Source of the DNA: a virus
Lineage: Duplodnaviria; Heunggongvirae; Uroviricota; Caudoviricetes
Strand: one strand, 5' to 3'
Length of the DNA: 7,942 bases
IMG/VR virus record: IMGVR_UViG_2740892235_000013
Part shown: positions 1-7,942 of the stretch, piece after piece
Position numbering within the stretch: position 1 is the stretch's first letter
Layout of the letters: the number at the start of each line of letters is the position of its first letter
Notes under the pieces: model-generated
What the model saw: the letters and a program-made list of their open reading frames with translations, nothing else
The model's database searches: none
Told to the model about the DNA's origin: nothing
Position numbers and translations under genes: made by a program

Positions 1-137
1 ATGCCGAGAATAATCGAATTACGCCAGCAGAAAACCGCCATTAAAAATCAGATGCGCGACATGCTGGAGAACGCGGAAAAAGAAAACCGCAGTCTTAACG
101 ATGCTGAGGGCGCAAAATTTGACGAATTACGCGCTAA
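1..137 (+). CDS. Orphan 5' fragment (45 codons) of a second major-capsid gene copy, truncated by the N run at 138-147
   Basis: Bases 1-137 match 538-674 (start of the capsid gene) with 2 substitutions: codon 2 ccg vs cag (Pro vs Gln) and cgc vs cgt (synonymous). Translation MPRIIELRQQKTAIKNQMRDMLENAEKENRSLNDAEGAKFDELRA. Followed directly by 10 N. Confidence 0.6.
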
Positions 138-147
138 NNNNNNNNNN
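138..147. other. Assembly gap (10 N); left and right flanks are not colinear
   Basis: Run of exactly 10 n. Left flank is a capsid 5' fragment, right flank is the 3' end of an unrelated ORF; unlike the other four gaps there is no tandem overlap across it. Confidence 0.9.
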
Positions 148-148
148 G

Positions 149-250
149 GATAACTTCGGAGACCTGAGAAAGGCAGTCGATCGCACTTATGCTGAAATGG
201 GTATGGATGGTGTAAGCGATGAAATATGGCGTAATTACACAGACAGCTAA
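149..250 (+). CDS. 3' terminal fragment (33 codons) of an unidentified upstream gene; 5' part lost in the gap
   Basis: Open frame from the gap edge, ...DNFGDLRKAVDRTYAEMGMDGVSDEIWRNYTDS, stop TAA 248-250, followed 6 nt later by a strong intrinsic terminator. A 33-codon open frame alone is weak evidence; the terminator placement supports it. Confidence 0.35.
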   Translation, partial: DNFGDLRKAVDRTYAEMGMDGVSDEIWRNYTDS

Positions 251-255
251 TCAAC

Positions 256-287
256 AGCCGGAGCAATCCGGCTTTTTGTTATTTTTT
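256..287 (+). terminator. Rho-independent terminator downstream of the upstream gene fragment
   Basis: Perfect 7-bp stem agccgga (256-262) / tccggct (267-273) with 4-nt loop gcaa, followed by a T-rich tract ttttgttatttttt. Confidence 0.7.
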
Positions 288-398
288 GTAAATTATTTGT
301 TCGTGGTTGTTCCACGTTGTTCACTGAGCGGATCGGCATATTTTACCCGAACTGAATCATGATTATTCTCGCCCGTGGTGCCAGGACGCTGGGGCCAC

Positions 399-446
399 TT
401 TCCCGCCTGTTAATGTGCCCGCCAATATTCATTACCAGGCGGGAAA
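399..446. promoter_or_regulatory. Perfect 11-bp inverted repeat with 26-nt spacer in the capsid leader; candidate operator or RNA structure
   Basis: tttcccgcctg (399-409) is the exact reverse complement of caggcgggaaa (436-446). It lies in a 287-bp non-coding leader (251-537) with no ORF on either strand. Confidence 0.3.
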
Positions 447-537
447 ACGATCGGTGCGATTGCTGATTTCCTTATGAAAAACGGTTGAGTGTTTGCCGCG
501 TCCTGGAGTTCCTTACTTAACCCCAGGACTTTTTTTT

Positions 538-1838
538 ATGCAGAGAATAATCGAATTACGCCAGCAGAAAACCGCCATTAAAAATCAGATGCGTGACATG
601 CTGGAGAACGCGGAAAAAGAAAACCGCAGTCTTAACGATGCTGAGGGCGCAAAATTTGACGAATTACGCGCTAAAGCTGAATCCCTCGATAAAGACATTT
701 CCCGCCTTGAAGCCATTGCAGACGAAGAGCGCAGCAAGCCAGGTAAAAGCAGTCAGACCACTGACCCCGCAGAACTACGAAACTACATTCTGACGGGTGA
801 AACCCGCGCATTAAGTACAGGCGTTCCCGCTGATGGTGGTTATACCGTTATCCCCGAGCTGAACACCGAAATCATGCGAATGCTGGCGGATGAGTCCACC
901 ATGCGCCGCATCTGTACCGTGAAGAAAATCAGCAGCAACGAGTTTAAGCAGCTTGTTTCCGCTGGCGGTGCGACCGTTAACCACGGTGAAGAGGGTAAGA
1001 CACGCGAACAGACCAGCACCCCGCAGATTAACGAGGTGAGCATTAAGCTGTATCCGGTCTATGCGTACCCGCGCACCACACAGGAAATCGTGGATTTTTC
1101 CGATGTGGACATCCTTTCATGGCTGACGGGTGAGATTGGCGACACCTTCACGGAAACCGAAGAAAGCGATCTGGTTGTGGGCGACGGTGACAAAAAAGCA
1201 AAAGGTTTTTTATCCGTACCCCGTGCAGAGAAGAACGACAAAGAGCGTGATTTTGGTTCGTTGCAGGTAATTAAACCTTCCGAATCTCTGGCGTGGACAT
1301 CTGCGGACCCGTTGATCGACCTGAAATTTGCATTACGTNNNNNNNNNNCTTTTTATCCGTACCCCGTGCAGAGAAGAACGACAAAGAGCGTGATTTTGGT
1401 ACGTTGCAGGTAATTAAACCTTCCGAATCTCTGGCGTGGACATCTGCGGACCCGTTGATCGACCTGAAATTTGCATTACGTAAAAAATACCGCAAAAACG
1501 CGGTCTGGGTGGTTAACTCCACGACGGCGGCAAAACTTCAGAAGGTGAAGAACGCGAACGGTGATTACATCTGGCGCGACCGTTTACAGGCGGGTGATCC
1601 TGATACGTTGCTGGGCCTTCCGGTCGAATATCTGGAGTTTATGCCTGATAACGTTATTGCCCTGGGTGACTTCAAACGCGGTTACTACATTGTTGATCAC
1701 GAAACAGGTGTTCGCACCAGACCGGACAACCTCACAGAGCCGGGCTTCATCAAAATTTTCACGCAGAAATATTTAGGCGGTGGCGTGGTGGATTCGAACG
1801 CGATCAAGATTCTGGAACTGCCACAGGACGACGATTAA
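538..1838 (+). CDS. Major capsid protein, HK97 fold (about 385 aa once the assembly duplication is collapsed)
   Basis: ATG 538 with AGGA 525-528 upstream; stop TAA 1836-1838. N-terminal coiled-coil delta-domain-like region (IIELRQQKTAIKNQMRDMLENAEKENRSLNDAEGAKFDELRAKAESLDKDISRLEAI), then HK97-capsid-like blocks (GGYTVIPEL, LVVGDGDKKAKGFL, YIWRDRLQAGDPDTLLGLPVEY, GDFKRGYYIVDHETG). The frame is broken only by the N run at 1339-1348 plus a 133-bp duplication (143 nt net, not a multiple of 3). Collapsed length is 1158 bp. Confidence 0.9.
1206..1481. repeat. Tandem near-identical overlap (1206-1338 and 1349-1481) around the 10-N gap at 1339-1348; assembly artefact inside the capsid gene
   Basis: The sequence right of the gap restarts 133 bp upstream of where the left copy ends. 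One substitution between copies (ggttcg vs ggtacg, Ser vs Thr). Confidence 0.85.
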
Positions 1839-1848
1839 CAGCATACAG

Positions 1849-1877
1849 AAGGGGCTTAAAAGCCCCTTTAGTGTTTT
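1849..1877 (+). terminator. Intrinsic terminator or attenuator immediately after the capsid gene
   Basis: 8-bp perfect stem aaggggct (1849-1856) / agcccctt (1861-1868), loop taaa, then tagtgtttt. The T tract is interrupted, so this may be a partial terminator. Confidence 0.6.
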
Positions 1878-1892
1878 ATGGGTGAAAAAATT

Positions 1893-2450
1893 ATGAAGAG
1901 TATGGAAATCCGGTCATCGGAAATCACCACCAGCGGAGCCGGTACGCTGACGGGCTACGTTGTTCGCTGGGATAAGCTTTCAGAACTGTTATGGGGTGAG
2001 TTTTACGAAAAATTCCAGCGGGGAGCGTTTACTGAATGGCTTGCAGCGGGTAATGACGTTCGCGGCCTGTATGAGCATGACCACAGCATGTTACTGGGGC
2101 GTACCCGTTCCGGCACGCTGAAACTGGAAGAGGACGAAACAGGGTTACGCTTTGAACTGACCCCACCGGATACCAGCACAGGGCGGGACGTTATCGAACT
2201 GGTTAAACGTGGTGATATATCCGGCATGAGCTTTGGCTTTCGTTCCCGTAAGGATGTATGGGATACCACAACAGAACCATGCGTGCGCACCGTGCTGGTG
2301 GCGGAACTGTACGAAATTACCGTTACATCCGTTCCGGCTTACCCTGATTCCGGCGTGGAGCTGGCCCGCCGTTCCCTGTATGAGCAGCACCCCGAAAAAA
2401 TGCCGCGTGCGGATAATCGCCGCTGGTGGGTGGATTTAGCGGGGGTGTGA
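1893..2450 (+). CDS. Prohead (head maturation) protease, HK97 family (peptidase S78-like)
   Basis: Family-typical His block (LYEHDHSMLLGRTRSGTL) and Ser block (DISGMSFGF). ATG 1893 has GGTGA 7 nt upstream; the in-frame ATG at 1878 has no RBS and sits inside the terminator T tract, so 1893 is preferred. Stop TGA 2448-2450. Confidence 0.88.
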   Translation: MKSMEIRSSEITTSGAGTLTGYVVRWDKLSELLWGEFYEKFQRGAFTEWLAAGNDVRGLYEHDHSMLLGRTRSGTLKLEEDETGLRFELTPPDTSTGRDVIELVKRGDISGMSFGFRSRKDVWDTTTEPCVRTVLVAELYEITVTSVPAYPDSGVELARRSLYEQHPEKMPRADNRRWWVDLAGV

Positions 2451-2451
2451 T

Positions 2452-3829
2452 ATGTGGCCTTTCAGAAGAAAAAAAGAGCAGCGCAGCATGACGCTTGATG
2501 AATTTATGGCGCTGGCTGGCACATCGAACACGGGGGCGGGTGAGTACGTATCATCGGGGACAGCGGAATCACTGCCCGCCGTCATGAACGCCGTCACGGT
2601 CATCTCTGAGGCGGTGGCTACCATGCCGTGTTACCTGTACCTGGTACGCAATGAGAAGGGGAAGGAGGCCCGCGAGTGGCTTGATTCTCATCCGGTCGAT
2701 CACATCCTCAACGAGCGCCCGAACGCATGGCAAACCCCCTACCAGTTTAAGCGAATGATGATCCGCCACTGCCTGTTAAACGGTAATGCTTATGCGGTGA
2801 TTCAGTGGGGGCGTGATGGTTTTCCGGTGGCTTTACATCCTTACCCGCCGCAGTCGGTGAACGTGGAGCAGACAGGTGAGCATAACTGGCGCTACTGCAT
2901 CACTGACGCCTACACCGGAAACACCCGCAACTATTTACCGTGGGAGGTTCTCCACCTTCGTTACTCCACGGATGACGGTTTTATGGGGCGCTCACCTGTA
3001 ACCATCTGCCGCGAATCGCTGGGGCTTGGGCTGGCCCAACAACGCCACGGCGCGAGCGTGATGCGTGATGGCATGATGGCGGCAGGGGTTATCACGTCAG
3101 GCGAATGGCTGGACGGCGTGAAGGGCAAACAGGCATTAGCCGCACTGGAACGCTACAAAGGGGCCAGAAACGCCGGAAAAACGCCCATCCTTGAAGGGGG
3201 TATGAGCTATCAGCAGCTGGGCATGAGTAATCAGGATGCTGAATGGCTGGCCTCCCGTCGCTTCACCATTGAAGACATCGCCCGAATGTTCAACGTCTCG
3301 CCGATTTTTTTNNNNNNNNNNTAAAGGGGCCAGAAACGCCGGAAAAACGCCCATCCTTGAAGGTGGCATGAGTTACCAGCAGCTGGGCATGAGTAACCAG
3401 GATGCTGAATGGCTGGCCTCCCGTCGCTTCACCATTGAAGACATCGCCCGAATGTTCAACGTCTCGCCGATTTTTTTGCAGGAATACAGCAACAGCACCT
3501 ACAGCAATTTCAGCGAGGCAAGCCGCGCATTTCTCACCATGACGATGCGCCCGTGGCTGGCGAACTTTGAGCAGCAGATAAAAAACGCCCTGCTGGTGGC
3601 CTCGCCTGTACCTGGTATCCGGTATCAGGTGGAGTTTGACAGCGCGGACCTGTTACGGGCCACACCTGGCGAACGCTTTGCCACCTATGAGCGCGGCATC
3701 AAATCCGGCGTTATGTGTCCGAACGAAGCCCGCGAACGTGAAGGACTGTCACCGCGTGATGGTGGTGATGAGTTCAGCCAGGCATGGAAACAGGAAGTAA
3801 AAATCAGCGAGGGAGAAAAACCGGAATGA
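2452..3829 (+). CDS. Portal protein, HK97 family (about 403 aa once the duplication is collapsed)
   Basis: ATG 2452 is 1 nt after the protease stop. Portal-like sequence throughout (RESLGLGLAQQ, GMSNQDAEWLASRRFTIEDIARMFNVSP, PWLANFEQQI). Frame broken only by the N run at 3312-3321 plus a 155-bp duplication (166 nt net). Stop TGA 3827-3829. Confidence 0.9.
3157..3477. repeat. Tandem near-identical overlap (3157-3311 and 3323-3477) around the 10-N gap at 3312-3321; assembly artefact inside the portal gene
   Basis: The copies differ at 5 positions, all synonymous third-codon changes (ggg/ggt, ggt/ggc, agc/agt, tat/tac, aat/aac). Confidence 0.85.
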
Positions 3830-4460
3830 ACATAGGGCGACTGCGTGACAGGGTAACGATTCAGACCCTGAAACAGACCAGGGATATAACCGGCGAAATA
3901 CTCGAAACGTGGGAGGACAGTCACACACTCTGGGCAAGCGTGAACATGGTCAGCAGCAAGGAGGCCATTTCATCGGGTGCAGAGCTGGCGATTGGTACCG
4001 TAAGGATCTGGATACGGTACCGGAAGGACATCAGCGCCACCAGCCGGATAAAGGTCAATACGGGGCCGCTGGCGGGGCGTGTACTGAATATCATCGGGCA
4101 GCCGCTGCCGGATGCCGCCAGGACACGCCTTGAAATTCNNNNNNNNNNATAACGATTCAGACCCTGAAACAGACCAGAGCCATGACGGGCGAAATACTCG
4201 AAACGTGGGAGGACGGTCACACACTCTGGGCAAGCGTGAACATGATCAGCAGCAAGGAGGCCATTTCATCGGGCGCAGAGCTGGCGATTGGTACCGTAAG
4301 GATCTGGATACGGTACCGGAAGGACATCAACGCCACCAGTCGGATAAAGGTCAGTACGGGGCCGCTGGCGGGGCGTGTACTGAATATCATCGGGCAGCCG
4401 CTGCCGGATGCCGCCAGGACACGCCTTGAAATTCTTTGTCGTGAGGGCGCGGAAAAATGA
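3826..4460 (+). CDS. Head-closure / head-tail joining protein (SPP1 gp16-like family), 112 aa once collapsed
   Basis: ATG 3826 overlaps the portal stop (ATGA). Family-like pattern LRDRVTIQ...GE..ETWED.HTLWASV...S.KEAISSGAELAIGTVRIWIRYRKDI. Frame interrupted by the N run at 4139-4148 plus a 286-bp duplication (296 nt net). Stop TGA 4458-4460. Confidence 0.8.
3854..4434. repeat. Tandem near-identical overlap (3854-4138 and 4150-4434) around the 10-N gap at 4139-4148; assembly artefact inside the head-closure gene
   Basis: About 10 substitutions between copies, including amino-acid changes (DI/AM, S/G, V/I, S/N, N/S) and synonymous changes. Confidence 0.85.
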
Positions 4461-4916
4461 CAGAAGAACTTATCACCCTGGAAGAAGTGAAACTCCATTG
4501 CCGCATCGATGGCGACGATGAAGACCAGTTAATCAGCGGATACATTGCCGCATCGCTTGAGGCGTGCCAGATACACATAGGCAGGCGCTTTGATGACGGG
4601 CTGGAGTTCACGCCAGCCATAAAGATTGGCTGCATGATGTTTATCGCTCACCTGTANNNNNNNNNNTATCGATGGCGACGAGGAAGACCAGTTAATCAGC
4701 GGATACATTGCCGCATCGCTTGAGGCGTGCCAGATACATATAGGCAGGCGCTTTGATGACGGGCTGGAGTTCACGCCAGCCATAAAGATTGGCTGCATGA
4801 TGTTTATCGCTCACCTGTATGAGAATCGCCAGATTGTCGCGGATAACGCAAAAACACGCGTACCCATGACGATTGGCGCACTCTGGACGGCTTACCGTGA
4901 TGTGGGGGTGTACTGA
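4457..4916 (+). CDS. gp6-like head-tail connector protein, 98 aa once collapsed
   Basis: ATG 4457 overlaps the upstream stop (ATGA). N-terminus MTEELITLEEVKLHCRIDGDDEDQLISGYIAASLEA is typical of gp6-like connectors. Frame interrupted by the N run at 4657-4666 plus a 152-bp duplication (163 nt net). Stop TGA 4914-4916. Confidence 0.75.
4505..4819. repeat. Tandem near-identical overlap (4505-4656 and 4668-4819) around the 10-N gap at 4657-4666; assembly artefact inside the connector gene
   Basis: Two substitutions between copies: gat/gag (Asp/Glu) and cac/cat (synonymous). Confidence 0.85.
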
Positions 4917-5356
4917 TGCCGTGGCAACCATTAAGACGATGCACAGAACCAGGCTGTAACAGGCGCGTTAAATCCGGCAAGTGTGAGGAGCACAGGCGGG
5001 CGGCATGGCGTGCAGAGGATGCCAGACGAGGACACCGCCGCGCGCGTGGATATTCCAGACAGTGGGACAAATACCGCGCCATGTATCTGAGTAAAAACCC
5101 GTTATGCGTGCGATGCCTTGAGAAGGGGATATATACGCCCGCCGTGGTGGTGGATCACATTATCCCGATTAATGGCGGTGATGATGTTCTCTTCTGGCCC
5201 GAATGGAACCATCAACCATTGTGCCAGGCGTGTCATAACCAGAAAACGAAATGGCTTGATCCGGCAACAAAAAGCAAGCGTGCCGCAGGTGGATTTCGTG
5301 AAGAGGAAGAACGGGCCGCTAACCGCAATAACTGGATGTATGACGCTGATGAATGA
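4916..5356 (+). CDS. HNH endonuclease (phage packaging-associated type), 146 aa
   Basis: ATG 4916 overlaps the connector stop (TGATG). Cys-rich N-terminus (CTEPGCNRRVKSGKCEEH) and HNH core (VVDHIIPINGG...NHQPLCQACHNQKT). Stop TGA 5354-5356. Confidence 0.9.
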   Translation: MPWQPLRRCTEPGCNRRVKSGKCEEHRRAAWRAEDARRGHRRARGYSRQWDKYRAMYLSKNPLCVRCLEKGIYTPAVVVDHIIPINGGDDVLFWPEWNHQPLCQACHNQKTKWLDPATKSKRAAGGFREEEERAANRNNWMYDADE

Positions 5357-5522
5357 GCGGGAGCAAAACCGCCTTATCCGTGGACTTATAAGGCAGCGTG
5401 ACGCATGGAAGACACAGGAAACAGGGCATAAAGATAAAGCGTCAGGACGCGCAGAACGCATCACAGCGAAGCGATTAACCGACCGTGACCGCGAGGTTAT
5501 GGAATGTTTCCGCAATCGCTGA
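5349..5522 (+). CDS. Small hypothetical protein (57 aa, Arg/Lys-rich)
   Basis: ATG 5349 overlaps the HNH stop by 8 nt (ATGAATGA). Translation MNEREQNRLIRGLIRQRDAWKTQETGHKDKASGRAERITAKRLTDRDREVMECFRNR. No clear RBS, so translation would have to be coupled. No recognisable family. Confidence 0.4.
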   Translation: MNEREQNRLIRGLIRQRDAWKTQETGHKDKASGRAERITAKRLTDRDREVMECFRNR

Positions 5523-5645
5523 TGAGGCTGTATGACGGGGTGGGGGGCGTTTTCAGGACCAACCCGACCCCGCCGGGCACCGAACGCCTCCTCAAATTTT
5601 TATGCACGGGAATTTTTTGAAAAATAATCTGGCGAAAAAATAAGC
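5523..5645. promoter_or_regulatory. Non-coding spacer upstream of terS; candidate cos/packaging-initiation region
   Basis: 123 bp with no ORF. G-run gacggggtggggggcgttttcagg followed by C-rich caacccgaccccgccgggcaccg, then an AT-rich tract (aaatttttatgcacgggaattttttgaaaaataat). Sits between HNH and terS, where cos lies in HK97-type phages. Confidence 0.35.
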
Positions 5646-6002
5646 ATGGCAAGACCACCGAAAGCCCCCGCCTACCTGGATGATATCGCCGTGAAGCAGT
5701 GGCGGGAAAAATCGCGGCAGCTTGCGGAACGGGGAGACCTGACCCCCGCCGACTGGAGCAATCTGGAACTGTATTGTGTCAACTACTCCATTTACCGGAA
5801 AGCCGTTGCAGACCTTGCGGCGCGCGGGTTCAGCATTGTTAACAGTCAGGGCGGCGAGAGCAGAAACCCCGCATTAAGCGCAAAATCCGACGCTGAAAGA
5901 GTGATGATAAAAATGGCCTCCTTGCTCGGTTTTGACCCGATAAGCCGCCGTAAAAATCCACCGGAAACAGAAGAAGAGGACGAGCTTGACCGCCTGGAAT
6001 AA
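5646..6002 (+). CDS. terS: Terminase small subunit, P27 family, 118 aa
   Basis: ATG 5646, stop TAA 6000-6002. P27-family-like pattern (LTPADWSNLELYCVNYSIYRKA...NPALSAKSDAERVMIKMASLLGFDPISRRK) with an acidic C-terminus. Confidence 0.85.
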   Translation: MARPPKAPAYLDDIAVKQWREKSRQLAERGDLTPADWSNLELYCVNYSIYRKAVADLAARGFSIVNSQGGESRNPALSAKSDAERVMIKMASLLGFDPISRRKNPPETEEEDELDRLE

Positions 6003-7647
6003 GTACGCAGAAGACGTAAAAACGGGCAAAATTCCGGCCTGTAAACGGCTGAAACAGGCCGTTAAACGGTACTTTTCGGACCTTGAAAGCCCCCTTTACA
6101 CGTTCGATCGTGAGGTTGTGGAGCGGTTTATTGCCTTTTCCAGGGTGTGCCCGCACGTAAAAGGGCCGATGCGTGGCAGACCCATTGAGCTGGAGCCGTG
6201 GCAGCAGTTCGCCTTTGCGTGCATCCTCGGCTTTAAGGTTAAGGCCACCGGACGGCGCAAATACACGAGCGCCTTTATCGAAGTGCCGCGCAAAAATGCG
6301 AAATCCACGACCGCCGCGATTCTGGCTAACTGGTTTCTGATTATGGAGAACGGGCAGCAGGATATTTACACCGCAGCGGTGAGCCGTGACCAGGCGCGGA
6401 TCGTTTTTGATGATGCGCGTCAGATGTGCCTTTTATCCCGACCGTTACGCAGGCGGGTGAATATTCAGGCCCACAAGGTGATGCACCCGAAAAGCAACAG
6501 CCTGTTAAAGCCGCTGGCAGCAAAAGCGGCAACCATCGAGGGAACAAACCCCAGCCTTTCCATCGTGGACGAATACCACCTACACCCCGATAACGGCGTT
6601 TATTCCGCGCTTGAGCTGGGGATGGGCGCACGTCCCGAAGGGCTGTTATTTGCCATTACCACATCGGGCAGTAACGTCGTTTCAGCCTGTAAACAGCACT
6701 ATGATTATTGCTGCCAGATCCTGGACGGCGAAGAGGTCAATGATTCAATTTTTGTGCTGATTTACGAGCTGGACGACGAAAACGAGGTTGATGATCCGGC
6801 GATGTGGATAAAGGCTAACCCTAACATCGATGTTTCCGTGGATCGTGAAAAACTGGCCTCAACCATCCAGAAAGCGCGGGGTATTCCGTCGCAATGGGTG
6901 GAGATGATGACAAAGCGATTTAATATCTGGTGCCAGGGGGCTACCCCGTGGATGGGTAACGGCGCATGGGCTGAGTGTGCCGGAACGTTCACGGAGGAAG
7001 ATTTACACGGGCAGGAGTGTTACGCGGGGCTGGACTTATCATCAACCAGCGATATTTCCAGCGTGTGCTATGCCTTTCCGGTCGGTAAAAATATCATGCT
7101 GGTTTCCCGTCATTATCTGCCGGAGTTCCAGCTACAGAACCCCGCCAATAAAAACCGCGCTGTCTATCGCCAGTGGGCTAAAGCGGGCTGGATACGCACA
7201 ACGCCAGGTGACTGCATTGATTACGACCGGATCAGAGATGACATCATGCAGGATGCGGAGAAATTTAATATCAGGCTGGTGGGCTTTGATACGTGGAACG
7301 CCACGCATCTCAGGACGCAATTACAGGGGGCTGGTTTTGAGGTGGAGCCGTTCCCGCAAACCTACCTCAGATTCAGTCCGGCGGCGAAATCGTTCGAAGT
7401 TTTTGTTAACCGCAGGGTGATTGTGCATCGTGGCGATCCGGTGTTGTCCTGGTCGATGAGTAACGTCGTGATGCAGAGTGACGCGAACGCCAATATCAAG
7501 CCGAACAAGAAAAAATCACCGAACAAGATAGACCCGAGCGTAGCGGCGCTGATGGCGTTTGGTACATTCCAGGCAGAGCATGAGGATTTTGCTTTTGATA
7601 TAAGCGACAGCCACCGCCAGAAACTGGAAGAATTTAGCGGGGTGTAA
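5986..7647 (+). CDS. terL: Terminase large subunit, 553 aa
   Basis: TTG 5986 is the only start codon in frame after the upstream stop at 5941-5943; it overlaps terS by 17 nt with a purine-rich stretch (gaagaagagga) upstream. N-terminal blocks typical of this terminase family (YAEDVKTGKIPACKRLKQAVKRY, HVKGPMRGRPIELEPWQQF), P-loop-like PRKNAKSTTAA, acidic nuclease-domain residues downstream. Stop TAA 7645-7647. Confidence 0.9.
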   Translation: MTAWNKYAEDVKTGKIPACKRLKQAVKRYFSDLESPLYTFDREVVERFIAFSRVCPHVKGPMRGRPIELEPWQQFAFACILGFKVKATGRRKYTSAFIEVPRKNAKSTTAAILANWFLIMENGQQDIYTAAVSRDQARIVFDDARQMCLLSRPLRRRVNIQAHKVMHPKSNSLLKPLAAKAATIEGTNPSLSIVDEYHLHPDNGVYSALELGMGARPEGLLFAITTSGSNVVSACKQHYDYCCQILDGEEVNDSIFVLIYELDDENEVDDPAMWIKANPNIDVSVDREKLASTIQKARGIPSQWVEMMTKRFNIWCQGATPWMGNGAWAECAGTFTEEDLHGQECYAGLDLSSTSDISSVCYAFPVGKNIMLVSRHYLPEFQLQNPANKNRAVYRQWAKAGWIRTTPGDCIDYDRIRDDIMQDAEKFNIRLVGFDTWNATHLRTQLQGAGFEVEPFPQTYLRFSPAAKSFEVFVNRRVIVHRGDPVLSWSMSNVVMQSDANANIKPNKKKSPNKIDPSVAALMAFGTFQAEHEDFAFDISDSHRQKLEEFSGV

Positions 7648-7660
7648 TGAGGTCAGCAGC

Positions 7661-7942
7661 ATGACAGAAGCCGAAATACTGCGATTAATCCGCCGCGTCT
7701 CTGGAATCAGCCAGCAGGCTGACGAACAGACCACGCAGCCGGACAGCGTGACAGCCGAAAATTATGCGCGTGTTGTTGCTGAGGTGATGCGCCGTGATGG
7801 TATCCAGCTTAATGATGCGGATATGCGCGACATACGGATCCGCGTTCTGGAAATGCTGGCCTACAATCGCCGCGTTGAACTGTATCGGGAGAAGGAGAAA
7901 ATCACGTATCACTGGAAGAAGCCGGAGCGGTTACGGCGGTAA
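7661..7942 (+). CDS. Hypothetical protein (93 aa) immediately downstream of terL
   Basis: ATG 7661 with GAGG 8 nt upstream; stop TAA 7940-7942 at the window edge. Translation MTEAEILRLIRRVSGISQQADEQTT...; no recognisable family. Occupies the position where a portal gene sits in canonical phages. Confidence 0.5.
   Translation: MTEAEILRLIRRVSGISQQADEQTTQPDSVTAENYARVVAEVMRRDGIQLNDADMRDIRIRVLEMLAYNRRVELYREKEKITYHWKKPERLRR

Follow-up and report, generated by a model that had tools for sequence, protein, structure and literature searches.

An apparently orphan capsid gene start in a draft Escherichia coli phage satellite is very probably an assembler artefact left by a second, near-identical copy

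The stretch of DNA analysed here (7,942 nucleotides; IMG/VR record IMGVR_UViG_2740892235_000013; referred to in its entirety as the window) represents positions 141-8082 of the Escherichia coli draft scaffold CCQJ01000078.1 (68,632 bp; GCA_000753315.1), and opens with the start of a capsid gene that is separated by ten Ns from the sequence to its right. This seemingly 'orphan' capsid fragment is very probably an assembler artefact, i.e. a remnant carrying the alternative allele of another, near-identical copy of a capsid-forming PICI (cf-PICI). It was also considered highly likely that the locus carries no truncated capsid gene and that, physically, perC does not adjoin the fragment. Irrespective of whether the sample contained two islands or a mixed culture, the fragment at the first gap is no physical feature of the locus.

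Gene content and element type

Judged from its genes, the window covers the packaging half of an island belonging to a known type of E. coli phage satellite, the cf-PICI. Its genes are encoded on the forward strand in the order capsid-protease-portal-connectors-HNH-TerS-TerL (window 538-7647), an order that is conserved in all related loci. The HK97-type major capsid gene (538-1838; PF05065) encodes a protein of 385 aa when the duplicated arm at 1349-1481 and the associated ten Ns are left out, and is followed by genes for a prohead protease (1878-2450; Peptidase_S78 according to Pfam), a portal protein (2452-3829), a head-closure protein (3826-4460; PF05521) and a head-tail connector (4457-4916; PF05135), the last three of which encode 403, 112 and 98 aa, respectively, once the duplications within them (bubbles 3, 4 and 5, described below) are collapsed. 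An HNH endonuclease gene (4916-5356), a small terminase gene of the Terminase_4 / P27 family (5646-6002) and a large terminase gene specifying 553 aa (5986-7647) complete the module, and a conserved 93-aa ORF (7661-7942), which is common to another PICI type at the yejO site, forms the right end of the island. In one related locus (L006 6391-7218; GCA_052714105.1), the capsid frame was found to break off at 275 aa and is not called as a gene, which possibly represents a pseudogene.

The prototype of the cf-PICIs is EcCIEDL933 of E. coli O157:H7, and members of this group, which measure about 10-15 kb, encode their own capsid-formation and packaging genes and are devoid of tail and lysis genes; helper-phage induction, small capsids and the use of helper tails are experimental properties of these elements (bioRxiv 10.1101/2022.09.08.507074), while here the genes alone were read. 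Pfam and RefSeq annotation identified the corresponding major capsid, protease, portal, connector, HNH, TerS and TerL genes, and the relatives in complete genomes likewise have no tail or lysis genes. Counted from int up to and including the 93-aa ORF, these relatives span about 15.5 kb between chromosomal genes (roxA/phoQ or tqsA/ydgV). Their first half comprises, in this order, an integrase, an AlpA-type HTH protein, small ORFs, a RepA helicase or D5-type primase, SSB and PerC, after which come capsid, S78 protease, portal, head-closure protein, connector, HNH, TerS, TerL and the 93-aa ORF. The PICI backbone (int, alpA and the replication module) is present in all related loci; the source scaffold itself starts inside perC, so that only the packaging half is represented.

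A capsid gene start at the scaffold's left end

Comparison within the window confirmed the preliminary description in that positions 1-137 reproduce the first 45 codons of the capsid gene with two substitutions, namely at position 5 (C versus A, which changes codon 2 from CAG, Gln, to CCG, Pro) and at position 57 (C versus T, silent). The matching segment, 538-674, is the only one in the window, as no further copy of 1-137 with fewer than 30 mismatches was found there. The likeness is for this reason not attributable to chance, and a chance match was rejected. The observation that the fragment is followed by ten Ns (138-147) and then by the 3′ end of another gene's ORF (perC, 148-250) was equally borne out.

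The product deduced from 1-153 (50 aa, with X for the Ns) was shown to occur on one record only, CCQJ01000078.1, as a gene at 141-293. To the left of the window, this scaffold has 140 bp more, up to its first base, which repeat the sequence found upstream of the capsid ATG. Window 1-137 thus represents the last 137 nt, on the forward strand, of a mini-contig of 277 bp (scaffold 1-277; the first of six pieces, designated c1 through to c6) located at the very start of CCQJ01000078.1, the remaining 140 bp of which are hidden because the window begins at a gene call. End to end, c1 aligns with window 397-674 with five SNPs and a 1-nt indel in a T run (seven versus eight T), its first base being a mismatch to its counterpart. 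The true counterpart of c1 is accordingly the forward-strand segment 397-674, the arm belonging to what is termed haplotype B below, with variant sites at 397, 419, 469, 491, 530, 542 and 594, the last of which lies 80 nt before the segment's end (594 + 80 = 674). Window 1-137 (capsid codons 1-45, Pro-2 allele) is the haplotype A arm and the allelic duplicate of 538-674.

As the region represented by c1 is wholly covered by contig c2 to the right of the gap (window 148-1338), the flanks of the first gap overlap. The contrary statement, that the flanks of this gap do not overlap as they do at the other four, does not hold, since the final base of the left flank, 137, recurs at 674 just as the corresponding bases recur elsewhere; the apparent difference arises because the window hides half of c1. 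The 10-N run at 138-147 is therefore a scaffold spacer from which zero bases are missing, and the true distance across it is negative, the flanking pieces being allelic. Adjacency to whatever lies left of the gap had been regarded as merely unknown. It is almost certainly false, because scaffold 1-277 is placed in tandem with its own allelic counterpart.

The Pro-2 variant, as read from its occurrence in other genomes, is a genuine natural allele. Four complete genomes contain the entire c1 (277 bp) with 100% identity, the Pro-2 variant heading a full-length capsid gene in them, and 16 more contain its bases 2-277. Furthermore, Pro-2 heads a full-length, 385-aa capsid gene in nine of 12 related loci and is consequently the commoner allele; the seven-T form of the T run is also present in ten of 12 other loci.

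The region between perC and the capsid gene

The sequence to the right of the first gap had been considered unrelated to the capsid gene. It was instead shown to be the normal perC-to-capsid region: window 148-1338 recurs as one uninterrupted, 100% identical block in four complete E. coli genomes, where it is annotated as a PerC regulator and a major capsid gene, and 148-537 is for that reason the upstream region of this very capsid gene. The segment comprises the haplotype B 3′ end of a PerC-family regulator gene (148-250, forward strand; PF06069; 'PerC family transcriptional regulator' in RefSeq), which the source record calls as a 33-aa partial gene with the Pfam domain PF06069 PerC, and the cognate perC-capsid intergenic region (251-537, forward strand), which is likewise contiguous and 100% identical in the four genomes and includes a hairpin at 256-273. 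In O157:H7 genomes, the perC-capsid region is 98% identical. The start of piece c2 coincides with the first base at which haplotypes A and B diverge, namely that of a 3-bp indel between two perC alleles; the 5′ part of perC, upstream of this start, is almost identical in both.

Terminator-like hairpins with T tracts were observed at 256-283 (after perC) and 1848-1879 (after the capsid gene). With such hairpins at both ends, the capsid gene appears to be bracketed by terminators, yet the protease gene follows 40 bp further on the same strand. The perC-capsid spacer (the equivalent of window 251-537; L012 8485-9140 and L013 8104-8390) is a variable slot among related islands. At this location, islands of the haplotype A type (RM9245) carry an extra insert of ~350 bp that includes a 74-aa ORF, and some O157:H7-type islands harbour a different insert at this spacer, with genes annotated as 'hypothetical protein' and 'trigger factor'. 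PerC itself is shorter in the haplotype A-type islands, with 82 aa as compared with 90 aa in L013.

Duplications at five 10-N runs

Besides the first gap, the window contains four 10-N runs (1339-1348, 3312-3321, 4139-4148 and 4657-4666). The sequences flanking the five runs are duplications of 137 (277 in the source scaffold), 133, 156, 286 and 153 nt, respectively, with 96-99% identity. Bubble 2 (1206-1481) consists of a haplotype B arm (1206-1338), ten Ns and a haplotype A arm (1349-1481) that differ by two SNPs. The arms of bubble 3, within the portal gene (3156-3311 and 3322-3477), differ by six SNPs, those of bubble 4, within the head-closure gene (3853-4138 and 4149-4434), by 12, and those of bubble 5, within the connector gene (4504-4656 and 4667-4819), by three.

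The boundaries of these pieces were shown to follow a single rule. In all five cases, the distance from the last mismatch to the end of the left flank is exactly 80 nt (57 to 137, 1258 to 1338, 3231 to 3311, 4058 to 4138 and 4576 to 4656), and the right flanks at 1349, 3322, 4149 and 4667 start on a mismatching base; when c1 and c2 are included, all six pieces start on a variant base. Because each piece starts on a variant and ends 80 nt (k-1) past the last one, the five gaps are in all likelihood the two arms of de Bruijn bubbles at k=81, chained in tandem, with no real gap between them. Removal of each internal 10-N run together with its right arm, and of c1 together with its own ten Ns, yielded a collapsed sequence of 7,027 bp in which ORFs of 385, 190, 403, 98, 146, 118 and 93 aa have the same lengths as in complete genomes, and in which the head-closure and TerL frames are intact as well.

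Such an outcome would be expected if the sequenced DNA held two versions of the module that locally differ by about 1-4%, i.e. version A (RM9245-like) and version B (RM10042-like). Every cluster of differences would then open a two-armed bubble in a k=81 de Bruijn graph, and the last bases of those k-mers that contain at least one variant would cover the interval between the first variant and the position 80 nt beyond the final one. The stored sequence of a Velvet-type node reportedly consists of the last base of each of its k-mers, and we infer the type of assembler from this regularity. The assembler or scaffolder would have chosen neither arm but written both in series, with a minimum spacer of ten Ns between them. 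At the first gap, the A-allele node of 277 bp would begin with the first variant, which lies 140 bp upstream of the capsid ATG, and extend 80 nt beyond the last, and would have been put at the scaffold's left end, in front of a B-allele contig that already holds 397-674.

Five unrelated draft or metagenome contigs (L015-L019) were observed to begin at the start base of c6 or one base later (4667/4668). This suggests a polymorphic site at which short-read assemblies of islands of this family break time and again.

Assignment of the pieces to two haplotypes

The pieces were compared with two islands from complete genomes, L012 (RM9245, at the roxA/phoQ site) and L013 (RM10042, at the tqsA/ydgV site). 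Piece c1 showed no differences from L012 over its 277 positions, as against six from L013, while c2 (0/1191) and c5 (0/508) were identical to L013. Piece c4 was L012-like, with four differences from L012 compared with 17 from L013. The haplotypes that flank gaps 1 to 5 are A/B, B/A, B/A, A/B and B/A, respectively, and thus differ across every gap, and the ~30 variant sites of the five bubbles sort consistently into the two known haplotypes. As the pieces match the natural RM9245 and RM10042 haplotypes, the variants represent real alleles rather than errors.

Haplotype A spans the portal, head-closure and connector genes, and the finding consequently concerns a second packaging module of the cf-PICI type, not merely a second capsid start. 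From these matches, a second, closely related cf-PICI packaging module is read to be present in the sample, be it as a second genome copy or in a mixed culture. The preliminary description had offered a second capsid gene copy or a scaffold mis-join as alternatives; both parts stand, the junction being an artefact and the sample containing a second, slightly different capsid start. The suggestion that the fragment provides independent evidence for such a copy has to be given up, as the first gap is the same phenomenon as the other four.

Pieces c3 (1349-3311) and c6 (4667-7942) were observed to be internal mosaics of RM9245-like and RM10042-like sites, the switch in c3 being located between about 2979 and 3156. 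These mosaics could be the product of real recombination between satellites or of assembly chimerism through shared sequence longer than k.

Origin of the second module

We infer that the two islands probably resided in one chromosome. A search of complete genomes located the capsid-start region at 380 places in 361 genomes, with up to three per genome, and a longer perC-capsid query at up to five places per genome. About 5% of the genomes with the capsid-start region carry two or three copies, and two per genome is therefore common enough. A mixed or contaminated culture of two E. coli strains, each with one cf-PICI, would produce the same artefact of bubble arms joined by ten Ns, and it agrees with the observation that no complete genome of the collection holds both exact haplotypes, the lists of 100% matches of c1 and c2 being disjoint. 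Such a strain mixture would, however, be expected to generate bubbles throughout the chromosome, whereas in the first 10.3 kb of the scaffold the N runs are confined to the island module and none occurs in the 1.6-kb yejO flank, a short stretch that constitutes weak evidence. Other drafts moreover break at the same polymorphic base, as expected of a recurrent intragenomic repeat, and a mixed culture was accordingly judged unlikely.

Two further explanations dispense with a second module or with an artefact at the first gap. The fragment might be a genuine truncated 5′ capsid remnant that lies, together with its upstream region, beside perC, for instance as a scar of satellite recombination, and its placement by the scaffolder, presumably through read-pair links, agrees with this. 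The read pairs of an allelic copy would nevertheless link c1 to the same neighbours, and c1 is joined to perC through Ns alone, i.e. a junction sequence does not exist. In addition, c1 starts on a variant and ends 80 nt after the last one, like the four internal bubbles, and shares 100% identity with the beginning of intact capsid loci in other genomes. A real truncated gene, which appears very improbable, was rejected on the basis of the N-only join and the k-1 regularity. Spurious variant contigs created by sequencing errors, with no second copy in existence, are less probable still: one of the differences concerns homopolymer length (seven versus eight T), a typical type of error, yet the seven-T form recurs in other loci as described above, every variant base of c1 is that of the natural RM9245 allele, and the sites of all five bubbles fall into the two known haplotypes. 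Since both arms are exact natural alleles, sequencing error was rejected.

With regard to the arrangement of the islands, two near-identical cf-PICIs may be co-resident in one chromosome, perhaps together with a third, yejO-located satellite that has the right-end 0.9 kb in common with them, although this fuller scenario is tentative and somewhat less likely to be right than wrong. If such co-residence were true, the A/B mosaic of c3 and c6 would be real recombination between co-resident satellites and not assembly chimerism.

The yejO flank

Next to the 93-aa ORF, the source scaffold carries yejO, and the cf-PICI TerL gene continues into the yejO flank without Ns. Window 7661-7942 together with about 640 bp downstream (source locus L011 7801-10293) was observed to match, at ~99.5%, the satellite L014, a different PICI-type satellite located at the tRNA-Pro/yejO site of E. 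coli O22:H8 strain 154, which encodes a ClpP-protease/capsid fusion and has neither a portal gene nor terminase genes. Among 5,426 complete genomes, no match to the yejO flank extended back into the 3′ end of this TerL gene, and the best matches listed for the flank in complete genomes all start at the 93-aa ORF. As far as can be read from these alignments, either the cf-PICI occupies an unusual site or c6 is a chimera that was formed through a repeat.

Implications for the record

The five N-gaps of the record and its truncated or duplicated gene calls are artefacts, and the main value of the present analysis is one of caution. Among the artefactual calls are a 50-aa 'gene' (1-153) and the ORFs of the capsid, portal, head-closure and connector genes, which are split in the record; none of the artefacts is to be read as a pseudogene, fragment or rearrangement. 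The sole biological gain is that the sample has two closely related versions of the packaging module; carriage of multiple copies is already known from complete E. coli genomes, as is the cf-PICI as a type of element.

Comparison with known systems

The five gaps resemble tandem de Bruijn bubbles in their fixed-length N spacers, the near-identical duplicates on both sides, the k-1 ends and the restoration of the genes upon collapse. They differ from that model in that the assembler, the value of k and the minimum-gap convention are here read back from the sequence, and in that the left arm at the first gap is a lone 277-bp scaffold end, whereas elsewhere the arm ends a longer contig.

With respect to the element itself, the window shares its capsid and packaging gene set and the absence of tail and lysis genes with the cf-PICI EcCIEDL933, and its relatives of ~15 kb possess int, an alpA-type HTH gene and a replication module; the window covers the packaging half only, and the likeness to EcCIEDL933 is one of architecture. 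Compared with a full prophage, the related islands lack tail, lysis and lysogeny-switch genes and measure only about 15 kb. The module also resembles the head and packaging module of HK97-like siphophages, as is evident from the Phage_capsid (PF05065), Peptidase_S78, Phage_portal, Phage_HCP, Phage_connect_1, HNH, Terminase_4 and TerL assignments. HK97-type phages have the order TerS-TerL-portal-protease-capsid, with the terminases first and the capsid gene last, whereas in the island the capsid gene comes first and the terminases last.

Follow-up and report, generated by a model that had tools for sequence, protein, structure and literature searches.

This locus raises the question of how a phage satellite controls its capsid genes, and in particular what role is played by an inverted repeat in the non-coding DNA ahead of them. 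We analyzed a window of 7,942 nucleotides (the whole stretch of viral DNA, IMG/VR record IMGVR_UViG_2740892235_000013), in which the interval 251-537, the largest non-coding stretch beside the head genes, lies between perC and the major capsid gene. The 3' end of perC, a PerC-family regulator gene, occupies 148-250 on the + strand (RefSeq annotation; PF06069, E = 2e-44), and the interval begins directly after its stop codon at 248-250. Downstream, the ATG at 538-540 (+ strand) opens the gene for an HK97-type major capsid protein, which is the first gene of the packaging operon according to the RefSeq annotation and the capsid alignment. The window sequence is stitched together: 538-677 recurs as bases 1-137, and runs of ten Ns at 138-147, 1339-1348, 3312-3321, 4139-4148, and 4657-4666 are each flanked by duplicated sequence. 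The interval 251-537 is clean sequence, 100% identical to NZ_CP028122.1, and 148-560 is 100% identical to a chromosomal locus of Escherichia coli O43 RM10042.

The satellite island and its packaging site

In RM10042, the island is inserted in tqsA with all genes on one strand (RefSeq annotation). At this 100%-identical locus (L001), the genes from int to terL plus one small ORF occupy 4495-19027 inside the split tqsA. The first part of the island contains int, alpA, an icd-like gene, small ORFs, a RepA-type helicase gene, ssb, and perC; the second part contains the genes for the major capsid protein, prohead protease, portal, head closure, and connector, followed by HNH, a 60-aa ORF, terS (P27 family), terL, and a 93-aa ORF. 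The element of approximately 15 kb thus has int, alpA, a replication module, its own capsid-to-terL set, and a dedicated att site, and has no tail or lysis genes. Capsid-forming PICIs, of which EcCIEDL933 is the prototype (bioRxiv 10.1101/2022.09.08.507074), have this gene organization. Judged by its gene content, the element is a capsid-forming PICI of E. coli and a member of the EcCIEDL933 family.

The same gene layout was observed in an O157-type relative, and the leader of the O157:H7/EDL933-type islands, i.e., the region upstream of the capsid gene, is 97.9% identical to that of the window. Sequence related to 148-560 was found in 438 of the 5,426 complete E. coli genomes, and the window-type leader in 360-438 of them, O157:H7 among them. 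A sister form of the leader is present in 153 further genomes and in at least 120 viral contigs of other Enterobacteriaceae. PerC was ruled out as a general partner of the leader, as islands with the same leader family occur without perC.

The size of the non-coding stretch beside the head genes had led the initial annotation to offer it as an alternative location for the packaging (cos/pac) site. In HK97-type HNH/TerS/TerL systems, cos adjoins terS. For the related Klebsiella satellite vB_KppS-Ant, the linear record, which was recovered from an induced prophage, has its left end 22 nt ahead of terS and its right end at approximately position 5559 of the window; both ends thereby map to the spacer between HNH and terS. 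Going by these ends, the packaging site is located in that spacer, elsewhere than in the leader, and we consider a cos or pac function of 251-537 extremely improbable.

Predicted promoter and upstream modules of the capsid operon

The interval had been described as lying between an upstream terminator and the capsid ATG. A terminator was indeed detected, but inside the interval: the intrinsic terminator of the perC operon occupies 256-278 on the + strand, with the stem at 256-273, a 4-nt loop, and a following T-run (terminator scan; -12.6 kcal/mol, z = -4.2). This structure would insulate the capsid operon from perC read-through. In O157-type islands, the terminator is duplicated on either side of a 74-aa gene cassette, with the gene and the second terminator copy between the perC terminator and a point corresponding to approximately 255; apart from this insertion, conservation extends from the terminator through to the ATG.

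Two further elements follow on the + strand. The box TTGTAAATTATTTGT at 286-300 is conserved approximately 90 nt upstream of the first leader hairpin (Pa, see below) in all lineages, namely those of E. coli, Klebsiella, and the Salmonella type. Three TTGTTC repeats with 10-bp phasing, beginning at 297, 307, and 317, occupy 297-326 and are a candidate site for AlpA or for the arm-binding domain of Int. When the complete island was searched for TTGT-N6-TTGT-N6-TTGT with at most one mismatch, nine matches were obtained against 0.16 expected. Four clusters were seen: next to attL, just ahead of int; between int and alpA, where the matches are on the opposite strand; within the capsid leader; and next to attR. 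One match, with one mismatch, lay outside these four clusters at L001 19338-19361, also on the attR side. Since the phased repeats occur both at the att arms and at the capsid promoter, one factor probably binds both places, and a factor acting on the att arms would then probably also bind upstream of the capsid promoter.

The TTGTTC repeats are kept in a diverged E. coli lineage (L004-L006, with capsids 64-75% identical), where only the TTTTGTAAATTATTTGTTCGTGGTTGTTCCA(C/G)GTTGTTC block is retained at high identity and the remainder of the leader is alike in overall plan. Among 18 other-lineage loci scanned, TTGT repeats were found in 4, in 2 of these upstream of Pa. As they are so restricted, the activator site appears to be lineage-specific. 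In other genera, the repeats are mostly absent and the box TTGTAAATTATTTGT is retained; a search for 9-mers common to the promoter-upstream region and the rest of the other-genera islands revealed no distinct clustering.

AlpA is the leading candidate for the factor that binds the TTGTTC repeats, the arm-binding domain of Int being the alternative. The AlpA family includes the P4 excisionase Vis, and AlpA switches on its own promoter and the downstream PICI genes (PMC6092414). In the prototype island, overexpression of AlpA alone suffices for reproduction and capsid production (bioRxiv 10.1101/2025.02.11.637232). The AlpA of the present island has 62 aa and matches only PF05930, i.e., it consists of a helix-turn-helix only. 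In Pseudomonas aeruginosa AlpA, residues 128-142 contact DNA and the N-terminal segment builds the ring (PMC9371919). An antiterminator of the Q or Pseudomonas AlpA type was accordingly rejected for the island protein, which is too short and has no ring-forming part.

The initial annotation had also proposed a weak promoter from the hexamers TTGTTC (317-322) and TATTTT (339-344). Both hexamers are present, 16 nt apart, but the former is the third unit of the phased repeats and the latter overlaps another -35 element. We instead predict a sigma-70 promoter of the capsid operon at 342-369 on the + strand, with the -35 element TTTACC (342-347), a 16-nt spacer, and the -10 element TATTCT (364-369), which is kept in a conserved register to Pa. 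In the window, six bases separate TATTCT from TGGTGCC. The register to the leader is fixed in window-, L004-, and Klebsiella-type leaders, the corresponding sequences being TTTACA-N16-TATGTT in L004 and TTTACT-N16-TATCTT in the Klebsiella-type elements. In strain KY176 (L003), only 376-537 is shared with the window and the upstream DNA is unrelated; that DNA ends in TTGCGA-N16-TATAAT, six bases ahead of TGGTGCC and at the register of the window promoter, and this variant leader is thus driven by a near-consensus promoter. The register common to these variants places the promoter at 342-369, and from it we infer a transcription start at approximately 375-378. The promoter is predicted to be weak and would be activated upon binding of an island factor to the TTGTTC repeats at 297-326.

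The inverted repeat and the leader RNA

The inverted repeat was present as claimed: TTTCCCGCCTG at 399-409 and CAGGCGGGAAA at 436-446 are fully complementary and separated by a 26-nt spacer. A repeat search extended the arms to 17 nt (399-415/430-446) with one mismatch (94% complementarity) and a 14-nt loop. Of 2000 dinucleotide-preserving shuffles of 251-537, 12 contained a perfect inverted repeat with arms of 11 bp or more and a loop of at most 60 nt; the repeat alone is therefore unlikely to have arisen by chance (about 0.6%). Folded as RNA, it forms a hairpin of -22.6 kcal/mol (z = -5.4). The description of the interval as free of ORFs held for ORFs of at least 60 aa, and failed for shorter ones, as ORFs of 20-47 aa are present; these lack conservation, and substitutions in relatives follow a helix pattern rather than a codon pattern.

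The transcript would begin at the foot of a first hairpin, with the repeat hairpin directly after it. The 5'-terminal hairpin, Pa, occupies 375-398 on the + strand and consists of an outer stem (375-379/394-398), an inner stem CCAG/CUGG (381-384/389-392), and the loop GACG (385-388), with a folding energy of -15.9 kcal/mol (z = -3.7). The repeat forms the central hairpin, Pb (399-446, + strand), in which 11 bp, one mismatch, and 5 bp enclose the 14-nt loop. Together, Pa and Pb span 375-446 (72 nt) of a 5' leader of approximately 160 nt. A weak, G·U-rich hairpin, Pc (449-468, + strand), was seen only in the minimum free energy fold of the window-type lineage and has no conservation outside it. 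The last hairpin, P3/T (500-537, + strand; -14.1 kcal/mol, z = -4.4), has the form GUCCUGG...CCAGGAC, with stems 500-506/523-529 and 508-510/519-521, and is followed by eight U residues (530-537) that abut the ATG. The region 372-545 as a whole folded at -66.9 kcal/mol with z = -5.09 on the + strand, compared with z = -2.97 on the - strand.

We compared the leader with those of homologous elements, using 61 distinct leaders recovered via the capsid protein and at least 79 more recovered from viral contigs via an exact Pa match. The diversity came from the viral contigs; a capsid-alignment search of genome contigs yielded only four loci, its peptide patterns being too specific. Every leader recovered has the same plan, namely Pa, Pb, a pyrimidine-rich linker, and a hairpin over the ribosome-binding site. 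Pb is kept in position in approximately 120 leaders with 48 distinct stem sequences, mostly of 9-13 bp and with loops of 9-49 nt; examples are UUUCCCGCCUG/CAGGCGGGAAA, GCCGCCUGAC/GUCGGGCGGC, GGCCGUUAAGUC/GAUUUAACGGCC, GUCCACCUGG/CCAGGUGGAC, and GAUCCCCCGG/CCGGGGGAUC, and some Pb elements are three-way junctions. In the L076-type leader, the 5' arm of Pb carries three changes and is still paired with the same 3' arm via G·U. The P3 stem is likewise retained in L069, with a different loop.

With a plain MAFFT alignment as input, RNAalifold predicted Pa, Pb, and P3. In the covariance-model alignment of 52 distinct sequences, 96.4% of the cells were paired, compared with 36-50% when the partners were slid; as this alignment is fitted to the structure, its paired percentages are inflated, and the MAFFT/RNAalifold analysis serves as the unfitted control. 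Double-change cells numbered 147 against 40 +/- 7 in shuffles, and compensatory changes were observed in eight of the nine Pb pairs. The inner stem of Pa also covaries (CCAG/CUGG, CUCA/UGAG, and CUCC/GGAG) and is 100% paired, this covariation coming from only about three independent lineages. Across Pb and P3, G·U exceeded A·C by 45 to 9, which indicates the + strand and RNA rather than DNA. A covariance model built without the window-type sequences matched 371-476 on the + strand with 23.5 bits (E ~1.6e-5; the next match had 6.6 bits) and aligned the repeat as Pb, with Pa and the repeat in register; window-type leaders were missed by this model with default filters (E <=0.01) and found with filters off. 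We are thus highly confident, from conserved structure with compensatory substitutions on the transcribed strand, that 251-537 contains a conserved structured leader RNA of which the repeat is the central hairpin.

The view of 251-537 as the control region of the morphogenesis (packaging) operon was supported by these results. For the repeat itself, a protein-binding site and an RNA secondary structure had both been suggested, and the comparison favored the latter. A perfect 11-bp, palindrome-like repeat near a promoter could be the DNA operator of a dimeric repressor or activator; however, a conserved half-site, a fixed spacing, and a position at or upstream of the promoter were all lacking. 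The arm spacing ranges from 9 to 49 nt, the arms drift freely and are unrelated between lineages yet always complementary, and the 45:9 excess of G·U over A·C also speaks against DNA recognition. Moreover, the repeat lies at approximately +25 to +72, downstream of the predicted start, and no copies of its arms were found at other island promoters. We regard an operator function as very improbable.

The family appears to be undescribed. No match was obtained in Rfam 15 for the window at E <=1, or at the gathering threshold for the whole island and three relatives, and the literature searched yielded no relevant account of a leader, sRNA, or terminator belonging to these islands. Against the phage collection (blastn), the window-type leader gave only 21-nt chance matches, and the L004-type leader matched three satellite-like records. 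A scan with the 15-mer of the window-type Pa detected only near-identical leaders and L069, the rest being chance matches, and gave no additional covariation within the window lineage.

The Klebsiella/E. coli form of Pa is invariant in at least 120 viral contigs. It is conserved in sequence, not just in structure, across very diverged islands. This invariance suggests an additional constraint outside the leader model, e.g., a host factor or the promoter-proximal DNA.

Alternative pairing and the proposed gate

The ribosome-binding sequence AGGA (525-528) is located inside the 3' arm of the last hairpin (500-529). In the window-type lineage, and there only, a G+C-rich hairpin is combined with a U-run, and the terminator scan flags the last hairpin of L003, which has an 11-bp stem. 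The last hairpin with U8 looks like an intrinsic terminator that would also sequester the ribosome-binding site. In the other lineages, a hairpin covers the ribosome-binding site at the P3 position and no U-run follows. As the U-run is confined to the window-type lineage, the general function of the leader is more likely control of translation initiation, to which attenuation would have been added in that lineage.

The terminator-like hairpin and U8 might alternatively release the window-type leader as a trans-acting small RNA of approximately 160 nt, acting, e.g., on helper-phage or host mRNAs. The near-consensus promoter ahead of the L003 leader and the presence, in some related islands, of a gene for a ProQ/FinO-domain protein two genes upstream are in keeping with such an RNA. 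Most lineages, however, run straight into the capsid start without a U-run. A search for complementarity between the leader and other parts of the island was also unfavorable, finding nothing significant, with 10-mer matches at the chance level. A released small RNA is therefore distinctly improbable in our estimation. Such an RNA would resemble terminated leaders and the ligands of Hfq or ProQ.

In the cis-acting leader that we favor, a second helix is possible. The segment CCAGGACGC at 381-389 (+ strand), located in the 5' arm and loop of Pa, is a perfect 9-nt complement of GCGUCCUGG at 498-506 (+ strand), a segment shared with the 5' arm of the last hairpin. This pairing, P1, is indicated by complementarity, RNAalifold, and covariation: RNAalifold chose P1 on an alignment fitted to no structure, and P1 was 97.6% paired with two covarying pairs, the covariation again resting on about three independent lineages. 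Within the 3' strand, the position of an NCGUC element is constant, and covariation with Pa was seen at the first base of this element. The loop-adjacent base of P1 covaries in three forms (GACGC:GCGUC, GACGU:ACGUC, and GACGG:CCGUC), with G·U in L068; these are also the positions at which the inner stem of Pa covaries. In diverged lineages, an equivalent pairing of 7-8 bp is kept with compensatory changes: AGACGUGA pairs with UCACGUCU, overlapping a GGUUUC-CGU/ACG-GAAACC hairpin that contains the ribosome-binding GGA. Although these lineages keep a complement of the Pa apex, the sequences of their last hairpins otherwise show no relationship.

Because the strands of P1 overlap Pa and the last hairpin, the three helices are mutually exclusive, and the alternative helix (381-389/498-506) overlaps the 5' arm of the terminator as in an attenuator. 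Relative to the default fold, the P1 conformer is disfavored by 6-12.6 kcal/mol, so that the leader should be closed by default and a trigger would be needed for switching. By default, the last hairpin (500-529) would pair the AGGA and act as a translational lock, and, together with U8, as an attenuator or terminator. Formation of P1 would exclude Pa and the last hairpin, thereby freeing the ribosome-binding site and abolishing the terminator, and Pb would act as a clamp that keeps both strands of P1 near each other. A protein or an RNA could be the signal that favors P1, as could folding kinetics. A search for a sensor detected no conserved small ORF and no Rfam aptamer match in the window, the whole island, or three relatives; Pfam and PHROGs identified no RNA-binding protein of the island besides ProQ in some relatives. 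On balance, we lean slightly toward the reading that the leader of approximately 160 nt on the capsid-operon mRNA, of which the repeat forms the Pb stem, acts in cis to gate capsid expression; the gating mechanism itself we judge to be about evenly balanced between true and false.

Another reading dispenses with a switch and a signal: Pa and Pb would shield the abundant capsid mRNA against 5'-end-dependent decay, with no more than a tuning of translation left to the last hairpin. The geometry of a 5'-terminal hairpin is known to protect E. coli mRNAs, e.g., through the ompA leader, and Pa begins 0-3 nt from the predicted 5' end. The far greater stability of the default fold than of the P1 fold also fits this reading, as does a strong, terminator-like hairpin at 1848-1869, beyond the capsid gene, since a stable monocistronic capsid mRNA would then be bracketed at its 3' side. 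However, a passive leader explains neither the 8-9 nt complement of the Pa apex kept immediately upstream of the ribosome-binding site with its compensatory changes nor the sequence invariance of Pa. We consider it rather unlikely, although worth entertaining.

Comparison with known systems and implications

The gating reading places the leader as a variant of a familiar theme. Attenuators such as the trp, pyrBI, and T-box leaders and the lambda PR'-6S-tR' late leader are leader switches based on terminators and antiterminators. The present leader resembles them in being promoter-proximal and in having a hairpin and U-run just before the first gene, and in that an upstream segment, here within Pa, can pair with the 5' arm of the terminator to give three exclusive helices. 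Unlike them, the window leader has no leader peptide, tRNA or ligand pocket, or Q-binding or pause element, and the U-run occurs here in one lineage, whereas occlusion of the ribosome-binding site is common to all. Translational operators that mask the ribosome-binding site are known in phage Mu mom/Com and in the alternative structures of lambda cIII. There too, the 3' arm of a hairpin contains the ribosome-binding site, which an alternative structure would expose; no cognate activator protein was found for the present leader, and its architecture of Pa, the Pb clamp, and the long-range helix P1 is distinct. The immunity leader of P4 produces the CI RNA, and pairing of seqA with seqC causes premature termination. 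It shares with the mechanism proposed here a satellite operon controlled by RNA-RNA pairing within the leader, and the P4 protein Vis is homologous to AlpA (PMC6092414). It differs in that a processed, trans-acting RNA controls an early replication operon in P4, as opposed to cis segments and a capsid operon here, and no sequence similarity was seen between the two.

The put RNAs of phage HK022 suggest another function, in which nascent Pa and Pb would bind RNA polymerase and let it resist the leader and post-capsid terminators without any protein. putL comprises approximately 70 nt with two stem-loops just downstream of its promoter (PMC9378689), and Pa and Pb are likewise two adjacent stem-loops of about that length, located immediately after the promoter at the start of a long phage-type operon with terminators. 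The operon would have the terminator-like hairpins at 500-537 and 1848-1869 to pass, no dedicated protein is obviously needed in either case, and the sufficiency of AlpA overexpression alone for capsid production in the prototype (bioRxiv 10.1101/2025.02.11.637232) agrees with this. putL also contains an AGACG:CGUCU helix (PMC9378689), a shared pentamer that could be a coincidence. In contrast to the put RNAs, the second stem-loop is hypervariable here: the stem and loop of Pb range from a 9-nt loop to a three-way junction, which is unlike a polymerase-docking surface, and polymerase contact is only putative. In addition, the leader terminator is absent in most lineages, blastn found no phage relatives, and the leader family model detected nothing above 5.4 bits in HK022 bases 22000-34000, which include the PL/PR region. 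We regard antitermination of the put type as improbable.

Pa and Pb could also represent a new class of satellite regulatory RNA, in which the invariant Pa would be recognized by a component of the host or helper and capsid production would be licensed after initiation, independently of AlpA; we consider this unlikely. The recognizing component would be RNA polymerase, as in the put RNAs, an RNA chaperone, or another RNA-binding protein.

Capsid-forming PICIs are recently recognized, widespread satellites that make their own capsids and steal only tails. In the passages on the EcCIEDL933 family in the published reports (bioRxiv 10.1101/2022.09.08.507074 and 10.1101/2025.02.11.637232), AlpA dependence and variable regions flanking the packaging module are described, and a promoter, leader RNA, or terminator is not; the switching-on of the capsid in these islands has so far been described only as AlpA-dependent. 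The anatomy proposed here comprises an insulated promoter with the phased repeats of the att arms and a conserved, unannotated leader RNA whose mutually exclusive folds involve the ribosome-binding site and, in the window-type lineage, a putative terminator. The leader motif is common, and compensatory mutations for its examination are easily designed. If the switch is real, it would offer a handle for turning satellite capsid production on and off, with relevance to engineered PICI 'drones' and to cross-species gene transfer. If instead Pa and Pb form a new class of regulatory RNA, they would constitute a second, RNA-level checkpoint in the conflict between satellite and helper.

Assembly of the window

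The window contains runs of ten Ns at 138–147 (within 1–147), 1339–1348, 3312–3321, 4139–4148, and 4657–4666, with near-duplicate sequence on both flanks, and positions 1–137 are a copy of 538–677 with a few differences. The window is a stitched sequence. Because of these runs and the duplicated flanks, the ORFs of the capsid, portal, head-closure, and connector proteins are broken artificially, and the apparent capsid ORF of 306 aa is therefore an artefact.

Variation upstream of the leader and in the promoter region

In O157/EDL933-type islands (L002, 3228–3452, 74 aa) and in L004–L006, the diverged E. coli lineage (82 aa; 2230–2478 in L004), the leader is immediately preceded by a gene encoding a small phrog_1957 protein, with its own terminator. 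This gene is missing from the island of the window, and it could be an accessory gene or a regulator. In the diverged E. coli islands, perC is replaced by a gene encoding a ProQ/FinO-domain protein (PF04352, E = 5e-24; L004 1709–2239, L005 1690–2232), located two genes before the structured leader. FinO-domain proteins bind stem-loops with 3′ tails; hence, the leader could have a lineage-specific partner in this protein.

The promoter region also varied. In the island of strain KY176, approximately 330 bp of unrelated DNA (L003 2165–2500) was found in place of the repeat module. This DNA terminates, exactly at the leader start, in a hairpin resembling a terminator and a promoter close to consensus (TTGCGA-N16-TATAAT), an arrangement suggesting that the leader of this variant is transcribed constitutively. 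Several lineages (L095, L148, L150, L160, L165, and L091) carry a terminator-like hairpin and a T-run approximately 30–60 nt upstream of the 5′-terminal leader hairpin Pa, downstream of the conserved TTGTAAATTATTTGT box and upstream of the −10 region. Their −35 position lies inside the T-run, and the layout of their promoter and upstream elements is unlike that of the window.

Clusters of 10-bp-phased TTGT(T/G)C repeats, matching the three-unit array of the capsid leader, were identified in the complete island of E. coli RM10042 (L001) at 4400–4438, 5773–5826 (minus strand), 6028–6065 (minus strand, degenerate), and 19705–19728. They adjoin both att junctions and occupy the int–alpA interval, and are probably binding sites for AlpA or the arm-binding domain of Int. 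An 11-mer, AACGATCGGTG, located immediately 3′ of the 11-bp inverted repeat (window 446–456), has a second copy at L001 4441–4451 adjoining the attL-side TTGT repeats; approximately 0.6 matches are expected by chance.

Shape and possible alternative pairing of the central hairpin

The top of the central hairpin Pb, formed by the inverted repeat, is a simple 14-nt loop in the window, whereas in the Klebsiella-type leaders (L167, L091, and relatives) it is a three-way junction with two arms carrying GNRA-type loops (GCGA and GAGA). The base of the Pb helix is conserved, and its top varies freely. A second copy of the repeat's 5′ arm (TTTCCCGCCT) is present within the capsid ORF (window 698–707), and the 3′ arm could therefore pair there too; the number of 10-mer matches of this kind is at the chance level.

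The probable cos region and the hairpin after the capsid gene

The G-rich spacer at 5523–5645 of the window, between terS and the 60-aa ORF that follows HNH, is probably the cos region. In the linear genome record of vB_KppS-Ant, a related Klebsiella satellite, the right end (GGGGTGGGGG.GTTTTCAGGAC|) aligns to window 5559.

Directly 3′ of the capsid stop codon and 5′ of the protease gene, at window 1848–1879, is a strong terminator-like hairpin (GAAGGGGCUU AAAA GCCCCUUU, −16.3 kcal/mol). It likely serves to raise the yield of capsid protein above that of the downstream products, and any read-through mechanism would need to pass it.

Follow-up and report, generated by a model that had tools for sequence, protein, structure and literature searches.

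A head and packaging module matching that of the capsid-forming phage-inducible chromosomal island EcCIEDL933, in a stitched viral scaffold

Introduction

Phage-inducible chromosomal islands of the capsid-forming type (cf-PICIs) are satellites of very high abundance; they build their own capsids and acquire tails from phages, which makes gene transfer across species possible. The family was described in 2022, and its founding member is EcCIEDL933 of Escherichia coli O157:H7 EDL933 (NZ_CP008957.1, about 1,680,158-1,695,618). In this prototype, a helper phage (HK106 or HK446) turns on alpA, and excision and replication of the island follow. The island's own capsid, protease and portal proteins build small T=4 capsids of 47.5 nm, into which only the ~15.5 kb island fits, while its head-closure and adaptor proteins complete the tail-less heads and set which helper-phage tails can dock. 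Each of the packaging genes, including those for the HNH endonuclease and both terminase subunits, is needed for transfer of the island and none for transfer of the helper phage; specifically, mutants of eight of the nine genes abolish island transfer. Protein identity between EcCIEDL933 and HK106 has been reported to be low.

The DNA analysed here, hereafter the window, is a stretch of 7,942 nt from the viral record IMGVR_UViG_2740892235_000013. A preliminary description made from the sequence alone had read it as the tail-less head and packaging module of a cf-PICI-type satellite. We conclude, with a probability of about 0.95, that the packaging operon of an EcCIEDL933-type cf-PICI of E. coli is present in full in the window, preceded by the last part of a gene for a PerC-family regulator. 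This is an allele of the founding member, a known and common element; as one more prototype allele, it adds nothing new to the picture of cf-PICIs, apart from two small leads, namely a candidate AlpA operator and the position of cos.

Make-up of the window

The preliminary description passed over the fact that the window is not continuous DNA. It is a scaffold stitched together from six pieces, with a run of exactly 10 N at each of the five joins, and the ends of neighbouring pieces are duplicated over 137, 133, 156, 286 and 153 nt:

138-147, 1339-1348, 3312-3321, 4139-4148 and 4657-4666, strand not applicable: N10 scaffold spacers
1-137, + strand: orphan copy of the first 137 nt of the capsid gene, equal to 538-674 with 2 mismatches
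1349-1481: duplicated flank, equal to 1206-1338
3322-3477: duplicated flank, equal to 3156-3311
4149-4434: duplicated flank, equal to 3853-4138
4667-4819: duplicated flank, equal to 4504-4656

Because the pieces overlap in the coordinates of complete islands, the N10 joins and duplicated ends come from the joining of assembly pieces rather than from tandem duplication. Four genes (capsid, portal, head-closure and adaptor) are broken in the raw sequence, and they become continuous only once the overlaps are collapsed, giving a length of 7,027 bp in which all ten reading frames are intact. Scaffolds stitched in this way can therefore imitate interrupted or duplicated genes, and deserve caution. 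The five overlaps all contain mismatches (2-12 each, up to 4.2%), so at least two slightly different templates must have contributed to the scaffold, and the exact haplotype of the window may for that reason be chimeric. The nearest island is L002 for pieces 0-3 and L003 for piece 4, while piece 5 is nearest to both L001 and L002. The orphan copy, an allele beginning MPRII that is truncated by the start of the window, belongs to another assembly piece, of which it is the end, and is 100% identical to L002.

Packaging genes

Nine co-directional genes had been proposed from position 538 onward, and Pfam and phrog matches uphold both their identity and their order, all on the + strand and opening with an ATG at 538. 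That account passed over a tenth co-directional open reading frame, orf93, as well as the PerC gene end described below. The ten genes are:

538-1838, +: major capsid protein, HK97 fold, 385 aa (Phage_capsid PF05065, 2e-61)
1878-2450, +: prohead serine protease (S78), 190 aa (Peptidase_S78 PF04586, 9e-48)
2452-3829, +: portal protein, 403 aa, spanning a spacer (Phage_portal PF04860, 9e-91)
3826-4460, +: head-closure (head-completion) protein, 112 aa, spanning a spacer (Phage_HCP PF05521, 2e-23; phrog_25, Hc1)
4457-4916, +: gp6-like head-tail adaptor, 98 aa, spanning a spacer (Phage_connect_1 PF05135, 6e-12; phrog_40, Ad1)
4916-5356, +: HNH endonuclease, terminase packaging accessory, 146 aa (PF01844, 2e-8; phrog_144, 8e-45)
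5340-5522, +: basic 60-aa open reading frame (phrog_3173, 7e-37)
5646-6002, +: small terminase terS, P27 family, 118 aa (Terminase_4 PF05119, 1e-23)
5986-7647, +: large terminase terL, 553 aa, TTG start (TerL_ATPase, 1e-25, and TerL_nuclease, 2e-50; PF03354, PF20441)
7661-7942, +: orf93, 93 aa (phrog_1561, 1.5e-55)

Family matches for the first nine lie far beyond threshold (Pfam throughout, with the small open reading frame placed by phrog_3173), and the successive junctions along the operon measure 39, 1, -4, -4, -1, -17, 123, -17 and 13 nt, negative values being overlaps. The preliminary description called this order scrambled, which holds relative to HK97; it is nonetheless exactly the published nine-gene order that defines the packaging module of cf-PICIs, here with every gene intact once the overlaps are collapsed. 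As that description also maintained, no open reading frame in the window resembles a tail tube, tape-measure, baseplate or lysis gene.

Comparison with the prototype was made protein by protein. The capsid gene has a coding length of 1,158 nt after removal of 143 nt of spacer and duplicate, and its product is identical at 382 of 385 positions to PDB 9GYI, the cryo-EM structure identified in its paper as the EcCIEDL933 capsid. Its delta domain spans residues 1-92, the mature N-terminus is S93 (STGVPAD), and the residues found experimentally to be critical (D257, K290, D295, E319, R345 and the loop 227-248) are all kept. The protease (184/190 identical), portal (401/403), adaptor (97/98), HNH endonuclease (145/146), terS (118/118) and terL (544/553, with ATPase and nuclease domains) are likewise close to their EcCIEDL933 counterparts, and the index of an assembly collection has the window's exact protease allele in 1,054 blocks. 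Two head-closure alleles, differing at 7 residues, occur within the duplicated stretch; that of piece 3 differs from EcCIEDL933 at 8 of 112 residues and that of piece 4 at 1 of 103. The 60-aa product is identical at all 60 positions to that of the EcCIEDL933 "hypothetical gene 1792", mutation of which severely reduces island transfer.

Finally, orf93 is conserved as the closing gene of the operon in all islands examined, although it falls outside the nine published packaging genes. It has no Pfam, NCBIfam or PADLOC match (nor has the 60-aa product in NCBIfam or PADLOC), and a single-sequence AF2 model yields a generic three-helix bundle with a pLDDT of 68, judged too weak for a fold search.

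Region upstream of the operon

Three features precede the capsid gene:

148-250, +: 3' end of a PerC-family regulator gene, last 33 codons and stop
256-273, +: terminator-like hairpin and T-run after the PerC gene (terminator scan)
297-321, +: TTGTT array, TTGTTCGTGGTTGTTCCACGTTGTT, three repeats 10 bp apart (0 expected by chance)

The segment bearing the PerC end is 97.7% identical to positions 37381-37510 of L003, in which the annotated PerC gene occupies 37211-37483. PerC is the final gene of the regulation and replication half of the island, and so part of that left half is visible in the window itself, represented there by this 3' end only.

The TTGTT array is phased at one repeat per helical turn. 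It occurs in exactly 3 copies in each of 11 island loci (described below): one sits in an att arm, one in either the other arm or the intergenic region between int and alpA, and one upstream of the capsid gene; it is absent from the empty site of K-12, and a comparable shared repeat was not found in the divergent cf-PICI vB_KppS-Ant. In islands L012 and L013, which have a different Int/AlpA, the copy upstream of the capsid gene is unchanged and the arms bear a related but different TTGTT-phased repeat, a pattern that is suggestive of covariation between the element and the AlpA allele without being a clean case of it. The capsid-upstream copy is composite, its halves matching the arm repeats of two different Int/AlpA types. 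Positions 297-321 are a candidate operator for an AlpA/Xis-type protein ahead of the packaging operon. It is tempting, though speculative and on balance doubtful, to suggest that they form a previously undescribed operator of the Xis-like activator AlpA, such that excision, expression of AlpA itself and the packaging operon would all be driven by one helper-induced protein. If so, the packaging module could recombine with different int/alpA modules and, owing to the composite copy, would still respond. The published descriptions consulted give no AlpA binding motif for EcCIEDL933. Scanning the window for sigma-70 promoters and terminators returned no more sites than shuffled sequences, so that the operon cannot be assigned a promoter, and Rfam at gathering thresholds detected no RNA family in the window.

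A probable cos region and a hairpin within the operon

Two further non-coding features lie between genes of the module:

1848-1869, +: G+C-rich hairpin and T-run between the capsid and protease genes (terminator scan)
5523-5645, strand not applicable: 123-nt gap between the HNH side and terS, the largest intergenic gap in the module, with the conserved block GGGGTGGGGGGCGTTTTCAGGAC at 5535-5559

The hairpin is possibly a partial terminator that would give an excess of capsid protein. The gap before terS is the probable cos region; in HK97-type phages, cos is likewise placed between the HNH gene and terS. The linear record of vB_KppS-Ant, a virion-derived relative, ends at the base aligned to 5559. 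Cohesive ends have been reported for cf-PICI DNA, having been shown for a related cf-PICI, and the published descriptions consulted give no mapped cos site for EcCIEDL933. Folded as DNA, the gap is not significantly structured (z = -0.92).

Island context in related genomes

Eleven contexts, complete genomes among them, hold copies of the module that are 96.5-99.8% identical to the window. The preliminary description had pointed to integrase, alpA and replication genes, flanking att repeats and an absence of tail and lysis genes as what should surround such a module, and all of these were found. In 11 of 11 contexts the order is int (PF00589 plus an arm-binding domain), AlpA (PF05930), DUF4222, a helicase or primase, SSB and PerC, then the module and orf93, and then host genes, which begin ~0.7-1.4 kb past orf93; no tail or lysis gene occurs in any of them. 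The module closes an island of ~15.4 kb, present at three insertion sites with host genes at its flanks. For example, comparison with the empty site of K-12 shows the EDL933 island to be a clean insertion of 15,461 bp with a 10 bp duplication, GGACATATTT, and a relative inserted at tqsA is bounded by a 9 bp direct repeat, ATAACAGCA. A 75-nt flanking direct repeat considered as the att core was rejected, the K-12 comparison identifying the 10 bp duplication and placing the 75-nt repeats as island-internal arm sequences. Roughly one in four complete E. coli genomes contains a match, with up to 6 matching places per genome.

The hallmarks of cf-PICIs that lie beyond the module (int, AlpA and replication genes to its left, a size of ~10-18 kb and att repeats) are therefore measured on relatives rather than on the source copy, whereas the lack of any lytic gene and of a complete tail module is seen in the window as well as in the 11 contexts. 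By extension from these near-identical islands, and not from its own assembly, the source would be expected to carry the same integrase, alpA, replication genes and att sites, without tails.

Interpretation

The satellite interpretation proposed earlier is well sustained, in that the encoded proteins are 93-100% identical to those of EcCIEDL933. Since the frames are also intact and the critical capsid residues conserved, we infer the prototype's mechanism for this copy, which would be a helper-induced island that makes its own small capsids and borrows helper tails. By the same analogy, the helper and tail specificity of this allele is predicted to be that of the prototype.

The module's genes are homologous to phage genes, and the window stops 0 nt past orf93, leaving the DNA downstream unseen; one could accordingly imagine a complete, tailed HK97-like prophage with a rearranged gene order, of which the module would be the portion for head and packaging, with tail and lysis genes just outside. 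This is barely credible, however, given that the window itself shows PerC immediately upstream and that all 11 near-identical contexts run from orf93 into host genes. The arrangement of a complete HK97-like temperate phage, with terS-terL-portal-protease-capsid and a head module followed by tail, tape-measure and lysis genes, was not found in the window or in any of the related contexts, and no tailed phage record carrying the module exists in the phage collection searched. There, DNA matches to either half of the module are 66-78% identical and confined to satellite-sized or fragment records and one unannotated record of 106 kb, no record covers the terS-terL half at 80% or more, and the capsids of ~40 kb phages reach at most 40% identity. 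The 106 kb record, which bears the label of a Klebsiella phage, does have a 78%-identical module, but its order (terS, terL, an integrase-sized gene, a primase-sized gene, then capsid to portal) is the layout of a cos-linearised satellite and not that of a head module with tails after it. Cryptic prophage is the historical annotation of such elements, and phage-like genes without tails would also fit a decaying remnant with non-functional head genes and lost tails. Ten intact reading frames with tight translational coupling, near-identical copies at three insertion sites and in so many E. coli genomes, and a prototype that is experimentally inducible, packaged and transferred, with each of its nine genes needed for full transfer, make decay highly unlikely.

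A different matter, compatible with the cf-PICI assignment, is whether the window alternates between two co-resident or co-sampled EcCIEDL933-type islands. We consider such a chimera rather probable in view of the mismatches in every overlap, the affinity of different pieces to different islands, the presence of both head-closure alleles and the multiple matching places in complete genomes. The pieces are nevertheless collinear with every collapsed frame intact, mosaicism among islands is natural, and the adaptor/connector region is variable in the literature.

Comparison with known systems

As an EcCIEDL933-type cf-PICI operon, the window shares with the prototype the same ten genes, order and spacing, with 0-9 amino-acid differences per protein, DNA identity of 96.5-99.2% piece by piece and the same capsid maturation motif at S93; the differences within the module are allelic. 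EDL933 has a ~330 bp segment with a 74-aa open reading frame between PerC and the capsid gene that the window lacks; this region is known to vary, and the segment is also missing in L001, L006 and L012. Outside the window, the primase of EDL933 is of the DUF927 type; in its place, the window's closest complete relatives encode a RepA/AAA_25 helicase.

Other cf-PICIs, including EcCIGN02175, KpCIDSM30104 and three elements deposited as phages (vB_KppS-Ant and Pasteurella Pmp7 and Pmp8, the latter two matched over module genes only), share the module content at 57-65% capsid identity and 66-78% DNA identity. vB_KppS-Ant, recovered from an induced lysate, has the gene order of the window but differs from EcCIEDL933-type islands in integrase, regulator and accessory genes; it and Pmp8 measure 15-17 kb, and Pmp7 10.7 kb.

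HK97-type cos phages, such as HK97 and the helper HK106, have the same families of capsid with cleaved delta domain, S78 protease, portal, adaptor, closure, HNH, terS and terL proteins. Their order is portal-protease-capsid-adaptor-closure, in contrast to capsid-protease-portal-closure-adaptor-HNH-terS-terL in the window, their capsids are T=7 rather than the T=4 of EcCIEDL933, and they carry the tail and lysis genes that this module lacks. Finally, classical Gram-negative PICIs such as EcCICFT073 share the left half of the island (int, alpA and rep) and an AlpA-dependent, helper-induced life cycle, but encode neither capsid, portal and connector proteins nor terL, their packaging taking place in capsids made by the helper.

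Sequence Structure and Gene Content

The window is a stitched scaffold rather than one continuous stretch of DNA. Five N10 runs (138-147, 1339-1348, 3312-3321, 4139-4148 and 4657-4666) divide it into six pieces, each of which after the first opens with a copy of the preceding piece's end (137, 133, 156, 286 and 153 nt, with 2, 2, 6, 12 and 3 mismatches, respectively), flank divergence around the spacers reaching 4.2%. Placed on the complete islands of finished genomes, the pieces map collinearly and overlap mutually, so the duplications reflect scaffold joining rather than biological repetition. Since the overlaps carry mismatches, two or more slightly different templates must have gone into the scaffold, probably two co-resident copies of a capsid-forming phage-inducible chromosomal island (cf-PICI) or a collapsed repeat. 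Once the overlaps are collapsed, the sequence is 7,027 bp long and carries ten co-directional genes, all of them intact. The raw window should be read with these scaffold artefacts in mind.

Genes of the window, with Pfam or PHROGs matches and residue differences from the prototype cf-PICI, EcCIEDL933
148-250: PerC-family regulator gene, 3' end
538..1838: capsid, 385 aa; Phage_capsid, 2e-61; 3/385
1878-2450: protease, 190 aa; Peptidase_S78, 9e-48; 6/190
2452..3829: portal, 403 aa; Phage_portal, 9e-91; 2/403
3826..4460: head-closure, 112 aa; Phage_HCP, 2e-23; 8/112 for one window allele, 1/103 for the other
4457..4916: gp6-like adaptor, 98 aa; Phage_connect_1, 6e-12; 1/98
4916-5356: HNH, 146 aa; HNH, 2e-8, and phrog_144, 8e-45; 1/146
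5340-5522: small ORF, 60 aa; PHROG 3173; 0/60
5646-6002: terS, 118 aa; Terminase_4, 1e-23; 0/118
5986-7647: terL, TTG start, 553 aa; TerL_ATPase and TerL_nuclease (Pfam); 9/553
7661-7942: orf93, 93 aa; PHROG 1561; 6/93

Every family call in the nine-gene order given by the preliminary description was recovered at strong Pfam/PHROGs E-values; the scaffold structure, the tenth ORF (orf93) and the PerC fragment had been omitted. For the 60-aa and 93-aa ORFs, PHROGs of unknown function were the sole matches in the Pfam and PHROGs search. By the same search, the window has no tail-, tape-measure-, baseplate- or lysis-like gene, as originally described. Gene junctions in the collapsed sequence, from capsid to orf93, are tight (39, 1, -4, -4, -1, -17, 123, -17 and 13 nt). 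A strong G+C hairpin with a T-run lies between the capsid and protease genes (1848-1869), and may be a partial terminator giving surplus capsid transcript. The window also holds two head-closure alleles (3853-4138 versus 4149-4434) differing at 7 amino-acid positions; in the cf-PICI literature, the head-closure/adaptor gene pair is a variable region that sets tail specificity.

Identity with EcCIEDL933

On its sequence, the element is an allele of EcCIEDL933, the prototype of a family that was described in 2022, and the EcCIEDL933 capsid structure has been solved. It is an already known element and a common one in E. coli. Many finished E. coli chromosomes match the window's largest piece at 99.8% identity; matches to it occur in 1,303 of 5,426 complete genomes, and in 517 they span at least 80% of the piece. 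EcCIEDL933 was located in the EDL933 chromosome and compared gene by gene with the window, giving the differences tabulated here. The window capsid matches PDB 9GYI, the cryo-EM model of the EcCIEDL933 capsid according to the depositing paper, at 382 of 385 residues. It retains the maturation motif SxGxxAD at S93 and the 227-248 loop, as well as D257, K290, D295, E319 and R345, residues whose mutation in EcCIEDL933 reduced or abolished transfer. After EcCIEDL933's own, the capsid proteins of the Rhodobacter capsulatus gene transfer agent (6TB9 and 6TBA; E about 1e-46) are the nearest in sequence among solved structures.

Island Context

Eleven related loci were examined, five from finished genomes and six via exact-protein look-up, chosen as copies up to 99.8% identical or as carrying the exact protease allele. 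All 11 possess a left half comprising a tyrosine integrase, a 62-74 aa AlpA (PF05930), small ORFs, DUF4222, a helicase or primase, SSB and PerC, followed by capsid through terL and orf93, with host genes ~0.7-1.4 kb further on; tail and lysis genes are absent from all of them. The helicase is of the RepA/AAA_25 type, in place of which EDL933 has a DUF927 primase. Three insertion sites were found, one inside tqsA, one between roxA and phoQ and one close to rcnR/thiM. In K-12, roxA adjoins phoQ; measured against this empty site, the island insertion in EDL933 is 15,461 bp long, in agreement with the published 15.4-15.5 kb, and is flanked by a 10 bp duplication, GGACATATTT. Near-identity to EcCIEDL933, together with relatives of island architecture bearing integrase, AlpA, replication genes and direct repeats, supports the original proposal of a cf-PICI-type satellite.

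Within the PerC-capsid interval, the window lacks a ~330 bp segment (251-537 versus 37511-37840 of island locus L003). This segment, carrying a 74-100 aa ORF, is present in loci L002, L003, L007 to L011 and L013 and absent from L001, L006 and L012; across its 287-bp intergenic region, the window matches L012 at 100% identity. Outside the window, three 17-18-nt iterons, AAAAGTGGGGAGCAAAA, spaced ~84 nt apart, directly follow the helicase gene (L001 10900-11084; L012 7056-7241), and are likely the island replication origin. Finally, a ~48-nt repeat array (CGGTAACTGGTTGATATTTTCG...) begins in the last codons of orf93 (7925-7942) and runs ~430 bp toward the right end of the island (L003 44756-45182; L001 19254-19544); it could represent binding sites in the right att arm.

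A Phased TTGTT Element

Upstream of capsid, at 297-321, lies a 25-nt element, TTGTTCGTGGTTGTTCCACGTTGTT, in which TTGTT occurs once per helical turn (TTGTT-N5-TTGTT-N5-TTGTT); chance alone would give none in the window. The phased triplet is present in exactly three copies in each of the 11 loci, every copy inside the island: one in an att arm, one either between int and alpA or in the other arm, and one ahead of capsid (L003 30241-30264, 31628-31651 and 37884-37907; L012 1799-1822, 8563-8586 and 15971-15994). The K-12 empty site lacks it. Where islands have a different Int/AlpA allele, their arms carry TTGTTCGTGGTTGTT, a sequence identical to the first half of the element upstream of capsid. 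Lambda Xis binds directly repeated, helically phased DNA sites. Since AlpA is an Xis-like activator that activates its own promoter in a classical PICI, and given this site geometry, it is plausible that the arrays constitute a shared candidate AlpA/Xis-type operator. No AlpA binding motif was found published in the cf-PICI/PICI literature examined.

A Candidate cos Site

The cos site probably lies within the 123-nt gap at 5523-5645, because no other gap in the module is sizeable and this one sits between HNH/1792 (gene 1792 being the EcCIEDL933 counterpart of the 60-aa ORF) and terS, the position of cos in HK97-type phages. The gap contains a conserved G-rich block, GGGGTGGGGGGCGTTTTCAGGAC, at 5535-5559. 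The linear record of virion-derived vB_KppS-Ant (LR881103.1) ends, physically or otherwise, exactly at the base aligned to 5559, which suggests a candidate cos cleavage site.

Predicted Mechanism

The helper phages HK106 and HK446 induce EcCIEDL933, for which alpA is needed. Island transfer was abolished by mutating any packaging gene except gene 1792, whose mutation severely reduced it, and none of these mutations affected helper transfer; helper capsid and packaging mutants left island transfer unchanged, whereas helper tail mutants abolished it. The T=4, 47.5 nm capsid is made solely of protease-matured capsid protein and holds the 15.5 kb genome; cf-PICI adaptor and connector proteins determine which phage tails fit. 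Packaged DNA with cohesive cos ends has been shown for a related cf-PICI. Given its near-identity and intact frames, the window copy would be expected to operate in the same manner. HK106-type tails are its likely partner, because the adaptor and one of the two head-closure alleles are virtually the same proteins as in EcCIEDL933.

Comparison with Phages and Other Satellites

Among 50,697 phage-collection records, none covers at least 80% of the terS-terL half, and the head half is covered only by satellite-like records at 69-70% identity. The best DNA matches overall (66-78% identity) are records of 10-17 kb (vB_KppS-Ant and Pasteurella Pmp7 and Pmp8), fragments, and one unannotated 106 kb Klebsiella record. 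vB_KppS-Ant, recovered from an induced lysate and deposited as a phage, is 16.5 kb long and has cf-PICI architecture. After terL it carries a 765-aa gene (2036-4333) with a tape measure annotation, which probably belongs to the accessory genes of the known variable region. The Klebsiella record carries terS, terL, an integrase-sized gene, a primase-sized gene, and capsid to portal at the record end, the layout of a cos-linearised satellite and not head-then-tail. The block lies at ~90,600-106,503 of a record labelled a complete Klebsiella phage genome (PQ569648.1), possibly a mis-join or host-derived contig.

Phages of ~40 kb share at most 40% protein identity with the window capsid, consistent with the published <40% for phage homologues. 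The gene order, initially termed "scrambled", does differ from that of the HK97 head genes, but the term does not otherwise apply: the published cf-PICI module has nine genes, of which the ninth, "hypothetical gene 1792", is small and lies between HNH and terS, and the window matches its order and content exactly.

Follow-up and report, generated by a model that had tools for sequence, protein, structure and literature searches.

The 7,942-nt stretch of DNA analysed here (the window) places a major capsid gene ahead of the protease and portal genes, and a GC-rich hairpin lies between capsid and protease. This arrangement raises two questions: whether the hairpin acts on the capsid message, and whether it explains the inverted gene order, as was proposed in an earlier note on this DNA.

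Identity of the window and its genes

Analysis of the window with Pfam matched all eight packaging-module genes (capsid, protease, portal, connectors, HNH, TerS and TerL; Table 1). The DNA belongs to an E. coli capsid-forming PICI (cf-PICI) of the CP-933C/EcCIEDL933 type and comprises its packaging module. A copy in a complete E. coli genome (L001) was found to be 100% identical to the window over the first 1191 bases compared. In that genome the island is about 15.5 kb long, is inserted in tqsA and carries int, alpA, replication genes, ssb and perC, then capsid-protease-portal-closure-connector-HNH-TerS-TerL; its products include an AlpA-family HTH protein (PF05930, E = 5e-18) and a RepA helicase, and its annotation contains no tail or lysis genes. 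Known cf-PICIs are islands of 10-15 kb with an integrase adjoining regulators that include alpA, a replication module and an HK97-type packaging module without tail or lysis genes (10.1101/2022.09.08.507074), and these features were found in the L001 copy. EcCIEDL933, CP-933C and OI-51 are the same element as the window, whose leader is 97-98% identical to the O157:H7 copies. Helper-phage-dependent induction and transfer with hijacked tails were demonstrated experimentally for EcCIEDL933 in the cf-PICI preprints, while the copy in the window is known from sequence.

The window is a scaffold with five N10 gaps that have duplicated flanks, and one of these gaps falls within the capsid gene. Positions 538-1838 had been read as a single capsid ORF; in the window as given, an N10 run and a 133-nt near-duplicate break the frame. 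The ORF is intact (385 aa) only once 1339-1481 is collapsed, and L001 is annotated with a 385-aa major capsid protein. The break in the capsid frame is a scaffolding artefact. The range 1893-7647, which the earlier note set against the capsid gene, also runs well past the portal gene: portal ends at 3829, and 7647 is where the large terminase gene ends. For the protease, a start at 1893 is likelier than the RefSeq start at 1878, because it aligns with the MK(N/S).(F/E)EIR start of the relatives and has a GGGUGA Shine-Dalgarno sequence of -3.7 kcal/mol, against -0.1 kcal/mol for 1878. Within the head-gene block, the capsid/protease spacer is the only real spacer; all other junctions overlap or measure at most 2 nt.

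Table 1. Features of the window, with positions counted from its first letter.
Feature	Position	Strand	Basis or details
Further N10 gaps, same pattern as in the capsid gene	138-147, 3312-3321, 4139-4148, 4657-4666
PerC-family regulator gene, 3' end	148-250	+	RefSeq annotation of L001; Pfam PF06069, E = 2e-44 (L001 protein)
Strong intrinsic terminator after perC	257-288	+	GCCGGAGCAAUCCGGC then UUUUUGUUAUUUUUU; d = +37, T-score 5.0 (5.02)
Three TTGTTC direct repeats, 10-nt spacing	297-302, 307-312, 317-322	+	Sequence reading; candidate activator binding site
Putative weak promoter	342-369	+	-35 TTTACC (342-347), 16-nt spacer, -10 TATTCT (364-369)
P1, predicted 5'-terminal stem-loop of capsid mRNA	375-398	+	GUGGU.CCAG-GACG-CUGG.GCCAC; -15.6 kcal/mol
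P2, long leader hairpin	399-446	+	Folds at -22.6 kcal/mol; class A P2 position
P3 hairpin (500-529) and U8 (530-537) abutting the capsid AUG	500-537	+	-12.7 kcal/mol; d = +21
HK97-fold major capsid gene	538-1838	+	Pfam PF05065, E = 2e-61
Scaffolding artefact in capsid gene	1339-1481		N10 (1339-1348) and 133-nt near-duplicate (1349-1481 repeats 1206-1338; 2 mismatches)
Capsid 3' hairpin and interrupted U-tract	1848-1877	+	Stem 1848-1856 with 1861-1869, loop 1857-1860, GC core 1851-1866, U-tract 1867-1877
Prohead protease gene	1893-2450	+	Pfam PF04586; RefSeq start 1878
Portal gene	2452-3829	+	Pfam; RefSeq annotation of L001
Head closure gene	3826-4460	+	Pfam; RefSeq annotation of L001
gp6-like connector gene	4457-4916	+	Pfam; RefSeq annotation of L001
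HNH gene	4916-5356	+	Pfam; RefSeq annotation of L001
Small terminase gene	5646-6002	+	Pfam; RefSeq annotation of L001
Large terminase gene	5986-7647	+	Pfam; RefSeq annotation of L001

The hairpin downstream of the capsid gene

The hairpin at 1848-1869, GAAGGGGCU-UAAA-AGCCCCUUU, has nine pairs, five of them G-C, and a 4-nt loop. It starts 10 nt past the capsid stop codon (TAA, 1836-1838), in a spacer of 54 nt that reaches up to the 1893 start. The hairpin alone folds at about -13.8 kcal/mol; its 71-nt context folds at -18.3 kcal/mol (z = -3.6), and none of 200 shuffles folded as well.

Several properties of intrinsic terminators were identified at this site, namely a GC-rich stem (about 5-14 bp), a short loop (3-8 nt), sense orientation and a location in an intergenic spacer 3' of a stop codon. 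An intrinsic terminator also has a U-rich tract of about 7-9 nt directly 3' of the stem. The hairpin is followed by UUUAGUGUUUU, also given as AGUGUUUUAU, and the tract after its GC core is interrupted (UUU AGUG UUUU). The T-score is 3.16 and the terminator discriminant (d) is +1.0, by a formula applied with modern energy parameters, the zero point of which is approximate. Of the stem-loop and T-rich tract described earlier at 1849-1877, the stem-loop is confirmed (1848-1869); the T-rich tract is interrupted, and because of the interruption the capsid 3' hairpin is a borderline, not a canonical, terminator. A scan of the window revealed two + strand sites with a discriminant above zero, this hairpin and the perC terminator (+37), both intergenic. 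A generic terminator scan of the window found no excess of sites (10 found versus 9.8 expected), and the case rests on the position and the conservation of the hairpin. Rfam was searched with the window and with five loci (gathering thresholds) and with 148-2000 (relaxed E-values). Nothing relevant emerged: neither the leader nor the hairpin gave a match at the gathering score, and the best sub-threshold E-value was at least 1.

Conservation of the hairpin among related loci

A total of 80 related loci from Enterobacterales and Orbales, with capsids 63-98% identical, were surveyed. A hairpin of the form AGGGGC-loop-GCCCCUU was found at the capsid/protease junction in 69 of them, always in sense orientation, 3' of the capsid stop codon and ahead of the ribosome-binding site of the protease gene. 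All core pairs were standard among the 53 distinct hairpin sequences, and the loop-closing pair was C-G (34), U-G (10), U-A (4), G-C (3) or A-U (2). Twenty-five loop sequences were identified, of which 15 were C(UNCG)G tetraloops. These pair statistics come from an anchored pair table, as MAFFT misregistered hairpins of unequal loop length. Ten hairpin columns were conserved at 90% or more, while in the same capsid genes the frequency of the commonest base averaged 0.56 over 27 four-fold degenerate sites, none of which reached 0.9. A stem that stays paired, compensatory changes, UNCG tetraloops and conservation far above that of synonymous sites point to an RNA element under selection at the capsid/protease junction.

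The GGGGC/GCCCC core is palindromic and unusually invariant, as would suit a DNA-level or protein-binding element (a packaging/cos-related site or a recombination hotspot) instead of an RNA hairpin. Such an element is very improbable here. Tetraloops of the UNCG and GNRA types, which are specific to RNA, dominate the loops, and the stem varies through G-U wobbles, which RNA tolerates and DNA cruciforms do not. In addition, the site is always sense-oriented, in the spacer that separates the capsid stop from the ribosome-binding site of the protease. The cos region presumably lies in the gap between the HNH and small terminase genes (5523-5645), as in HNH-cos phages. A DNA-level role as cos or pac was rejected on account of the RNA-type tetraloops, the G-U changes and the location.

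Comparison of termination scores across the family revealed a discriminant above zero at 32 of 73 distinct sites, with a median of -0.5. The T-score of the U-tract was mostly about 1.8-3.8, compared with about 4.4-5.3 for well-scoring upstream terminators of the same elements. In many relatives the tract consists of no more than UUU before CCAAG (d as low as about -45), and such poor U-tracts would terminate little. A good U-tract (d = +17 to +29) was found in Proteus and in the Enterobacter/Kluyvera group; in four Proteus loci the position is taken by a hairpin of another, longer kind that has a T5-6 run. The hairpin was absent from 11 of the 80 loci, at least eight of which have full-length capsid, protease and portal genes, and it is therefore dispensable.

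Comparison with phages and the inverted gene order

Same-position GC-rich hairpins were found in seven of eight sampled phages with the order portal-protease-capsid (HK97, vB_EcoM-689R6, S.Typ Adana, PhiBt-E264.1, Vibrio K237, Azospirillum Cd and a Desulfofustis phage), and among the true phages sampled even the nearest have capsid proteins with no more than about 34% identity. In HK97 (NC_002167), a 'putative terminator', a sequence prediction only, is annotated at 5192-5213 after gene 5 (gp5, major capsid). Its hairpin, GGGCGGG-GAAA-CCCGCCC followed by UUUU, lies within about 10 nt of the capsid stop with the next gene start close, as in the window, and the two share the capsid fold and the type of head module. 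The capsid gene is last in HK97, where the hairpin parts head-shell genes from connector/tail genes, whereas it is first in the window, where the hairpin parts capsid from protease, portal and terminase. Literature searches on the function of HK97 late-operon terminators gave nothing usable.

A predicted Rho-independent terminator of SPP1 (8775-8815) overlaps the stop of the gene 13 capsid gene (7803-8777) and precedes gene 14, and the late gene clusters of this phage are delimited by stem-loop terminators (PMC6316719). The SPP1 stem, GAGGGGC-UAAC-GCCUCUC, resembles the window hairpin, but SPP1 differs from the window in its Gram-positive host, its long U7 tract and a capsid gene that is not first in its cluster. 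The capsid genes of LUZ100 and T7 have their own promoter and a strong terminator, and in these T7-like phages the capsid mRNA has a 5' stem-loop and a 3' hairpin terminator, which can be likened to the window. In T7, the hairpin terminator T-phi lies directly downstream of gene 10 and allows partial read-through to later structural genes, which gives an excess of capsid message. There is no homology between the two systems: T7 has its own single-subunit RNA polymerase and class-specific terminators, whereas the window has a weak U-tract and would depend on host polymerase.

Comparison of layouts revealed that the window, like HK97, SPP1 and six other phages, has a hairpin directly after the capsid stop and co-oriented structural genes next, with no + strand promoter-like site found between. 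The window hairpin and the phage stems are similar in kind (GGGGC.. / ..GCCCC), in elements that are too short for a homology test; a 9-nt ATGGGTGAA 3' of the stem is common to the window and vB_EcoM-689R6. Overall, the capsid 3' hairpin is a known kind of feature, the same device being present after the HK97, SPP1 and T7 capsid genes.

The earlier note saw in the hairpin a possible functional logic of the inverted order, that is, selection of capsid-protease-portal for placing capsid between a promoter and a partial terminator. Capsid is first after a promoter-like region, the hairpin parts it from all lower-copy genes, and, compared with HK97, both portal-protease-capsid and adaptor-closure stand in reverse order. 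This explanation is nevertheless improbable, and the hairpins of the canonical-order phages, one of them annotated in HK97, weigh against it: because they occupy the same position, the hairpin was probably acquired together with the capsid gene, before the rearrangement took place. Furthermore, Firmicute cf-PICIs have other gene orders (10.1101/2022.09.08.507074), and the 11 loci that lost the hairpin retain the inverted order.

A hairpin that came with the capsid cassette may also be an inherited passenger or insulator with no stoichiometric role, left with a minor task such as uncoupling capsid and protease translation or blocking stray transcription; the capsid-to-portal ratio would then be set by translation initiation, assembly kinetics and proteolysis. 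Consistent with this are the loci that lack the hairpin yet have full-length genes, the borderline or negative discriminant in most relatives, and the canonical-order phages, in which a hairpin at this position is unable to lower portal or protease relative to capsid. We consider a passenger unlikely, since the strong purifying selection on the stem relative to synonymous sites, the compensatory changes and the tetraloop turnover exceed what is expected of one, and Proteus has substituted a different hairpin at the same site. Shine-Dalgarno pairing is weaker for capsid (-4.0 kcal/mol) than for portal (-9.9 kcal/mol), and the capsid Shine-Dalgarno is partly sequestered; it cannot alone explain an excess of about 20-fold. 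Because of this weaker pairing, a capsid excess is unlikely to come from Shine-Dalgarno pairing, and an excess of capsid mRNA would be useful.

The region upstream of the capsid gene

The capsid gene had been described as the first gene of the operon, preceded by a 287-bp leader. The first part of this description agrees with our results: the capsid gene appears to open its own unit, and many relatives have a strong upstream terminator followed by a conserved promoter-like region. The second part needs revision, as 251-537 is an intergenic region. It contains the perC terminator and the three TTGTTC repeats, together with a weak promoter-like site and some 163 nt of putative 5' UTR. The perC terminator (stem 257-272 and T-run) has the highest discriminant score in the window and marks the end of the upstream transcription unit. 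The window shares its TTGTTC-repeat block, about 50 bp, with a divergent E. coli cf-PICI (L084, 5027-5056); the rest of the leader is different in that element.

A generic promoter scan with a threshold of 9 of 12 consensus positions found no + strand sigma-70-like promoter in the window, downstream genes included, and the putative promoter was therefore inferred by comparison. It has 8 of 12 consensus positions by manual reading, under the threshold of the scan, and it matches without gaps the conserved block of class A leaders, TCATG..TAT(C/A/G)TT, 5 nt and P1. A covariance model of the class A promoter and P1 block gave a sole window hit at 357-399, weak (8.5 bits, E about 1) and not seen with default filters. 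The P1 of the window is like that of class A, which covaries, in layout and GACG loop, with three inner pairs changed on both sides; homology of the two is suggestive, not established. Transcription would start near 375, which would leave a 5' UTR of about 163 nt. A long-range pairing of 361-372 with 540-552 was set aside, as its first arm lies upstream of the putative start and would occur only in read-through transcripts.

Eight of nine pairs covary in the class A P2. The AGGA Shine-Dalgarno of the capsid gene (525-528) lies within the 3' arm of P3, and P3 with its U8 run resembles either a terminator or an operator or enhancer of translation. Leader classes A and C likewise have a hairpin directly against the start codon, without the U-run. 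By its discriminant, P3-U8 (+21) ranks above the capsid 3' hairpin (+1.0) as a terminator, and the simple picture of a promoter followed by capsid would therefore be incomplete. A leader of this build, with P1 at the predicted start of the transcript, P2 long and variable, and P3 next to the start codon, shows covariation over at least 12 genera and has no entry in Rfam.

The structured leader is a more novel lead than the hairpin. In its broadest form, the proposal would be that proteobacterial cf-PICIs express capsid from an autonomous cassette bounded by hairpins, in which capsid synthesis is gated by an undescribed structured 5' UTR that responds to a helper-phage or island factor (for example through attenuation, antitermination or control of translation), the 3' hairpin fixes a capsid-to-portal transcript ratio of about 20:1, and the capsid-first order and both RNA elements form a satellite-specific design. 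We regard a design of this scope as unlikely.

Proposed function of the hairpin

A weak U-tract fits a partial terminator, and the capsid 3' hairpin fits best as a leaky terminator and/or a protector of the 3' end. Transcription of the module would start at a weak, probably activator-dependent promoter about 165 nt 5' of the capsid AUG. The first product would be a capsid-only mRNA bounded by P1 at the 5' end and by the GC-rich hairpin at the 3' end. A fraction of the polymerases would stop at about 1870-1877, and the rest would go on to transcribe the protease, portal, connector, HNH and terminase genes. On the terminated message the hairpin would remain at the 3' end and shield the capsid mRNA against 3' exonucleases. 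In this way the hairpin probably keeps capsid mRNA above the mRNA of the downstream genes, which would suit a protein ratio of about 235 capsid subunits per 12 portal subunits in a T=4 head (a T=4 capsid has 240 subunits). For this account as a whole, a leaky intrinsic terminator and 3' shield that brings capsid mRNA into excess and was inherited from HK97-like phages, we put the chances at even.

The hairpin would not terminate if induced transcription were antiterminated. In that case it may be a stability barrier only: polymerase would be terminator-resistant (through AlpA-type antitermination or upstream read-through), the spacer would be cleaved endonucleolytically, the hairpin would block 3'-to-5' exonucleases with P1 guarding the 5' end, and excess capsid mRNA would arise by differential decay. 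A stable stem, UNCG tetraloops included, is conserved family-wide with a U-tract of often only 2-3 U, and hairpins flank the capsid cistron on both sides in leader classes A and C and in the window's own class. Annotated hairpins bracket the protease-capsid and major-tail genes of HK97, the late operon of which is Q-antiterminated. The terminator-like sites at 257-272 and 500-537 precede the capsid gene and would call for antitermination. The island encodes an AlpA-family protein, and the Pseudomonas AlpA is a processive antiterminator (PMC7969949, PMC9371919). However, antitermination by the AlpA of E. coli PICIs, or its action at this promoter, would be an analogy with Pseudomonas; the conserved promoter-like block directly 5' of P1 makes upstream read-through unneeded; and the good-U-tract sites of Proteus and of the Enterobacter/Kluyvera group look like true terminators. 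Protection without termination is possible but less likely.

No transcript data for this element were found in the searched literature. The cf-PICI literature searched makes no mention of packaging-operon promoters, terminators or transcripts, and the CP-933C/OI-51 literature searched contains no transcript map. The capsid 3' hairpin and the structured leader of cf-PICIs are undescribed in the searched cf-PICI literature.

Significance

If the hairpin is a leaky terminator or a decay barrier, it would give a simple handle on how a satellite that builds its own T=4 capsids uses a single operon to produce roughly 20-fold more shell protein than portal, and it would be a concrete site for mutation in EcCIEDL933-type islands. 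The wider point is modest, as post-capsid hairpins are common and already annotated in phages; a familiar design is extended to cf-PICIs, and a special explanation of their gene order is no longer needed. The promoter-proximal, covarying and unannotated 5' UTR of cf-PICI capsid operons in many Enterobacterales is a candidate control point for capsid commitment.

Identity of the island and structure of the window

Six-frame ORFs, Pfam matches and megablast against complete E. coli genomes showed that the window is the packaging module of a ~15.5-kb chromosomal island. In E. coli RM10042 (locus L001) the island is inserted in tqsA, and the 1191 bases compared are 100% identical to the window. 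The island encodes, in order, an integrase, an AlpA-family regulator (PF05930), an Icd-like protein, a RepA helicase, SSB, a PerC-family regulator (PF06069), major capsid (PF05065), prohead protease (PF04586), portal, head-closure, gp6-like connector, HNH, small terminase and large terminase; neither tail nor lysis genes are annotated in the L001 island. Since this content matches the published definition of capsid-forming PICIs (10.1101/2022.09.08.507074), the island is a cf-PICI, a phage satellite. O157:H7 genomes carry copies whose leader matches that of the window at 97-98% identity. A homologous capsid from Xenorhabdus goes under the name 'capsid protein of prophage CP-933C' in one source; this prophage, also called O-island 51, is cryptic, spans ~15 kb and carries the PerC homologue PchE (PMC3378721). 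We infer that CP-933C is the same element as EcCIEDL933.

Position 7647, the downstream limit used in the earlier note, marks the end of the large terminase gene and not that of the portal gene (Table). The G-rich gap before the small terminase gene lies where HNH-dependent packaging would be expected to have its cos site.

The window is an uncollapsed scaffold, probably from one genome with two related islands. At four of its five N10 runs the preceding 133-286 nt are near-copied right after the run with 2-12 mismatches, and bases 1-137 copy the capsid 5' end (538-674) with two mismatches. The capsid, portal, head-closure and connector ORFs are broken by this artefact, and because of it the capsid gene (538-1838) is not one ORF in the window as given but appears among the six-frame ORFs as 493-1413 and 1293-1838. 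Once 1339-1481 is collapsed, the capsid protein is again 385 aa long, as annotated in L001. The hairpin downstream of the capsid gene is unaffected.

Coordinates of features in the window
Feature	Position	Description
N10 runs (five)	138-147, 1339-1348, 3312-3321, 4139-4148, 4657-4666	
TTGTTC direct repeats	297-322	three copies, 10-nt spacing, upstream of the putative promoter
Putative promoter	342-347 (-35), 364-369 (-10)	TTTACC and TATTCT, then five nucleotides before P1
P1	375-398	GUGGU.CCAG-GACG-CUGG.GCCAC; loop same as class A, three inner pairs altered on both sides
P2	399-446	
P3	500-529	then U8 and AUG
Portal gene	end at 3829	
Non-coding gap	5523-5645	G-rich, 123 nt (GGGGTGGGGGGCG...CCCGACCCCGCCGGGC), between the HNH/small-ORF block and the small terminase gene
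Large terminase gene	end at 7647	

A conserved hairpin downstream of the capsid gene

The stem-loop noted earlier after the capsid gene is present at 1848-1869, starting 10 nt past the stop codon. It has the form GAAGGGGCU-UAAA-AGCCCCUUU, with 9 pairs (5 G-C), and is directly followed by AGUGUUUUAU; its context fold of -18.3 kcal/mol (z = -3.6) was equalled by 0 of 200 shuffles. The capsid-protease spacer that contains it is the only substantial one in the head-gene block, the other junctions overlapping or being ≤2 nt. A generic scan found 10 terminator-like sites in the window against 9.8 in shuffled sequence, so this count carries no meaning by itself. When a d'Aubenton-Carafa-type discriminant (d; with ViennaRNA energies, zero point approximate) was used, only two + strand sites in the window had d > 0, namely the terminator after perC (257-272; d = +37, T-score 5.0) and the capsid 3' hairpin (d = +1.0, T-score 3.2), which scores as a borderline terminator.

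The protease start at 1893, as read in the earlier note, is probably to be preferred to the RefSeq start at 1878. The annotated start is probably five codons too long, because ATG 1893 is in line with the starts of relatives and carries a GGGUGA Shine-Dalgarno sequence (-3.7 kcal/mol); no Shine-Dalgarno sequence was found at ATG 1878 (-0.1 kcal/mol), which overlaps the U-tract of the hairpin.

A degenerate-pattern scan with one genome per species gave 80 loci, in which capsid identity ranges from 63 to 98%; among the genera represented are Shigella, Citrobacter, Proteus, Providencia, Xenorhabdus, Photorhabdus, Serratia, Erwinia, Pantoea, Enterobacter, Kluyvera, Kosakonia, Rahnella, Gilliamella and Frischella. 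The protease gene lies directly 3' of the capsid gene in all 80 loci, and a hairpin immediately past the capsid stop codon was found in 69 (L080 was counted by eye). Among 53 distinct sequences, pairing is standard in every cell of the core GGGG(C/U)...(G/A)CCCC; the loop is closed by C-G (34), U-G (10), U-A (4), G-C (3) or A-U (2), and in single sequences the core shows G-U wobbles or an exchange of G-C for A-U. C(UNCG)G tetraloops account for 15 of the 25 loop variants. Four Proteus loci carry another hairpin, of 14 bp and with a T5-6 run, at the same position.

Ten hairpin columns are ≥90% conserved, whereas at 27 four-fold degenerate sites, taken from invariant codons of these capsid genes, the most frequent base has a mean share of 0.56 and stays below 0.9 throughout; this comparison indicates purifying selection on the stem. 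The occurrence of wobble pairs and UNCG loops speaks for RNA, rather than DNA, as the target of selection, and a DNA-level site is a highly improbable reading of the element. By comparison the U-tract of the family is weak: it usually has 3-5 U, 2-3 of them paired with upstream A residues, and the protease ribosome-binding site comes next. T-scores at this site are mostly ~1.8-3.8, against 4.4-5.3 for well-scoring upstream terminators of the same elements, and d > 0 was obtained at 32 of 73 distinct sites (median -0.5). The remaining 11 loci cleanly lack the hairpin, with a spacer of 7-21 nt and the ribosome-binding site retained; since at least 8 of them have full-length capsid, protease and portal, the element appears to be modulatory rather than essential. 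The hairpin is real, conserved and selected, and a passenger without stoichiometric effect is fairly unlikely.

Integration context and copy number vary among the relatives. In Rosenbergiella a tRNA gene and a pair of 5S rRNA genes (L003 130-566; Rfam matches) border the island, a context different from tqsA in E. coli. Single Xenorhabdus genomes hold 4-5 copies of the capsid module, with differing leader classes and the 3' hairpin present or absent (X. anantnagensis L015, L017, L029, L037, L039; X. mauleonii L048, L050, L053, L054; X. innexi L026, L035, L041, L055, L056). The Xenorhabdus load of cf-PICI-like elements is unusually high.

Comparison with tailed phages and gene order

The nearest true phage capsids sampled are only ~34% identical. 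The region downstream of the capsid gene was examined in eight phages with the canonical portal-protease-capsid order, and seven (HK97, vB_EcoM-689R6, S.Typ Adana, Burkholderia PhiBt-E264.1, Desulfofustis phage, Vibrio K237 and Azospirillum Cd) have a GC-rich hairpin there, with a spacer of 33-72 nt and in most a T-rich stretch next; no hairpin was found downstream of the capsid gene of Streptococcus Javan93. The GenBank record of HK97 lists a 'terminator, putative' at 5192-5213, directly after gp5, and more terminators after portal, tail terminator protein, major tail protein and gp15. In SPP1 a terminator that overlaps the capsid stop codon is predicted at 8775-8815 (PMC6316719), and in T7-like phages, as in T7, the capsid gene is served by a local promoter and directly followed by a strong terminator (PMC10134795). 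Taken together, these cases identify a post-capsid hairpin or terminator as a common, already annotated feature of tailed-phage head modules.

In vB_EcoM-689R6 (L083 5108-5143) and S.Typ Adana (L085 ~3590-3645) the sequence past the capsid gene reads hairpin-TGTTCTGA(T/C)(G/A)GGTGA(A/G)G(A/G)(A)ATCATG. The window at 1862-1895, hairpin-TAGTGTTTTATGGGTGAAAAAATTATG, resembles this arrangement and has the 9-mer ATGGGTGAA in common with 689R6.

The hairpin most likely entered the cf-PICI lineage together with the capsid gene, and hairpin, downstream ribosome-binding site and capsid gene may have moved as one. The order is capsid-protease-portal in the window (538-4916), whereas HK97 (L082 2056-5883) has portal-protease-capsid on the same strand; head closure precedes the gp6-like connector in the window, whereas in HK97 the adaptor precedes closure. 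HNH, TerS and TerL have the same order in both. The earlier note suggested that the hairpin could supply the logic of the inverted order. As such hairpins occur in seven of eight canonical-order phages, the hairpin does not depend on the inverted order and does not by itself explain it; other gene orders are found in Firmicute cf-PICIs (10.1101/2022.09.08.507074). That the order was selected for capsid excess is unlikely, and nothing in this analysis favours it.

The capsid leader

The capsid gene is probably the first of its own transcription unit, as had been proposed: the strongest terminator of the window sequence lies just after perC (end at 250), and in many relatives a good terminator is placed 60-180 nt before the capsid AUG. 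The 287 bp earlier described as leader are not all leader; they comprise, in this order, a terminator, a likely operator, a putative promoter and a predicted 5' UTR of ~163 nt.

Among the leader classes distinguished, class A is the commonest (26 distinct sequences, at least 12 genera; examples in L003-L081, e.g. L003:3821-4006, and L084:5065-5250). It consists of a conserved TCATG..TAT(C/A/G)TT block resembling a -10 element, a predicted hairpin P1 (GUGGCACUCAGACGUGAGCCGCCAC) five nucleotides past it, a long variable hairpin P2, and P3, a third hairpin, which abuts the start codon. Covariation is seen in P1 and P2, where both partners have changed in 11 pairs; the observed values were reached in 0 of 500 shuffles, and slid controls gave 2-3. 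No Rfam match to the class A or window leader was found. The window leader (342-537) shares the class A layout, and P1 likely sits at the transcript start. A covariance model of the class A promoter and P1 block gave exactly 357-399 as its only match in the window, a weak one (8.5 bits, E ~1), and homology is suggestive only. The TTGTTC block (~50 bp) also occurs in the divergent E. coli cf-PICI L084 (5027-5056), whose leader is otherwise class A and differs from that of the window; the repeats are likely an activator binding site, perhaps for PerC or AlpA.

P3 (GUCCUGG...CCAGGAC) with its U8 (500-540) has d = +21, a better terminator score than the capsid 3' hairpin, and sequesters the capsid Shine-Dalgarno AGGA in its 3' arm. 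The U-run could be a translational enhancer instead of part of a terminator; class A and C leaders have a hairpin abutting the AUG without a U-run. Furthermore, GATTATTCTCGC (361-372) is complementary to the first capsid codons (GCAGAGAATAATC, 540-552), and in the predicted fold of 330-560 this helix closes the whole leader; since its 5' arm precedes the inferred transcription start, only read-through transcripts would contain it. This covarying, unannotated, promoter-proximal 5' UTR, common to cf-PICI capsid operons, is more unusual than the capsid 3' hairpin, and in the lineage of the window it is accompanied by the likely TTGTTC operator and the terminator-like P3-U8.

Possible role of the hairpin in capsid expression

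With moderate confidence we favour a reading in which a weak, probably activator-dependent promoter would fire ~165 nt upstream of the capsid AUG and the hairpin would be a leaky intrinsic terminator. The resulting capsid-only mRNA of ~1.5 kb would be shielded at its 3' end by the hairpin and at its 5' end by P1, and protease, portal, connectors, HNH and terminase would be supplied by read-through. Leaky termination would suit the needs of a T=4 shell, with 240 positions and one vertex replaced by a 12-subunit portal (10.1101/2025.02.11.637232), and the weak Shine-Dalgarno pairing of capsid (-4.0 kcal/mol, against -9.9 for portal).

The main rival, a possible but less likely reading, reaches the same outcome through decay alone: if induced transcription is terminator-resistant, the hairpin would act solely as a 3' exonuclease barrier. 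An AlpA-family protein is among the products of the island, and in Pseudomonas AlpA acts as a processive antiterminator (PMC7969949, PMC9371919). A barrier role would also be expected of the hairpins in HK97, where Q antitermination operates. The family-wide combination of strong stem and weak U-tract is compatible with leaky termination and decay alike, and sequence alone does not tell the two apart. Judged from sequence, the capsid 3' hairpin would represent a new, undescribed cf-PICI instance of a known phage design.

Follow-up and report, generated by a model that had tools for sequence, protein, structure and literature searches.

Tandem duplications in the packaging module of an E. coli cf-PICI record as the probable arms of unresolved assembly-graph bubbles

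The breaks that run through four structural genes of this virus record are very probably artefacts of assembly, each join consisting of the two arms of an unresolved graph bubble between diverged copies of an island, written one after the other in tandem. The stretch analysed, a window of 7,942 nt, is letter-for-letter 141-8082 of NCBI contig CCQJ01000078.1 from the E. coli draft GCA_000753315.1. It is the opening 8 kb of a short-read draft scaffold and carries the capsid and packaging module of a capsid-forming PICI (cf-PICI) of the EcCIEDL933 type. The element is a member of a family already described and presents no biological novelty; the four genes are intact.

The joins and the genes they interrupt

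Five runs of N, each exactly 10 nt long, stand as fixed-length placeholders between direct copies of the adjoining sequence (Table 1). These five pairs are the only direct repeats of at least 30 nt in the window, which excludes chance as their origin. The initial annotation had reported four joins, and all four proved correct to the base; the fifth, near the left end of the window, had been overlooked. The arm that precedes this fifth join reaches 140 nt beyond the left end of the window, to the first base of the source scaffold. At joins 1-4 the N runs are where they had been placed, the copies said to flank them at lengths of 133-286 nt measure 133, 156, 286 and 153 nt, and the net insertions are indeed 143, 166, 296 and 163 nt, none of them divisible by 3 (2, 1, 2 and 1 modulo 3). 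Deletion of one copy together with the Ns—either copy can be deleted—restores open frames of 385, 403, 112 and 98 aa, as had been proposed, and these lengths are family-typical, equal to those of the RefSeq CDSs that complete genomes carry (1158, 1212, 339 and 297 nt).

Comparison with complete genomes bears out the further claim that the breaks are artefactual and the genes not pseudogenes: in the relatives examined the region is collinear, unduplicated, and has the four genes intact. Among complete genomes the best matches cover 7027 bp, corresponding to the window from 148 on less the duplicates and Ns. The four genes have the lengths given above in all seven of the loci fetched, and no tandem duplication of this kind was seen in the seven inspected. 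A match of ~7380 bp in MBT-5 and JNEC-KY202 was considered as a possible duplication and rejected, its length being due to a small additional gene that separates PerC from the capsid gene, and to no duplication in the four genes. A search with the junction pattern, in a form able to match N runs, gave no match among IMG/VR contigs or GTDB representative genomes; it was an exact look-up of a fragment protein that led to the source contig.

Table 1. Features of the window. Arms are assigned to lineage 1 (tqsA-type) or lineage 2 (phoQ-type).
Feature	Position	Strand	Remarks
Second copy of 538-674 (capsid start), tail of lineage-2 arm	1-137	+	100% identical to L004/L005; 2 differences vs 538-674
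Fifth N10 gap	138-147	.	Exactly 10 N
Lineage-1 counterpart of first arm	148-674	+	Piece 148-1338 100% identical to L001/L002
PerC-family gene, 3' end	148-250	+	
Terminator-like hairpin, intergenic	256-273		Between PerC-family gene and capsid gene
Major capsid gene (HK97 fold), split by join 1	538-1838	+	True 1158 nt, 385 aa; Pfam Phage_capsid
Bubble 1, lineage-1 arm	1206-1338	+	133 nt
N10, join 1	1339-1348	.	
Bubble 1, lineage-2 arm	1349-1481	+	133 nt; 2 differences
HK97-family prohead protease gene, unbroken	1878-2450	+	Pfam
Portal gene, split by join 2	2452-3829	+	True 1212 nt, 403 aa; Pfam Phage_portal
Bubble 2, lineage-1 arm	3156-3311	+	156 nt
N10, join 2	3312-3321	.	
Bubble 2, lineage-2 arm	3322-3477	+	156 nt; 6 differences
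Head-closure (head-tail adaptor) gene, split by join 3	3826-4460	+	True 339 nt, 112 aa; Pfam Phage_HCP
Bubble 3, lineage-2 arm	3853-4138	+	286 nt
N10, join 3	4139-4148	.	
Bubble 3, lineage-1 arm	4149-4434	+	286 nt; 12 differences
gp6-like head-tail connector gene, split by join 4	4457-4916	+	True 297 nt, 98 aa; Pfam Phage_connect_1
Bubble 4, lineage-1 arm	4504-4656	+	153 nt
N10, join 4	4657-4666	.	
Bubble 4, lineage-2 arm	4667-4819	+	153 nt; 3 differences
Remaining packaging module, no breaks	4916-7942	+	
HNH endonuclease	4916-5356	+	Pfam
Hypothetical protein	5340-5522	+	60 aa
terS (P27 family)	5646-6002	+	Pfam
terL	5986-7647	+	Pfam
Hypothetical protein	7661-7942	+	93 aa

Alleles and boundaries of the paired copies

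The two copies at a join are not identical. The pairs at joins 1-4 differ at 2 of 133, 6 of 156, 12 of 286 and 3 of 153 positions, the first base being counted; paired-copy divergence is 1.5-4.2%, with lineage-specific alleles throughout. Reference islands of two lineages served for comparison: L001 and L002 represent lineage 1, the tqsA type, and L004 and L005 lineage 2, the phoQ-adjacent type. All 25 of the 25 paired-copy differences fall at sites where L001/L002 differ from L004, and at 22 of these they differ from L005 as well. At every one of the five joins, one copy carries purely L001-type alleles and its partner purely L004-type alleles. The pieces between joins can be typed in the same way: 148-1338 and 4149-4656 are 100% L001-type, whereas 3322-4138 shows 97.9% identity to L001 and 99.5% to L004. 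The effect on the proteins varies from bubble to bubble. Bubble 1 comprises a first-base SNP and a second difference, the latter replacing S with T at capsid residue 241; the six differences in the portal gene (bubble 2) are all synonymous; the twelve of bubble 3 produce seven amino-acid changes in the 112-aa head-closure protein; and one of the three in bubble 4 changes a residue, D to E at connector position 21.

The boundaries of the copies are as regular as their allele content. At joins 1-4 the copies open on the first differing base (offset 0), and at all five joins they run for exactly 80 bases after the last difference, which in the first arm lies at position 57; neighbouring differences within copies are never more than 57 nt apart. 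When k was scanned from 31 to 127, k=81 alone yielded haplotype-specific de Bruijn unitigs identical to the duplicated segments, eight of eight. Likewise, when the L001-vs-L004 SNPs are clustered at k=81, the predicted arms measure 133, 156, 286 and 153 nt and fall precisely where arms are seen. The unresolved arms are all longer than 100 nt, and isolated SNPs, whose arms would be of 81 nt, are each represented by one allele in the collapsed sequence, the origin of these alleles being mixed.

It is on this point that the initial annotation has to be corrected, for it had taken the copies to be unmerged overlaps of one DNA. That explanation supposes that adjacent contigs of a single locus overlap by 133-286 nt, the differences being errors made at the ends of contigs in sequencing or assembly. 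Artefacts of this type are common, the duplicates do adjoin N runs, and deletion of one copy does repair each reading frame; but random errors would not reproduce natural lineage alleles at 25 of 25 sites, phased copy by copy. Nor would they cause right copies to open on a differing base and left copies to end 80 nt after the last difference, in keeping with the k=81 rule, or lineage identity to alternate from piece to piece. We judge it highly improbable. Still less credible, to the point of being negligible, is the proposal that the island is decaying, four of its structural genes having been inactivated by genuine tandem duplications, and that the Ns hide short unsequenced stretches. It has in its favour the literal text of the record and nothing further. 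Against it, none of the five gaps departs from a length of 10 nt, one k-mer rule accounts for the duplicated segments, the junctions consist of N placeholders and have no equivalent in the seven complete-genome loci, and the paired copies come from different lineages, where a fresh duplication would give identical ones.

The reference islands are close to the sources of the two allele sets without being those sources. Five more clusters of L001-vs-L004 SNPs that predict arms of over 100 nt (at 2828-2979 and 6693-6768, for example) have no corresponding duplication in the window, which means that L001 and L004 are not the exact source copies; at these five places either the true sources were identical or the bubbles were resolved in another way. 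Phased reconstructions led to the same rejection of L001 and L004 as exact source haplotypes: 17 and 11 mismatches to them persist, every one within a collapsed segment.

A route from two island copies to one scaffold

The two allele sets suggest that two copies of the module were present in the sample. They would differ by ~1-4% in patches, one resembling the tqsA-integrated islands and the other those adjacent to phoQ. In a de Bruijn graph built at k=81, identical stretches of both copies would collapse into single nodes, and each cluster of close differences would open a two-armed bubble. Above a length of ~100 nt the arms would be left unmerged, and a scaffolder that saw both of them joined to the same neighbours would output arm A, followed by the minimum gap of 10 N and by arm B. 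If arms were written without their leading k-1 bases, they would start on the first variant base and end 80 nt past the final one. Insertions of 143-296 nt would result, and these would disrupt the reading frames on paper only.

Velvet has a 10-N minimum gap and a default max_branch_length of 100, and its node descriptors omit the first k-1 bases. The assembler may thus have been Velvet or a Velvet-like program, an identification that is not secure because the first piece of the scaffold likewise opens on a variant base, whereas a Velvet contig would be expected to have an extra k-1 prefix. Our literature search yielded nothing usable on the 10-N minimum gap, on Velvet's bubble-length default or on accession CCQJ01. 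A k of 81 is plausible for 100-bp reads, given that the Sanger pipeline ran Velvet at k = 66-90% of read length (PMC5320598).

The alleles most likely come from two islands in one genome. One complete genome, RM10809-3, has an island at tqsA and another beside phoQ, and some single genomes have up to 5-6 matching places. The same graph artefact could arise if the alleles came from a mixed culture, or from a contaminating second E. coli strain with a related island: paralogues and mixtures give identical bubbles, and the sequence by itself cannot tell them apart. A second strain at appreciable depth is nevertheless expected to make bubbles in core genes too; the N runs in the first 14.6 kb of CCQJ01000078.1 are confined to the island, with no N joins in the 6.5 kb of yejO/narP chromosomal flank that follows it, though this flank is short. 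Several such islands per single complete genome are, moreover, documented. A strain mixture is in our estimation unlikely.

Relation to known islands and use of the record

The usual phage order is terS-terL-portal-protease-capsid. An HK97-like phage head module shares all its Pfam families with the window, in which the order is instead capsid-protease-portal-...-terS-terL on one strand, with no tail genes; this arrangement fits a satellite rather than a prophage. A Pfam match was obtained for all eight cf-PICI packaging products—capsid, protease, portal, head-tail adaptor, connector, HNH, TerS and TerL—and these eight are included among the core components of cf-PICIs (PMC10085698). A near-identical island in the complete genome NZ_AP024921 has integrase, HTH regulator and RepA helicase genes, and none for tail, lysis or holin functions. 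The gene set and order are those of EcCIEDL933-type cf-PICIs, from which we find no biological difference; what differs here is that the record is corrupted and that the left half of the island lies outside this scaffold. Over its full length the capsid protein matches the 385-aa chain of PDB 9gyi at ~99% identity, with 3 substitutions, and it contains S93-x-G-x-x-A-D, a maturation motif reported for EcCIEDL933, whose helper-dependent transfer with hijacked tails is known (bioRxiv 10.1101/2025.02.11.637232). An Rfam search gave no matches, and promoter and terminator scans remained at background level except for two clear hairpins.

False duplications produced by de Bruijn assembly from heterozygosity or paralogues have the features seen here, with both alleles side by side, a placeholder gap and boundaries set by k, and likewise cause spurious frameshifts and split gene calls. 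Their usual setting is the assembly of diploid eukaryotes; here it is a bacterial draft in which satellite islands (or strains) act as the haplotypes. Reassembly with overlap merging, as had been suggested, would not repair such joins, and if one copy is simply deleted, what is left is a chimera of both islands, a consensus that corresponds to no single real molecule. Bad scaffolds of this kind can be recognised by a precise signature: a run of 10 N, a variant at the first base of the copy, and k-1 bases after the last variant.

Head-closure/adaptor and connector proteins are reported to set tail compatibility, and the arms differ notably in these, at 7 of 112 head-closure/adaptor residues and one connector residue. 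It is conceivable, though we hold it with considerable doubt, that a pair of EcCIEDL933-type cf-PICIs is co-resident in the isolate, their packaging modules sharing long identical stretches and differing in patches. In that case the helper tails used might vary from one island to the other, given these differences in proteins tied to tail compatibility, and the islands might exchange segments by recombination.

The practical value of the analysis is as a data-quality flag. Records of this kind would mislead screens for pseudogenised or "decaying" satellites, as well as typing of adaptor and connector alleles, and the artefact is already leaking into databases: gene calls on the contig turn the four genes into eight fragments, and a 92-aa head-closure fragment is already present in NCBI nr as WP_052078673.1.

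Duplicated segments at the assembly joins

The 7942-nt window is interrupted by five N runs, each exactly ten bases long, and its only direct repeats of at least 30 nt are the five pairs of segments associated with them. The initial annotation had listed the N runs, duplicate flanks, net insertions and restored reading-frame lengths of joins 1-4, and every one of these numbers was reproduced; it had overlooked the run at 138-147 (the fifth join), which is of the same kind. None of the net insertions at joins 1-4 is a multiple of three, and dropping either copy together with the Ns leaves an open frame.

Joins in the window, in order of position. Lineage 1, tqsA-type; lineage 2, phoQ-adjacent type. 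Differences include the first base of the copies. Source calls are the gene calls on CCQJ01000078.1.
Join	N run	Left copy	Right copy	Copy (nt)	Net insertion (nt)	Differences	Lineage, left/right	Last difference / end of left copy	Repaired ORF (Pfam)	Repaired length (aa)	Finished genomes (nt)	Source calls (aa)
Fifth	138-147	1-137	538-674			2	2/1	57 / 137				
1	1339-1348	1206-1338	1349-1481	133	143	2	1/2	1258 / 1338	Phage_capsid	385	1158	291 + 162
2	3312-3321	3156-3311	3322-3477	156	166	6	1/2	3231 / 3311	Phage_portal	403	1212	278 + 168
3	4139-4148	3853-4138	4149-4434	286	296	12	2/1	4058 / 4138	Phage_HCP (head completion/closure)	112	339	108 + 92
4	4657-4666	4504-4656	4667-4819	153	163	3	1/2	4576 / 4656	Phage_connect_1	98	297	88 + 82

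Of 5426 complete E. coli genomes, 1305 give a match to the whole window; the top matches show 99.5% identity over 7027 bp of chromosome, precisely what is left of positions 148-7942 when the four duplicates and N runs are subtracted. With the reading frames restored and full-length CDSs annotated in finished genomes, the proposal that the frameshifts are false products of scaffolding and the genes intact is borne out. Length differences among the complete-genome matches result from an extra 225-nt hypothetical gene between the PerC and capsid genes of some relatives (L009 428-652; L004 768-992), which the tqsA-type island lacks.

The source scaffold, CCQJ01000078.1 (68,632 bp; NCBI assembly GCA_000753315.1), was identified through an exact search with the 92-aa fragment that 4182-4460 encodes; the window lies in it verbatim at 141-8082. 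The five N runs are the only ones in its first 14.6 kb, and all are within the island; over that distance the flanking chromosome (yejO, narP, ccm genes) is free of them. NCBI nr lists the truncated 92-aa head-closure fragment as WP_052078673.1. In two other drafts (GCA_039854045.1 and GCA_048002365.1), short contigs begin with the 92-aa ORF or no more than 3 nt away from it, which suggests that this multi-copy island disrupts further short-read assemblies here.

Allelic origin of the paired copies

We checked the 25 positions at which paired copies differ against five islands taken as references from complete genomes, L001 and L002 (tqsA-type) and L003-L005 (beside phoQ). L001 and L002 differ from L004 at all 25, and at each join one copy carries L001-type alleles only, the other L004-type only. 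The pieces between N runs alternate in lineage in step with the copies: 148-1338 and 4149-4656 are 100% identical to L001, while 3322-4138 has 99.5% identity to L004 against 97.9% to L001. Random contig-end errors cannot yield such a lineage-pure, alternating pattern.

The segment boundaries obey a single k-mer rule. At joins 1-4 the duplicated segment opens on a differing base, the spacing of successive differences does not exceed 57 nt, and at all five joins the left copy ends exactly 80 bases after the last difference. Such boundaries are those of a haplotype-specific unitig of a k=81 de Bruijn graph, written as the last base of each k-mer. When two phased sequences were built and haplotype-specific unitigs extracted for k = 31 to 127, k=81 alone reproduced the duplicated segments exactly (8/8, as against 0/8 at every other k). 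Independent clustering of the L001-L004 differences at k=81 predicted arms, the alternative paths of a graph bubble, of 133, 156, 286 and 153 nt, each exactly where it is observed, and the 69 nt between bubbles 3 and 4 (4435-4503) equal the 150-nt nearest-variant distance minus 81. The flanks, initially read as overlaps of one locus, are thus two alleles of unresolved bubbles; overlap merging would therefore not repair the record, and de-duplication gives a chimeric consensus.

The sample very probably contained two diverged copies of the module, whose identical stretches collapsed and whose clusters of differences became bubbles; those with arms of 133-286 nt stayed unmerged, and the scaffolder then wrote the two arms one behind the other, divided by a minimal gap. 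At isolated SNPs, for which 81-nt arms are expected, the collapsed parts of the window carry single alleles of mixed lineage, as bubble-popping would produce. Because of this mixing, the 5426 complete genomes contain no perfect match to pieces 1349-3311, 3322-4138 or 4667-7942, and the phased reconstructions still differ from L001 at 17 positions and from L004 at 11. Three features of Velvet fit the pattern, namely a minimum gap of 10 N, a bubble branch length limited to 100 by default and node descriptors lacking the first k-1 bases; a literature search found no citable paper for them. In the Sanger bacterial pipeline, k for Velvet was set to 66-90% of read length (PMC5320598); by that standard, k=81 is nothing unusual with 100-bp reads. 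The fit is less neat at the scaffold's very first piece, which also opens on a variant base where a k-1 prefix would be expected.

That piece, the first arm of the fifth join, reaches back 140 nt beyond the window, to base 1 of the scaffold; within the window the lineage-2 copy of this join (1-137) encodes MPRII..., the lineage-1 copy (538-674, capsid start) MQRII.... The most divergent patch of the module is 3853-4434, where 7 of the 112 residues of the head-closure/adaptor protein vary between the alleles (V10I, D20A, I21M, S32G, V42I, S69N, N77S), unlike the portal copies, whose six differences are all synonymous. Tail compatibility of cf-PICIs is reportedly set by adaptor and connector (10.1101/2025.02.11.637232).

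The island and its copies

The underlying element is a known capsid-forming PICI (cf-PICI), without new biology. Neighbouring genes encode a prohead protease (Peptidase_S78), HNH endonuclease, P27-family TerS (Terminase_4) and TerL. From 538 to 7647 capsid, protease, portal, adaptor, connector, HNH, terS and terL lie on one strand throughout, and the seven complete-genome relatives inspected all share the capsid-to-terL order, the reverse of what is usual in HK97-type phages. In strain 12E115 the module belongs to a ~15.5-kb island inserted in tqsA, with integrase, HTH regulator, RepA helicase, SSB and PerC but no tail or lysis genes, the layout of a cf-PICI (PMC10085698). Compared end to end with the 385-aa chain of PDB 9gyi, which we infer to be the EcCIEDL933 capsid, the repaired capsid shows ~99% identity; it also has the S93-x-G-x-x-A-D motif described for that prototype (bioRxiv 10.1101/2025.02.11.637232). 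Strong terminator-like hairpins with T runs behind them lie just past the PerC-family gene (256-273) and just past the capsid gene, ahead of the protease gene (1848-1869); terminator-like sites in the window overall are no more numerous than in shuffles.

The two copies are probably paralogous islands of one genome. A mixture of two strains is an unlikely source: the single complete genome of RM10809-3 has one island in tqsA and one beside phoQ, some complete genomes have up to 5-6 matching places, and the chromosomal flank is without bubbles.

At the right end the scaffold (L006 in its own coordinates) is identical to the cf-PICI reference L004 up to 8650, and from 8021 on to the island at yejO in strain 154 (L012); L004 and L012 thus have 630 identical nt in common. 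This yejO junction occurs in three complete genomes, and the island resident there is in no case a cf-PICI: its capsid is a different one accompanied by a head-decoration gene, or is fused to ClpP. The scaffold may therefore pass through a repeat that leads from a cf-PICI into the flank of a different island; alternatively, a modular cf-PICI may reside at yejO in the source. The right-end module (L006 7801-8723; window 7661-7942 and 780 nt beyond), which includes the last, 93-aa gene, is common to other PICI types. Just beyond the window, the non-coding right end of the island contains a 40-nt imperfect direct repeat (92.5% identity; L006 8128-8167 and 8311-8350, 183 nt apart), which is visible in several reference islands from secondary BLAST alignments.

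Follow-up and report, generated by a model that had tools for sequence, protein, structure and literature searches.

Overlapping contig ends in an E. coli draft scaffold point to two slightly different copies of a capsid-forming satellite island

Our results suggest that a single E. coli draft genome very probably holds two slightly different copies of a capsid-forming PICI (cf-PICI), and that the repeats lying beside the runs of Ns in its scaffold are an assembly artefact. The sequence analysed here, referred to as the window, is a stretch of 7,942 nt corresponding to bases 141-8082 of scaffold CCQJ01000078.1 (L017) from the draft GCA_000753315.1. Since its alleles match natural variants of the island and its repeats have the geometry of assembly bubbles, the allelic differences are genuine, but the tandem repetition is not. 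In the explanation that we propose, the two copies would be identical along the greater part of the head and packaging module and would differ in short SNP clusters, which are probably natural recombination blocks segregating among islands. A short-read de Bruijn assembler run at k = 81 would have collapsed the identical stretches and kept the two versions of each SNP cluster as bubble arms. During repeat resolution and scaffolding, each shared stretch would have been joined to a single arm at either end and the arm that remained set beside the product; because the gap estimate would be negative, the minimum spacer, 10 N, would have been written. The outcome would be a linear scaffold with the arms of five bubbles in tandem and a backbone that switches between the island copies, in which the capsid, portal, adaptor and connector genes look broken and partly duplicated. 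The assembler was perhaps Velvet, whose manual reportedly gives 10 N as the spacer for any gap below 10 bp; our argument, however, uses the k = 81 geometry alone.

The window is composed of six contigs (C1 to C6) separated by five 10-N spacers (Table 1), and a direct repeat flanks each of the five N runs on both sides. The scaffold, 68.6 kb long, starts inside the island, whose left half is absent from it; window and scaffold read from the capsid gene to the end of the island and then to yejO. The overlaps between neighbouring contig ends measure 277, 133, 156, 286 and 153 nt, the first of these being taken from the full scaffold. Note that the first base of the right-hand contig also differs from its counterpart (1206/1349, 3156/3322, 3853/4149 and 4504/4667); when these four differences, three of them synonymous and one a second V/I replacement, are counted in, the true overlaps at the four junctions are 133, 156, 286 and 153 nt with 2, 6, 12 and 3 differences, respectively. 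A fifth overlap lies at the window start, where 1-137 matches 538-674 with a P>Q replacement and one synonymous change.

The geometry of these junctions is uniform. At all five, the left contig ends exactly 80 nt past the last difference, and at the four inside the window the right contig starts on a mismatch, as C1 does in the full scaffold; the start of C2 is the first base at which variant B departs from variant A (both variants are defined below). The length of each overlap equals the span of its differences plus 81, spans of 196, 52, 75, 205 and 72 nt giving the five lengths above. Moreover, differences in the same cluster are at most 57 nt apart (below 81), and separate clusters lie at least 150 nt apart (above 81). 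Thus, each of the five overlaps is the arm pair of one de Bruijn bubble at k = 81, its arms written out in succession, and the interruptions of the capsid, portal, adaptor and connector genes are artificial. This geometry also implies that both sequences were well-supported k-mer paths and not consensus noise. As occurs with the uncollapsed bubble arms or haplotig duplications seen when repeats and heterozygous regions are assembled with de Bruijn graphs, two alleles of one locus stand in series, the overlap exceeds the variant span by k, the contig ends k-1 bases beyond the last variant, and a minimum-length N spacer replaces a negative gap estimate. Unlike in diploid haplotigs, the 'haplotypes' here most likely correspond to a pair of paralogous mobile islands within one haploid genome.

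Table 1. Spacers, bubble arms and annotated genes, in window coordinates
Feature	Position	Strand	Remarks
10-N scaffold spacer	138..147	.	parts C1 (1-137) from C2 (148-1338)
10-N scaffold spacer	1339..1348	.	parts C2 from C3 (1349-3311)
10-N scaffold spacer	3312..3321	.	parts C3 from C4 (3322-4138)
10-N scaffold spacer	4139..4148	.	parts C4 from C5 (4149-4656)
10-N scaffold spacer	4657..4666	.	parts C5 from C6 (4667-7942, continuing past the window)
Bubble 1, A arm (C1 end)	1..137	+	differences at 5 and 57; full arm 277 nt in source scaffold; C1 100% identical to A references
Bubble 1, B arm (inside C2)	538..674	+	C2 100% identical to variant B over 1191 nt
Bubble 2, B arm (C2 end), capsid gene	1206..1338	+	differences at 1206 and 1258; ends 80 nt past 1258
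Bubble 2, A arm (C3 start)	1349..1481	+	contig begins on differing base
Bubble 3, B arm (C3 end), portal gene	3156..3311	+	6 differences, all synonymous
Bubble 3, A arm (C4 start)	3322..3477	+	allele match and geometry
Bubble 4, A arm (C4 end), head-closure/adaptor gene	3853..4138	+	12 differences
Bubble 4, B arm (C5 start)	4149..4434	+	C5 100% identical to variant B
Bubble 5, B arm (C5 end), head-tail connector gene	4504..4656	+	3 differences
Bubble 5, A arm (C6 start)	4667..4819	+	allele match and geometry
HK97-type major capsid (PF05065)	538..1838	+	split by spacer/duplication 1339-1481; 385 aa de-duplicated
Prohead serine protease (Peptidase_S78)	1878..2450	+	intact
Portal (PF04860)	2452..3829	+	split at 3312-3477; 403 aa de-duplicated
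Head completion/closure (PF05521), cf-PICI 'adaptor'	3826..4460	+	split at 4139-4434; 112 aa de-duplicated
gp6-like head-tail connector (PF05135)	4457..4916	+	split at 4657-4819; 98 aa de-duplicated
HNH endonuclease	4916..5356	+	
Small terminase, P27 family (Terminase_4)	5646..6002	+	
Large terminase (TerL_ATPase + TerL_nuclease)	5986..7647	+	
93-aa conserved hypothetical, last island gene	7661..7942	+	also in a different satellite at the proL/yejO site

The two sequences are alleles that exist in nature. As references we used, for variant A, the island at the roxA/phoQ site of strain 2014C-3097 (L006) and, for variant B, the island at the tqsA site of RM10809-3 (L002), which differ from each other at 56 columns in about 6.9 kb (about 0.8%). 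At all 56 columns the window carries either the A or the B base. The 25 sites that differ within the overlaps all match this natural variation in both position and base, and every overlap pairs a copy that has A bases only with a copy that has B bases only. C2 and C5 (508 nt) are completely identical to variant B in several closed genomes, while the best matches of C3, C4 and C6 have 3 to 5 mismatches, none of them reaching 100%. These results, the bubble geometry and the two-island closed genomes described below, three independent lines of evidence, bear out the proposal of the first-pass annotation that the overlap copies are real alleles and not sequencing errors. It had also seen the scaffold as a chimera alternating between copies, and indeed the backbone switches at the junctions, being A in C1, B in C2, A and then B in C3, A in C4, B in C5 and A in C6.

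A self-consistent phasing assigns the odd contigs to one copy (a1 a2 b3 b4 b5) and the even contigs to the other (b1 b2 a3 a4 a5). Since the five blocks are found in many different combinations among natural islands, the references cannot decide the phase, and across the long shared stretches we infer it. Five further clusters that vary between A and B carry no junction (2828-2979, 3697-3751, 4823-4874, 5215-5635 and 6693-6768); here either the source copies are identical, which is more likely, or the alternative arms were discarded or put in another place. The idea that junctions mark the bubbles that were too long for automatic popping was rejected, as junction and non-junction spans are alike (6693-6768 has no junction, 4504-4576 has one).

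Next, we analysed the nature of the differences. The 25 overlap differences comprise 15 synonymous and 10 replacement changes, with a Nei-Gojobori dN/dS of about 0.23 for the 22 that lie in complete codons. Transitions outnumber transversions by 19 to 6 and 17 of the 25 changes fall in third codon positions; compared to random change, the binomial P values are 1e-3 for the synonymous/replacement ratio, 4e-4 for transitions and transversions and 2e-5 for third positions. The differences therefore show purifying selection. The gene-by-gene pattern reported previously was reproduced when coding effects were recomputed: in the portal overlap the five differences noted are all synonymous third-position changes (6/6 synonymous if the first base is included); the head-closure overlap, credited before with about 10 differences, has 11 on recount, with the replacements D>A, I>M, S>G, V>I, S>N and N>S besides synonymous changes; the connector overlap has D>E and one synonymous change; and the capsid overlap has S>T. 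The earlier estimate that the alleles are 1-3.5% apart holds for the overlaps (1.5-4.2% on recount) but does not extend to the module as a whole, in which A and B differ by about 0.8%, because the overlaps are by construction SNP-dense stretches.

Judged by its gene content and order, the element is a cf-PICI, a phage-satellite island of a known kind. Islands of this class would also be induced by helper phages, build small capsids of their own and borrow phage tails. After de-duplication, the Pfam matches lie on the + strand in exactly the order expected for a cf-PICI, and the module is 97.2% identical at the nucleotide level, over 6.9 kb, to the roxA/phoQ island of E. coli O157:H7 EDL933, EcCIEDL933, which has been described as the prototypical cf-PICI. 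EcCIEDL933 has the same order of capsid, protease and portal, then adaptor, connector, HNH, TerS, TerL and the 93-aa gene. In contrast, the window is an allelic variant, the right flank of its source scaffold is yejO where that of EcCIEDL933 is phoQ, and its close relatives have a RepA-type helicase as replication gene where EDL933 has a DUF927 protein. The near-identical islands of closed genomes are about 14.5-15 kb long, inside the cf-PICI range of about 10-18 kb, and encode an integrase, an AlpA-type HTH regulator, the RepA helicase, SSB and PerC. No tail or lysis genes were found in the window, in the scaffold (from the capsid gene to the island end and then yejO) or in any reference island. 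Promoter and terminator scans revealed only hairpins downstream of PerC and of the capsid gene, as expected, and an Rfam scan gave zero matches.

The element shares its Pfam families for capsid, S78 protease, portal, head completion, gp6 connector, HNH, Terminase_4 and TerL with the modules of HK97-like siphophages that have a P27-family TerS and an HNH gene. However, its head genes precede the HNH and terminase genes, a permuted order, and it is about 15 kb long, without tail, lysis or lysogeny-switch genes. Another relative is the satellite present at the tRNA-Pro/yejO site of E. coli O22:H8 strain 154, characterised by a ClpP-like protease/capsid fusion. It shares with our element the 93-aa last gene and the right end of the island, and the left half, with int, HTH regulator, Icd-like protein, RepA helicase and SSB, is similar too, but it lacks the portal, adaptor, connector, HNH and terminase genes, all present in the window.

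Closed genomes document the arrangement that we propose. Two islands are found in one chromosome in RM10809-3 (at tqsA and roxA/phoQ), in 00-3076 and in GCA_025988905.1. Between co-resident copies there are only 13-25 differing sites, grouped in a few clusters, with stretches of 2.3-4.3 kb free of differences, and one pair (L015/L016) differs at exactly the bubble-4 cluster of the window; exactly the A/B pair of the window occurs in no closed genome examined. The suggestion that the genome carries two related copies of the module, or that the sample is mixed, is thus upheld, given that closed genomes carry two islands with the same patchy differences at different sites. Two islands are our favoured source of the copies. 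The other source put forward, in which an island would be joined by a prophage whose head genes are homologous, fits less well, as A and B are alleles within one satellite family. A mixed or contaminated culture, with two E. coli strains contributing one island variant each that the assembler merged, would predict the same bubbles and the same real, selection-shaped alleles. With strains of ordinary divergence, however, chromosomal bubbles would be expected too, and neither N spacers nor duplications occur in the 5.8 kb of this scaffold's chromosomal flank that the analysis covered; the scaffold is moreover 68.6 kb long, and a mixture is not needed, as closed genomes already document two islands with patchy differences. 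We consider a mixture improbable, and favour the presence of both copies in one chromosome.

The same evidence bears on readings that do without two copies. Errors of sequencing, consensus or assembly in a single-copy island are effectively refuted: the draft origin of the sequence is the only support for them, and against it stand the coincidence of every difference with a natural polymorphism, the bias to synonymous changes, transitions and third codon positions, the exact 80-nt tails, which require complete k-mer paths for both variants, and the identity of two contigs to an independent closed genome. That the tandem partial duplications are genuine is barely credible. They are present in the deposited sequence, but each sits on an N spacer with k-dependent geometry, the capsid, portal, adaptor and connector genes would all be broken by them, and the reference islands examined, complete or nearly so, all lack tandem duplications.

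A different extension of the two-copy reading is that more than two elements contributed, for example two cf-PICIs and a proL/yejO satellite sharing only the right end of the island, in which case the link from TerL to yejO would be a further path switch. Positions 7401-8650 of the source scaffold are 100% identical to an A-type cf-PICI, and positions 8021-9600 correspond, with 1 mismatch, to the yejO satellite of strain 154, the one with the ClpP-protease/capsid fusion, and its flank. The resulting identical stretch of 630 nt, far above k, allows a path switch, and not one of the 5426 complete E. coli genomes joins this TerL to yejO. Conversely, C6 is a gap-free contig, and the family is modular, the same packaging module being found with different integrases and sites, so that a true cf-PICI at proL/yejO is plausible. 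On balance, a third element is possible but somewhat doubtful.

The adaptor and connector together determine which phage tails a satellite can use, and the amino-acid replacements are densest in the adaptor (head-closure) gene. In a more speculative scenario, which we regard as unlikely, a cf-PICI at tRNA-Pro/yejO, an arrangement seen in 0 of the 5426 complete genomes, would exchange short blocks by gene conversion with a second, co-resident cf-PICI, so that one cell would hold and could reshuffle two tail specificities.

The importance of the case lies mainly in data quality. In a public draft, four satellite genes that are intact look truncated or duplicated and two copies are mixed, so automated annotation or satellite-finding tools could call the island degenerate or describe a haplotype with no real counterpart. 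The biology is more modest: a chromosome can carry two or more EcCIEDL933-type cf-PICIs that are almost identical, these islands use at least three or four attachment sites, and their copies differ in recombination blocks. The relations that the contig tail equals k-1 and that the overlap is longer than the variant span by k provide a test for this artefact that needs no reads. Finally, other draft assemblies (L018 and L019) have contig breaks at the same head-closure cluster.

The tandem repeats and apparent gene disruptions in the window are scaffolding artefacts of two near-identical copies of a known satellite, and no new mechanism is called for. The 7942 bases contain five runs of N, each of exactly ten, which makes the sequence a six-contig scaffold (C1 to C6), with a near-identical direct repeat flanking each spacer on both sides. 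The window is identical to bases 141-8082 of the 68.6 kb scaffold CCQJ01000078.1 (L017) of the draft E. coli assembly GCA_000753315.1, which begins within the island; in this source scaffold the full-length C1 measures 277 nt and also starts on a mismatch. The match was obtained through the truncated head-closure product, a protein encoded only where the scaffold is broken. When one copy of each repeat is dropped, uninterrupted genes are recovered.

Contigs, spacers and de-duplicated gene order of the window
Feature	Position	Strand
C1	1-137
10-N spacer	138-147
C2	148-1338
10-N spacer	1339-1348
C3	1349-3311
10-N spacer	3312-3321
C4	3322-4138
10-N spacer	4139-4148
C5	4149-4656
10-N spacer	4657-4666
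C6	4667-7942
Gene order, first half: HK97-type major capsid, S78 prohead protease, portal, head-completion (closure), gp6-like connector		+
Gene order, second half: HNH endonuclease, P27-family small terminase, large terminase, 93-aa hypothetical		+

In closed genomes this module is housed in an island of about 15 kb, which carries a tyrosine integrase, an AlpA-type regulator, an Icd-like protein, a RepA-type helicase, SSB and PerC ahead of the module, and from which tail and lysis genes are absent. The de-duplicated module is 97.2% identical to that of EcCIEDL933, located between roxA and phoQ in EDL933. EcCIEDL933 is the prototypical capsid-forming PICI (cf-PICI), which makes its own small T=4 capsids and uses helper-phage tails. 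The published operational cf-PICI criteria list the packaging module in a set order, and the gene order of the window is exactly as listed. Given this identity and gene order, the element is a member of the known cf-PICI family. Among the reference islands L001-L016 and L021, the module sits within tqsA, at roxA/phoQ or at rcnR/thiM, where the integrase is a different one of 406 aa; proL/yejO is a possible further site. The replication gene varies: most islands encode a RepA-type helicase, whereas EDL933 has a DUF927 protein.

The contig junctions carry a k-mer signature. The left contig ends exactly 80 nt past the last difference in all five junctions, and the right contig starts exactly on a differing base in the four junctions lying wholly inside the window. 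Each overlap is accordingly 81 nt longer than the span between its first and last differences (133, 156, 286 and 153 nt). Within one overlap the distance between successive differences never exceeds 57 nt, and successive clusters are separated by no less than 150 nt. The junctions behave as bubble arms would in a de Bruijn graph with k = 81, where an allele-specific node runs from the first k-mer with the first variant to the last k-mer with the last variant. The reads must have contained a complete k-mer path of adequate coverage for each version. Moreover, the constant 10-N spacer fits a scaffolder's minimum gap for a negative estimated distance; Velvet writes a minimum gap in that case, and may be the assembler used for the source scaffold. 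With a and b for the arms and S for the stretches common to both copies, the layout reads [a1] N [b0 S0 b1 S1 b2] N [a2 S2 b3] N [a3 S3 a4] N [b4 S4 b5] N [a5 S5 ...]. Note that all shared stretches appear once, and that both arms of every bubble appear.

In contig-by-contig searches against 5426 complete E. coli genomes, C2 and C5 gave 100% identity with one group (RM10042, 12E115, JNE151685 and the tqsA copy of RM10809-3), and the best matches of C3, C4 and C6 belonged to a different group (2014C-3097, RM9245, FWSEC0010, JNE120393 and 00-3076). We took the 2014C-3097 island (L006) as reference A and the RM10809-3 tqsA island (L002) as reference B. Across the module 56 alignment columns distinguish the two references, and at all 56 the window has the A or the B base. 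In every overlap, one copy has only A alleles and its partner only B alleles (25/25 sites); random errors, considered as the cause of the differences, could not reproduce this pattern. The first-pass annotation had proposed a chimera alternating between two variants, and the scaffold does alternate, the successive junctions joining C1 (A) to C2 (B), C2 (B) to C3 (A), C3 (B) to C4 (A), C4 (A) to C5 (B) and C5 (B) to C6 (A). The full C1 and C2 overlap with differences at A/B sites only, and C2 starts on the base at which B first diverges from A, following slightly more than 81 nt that the two have in common. The sole base matching no reference island, 6741, is a synonymous third-position change (AAT, Asn) in TerL. 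Upstream of about 254 (window 148-537, before the capsid gene), A and B are not alignable. In A-type islands PerC is shorter (82 aa vs 90 aa) and is separated from the capsid gene by an additional ORF of 74-100 aa, and a 1-nt A/B length difference lies in the T-run (530-537) just before the capsid start codon.

The first-pass annotation argued for genuine, selection-shaped alleles, and this is borne out by the A/B states of all 25 sites and a dN/dS of 0.23 (22 differences within complete codons). Its reading of the overlaps also stands: the five portal differences are all synonymous third-position changes, the 11 head-closure changes are partly synonymous and otherwise give D>A, I>M, S>G, V>I, S>N and N>S, the connector has D>E and one synonymous change, and the capsid S>T. 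It had missed the base directly after each spacer, which also differs (three synonymous, one further V/I), and a fifth overlap, in which the window start matches 538-674. Altogether, the 25 differences comprise 15 synonymous and 10 replacement changes, with 19 transitions to 6 transversions and 17 at third codon positions; dN/dS, transition bias and third-position bias each depart from random change (P about 1e-3 to 2e-5). Replacements are densest in the head-closure (adaptor) gene (3853-4058 / 4149-4354), where V/I occurs twice alongside D>A, I>M, S>G, S>N and N>S, and local pN/pS is about 0.45 vs about 0.23 overall. Published work indicates that adaptor and connector set which phage tails a cf-PICI can use, and a bearing of this cluster on tail use would be a reasonable lead for follow-up.

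Two island copies in one genome are the best reading of these data. RM10809-3 and 00-3076 carry two islands each, at the tqsA and roxA/phoQ sites, as does GCA_025988905.1, and the third site, rcnR/thiM, is found in other assemblies. C5 matches 377 places in 358 genomes, so multiple carriage is not rare. Co-resident pairs have only 13-25 differing sites over 6.6 kb, in few clusters and with identical runs of 2.3-4.3 kb, against a median of 52 differences for all island pairs; the pair of loci L015 and L016 differs at exactly the head-closure cluster of the window. From co-resident copies this similar, a short-read assembler would collapse most of the module and leave few bubbles. Locally, a mixed culture would look no different; however, the 5.8 kb chromosomal flank of the source scaffold is without comparable junctions. 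In two unrelated draft assemblies a short contig, L018 (GCA_039854045.1, 1296 nt) and L019 (GCA_048002365.1, 645 nt), starts within this head-closure SNP cluster, at positions equivalent to 4182 and 4179 of the window, suggesting that these strains too may have two island copies differing there. In the closed genome of 00-3076, the two islands (L004 and L005) are identical from capsid through HNH (4.3 kb), with differences confined to the terminase region and the vicinity of the island right end, which suggests recent duplication or gene conversion between the copies.

C3, C4 and C6 are without a perfect reference match (3-5 mismatches at best), and allele state switches within contigs, with B in C3 at 2045 and 3156-3231, in C4 at 3697-3751 and in C6 at 5215-5635. 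Since natural islands show many five-block combinations (aaaaa, bbbbb, aaaba, baaaa, aaabb and others), these switches may be true mosaics common to both source copies or path switches across shared stretches, the longest of which, S2, is about 1.7 kb. Assigning odd contigs to one copy and even contigs to the other is self-consistent and unproven. The right-hand join poses a similar question. The source scaffold agrees fully with the A-type island over bases 7401-8650, and over bases 8021-9600 it has a single mismatch to another satellite, located at tRNA-Pro/yejO in strain 154 (O22:H8), and its flank; that satellite has a ClpP-like protease/capsid fusion and is without terminase. Both matches overlap in a 630-nt stretch of 100% identity (L017 8021-8650; window 7881-7942 onward), through which the scaffold runs into the yejO flank. 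TerL is joined to yejO in none of the 5426 complete genomes, and the placement of the island is therefore not secure: it may truly be at yejO, or the path may have switched between elements at the 630-nt stretch.

Finally, terminator-like GC-rich hairpins with T-runs lie after PerC (256-273) and after the capsid gene (1848-1869), their total in the window being no higher than in shuffled sequence. A 60-aa ORF (5340-5522), a conserved hypothetical in all RefSeq relatives, overlaps the 3' end of the HNH gene, and a 120-nt intergenic region with a G-rich run (5523-5645) lies directly upstream of the small terminase. This position is a candidate for the cos/packaging site.

Follow-up and report, generated by a model that had tools for sequence, protein, structure and literature searches.

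A predicted cos site between the HNH endonuclease and small terminase genes of an Escherichia coli capsid-forming satellite

The window, the whole stretch of 7,942 nucleotides analysed here, is the capsid and packaging module of an Escherichia coli capsid-forming PICI (cf-PICI) of the EcCIEDL933 type. The list of open reading frames and Pfam searches place on its + strand, in this order, genes for a major capsid protein, an S78 prohead protease, a portal protein, a head-completion protein, a gp6-like connector and an HNH endonuclease, followed by an ORF of 60 aa, a gap of 123 bp, a P27-family small terminase (TerS), an HK97-family large terminase (TerL) and an ORF of 93 aa. E. coli O43 RM10042 matches positions 4900-6100 with 100% identity, and a relative is carried by 533 of the 5426 complete E. 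coli genomes. In RM10042 the module forms the right half of an island of about 15 kb inserted in tqsA; the genes of the island encode an integrase, a RepA helicase, SSB and PerC together with the capsid-protease-portal-connector-HNH-terS-terL module, and no tail or lysis genes were found in its annotation. This best-matching locus (L001, about 15 kb, between the two halves of tqsA) has the size, about 10-18 kb, and the gene content of a cf-PICI. The same organisation has been described for capsid-forming PICIs by Alqurainy et al. (10.1101/2022.09.08.507074), according to whom EcCIEDL933 is induced by a helper phage and uses only the tails of the helper. In an O157:H7 element encoding an identical TerS protein, the gap upstream of terS differs at a single base, 5560.

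The window itself is a tiled composite, with joins of ten N at 138-147, 1339-1348, 3312-3321, 4139-4148 and 4657-4666. Each piece starts again 130-290 bp upstream of the stop of the previous one, and with identities of 97.9-100% to the RM10042 locus the six pieces look tiled from slightly different alleles. Positions 4668-7942 are one continuous piece, which contains the region considered below:

4916-5356, + strand: HNH endonuclease gene (Pfam HNH PF01844, E=1.8e-8; PHROG 144; annotated as HNH in NZ_CP028122)
5340-5522, + strand: small ORF of 60 aa (hypothetical protein WP_000174068; phrog_3173, unknown function, E=7.5e-37)
5523-5645, no strand assigned: non-coding spacer with the cos candidate, between annotated coding sequences
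5646-6002, + strand: terS, P27-family small terminase (Pfam Terminase_4, E=1.3e-23)
5986-7647, + strand: terL, HK97-family large terminase (Pfam TerL_ATPase and TerL_nuclease)

In HK97-type phages the cos site lies between the HNH gene and terS, and the HNH protein assists cleavage by the terminase. The window presents the same HNH-TerS-TerL context, both in the position of the gap and in the type of terminase, and the product of the gene at 4916-5356 is the accessory nuclease of HK97-type terminases. Between the HNH gene and the gap comes the 60-aa ORF, which overlaps the end of the former by 17 nt and stops at the latter. It is present in Klebsiella and ECO95 relatives and absent from Pasteurella elements; in the cf-PICIs of Enterobacterales it is conserved, with the C-terminal sequence ...RE(L/V)xECFRNR, and its product could be an accessory packaging factor. 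A search of solved structures by sequence gave no match to the TerS of the window. The capsid gene is preceded by another long non-coding region (251-537), which shows no resemblance to the cos core described below and presumably controls the packaging operon.

The spacer begins after the stop codon of the small ORF and ends before the ATG of terS at 5646; no other non-coding gap of appreciable size exists in the HNH-terS-terL portion of the operon. The identical RM10042 locus is annotated in the same way around the spacer. The initial annotation, which proposed a cos site here, described the spacer as free of ORFs, and this holds for the + strand, whereas the mechanical list of ORFs contains on the - strand a 53-aa GTG ORF at 5497-5658 that has no support from any annotation. 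The G-run (ggggtggggggcgttttc, 5537-5554) and the AT-rich tract (5592-5645) lie where they had been placed. Taken alone, the G-run is within chance expectation, with 31 of 200 dinucleotide shuffles of the window giving at least one match at no more than one mismatch; it is significant because it is conserved, positions 5543-5546 being invariant and positions 5538-5542 83-93% conserved in 30 loci from three orders. The C-rich segment was also correctly located (cccgaccccgccggg, 5564-5578), but it is not the conserved functional core: most of it falls within a variable linker at 5563-5575, and the conserved C-rich element is the adjacent one at 5579-5591. A 14-nt direct repeat of the latter occurs inside the first codons of terS (5578-5591 CACCGAACGCCTCC and 5656-5669 CACCGAAAGCCCCC, 86%). 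We treated this repeat as fortuitous; it is not conserved in other lineages and sits on the Pro-rich codons of MARPPKAPA.

Relatives of TerS were gathered from one genome per species (39 loci), from IMG/VR and from phage records; a first scan of IMG/VR with TerS yielded only close E. coli relatives from isolate genomes and served the comparison of lineages. Gap-free alignments of a core of 91 bp, 5537-5627, were obtained both for 30 loci of Enterobacterales, Aeromonas and Pasteurellaceae and for a set of 63 unique sequences. In 240 of the 242 related loci the core occurs a single time, just ahead of terS. A profile of the core finds one strong match in the island (E=1.3e-22), the next ones having E>0.05 and lying outside 251-537. 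The core and the sites predicted within it are the following:

5537-5562, + strand: left cos element, a G-run at 5537-5549 (-54 to -42 from the predicted top-strand nick) followed by TTTTCAGGAC; identity 0.75
5563-5575, + strand: variable linker of fixed length; identity 0.38, zero indels in 63 unique sequences
5576-5627, + strand: conserved right block with the C-rich core, TCAAATTTTTA and a T tract preceded by a GC triplet; identity 0.84
5581-5590, + strand: predicted 10-nt 3' cohesive end, 5'-CGAACGCCTC-3', from alignment to the HK97 and SfI ends
5592-5602, + strand: near-invariant TCAAATTTTTA immediately right of the predicted nick, 93-100% per column in three orders
5605-5618, + strand: CACGGGAATTTTTT, predicted to be recognised by TerS, with a GC triplet ahead of an A/T tract; aligned to CTAACCCGATTTTTT at HK97 +15 to +29

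The mean pairwise identities of the three segments compare with 0.40-0.44 in flanking non-coding sequence and with 0.83, 0.87 and 0.48 at the first, second and third codon positions of terS. In the left element, columns 5543-5546 and 5551-5552 are invariant in the 30 loci; this element would lie on the end packaged last, where it may act as a cosQ-like termination element or as a docking site for HNH or TerL. The sequence TCAAATTTTTA at 5592-5602 may provide the context for nicking or constitute an IHF-like site. Together with the two preceding bases it forms (C/A)(C/A)TCAAATTTTTA at 5590-5602, which resembles the IHF consensus WATCAANNNNTTR, and the form seen in Pasteurellaceae, AATCAAATTTTTA, matches this consensus exactly. 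A host bending protein may take part at 5590-5602, as it does at cosB of lambda.

The two exceptions among the 242 loci are the virion-derived record of vB_KppS-Ant, discussed below, and an element of Shigella flexneri SFBU1023 (2497-2510). The latter carries a deletion of 97 bp between two 7-bp copies of CCCCGCC corresponding to 5569-5575 and 5666-5672 of the window, by which the conserved right block and the first codons of terS were lost. Site and TerS are here naturally inactivated together, and the island is therefore probably immobile. A single assembly of Pasteurellaceae bacterium Macca contains at least nine copies of the terS/cos module (L112-L119 and L129), an unusually high load of related elements; in most of them about 180 nt are inserted between the cos core and terS.

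We compared the core with cos sites whose ends have been mapped in phages. When the circularised genomes of HK97 and SfV were searched with the profile of the cf-PICI core, the best match in each was the cos junction, on the + strand and collinear. The E-values of the two junctions (0.15 in HK97 and 0.27 in SfV over 77 kb, with the next matches at E>1) are weak in absolute terms, and the argument therefore rests on the rank and position of the matches. Significance obtained by mononucleotide shuffling for pairwise alignments of the sites was given no weight, this being a lenient control. With this qualification, the sequence and the architecture of the core appear to match those of the experimentally mapped sites. 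The HK97 record ends with GGGCAGGGGGGGGG, 32 nt and CGCCGCCAAA and begins with GTTTGAATTTAACGCTAACCCGATTTTTTT, and its first base is the start of the numbering used by Chechik et al. 2024 (PMC11331095), who found that HK97 TerS requires +15 to +29 as the minimal binding site, an A/T tract and a critical C:G pair at +21 being part of it. The ends of HK97 are 10-nt 3' overhangs (PMC11331095; also PMC9410871). In SfI, run-off sequencing from both ends left a gap of 10 nt, TGCCCGCCCC (PMC3636060); this 10-mer sits at positions 8-17 of the SfV record, with GGGGAGGGGCGGG about 41 nt upstream and ATCGTTTTTTTATACCCGCGAAAAATG directly after it. Positions -10 to -1 of HK97 and the SfI 10-mer both align to columns 45-54 of the profile, which correspond to 5581-5590 of the window. 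By this alignment the nicks are predicted at the 5590/5591 boundary of the top strand and the 5580/5581 boundary of the bottom strand, with an uncertainty of 2-3 nt, and the overhang would be of 3' polarity.

The geometry of the predicted site is close to that of both phages. As is predicted for the window, cos of HK97 lies between the HNH gene and terS and combines a G-run some 43-56 nt to the left of the nick, a C-rich stretch in the last 10 nt before the nick, which forms the 3' overhang, and a GC triplet with a T tract, which constitutes the TerS site at +15 to +29. The G-run occupies -54 to -42 in the window, -56 to -43 in HK97 and about -54 to -42 in SfV. TerL_ATPase and TerL_nuclease domains are found by Pfam in TerL of the window, in gp2 of HK97 and in TerL of SfV, and the HNH proteins of all three belong to the same family. 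The distance from the HNH gene to the end differs, being about 320 bp in HK97 and about 235 bp in the window. The TerS of the window and that of SfV are of the same Pfam family (Terminase_4/P27), with 36% identity, whereas no similarity to gp1 of HK97 was detectable by sequence. The assignment of 5605-5618 as the TerS site is thus a prediction transferred from HK97 by analogy, since the TerS of HK97 has no detectable sequence relation to that of the window. The 10-nt end of SfV and SfI, TGCCCGCCCC, is nearly that of the cf-PICI consensus RCCCGCCCCC, from which the overhang core of the window's own lineage, CGAACGCCTC, diverges, and it is followed by ATCGTTTTTTTA where the window has TCAAATTTTTA. 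SfV and SfI differ from the window element in being full-size myoviruses of 37-38 kb, in having a TerS with an extra N-terminal region of about 50 aa, and in the sequence of the site, which is about 59% identical.

HK106 and HK446 are the helpers of EcCIEDL933 (10.1101/2022.09.08.507074); both have a terS with 100% identity to the HK97 gene, and the cos site of HK106 is that of HK97. The satellite site shares its layout with that of HK97 and HK106 at about 52% identity, and differs in the overhang (CGAACGCCTC versus CGCCGCCAAA) and in the TerS site (CACGGGAATTTTTT versus CTAACCCGATTTTTT). It is plausible, from these sequences, that cos of the satellite sets the specificity of its packaging relative to the helpers, as had been proposed for this locus. 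With helper overhang and TerS site both different, the packaging of satellite and helper would stay separate; the sequences fit mutually exclusive packaging.

In lambda, cos consists of the upstream termination element cosQ, the nicking site cosN and the TerS-binding sites of cosB downstream, on the side packaged first, and the predicted site of the window follows the same logic. Lambda differs in having a 12-nt 5' overhang, a winged-helix TerS, gpNu1, with R sites, and IHF sites, and in having no HNH partner. Classical E. coli PICIs (Rpp) and cos SaPIs are, like the window element, satellites with cos-dependent transfer; these use the TerL of the helper together with an Rpp-modified helper TerS or the cos of the helper, whereas the window element has a whole terminase, a capsid and a cos of its own. 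In other cf-PICIs, including KpCIDSM30104 of Klebsiella and Pmp7 and Pmp8 of Pasteurella, the 91-bp core likewise adjoins the start of terS, and its spacing is unchanged. Among them the overhang core and the bases around 5602-5611 vary by lineage, and the elements of Pasteurellaceae lack the small ORF.

Two assemblies of relatives bear on the physical ends of the packaged DNA. The record of vB_KppS-Ant (LR881103) was assembled from Nextera XT reads of DNA from a lysate for which K. pneumoniae DSM 30104 had served as host; the authors named MF417951 as a relative and pointed out that the record is >99% identical to the chromosome of that host (PMC8006926). The record is linear, measures 16.5 kb and presumably corresponds to KpCIDSM30104, the element of He et al. 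It had been described as a filamentous ssDNA prophage (PMC8006926), yet its genes are those of a cf-PICI, and the 2.3-kb gene following terL is annotated as a tape measure protein. LR881103 starts 22 nt before terS and ends in ...GGGGTGGGGGAGGTTTTCAGGAC, and no terminal overlap of 11 nt or more was found in it. Over the 300 bp adjoining each of these ends the chromosome of K. pneumoniae DSM 30104 / ATCC 13883 matches the record at 100% identity, and it has 69 more bases between them, including the overhang predicted for Klebsiella, CACCCGCCCC, which in the predicted junction is followed by CTCAAATTTT. The 69 bp missing from vB_KppS-Ant are centred on the predicted end.

The second, independent case is a chimeric record of 106.5 kb, PQ569648.1 ('Klebsiella phage P12620-1'), of which positions 90645-106503 (15.86 kb) represent another cf-PICI, 84-88% identical to vB_KppS-Ant in the stretches they share and joined at terS codon 2 to unrelated phage sequence. 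The cf-PICI part begins at terS codon 2 and finishes 2 nt short of the stop codon of the small ORF, and is therefore a unit-length genome opened at the same spacer. These two lysate-derived assemblies of relatives, linear and broken in the spacer, are indirect evidence of fixed ends. The record ends of both lie 31-80 nt from the predicted ends, an offset which we assume to reflect the loss of coverage at the ends of linear DNA (Nextera tagmentation for vB_KppS-Ant). Packaged cf-PICI DNA, including that of KpCIDSM30104, is reported to form concatemers via cohesive cos ends (He et al. 2025, 10.1101/2025.02.11.637232); in the literature searched we found no paper locating cos in a cf-PICI or mapping the termini of the window element or of EcCIEDL933. 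No contig ended at the predicted nick in a pattern scan of IMG/VR (119 loci, with three matches near the end of a locus that were not contig ends) or among 32 matches in JGI/ENA metagenome contigs. Such a lack of a pile-up of contig ends is expected, because most copies are integrated.

The position of the conserved block directly upstream of terS invites the explanation that it is only a signal for the expression of terS and terL, such as an internal promoter, a translation-initiation region or an anti-termination site, with cos located elsewhere. A stretch resembling AGGAAA precedes the ATG in most relatives, and one site can do both jobs. The conserved core stops 18 nt upstream of the ATG, however, and the 18 nt adjoining the start codon have an identity of 0.44; moreover, some Pasteurellaceae have 61-179 nt inserted between the core and terS. 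The weak conservation next to the ATG and these insertions argue against a purely translational or promoter role. The spacer was found to contain neither a sigma-70-like promoter on the + strand nor an intrinsic terminator, its only promoter-like match being on the - strand, and an expression signal would not account for the correspondence of the core with phage cos junctions or for the breaks of the lysate assemblies within the spacer; we regard this explanation as improbable. Recognition sites of TerS are commonly found in or near terS, and the P27 family of TerS is not proven to be exclusive to cos systems, so that TerS might instead bind the spacer as a pac site and initiate headful packaging of permuted, terminally redundant DNA. 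Against this stand the HNH partner and the HK97-family TerL, a pair cited from Kala 2014 as the signature of HNH-dependent cos systems, and the alignment of the core with mapped cohesive ends. The virion-derived assembly of vB_KppS-Ant does not close on itself, having no terminal overlap and lacking a defined 69 bp, and the reported concatemers are joined by cohesive ends (10.1101/2025.02.11.637232). A pac site thus appears very improbable.

The remaining explanations can be given hardly any credence. The 287-bp intergenic region at 251-537 upstream of the capsid gene, named in the initial annotation as the alternative, might hold the cos site, leaving the HNH-terS spacer as a relic; but a relic would not keep 84% identity and fixed spacing across three orders, the profile has zero matches at 251-537, with the other matches of the island (E>0.05) located elsewhere, and the assemblies of relatives open at the HNH-terS spacer and not upstream of the capsid gene. 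There is likewise only the slightest chance that the functional unit is a hairpin, a cruciform or a structured RNA formed by the G-run and the C-run. Imperfect inverted repeats do exist (5536-5545 with 5563-5572, and 5543-5551 with 5583-5591), but the best of them has one of its arms in the variable linker. RNAalifold on the 63 unique sequences gave -1.97 kcal/mol with five pairs and zero compensatory changes, and a search of Rfam returned no match; finding no conserved structure, we rejected this reading.

We therefore favour a cos site between the HNH region and terS, as initially proposed: the HK97-type context, the unique and conserved 91-bp core, the profile matches in HK97 and SfV, the linear assemblies of relatives and the reported cohesive-end concatemers all support this location. 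Very probably, the spacer holds a cos site of the HK97/SfV type that is cut by the terminase encoded in the island. By extension from HK97 and SfV, on which the whole mechanism is modelled, induction would lead to excision and replication of the island, and its P27-family TerS would bind the conserved right block downstream of the cut, at the predicted 5605-5618. TerL and the HNH protein of the island would then nick the two strands 10 nt apart, the top strand at 5590|5591 and the bottom strand at 5580|5581, producing the 10-nt 3' overhang 5'-CGAACGCCTC-3'. Packaging would proceed from the terS end through the att junction and the capsid genes, with a second cut at the next cos. Since it would begin at the terS end, the HNH gene and the G-run would be found at the end packaged last.

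The location of the site is one a specialist would have expected, and the present result refines that expectation and is not a surprise. New are the base-level prediction of cos, the 91-bp family consensus, which spans Enterobacterales, Aeromonas and Pasteurellaceae, and the shared geometry of G-run, overhang and TerS site. cf-PICIs package only their own DNA in their own small capsids and cross species on borrowed tails. The prediction could be used in packaging-specificity experiments against the cos of HK97-type helpers, as a compact marker of cf-PICIs, and in directing cos plasmids or engineered cargo into cf-PICI capsids.

Variation within E. coli touches the same part of the site. Differences between lineages cluster at 5584, 5602, 5610-5611 and in the length of the T tract, and track the variants of TerS. 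Recombinants of two E. coli lineages switch parent within 5584-5602, in one direction in L028, L015 and L026 and in reverse in L058; in these recombinants terS remains linked to the right half of the site and HNH to the left. The interval 5584-5602 brackets the predicted nick, and of 11 breakpoint intervals within 1.5 kb on either side it alone is used both ways. Identity in this stretch is also high, so that ordinary homologous exchange could produce the same pattern; the switching may reflect exchange at cos ends or a simple crossover in highly conserved sequence. As a speculative proposal, to which we attach low confidence, the G-run at about -55 to -42, the C-rich 10-nt 3' overhang and the GC triplet with an A/T tract at +15 to +29 might together form a general signature of HNH-dependent terminases, in which the G-run would be the element of HNH-TerL docking or termination and the nick a module boundary for swapping a half made up of head, HNH and G-run against a half made up of TerS site, terS and terL. 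If true, this would explain how satellites diversify their packaging specificity away from that of their helpers, with a cohesive end nearly of the SfV type.

Follow-up and report, generated by a model that had tools for sequence, protein, structure and literature searches.

A 93-residue protein is very probably encoded by a terminal backbone gene of enterobacterial PICIs

Directly after the large terminase gene (terL), where a phage would have its portal gene, the viral record IMGVR_UViG_2740892235_000013 carries an open reading frame (ORF) for a protein of 93 residues. This position raises two questions: to which part of the element does the gene belong, and what might its product do? A preliminary description had placed it last in a packaging block, as a possible accessory factor. 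We address both questions using the whole stretch of DNA that was analysed (hereafter the window; 7,942 nucleotides), together with homologous loci from complete genomes and from IMG/VR.

Results

The ORF is a conserved gene under purifying selection

The ORF closes the window, whose last base is that of its stop codon, and is surrounded by the following features.

5986–7647, + strand: terL (large terminase, ATPase and nuclease domains), the last gene of an HK97-type packaging cassette, with its stop codon TAA at 7645–7647
7648–7660, + strand: 13-nt spacer between terL and the ORF, tgaggtcagcagc; right-hand junction between the packaging cassette and the PICI backbone
7649–7652, + strand: Shine–Dalgarno-like GAGG 8 nt upstream of the start codon, as seen in the sequence itself
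7661–7942, + strand: coding sequence of the 93-aa protein, with ATG at 7661 and TAA at 7940–7942; the protein starts MTEAEILRLIRRVSGISQQ
7928–7942, + strand: stem-loop CGGTTAC-GGCG-GTAAC.. over the stop codon (left arm, loop and start of the right arm)

The window consists of six pieces of one region joined by five N10 spacers (138–147, 1339–1348, 3312–3321, 4139–4148 and 4657–4666), and the pieces overlap by around 130–290 bp once they are mapped onto one chromosome (L001 9624–16543). Because the window is stitched in this way, the capsid, portal, head-closure and connector ORFs look duplicated or interrupted in it. The piece that holds the 93-aa ORF (4667–7942) is contiguous and 99.8% identical to a complete Escherichia coli chromosome. 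The encoded protein is identical to RefSeq WP_000133415.1 ('hypothetical protein') and is present, without a single difference, on at least 1000 public contigs.

The protein has 965 homologues at E ≤ 1e-3, and its length is conserved across genera at 86–94 aa. The reading frame is kept in 11 diverged genomic copies, including Citrobacter-type copies with an in-frame deletion of 8 codons in the linker region, and pairwise dN/dS values among these copies (0.16–0.51) reveal purifying selection. Invariant or nearly invariant residues are G47, L50, N51, D54, I58, R61, Y83, W85 and the C-terminal KKPERLRR. The codons for P88, R90 and L91 vary synonymously while the residues stay unchanged, and the tail is therefore constrained at the protein level.

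The last ~30 nt of the ORF are nearly invariant in DNA even between copies that share 43% amino acid identity, and they overlap both the stem-loop and a repeat unit, as would be expected if a chance frame were being held open by a conserved cis-acting DNA site. We attach next to no probability to this explanation, because dN/dS is 0.16–0.5 across the whole ORF, the frame survives the 8-codon indel, the tail codons show synonymous changes, a ribosome-binding site is present and the length is conserved between genera. The gene had been described as well formed, with GAGG 8 nt upstream of its ATG and 13 nt after the terL stop, and the sequence, the homologues and the dN/dS values bear this out. 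The ORF at 7661–7942 is a genuine, selected and satellite-specific gene.

The window is the packaging operon of a capsid-forming PICI

The window is the packaging operon of a capsid-forming PICI (cf-PICI) of the EcCIEDL933 type; PICIs, or phage-inducible chromosomal islands, are a group of phage satellites. In NZ_CP027368 it maps to an island of about 15 kb that is inserted in tqsA. This island carries, in order, int, an AlpA-like HTH gene, an Icd-like gene and genes for DUF4222, a RepA helicase, SSB and PerC, followed by genes for the major capsid protein, prohead protease, portal, head closure, connector and HNH proteins, a 60-aa ORF, P27-type TerS, TerL and the 93-aa ORF. Around 800 bp of non-coding DNA separate the last ORF from the other tqsA fragment. 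In an O157:H7 strain, an island with the same layout lies between roxA and phoQ, with an identical 93-aa protein as its last gene. Two further features lie between the HNH and terS genes.

5340–5522 (L001 13941–14123), + strand: 60-aa ORF in the HNH–terS interval; no match in NCBIfam
5523–5645: gap of 123 bp after the 60-aa ORF, the likely cos region

The placement of cos in this gap follows the order HNH, cos, terS, which we take to be that of HK97.

In proteobacterial cf-PICIs the morphogenetic genes come first and hnh–terS–terL follow (Alqurainy et al., bioRxiv 10.1101/2022.09.08.507074), and EcCIEDL933 has the same order of capsid, protease, portal, connectors, HNH, terS and terL as the window. 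Counting from its capsid gene, 1786 (He et al., bioRxiv 10.1101/2025.02.11.637232), the 93-aa ORF would correspond to EcCIEDL933 gene 1795 and the 60-aa ORF to 'hypothetical gene 1792'. The cf-PICI papers report that transfer of a gene 1792 mutant is severely reduced, this being the one mutant in which transfer was reduced rather than abolished. The capsid, the terminase, HNH, the connectors and gene 1792 are characterised in the EcCIEDL933 papers; the 93-aa ORF is not mentioned in the preprint texts (bioRxiv 10.1101/2022.09.08.507074 and 10.1101/2025.02.11.637232).

Exchange of the packaging cassette stops at the start codon

The O157:H7 cf-PICI (L181) and a classical PICI of O55:H7 (L009), which has capsid-E, decoration and TerS-like genes, occupy the same roxA–phoQ site. 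The two islands are 85–95% identical through the replication, SSB and PerC region until around 260 bp before the capsid gene, and have nothing in common across their packaging modules (6.6 kb versus 3.25 kb). Homology then restarts exactly at the first base of the ATG of the 93-aa ORF and runs on into the right end. The ORF therefore counts among the backbone sequences that both islands share, and the exchange of the HK97-type cassette took place upstream of it. The pair has the appearance of a clean exchange of the late cassette.

Close relatives of the window's cassette also occur without the gene. Among 59 IMG/VR cf-PICI loci whose TerL is 92–95% identical, 18 do not have the 93-aa ORF; in related cf-PICIs that do, the junction between terL and the ORF measures 13 nt (24 loci) or 5 nt (16 loci). 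Downstream of terL, the ORF-less loci have an unrelated right end that contains TTGCGGGTTAT repeats, and beyond it a disrupted prophage terminase and a portal gene. Several of them (L061, L064, L066, L073 and others) have three direct TTGCGGGTTAT repeats and three inverted copies at around 4660–5200, after which come a truncated prophage terminase-nuclease ORF and the portal gene; these cf-PICIs appear to be embedded in a prophage late region. Given the restart at the ATG and the 18 loci without the gene, inheritance inside the HK97-type cassette is not what we found. The gene seems to stand where a phage would have its portal because a cf-PICI cassette happens to sit upstream.

The gene ends islands with unrelated modules

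The gene alone was detected by blastn in 1567 of 5426 complete E. coli genomes (around 29%), at 2008 places and up to 6 times per genome, and the 3' part of the cf-PICI terL was found by the same search in 534 genomes at 579 places. Around 70% of the E. coli copies thus have no adjacent cf-PICI terL. Together with the restart of homology at the ATG and its absence from 18 of the 59 close relatives, this leaves the view of the gene as the last of the packaging block unsupported.

By taxon, homologues were found in Escherichia/Shigella, in Citrobacter and as one Salmonella fragment; a divergent branch (43% identity) comes from Citrobacter and includes the Salmonella fragment. When one genome per species was scanned, the only locus found was in Shigella.

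In the best 80 IMG/VR loci, the nearest recognised upstream gene encoded a TerS-like protein (28), the cf-PICI TerL (21), RppA (15) or a Nu1-like protein (3); one of the remaining 13 had a 136-aa ORF upstream and 12 had none of these. The nearest upstream gene was therefore terminase-related in 67 of the 80, often at a spacing of 2–14 nt, which leaves some room for a packaging-linked role. In other PICIs the gene is preceded by Rpp, TerS-like, Nu1-like, DUF1441, ClpP–capsid fusion or PerC genes. It is the last or near-last co-oriented gene in the Nissle tRNA-Pro island, the O55:H7 island, the fis island and a helper-embedded PICI located inside a prophage portal gene, and also in islands that have a ClpP-protease/capsid fusion plus a DUF1441 or TerS-like gene. 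In Citrobacter islands the homologue is last or near-last beside unrelated late genes, and in islands that have no capsid or terminase genes (L015–L017) it follows two PerC genes and precedes antiterminator Q. Comparison of gene neighbourhoods, which had been proposed as a check, thus shows a gene that follows many different late modules rather than terL specifically.

The islands that bear the gene use RepA, D5 or DUF927 replication genes and at least five kinds of late module. Their integrases are 90%, 55% or 24% identical to that of L001, and the ORF stays at 88–93% nucleotide identity. The gene accordingly occurs in islands of PICI layout irrespective of their packaging, replication or integration module. 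We conclude that it is, with high probability, the terminal, co-oriented backbone gene of enterobacterial PICIs, and that its presence does not depend on which packaging cassette, integrase clade or replication module an island has.

Some of these islands carry other genes beside it. In L015–L017 the Phage_antitermQ gene lies at 9834–10226, downstream of a homologue whose N-terminal 30 residues differ. In L018/L019 (5521–8179, − strand), a cargo of PAAR, Pyocin_S toxin and CdiI_5 immunity genes stands between a Nu1-like gene and a 94-aa homologue, with an extra PerC gene downstream, which illustrates a 3' cargo hot spot beside the gene.

A homologue in EcCICFT073 and an improbable packaging role

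In EcCICFT073, the prototype classical PICI, the homologue again comes last, after genes for a capsid-E-like protein, a decoration protein, a hypothetical protein and the 144-aa RppA (c1503), and before phoQ. An EcCICFT073 c1504-c1507::cat derivative transfers at around 1e6–1e7 TFU/ml (PMC10460865). With RppA directly upstream and phoQ directly downstream, the homologue very probably lies inside this deletion, by a mapping of the old c-numbers onto the RefSeq annotation. The 93-aa protein is thus probably dispensable for helper-mediated transfer under laboratory conditions, an argument that concerns the classical PICI rather than the cf-PICI.

In islands of this kind, the rpp or TerS-like gene lies between two exact copies of the lambda-type cosN (GGGCGGCGACCT) that are inverted relative to each other.

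L010 2559–2570 (+ strand) and 3298–3309 (− strand): lambda-type cosN pair
L008 13057 (+ strand) and 13924 (− strand): lambda-type cosN pair
L009 13058 (+ strand) and 13925 (− strand): lambda-type cosN pair

The second cosN lies 76–77 nt upstream of the 93-aa gene, including in EcCICFT073-type islands, and the inverted pair presumably represents the published cos1 and cos2 of EcCICFT073.

These neighbours bear on whether the protein could be a packaging accessory, that is, a terminase- or cos-associated protein that aids TerS, Rpp or a Nu1-like protein in starting or finishing packaging, or that sets its specificity. We consider this improbable. Its place immediately downstream of a terminase-related gene in 67 of the 80 loci sampled, spacings that hint at translational coupling (13 or 5 nt from terL, 2 nt from DUF1441 and 11–12 nt from TerS-like or Nu1-like genes), the cosN 76 nt upstream in EcCICFT073-type islands and a basic C-terminal third that suits DNA binding would all fit such a role. 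[quoted passage not shown] It also occurs in islands with no terminase-like gene (after PerC in L015–L017, or after the ClpP–capsid fusion) and accompanies unrelated terminase systems, P27-type TerS/TerL in some islands and lambda Nu1/Rpp in others. Moreover, the c1504-c1507::cat island still transfers (PMC10460865), and the protein resembles neither RppA nor a lambda-W-like protein (see below). The packaging-specificity or tail-adaptation function suggested earlier is likewise unlikely for a gene that lies outside the cassette and is missing from those 18 loci, and tail compatibility of cf-PICI capsids is reported to be determined by the head–tail adaptor and connector genes rather than by this one (bioRxiv 10.1101/2025.02.11.637232).

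DNA motifs at the stop codon and the right end

The near-invariant end of the ORF also contains DNA features. The stem-loop CGGTTAC-GGCG-GTAAC over the stop codon was flagged by a terminator scan in EcCICFT073. The stop codon TAA forms the first three bases of the motif TAACTTGTTGATT, which fits YAANNNNTTGATW and extends past the end of the window; YAANNNNTTGATW is the reverse complement of WATCAANNNNTTR, the IHF consensus. Locus L001 (32.5 kb) has four exact matches, of which three lie no more than 200 bp from the stop codon and share the + strand, and motif clusters that begin at the stop codon recur in other islands. Of 35 distinct downstream regions, 24 contained one or more + strand matches in the first 400 bp, and a minus-strand match was present in a single region; the density in the 2.4 kb upstream was 0.005 per kb. 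Right ends without the ORF also have two IHF-like motifs. Because the motif is unchanged as the protein diverges and is found in ORF-less right ends, it is best read as a host-factor feature of PICI right ends. We had considered the array as a binding site of the 93-aa protein itself, and dropped this idea because the motif equals the IHF consensus, stays constant at 43% protein identity and occurs where the ORF is missing.

Arrays of three to five same-strand motifs of the type YAANNNNTTGATW were seen at L001 16541–16811 (just past the window end), L008 14280–14445, L010 3653–3818, L002 10259–10663 and L011 7534–7654. A short palindrome, GCGCAAAATTGCGC or CCTCAATTTGAGG, comes after most of the motifs in these arrays; their spacing commonly measures 52–54 bp, and the first motif often overlaps the stop codon. 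A doubled motif, GGTGTAGTCAnnGGTGTAGTCA, occurs once near each island end (L001 1985–2007 and 17263–17285; L009 3797–3817 and 14777–14797) and is probably an integrase arm-type site; it agrees with the doubled motif that PMC10111431 describes for this integrase clade.

A recombination directionality or integration accessory factor, acting on the right att arm with IHF, would be a further option for a small protein with a basic C terminus whose gene is the nearest to attR and whose stop codon starts a same-strand cluster of IHF-consensus-like motifs. We regard it as very unlikely. Directionality factors normally co-vary with the integrase, whereas this gene occurs with integrases that are only 24% identical. 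The doubled arm-type motif (GGTGTAGTCA twice) lies around 80 bp from the core and 470–720 bp from the gene and its IHF-like array, in agreement with the doubled motif that has been placed at 81 and 132 bp from the attP centre (PMC10111431). IHF-like motifs are also present in right ends without the gene, AlpA is the factor already reported to bring about excision and induction in these islands (PMC6092414), excision, transfer and integration all persist in the c1504-c1507::cat island, and Pfam gave no HTH family match for the protein or for any member of its alignment. We therefore dropped this reading on account of integrase diversity and the distance from the core.

Of the 80 IMG/VR contigs (L100–L179), 25 stop exactly 3 nt past the last codon of the gene, and so does the window. 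It seems that provirus callers set the boundary of these satellites at the last gene they call, with loss of the 0.6–0.9 kb right end that contains attR.

A satellite-specific family with a predicted helical hairpin

Searches of Pfam, NCBIfam and PADLOC with the single protein gave no usable match, and neither did Pfam with each of the 13 alignment members; in PADLOC, which models known anti-phage defence systems, nothing matched at E ≤ 10. The neighbouring genes all match phage families in Pfam and this ORF none. Among PDB sequences, phmmer found nothing below E 0.26 and a family-profile search returned zero matches. The protein did match PHROG phrog_1561, a family of unknown function, over positions 1–93 of the 93 in the profile (E 1.5e-55). 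The earlier statement that it has no recognisable family therefore stands for Pfam, NCBIfam, PADLOC and the PDB, and gives way to a full-length family match in PHROG.

By tblastn against 50,697 phage genomes, 0 matches were found, in HK97-like or any other tailed phages, which supports the earlier suggestion of an element-specific accessory factor and places it in a satellite rather than in phages. Since this collection holds no homologue, the members of PHROG 1561 presumably stem from regions that are satellites or 'prophages'. Among 1.84 billion representative proteins, an exhaustive search with phmmer returned 37 proteins only, mostly fragments of the same family, and a deeper family profile was therefore not possible. 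Rfam had nothing in the gene or in the right-end region.

AlphaFold2 predicts an N-terminal helix (around residues 3–13/23), a disordered acidic linker (around 15–30) and a helical hairpin (31–45 and 52–81). Overall pLDDT was 68 without an alignment and 65 with the 13-sequence alignment, with 78–86 in the hairpin; this is a model of moderate confidence, and as a monomer it cannot reveal a dimer or a partner. The C-terminal third is basic, with a net charge of +6 over residues 61–93 as counted from the sequence, and ends in the invariant tail Y83-x-W85-KKPERLRR93. An N-terminal segment, 'LIRRVSGIS', was considered as a helix-turn-helix and dropped, because the acidic segment after it is variable, is missing from the Citrobacter copies and comes out as disordered in the prediction. 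A Foldseek search with the predicted model gave no match at E < 0.1 (best 1.7 in the PDB and 0.27 in BFVD). Remote homology and predicted structure, which had been named as a check, thus returned no match to a housekeeping or phage structural domain in the PDB profile and AlphaFold2/Foldseek searches. Direct comparison with RppA revealed no detectable similarity, and BLASTP against the W-like protein of a CFT073 prophage gave no alignment.

A possible role in satellite–helper–host interplay

Overall, we think that there is about an even chance that the gene is a PICI backbone end-gene encoding a small, non-structural accessory or regulatory protein. On this explanation, the protein would be made on induction from the last cistron of the late operon, using its own GAGG site 13 nt after terL. 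The predicted helical hairpin could provide a scaffold or a dimerisation surface, and the basic C-terminal third (net +6, ending in YxWKKPERLRR) might bind nucleic acid or an acidic protein surface of the host or helper. The protein would then have a modulating or regulatory role, comparable to that of the PerC, ProQ-like and Q regulators in the same islands, and would not be a component of the virion, the terminase or the integration machinery. That the basic third and invariant tail bind a partner, and that the protein in this way modulates the interplay between satellite, helper and host, is a tentative proposal. No homology, fold match or experiment in the sources covered (Pfam, NCBIfam, PADLOC, PDB, Foldseek and the literature) gives the protein an activity.

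The position of the gene also invites another explanation, in which the protein is an interference or defence factor, or a host-benefit 'moron', that acts on the helper, on rival phages or satellites, or on host expression. A hot spot of immune and accessory genes has been reported at the 3' end of PICIs (PMC11364771), and in some islands such cargo (PAAR / Pyocin_S / CdiI, or antiterminator Q) lies directly beside the gene. A satellite-only distribution and probable dispensability for transfer would also agree with it. We nevertheless judge it unlikely: PADLOC has no match, and the gene is conserved under purifying selection, unlike variable cargo. Furthermore, when EcCICFT073 genes downstream of ori were expressed from pBAD, only c1503 (RppA) blocked lambda, reducing its plaques (PMC6739421), and we infer that the homologue was among the clones.

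Returning to the regulatory explanation, a more specific version is speculative and, in our estimate, somewhat doubtful. The family would consist of small regulators or adaptors that are specific to satellites, form a new fold class and are carried by most PICIs of Escherichia, Shigella and Citrobacter; their YxWKKPERLRR tail would target a common component of the host or helper and so tune the satellite life cycle or the exploitation of the helper. Possible targets of the tail include a nucleoid protein at the adjacent IHF-type array and a shared late function of the helper.

Discussion

Both the gene, catalogued as a hypothetical (PHROG 1561; WP_000133415.1), and the type of element that carries it were known before; the new result is that the gene belongs to the backbone independently of the cassette and serves as a boundary marker. 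It should not be counted as part of the capsid and packaging machinery of cf-PICIs. Instead, it shows where the exchangeable late cassette ends on the right-hand side, and is a useful landmark when the limits of PICIs and of their 3' cargo hot spot are to be drawn. Should the protein prove to have a defined target, a missing and nearly universal component would be added to the biology of enterobacterial phage satellites, elements that spread virulence and defence genes and that are now being developed into delivery vehicles. If the regulator or adaptor reading is true, it would amount to a satellite-tuning mechanism not yet described for PICIs.

Four known systems offer comparisons. The head–tail joining protein of the lambda gpW type is also encoded by a small gene directly 3' of the large terminase gene in lambdoid phages. 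By contrast, the 93-aa protein has no sequence similarity to the W-like protein of a CFT073 prophage and no Foldseek match at E < 0.1, is predicted to be all-helical, and is also encoded in islands without capsid genes. The Rpp proteins of E. coli PICIs are, similarly, small, helical, satellite-specific products of the same late region, but they share no detectable similarity with the 93-aa protein, and Rpp is the neighbouring gene. PHROG phrog_1561 is matched over its full length and is itself a family without an assigned function. A further counterpart is the last gene of EcCICFT073 (RefSeq WP_000133413.1), which differs in being preceded by Rpp and an inverted cosN rather than by terL. It likewise encodes 93 aa, aligns over 284 nt at 93.7% identity, stands last before attR/phoQ and has a non-coding right end of the same kind downstream.
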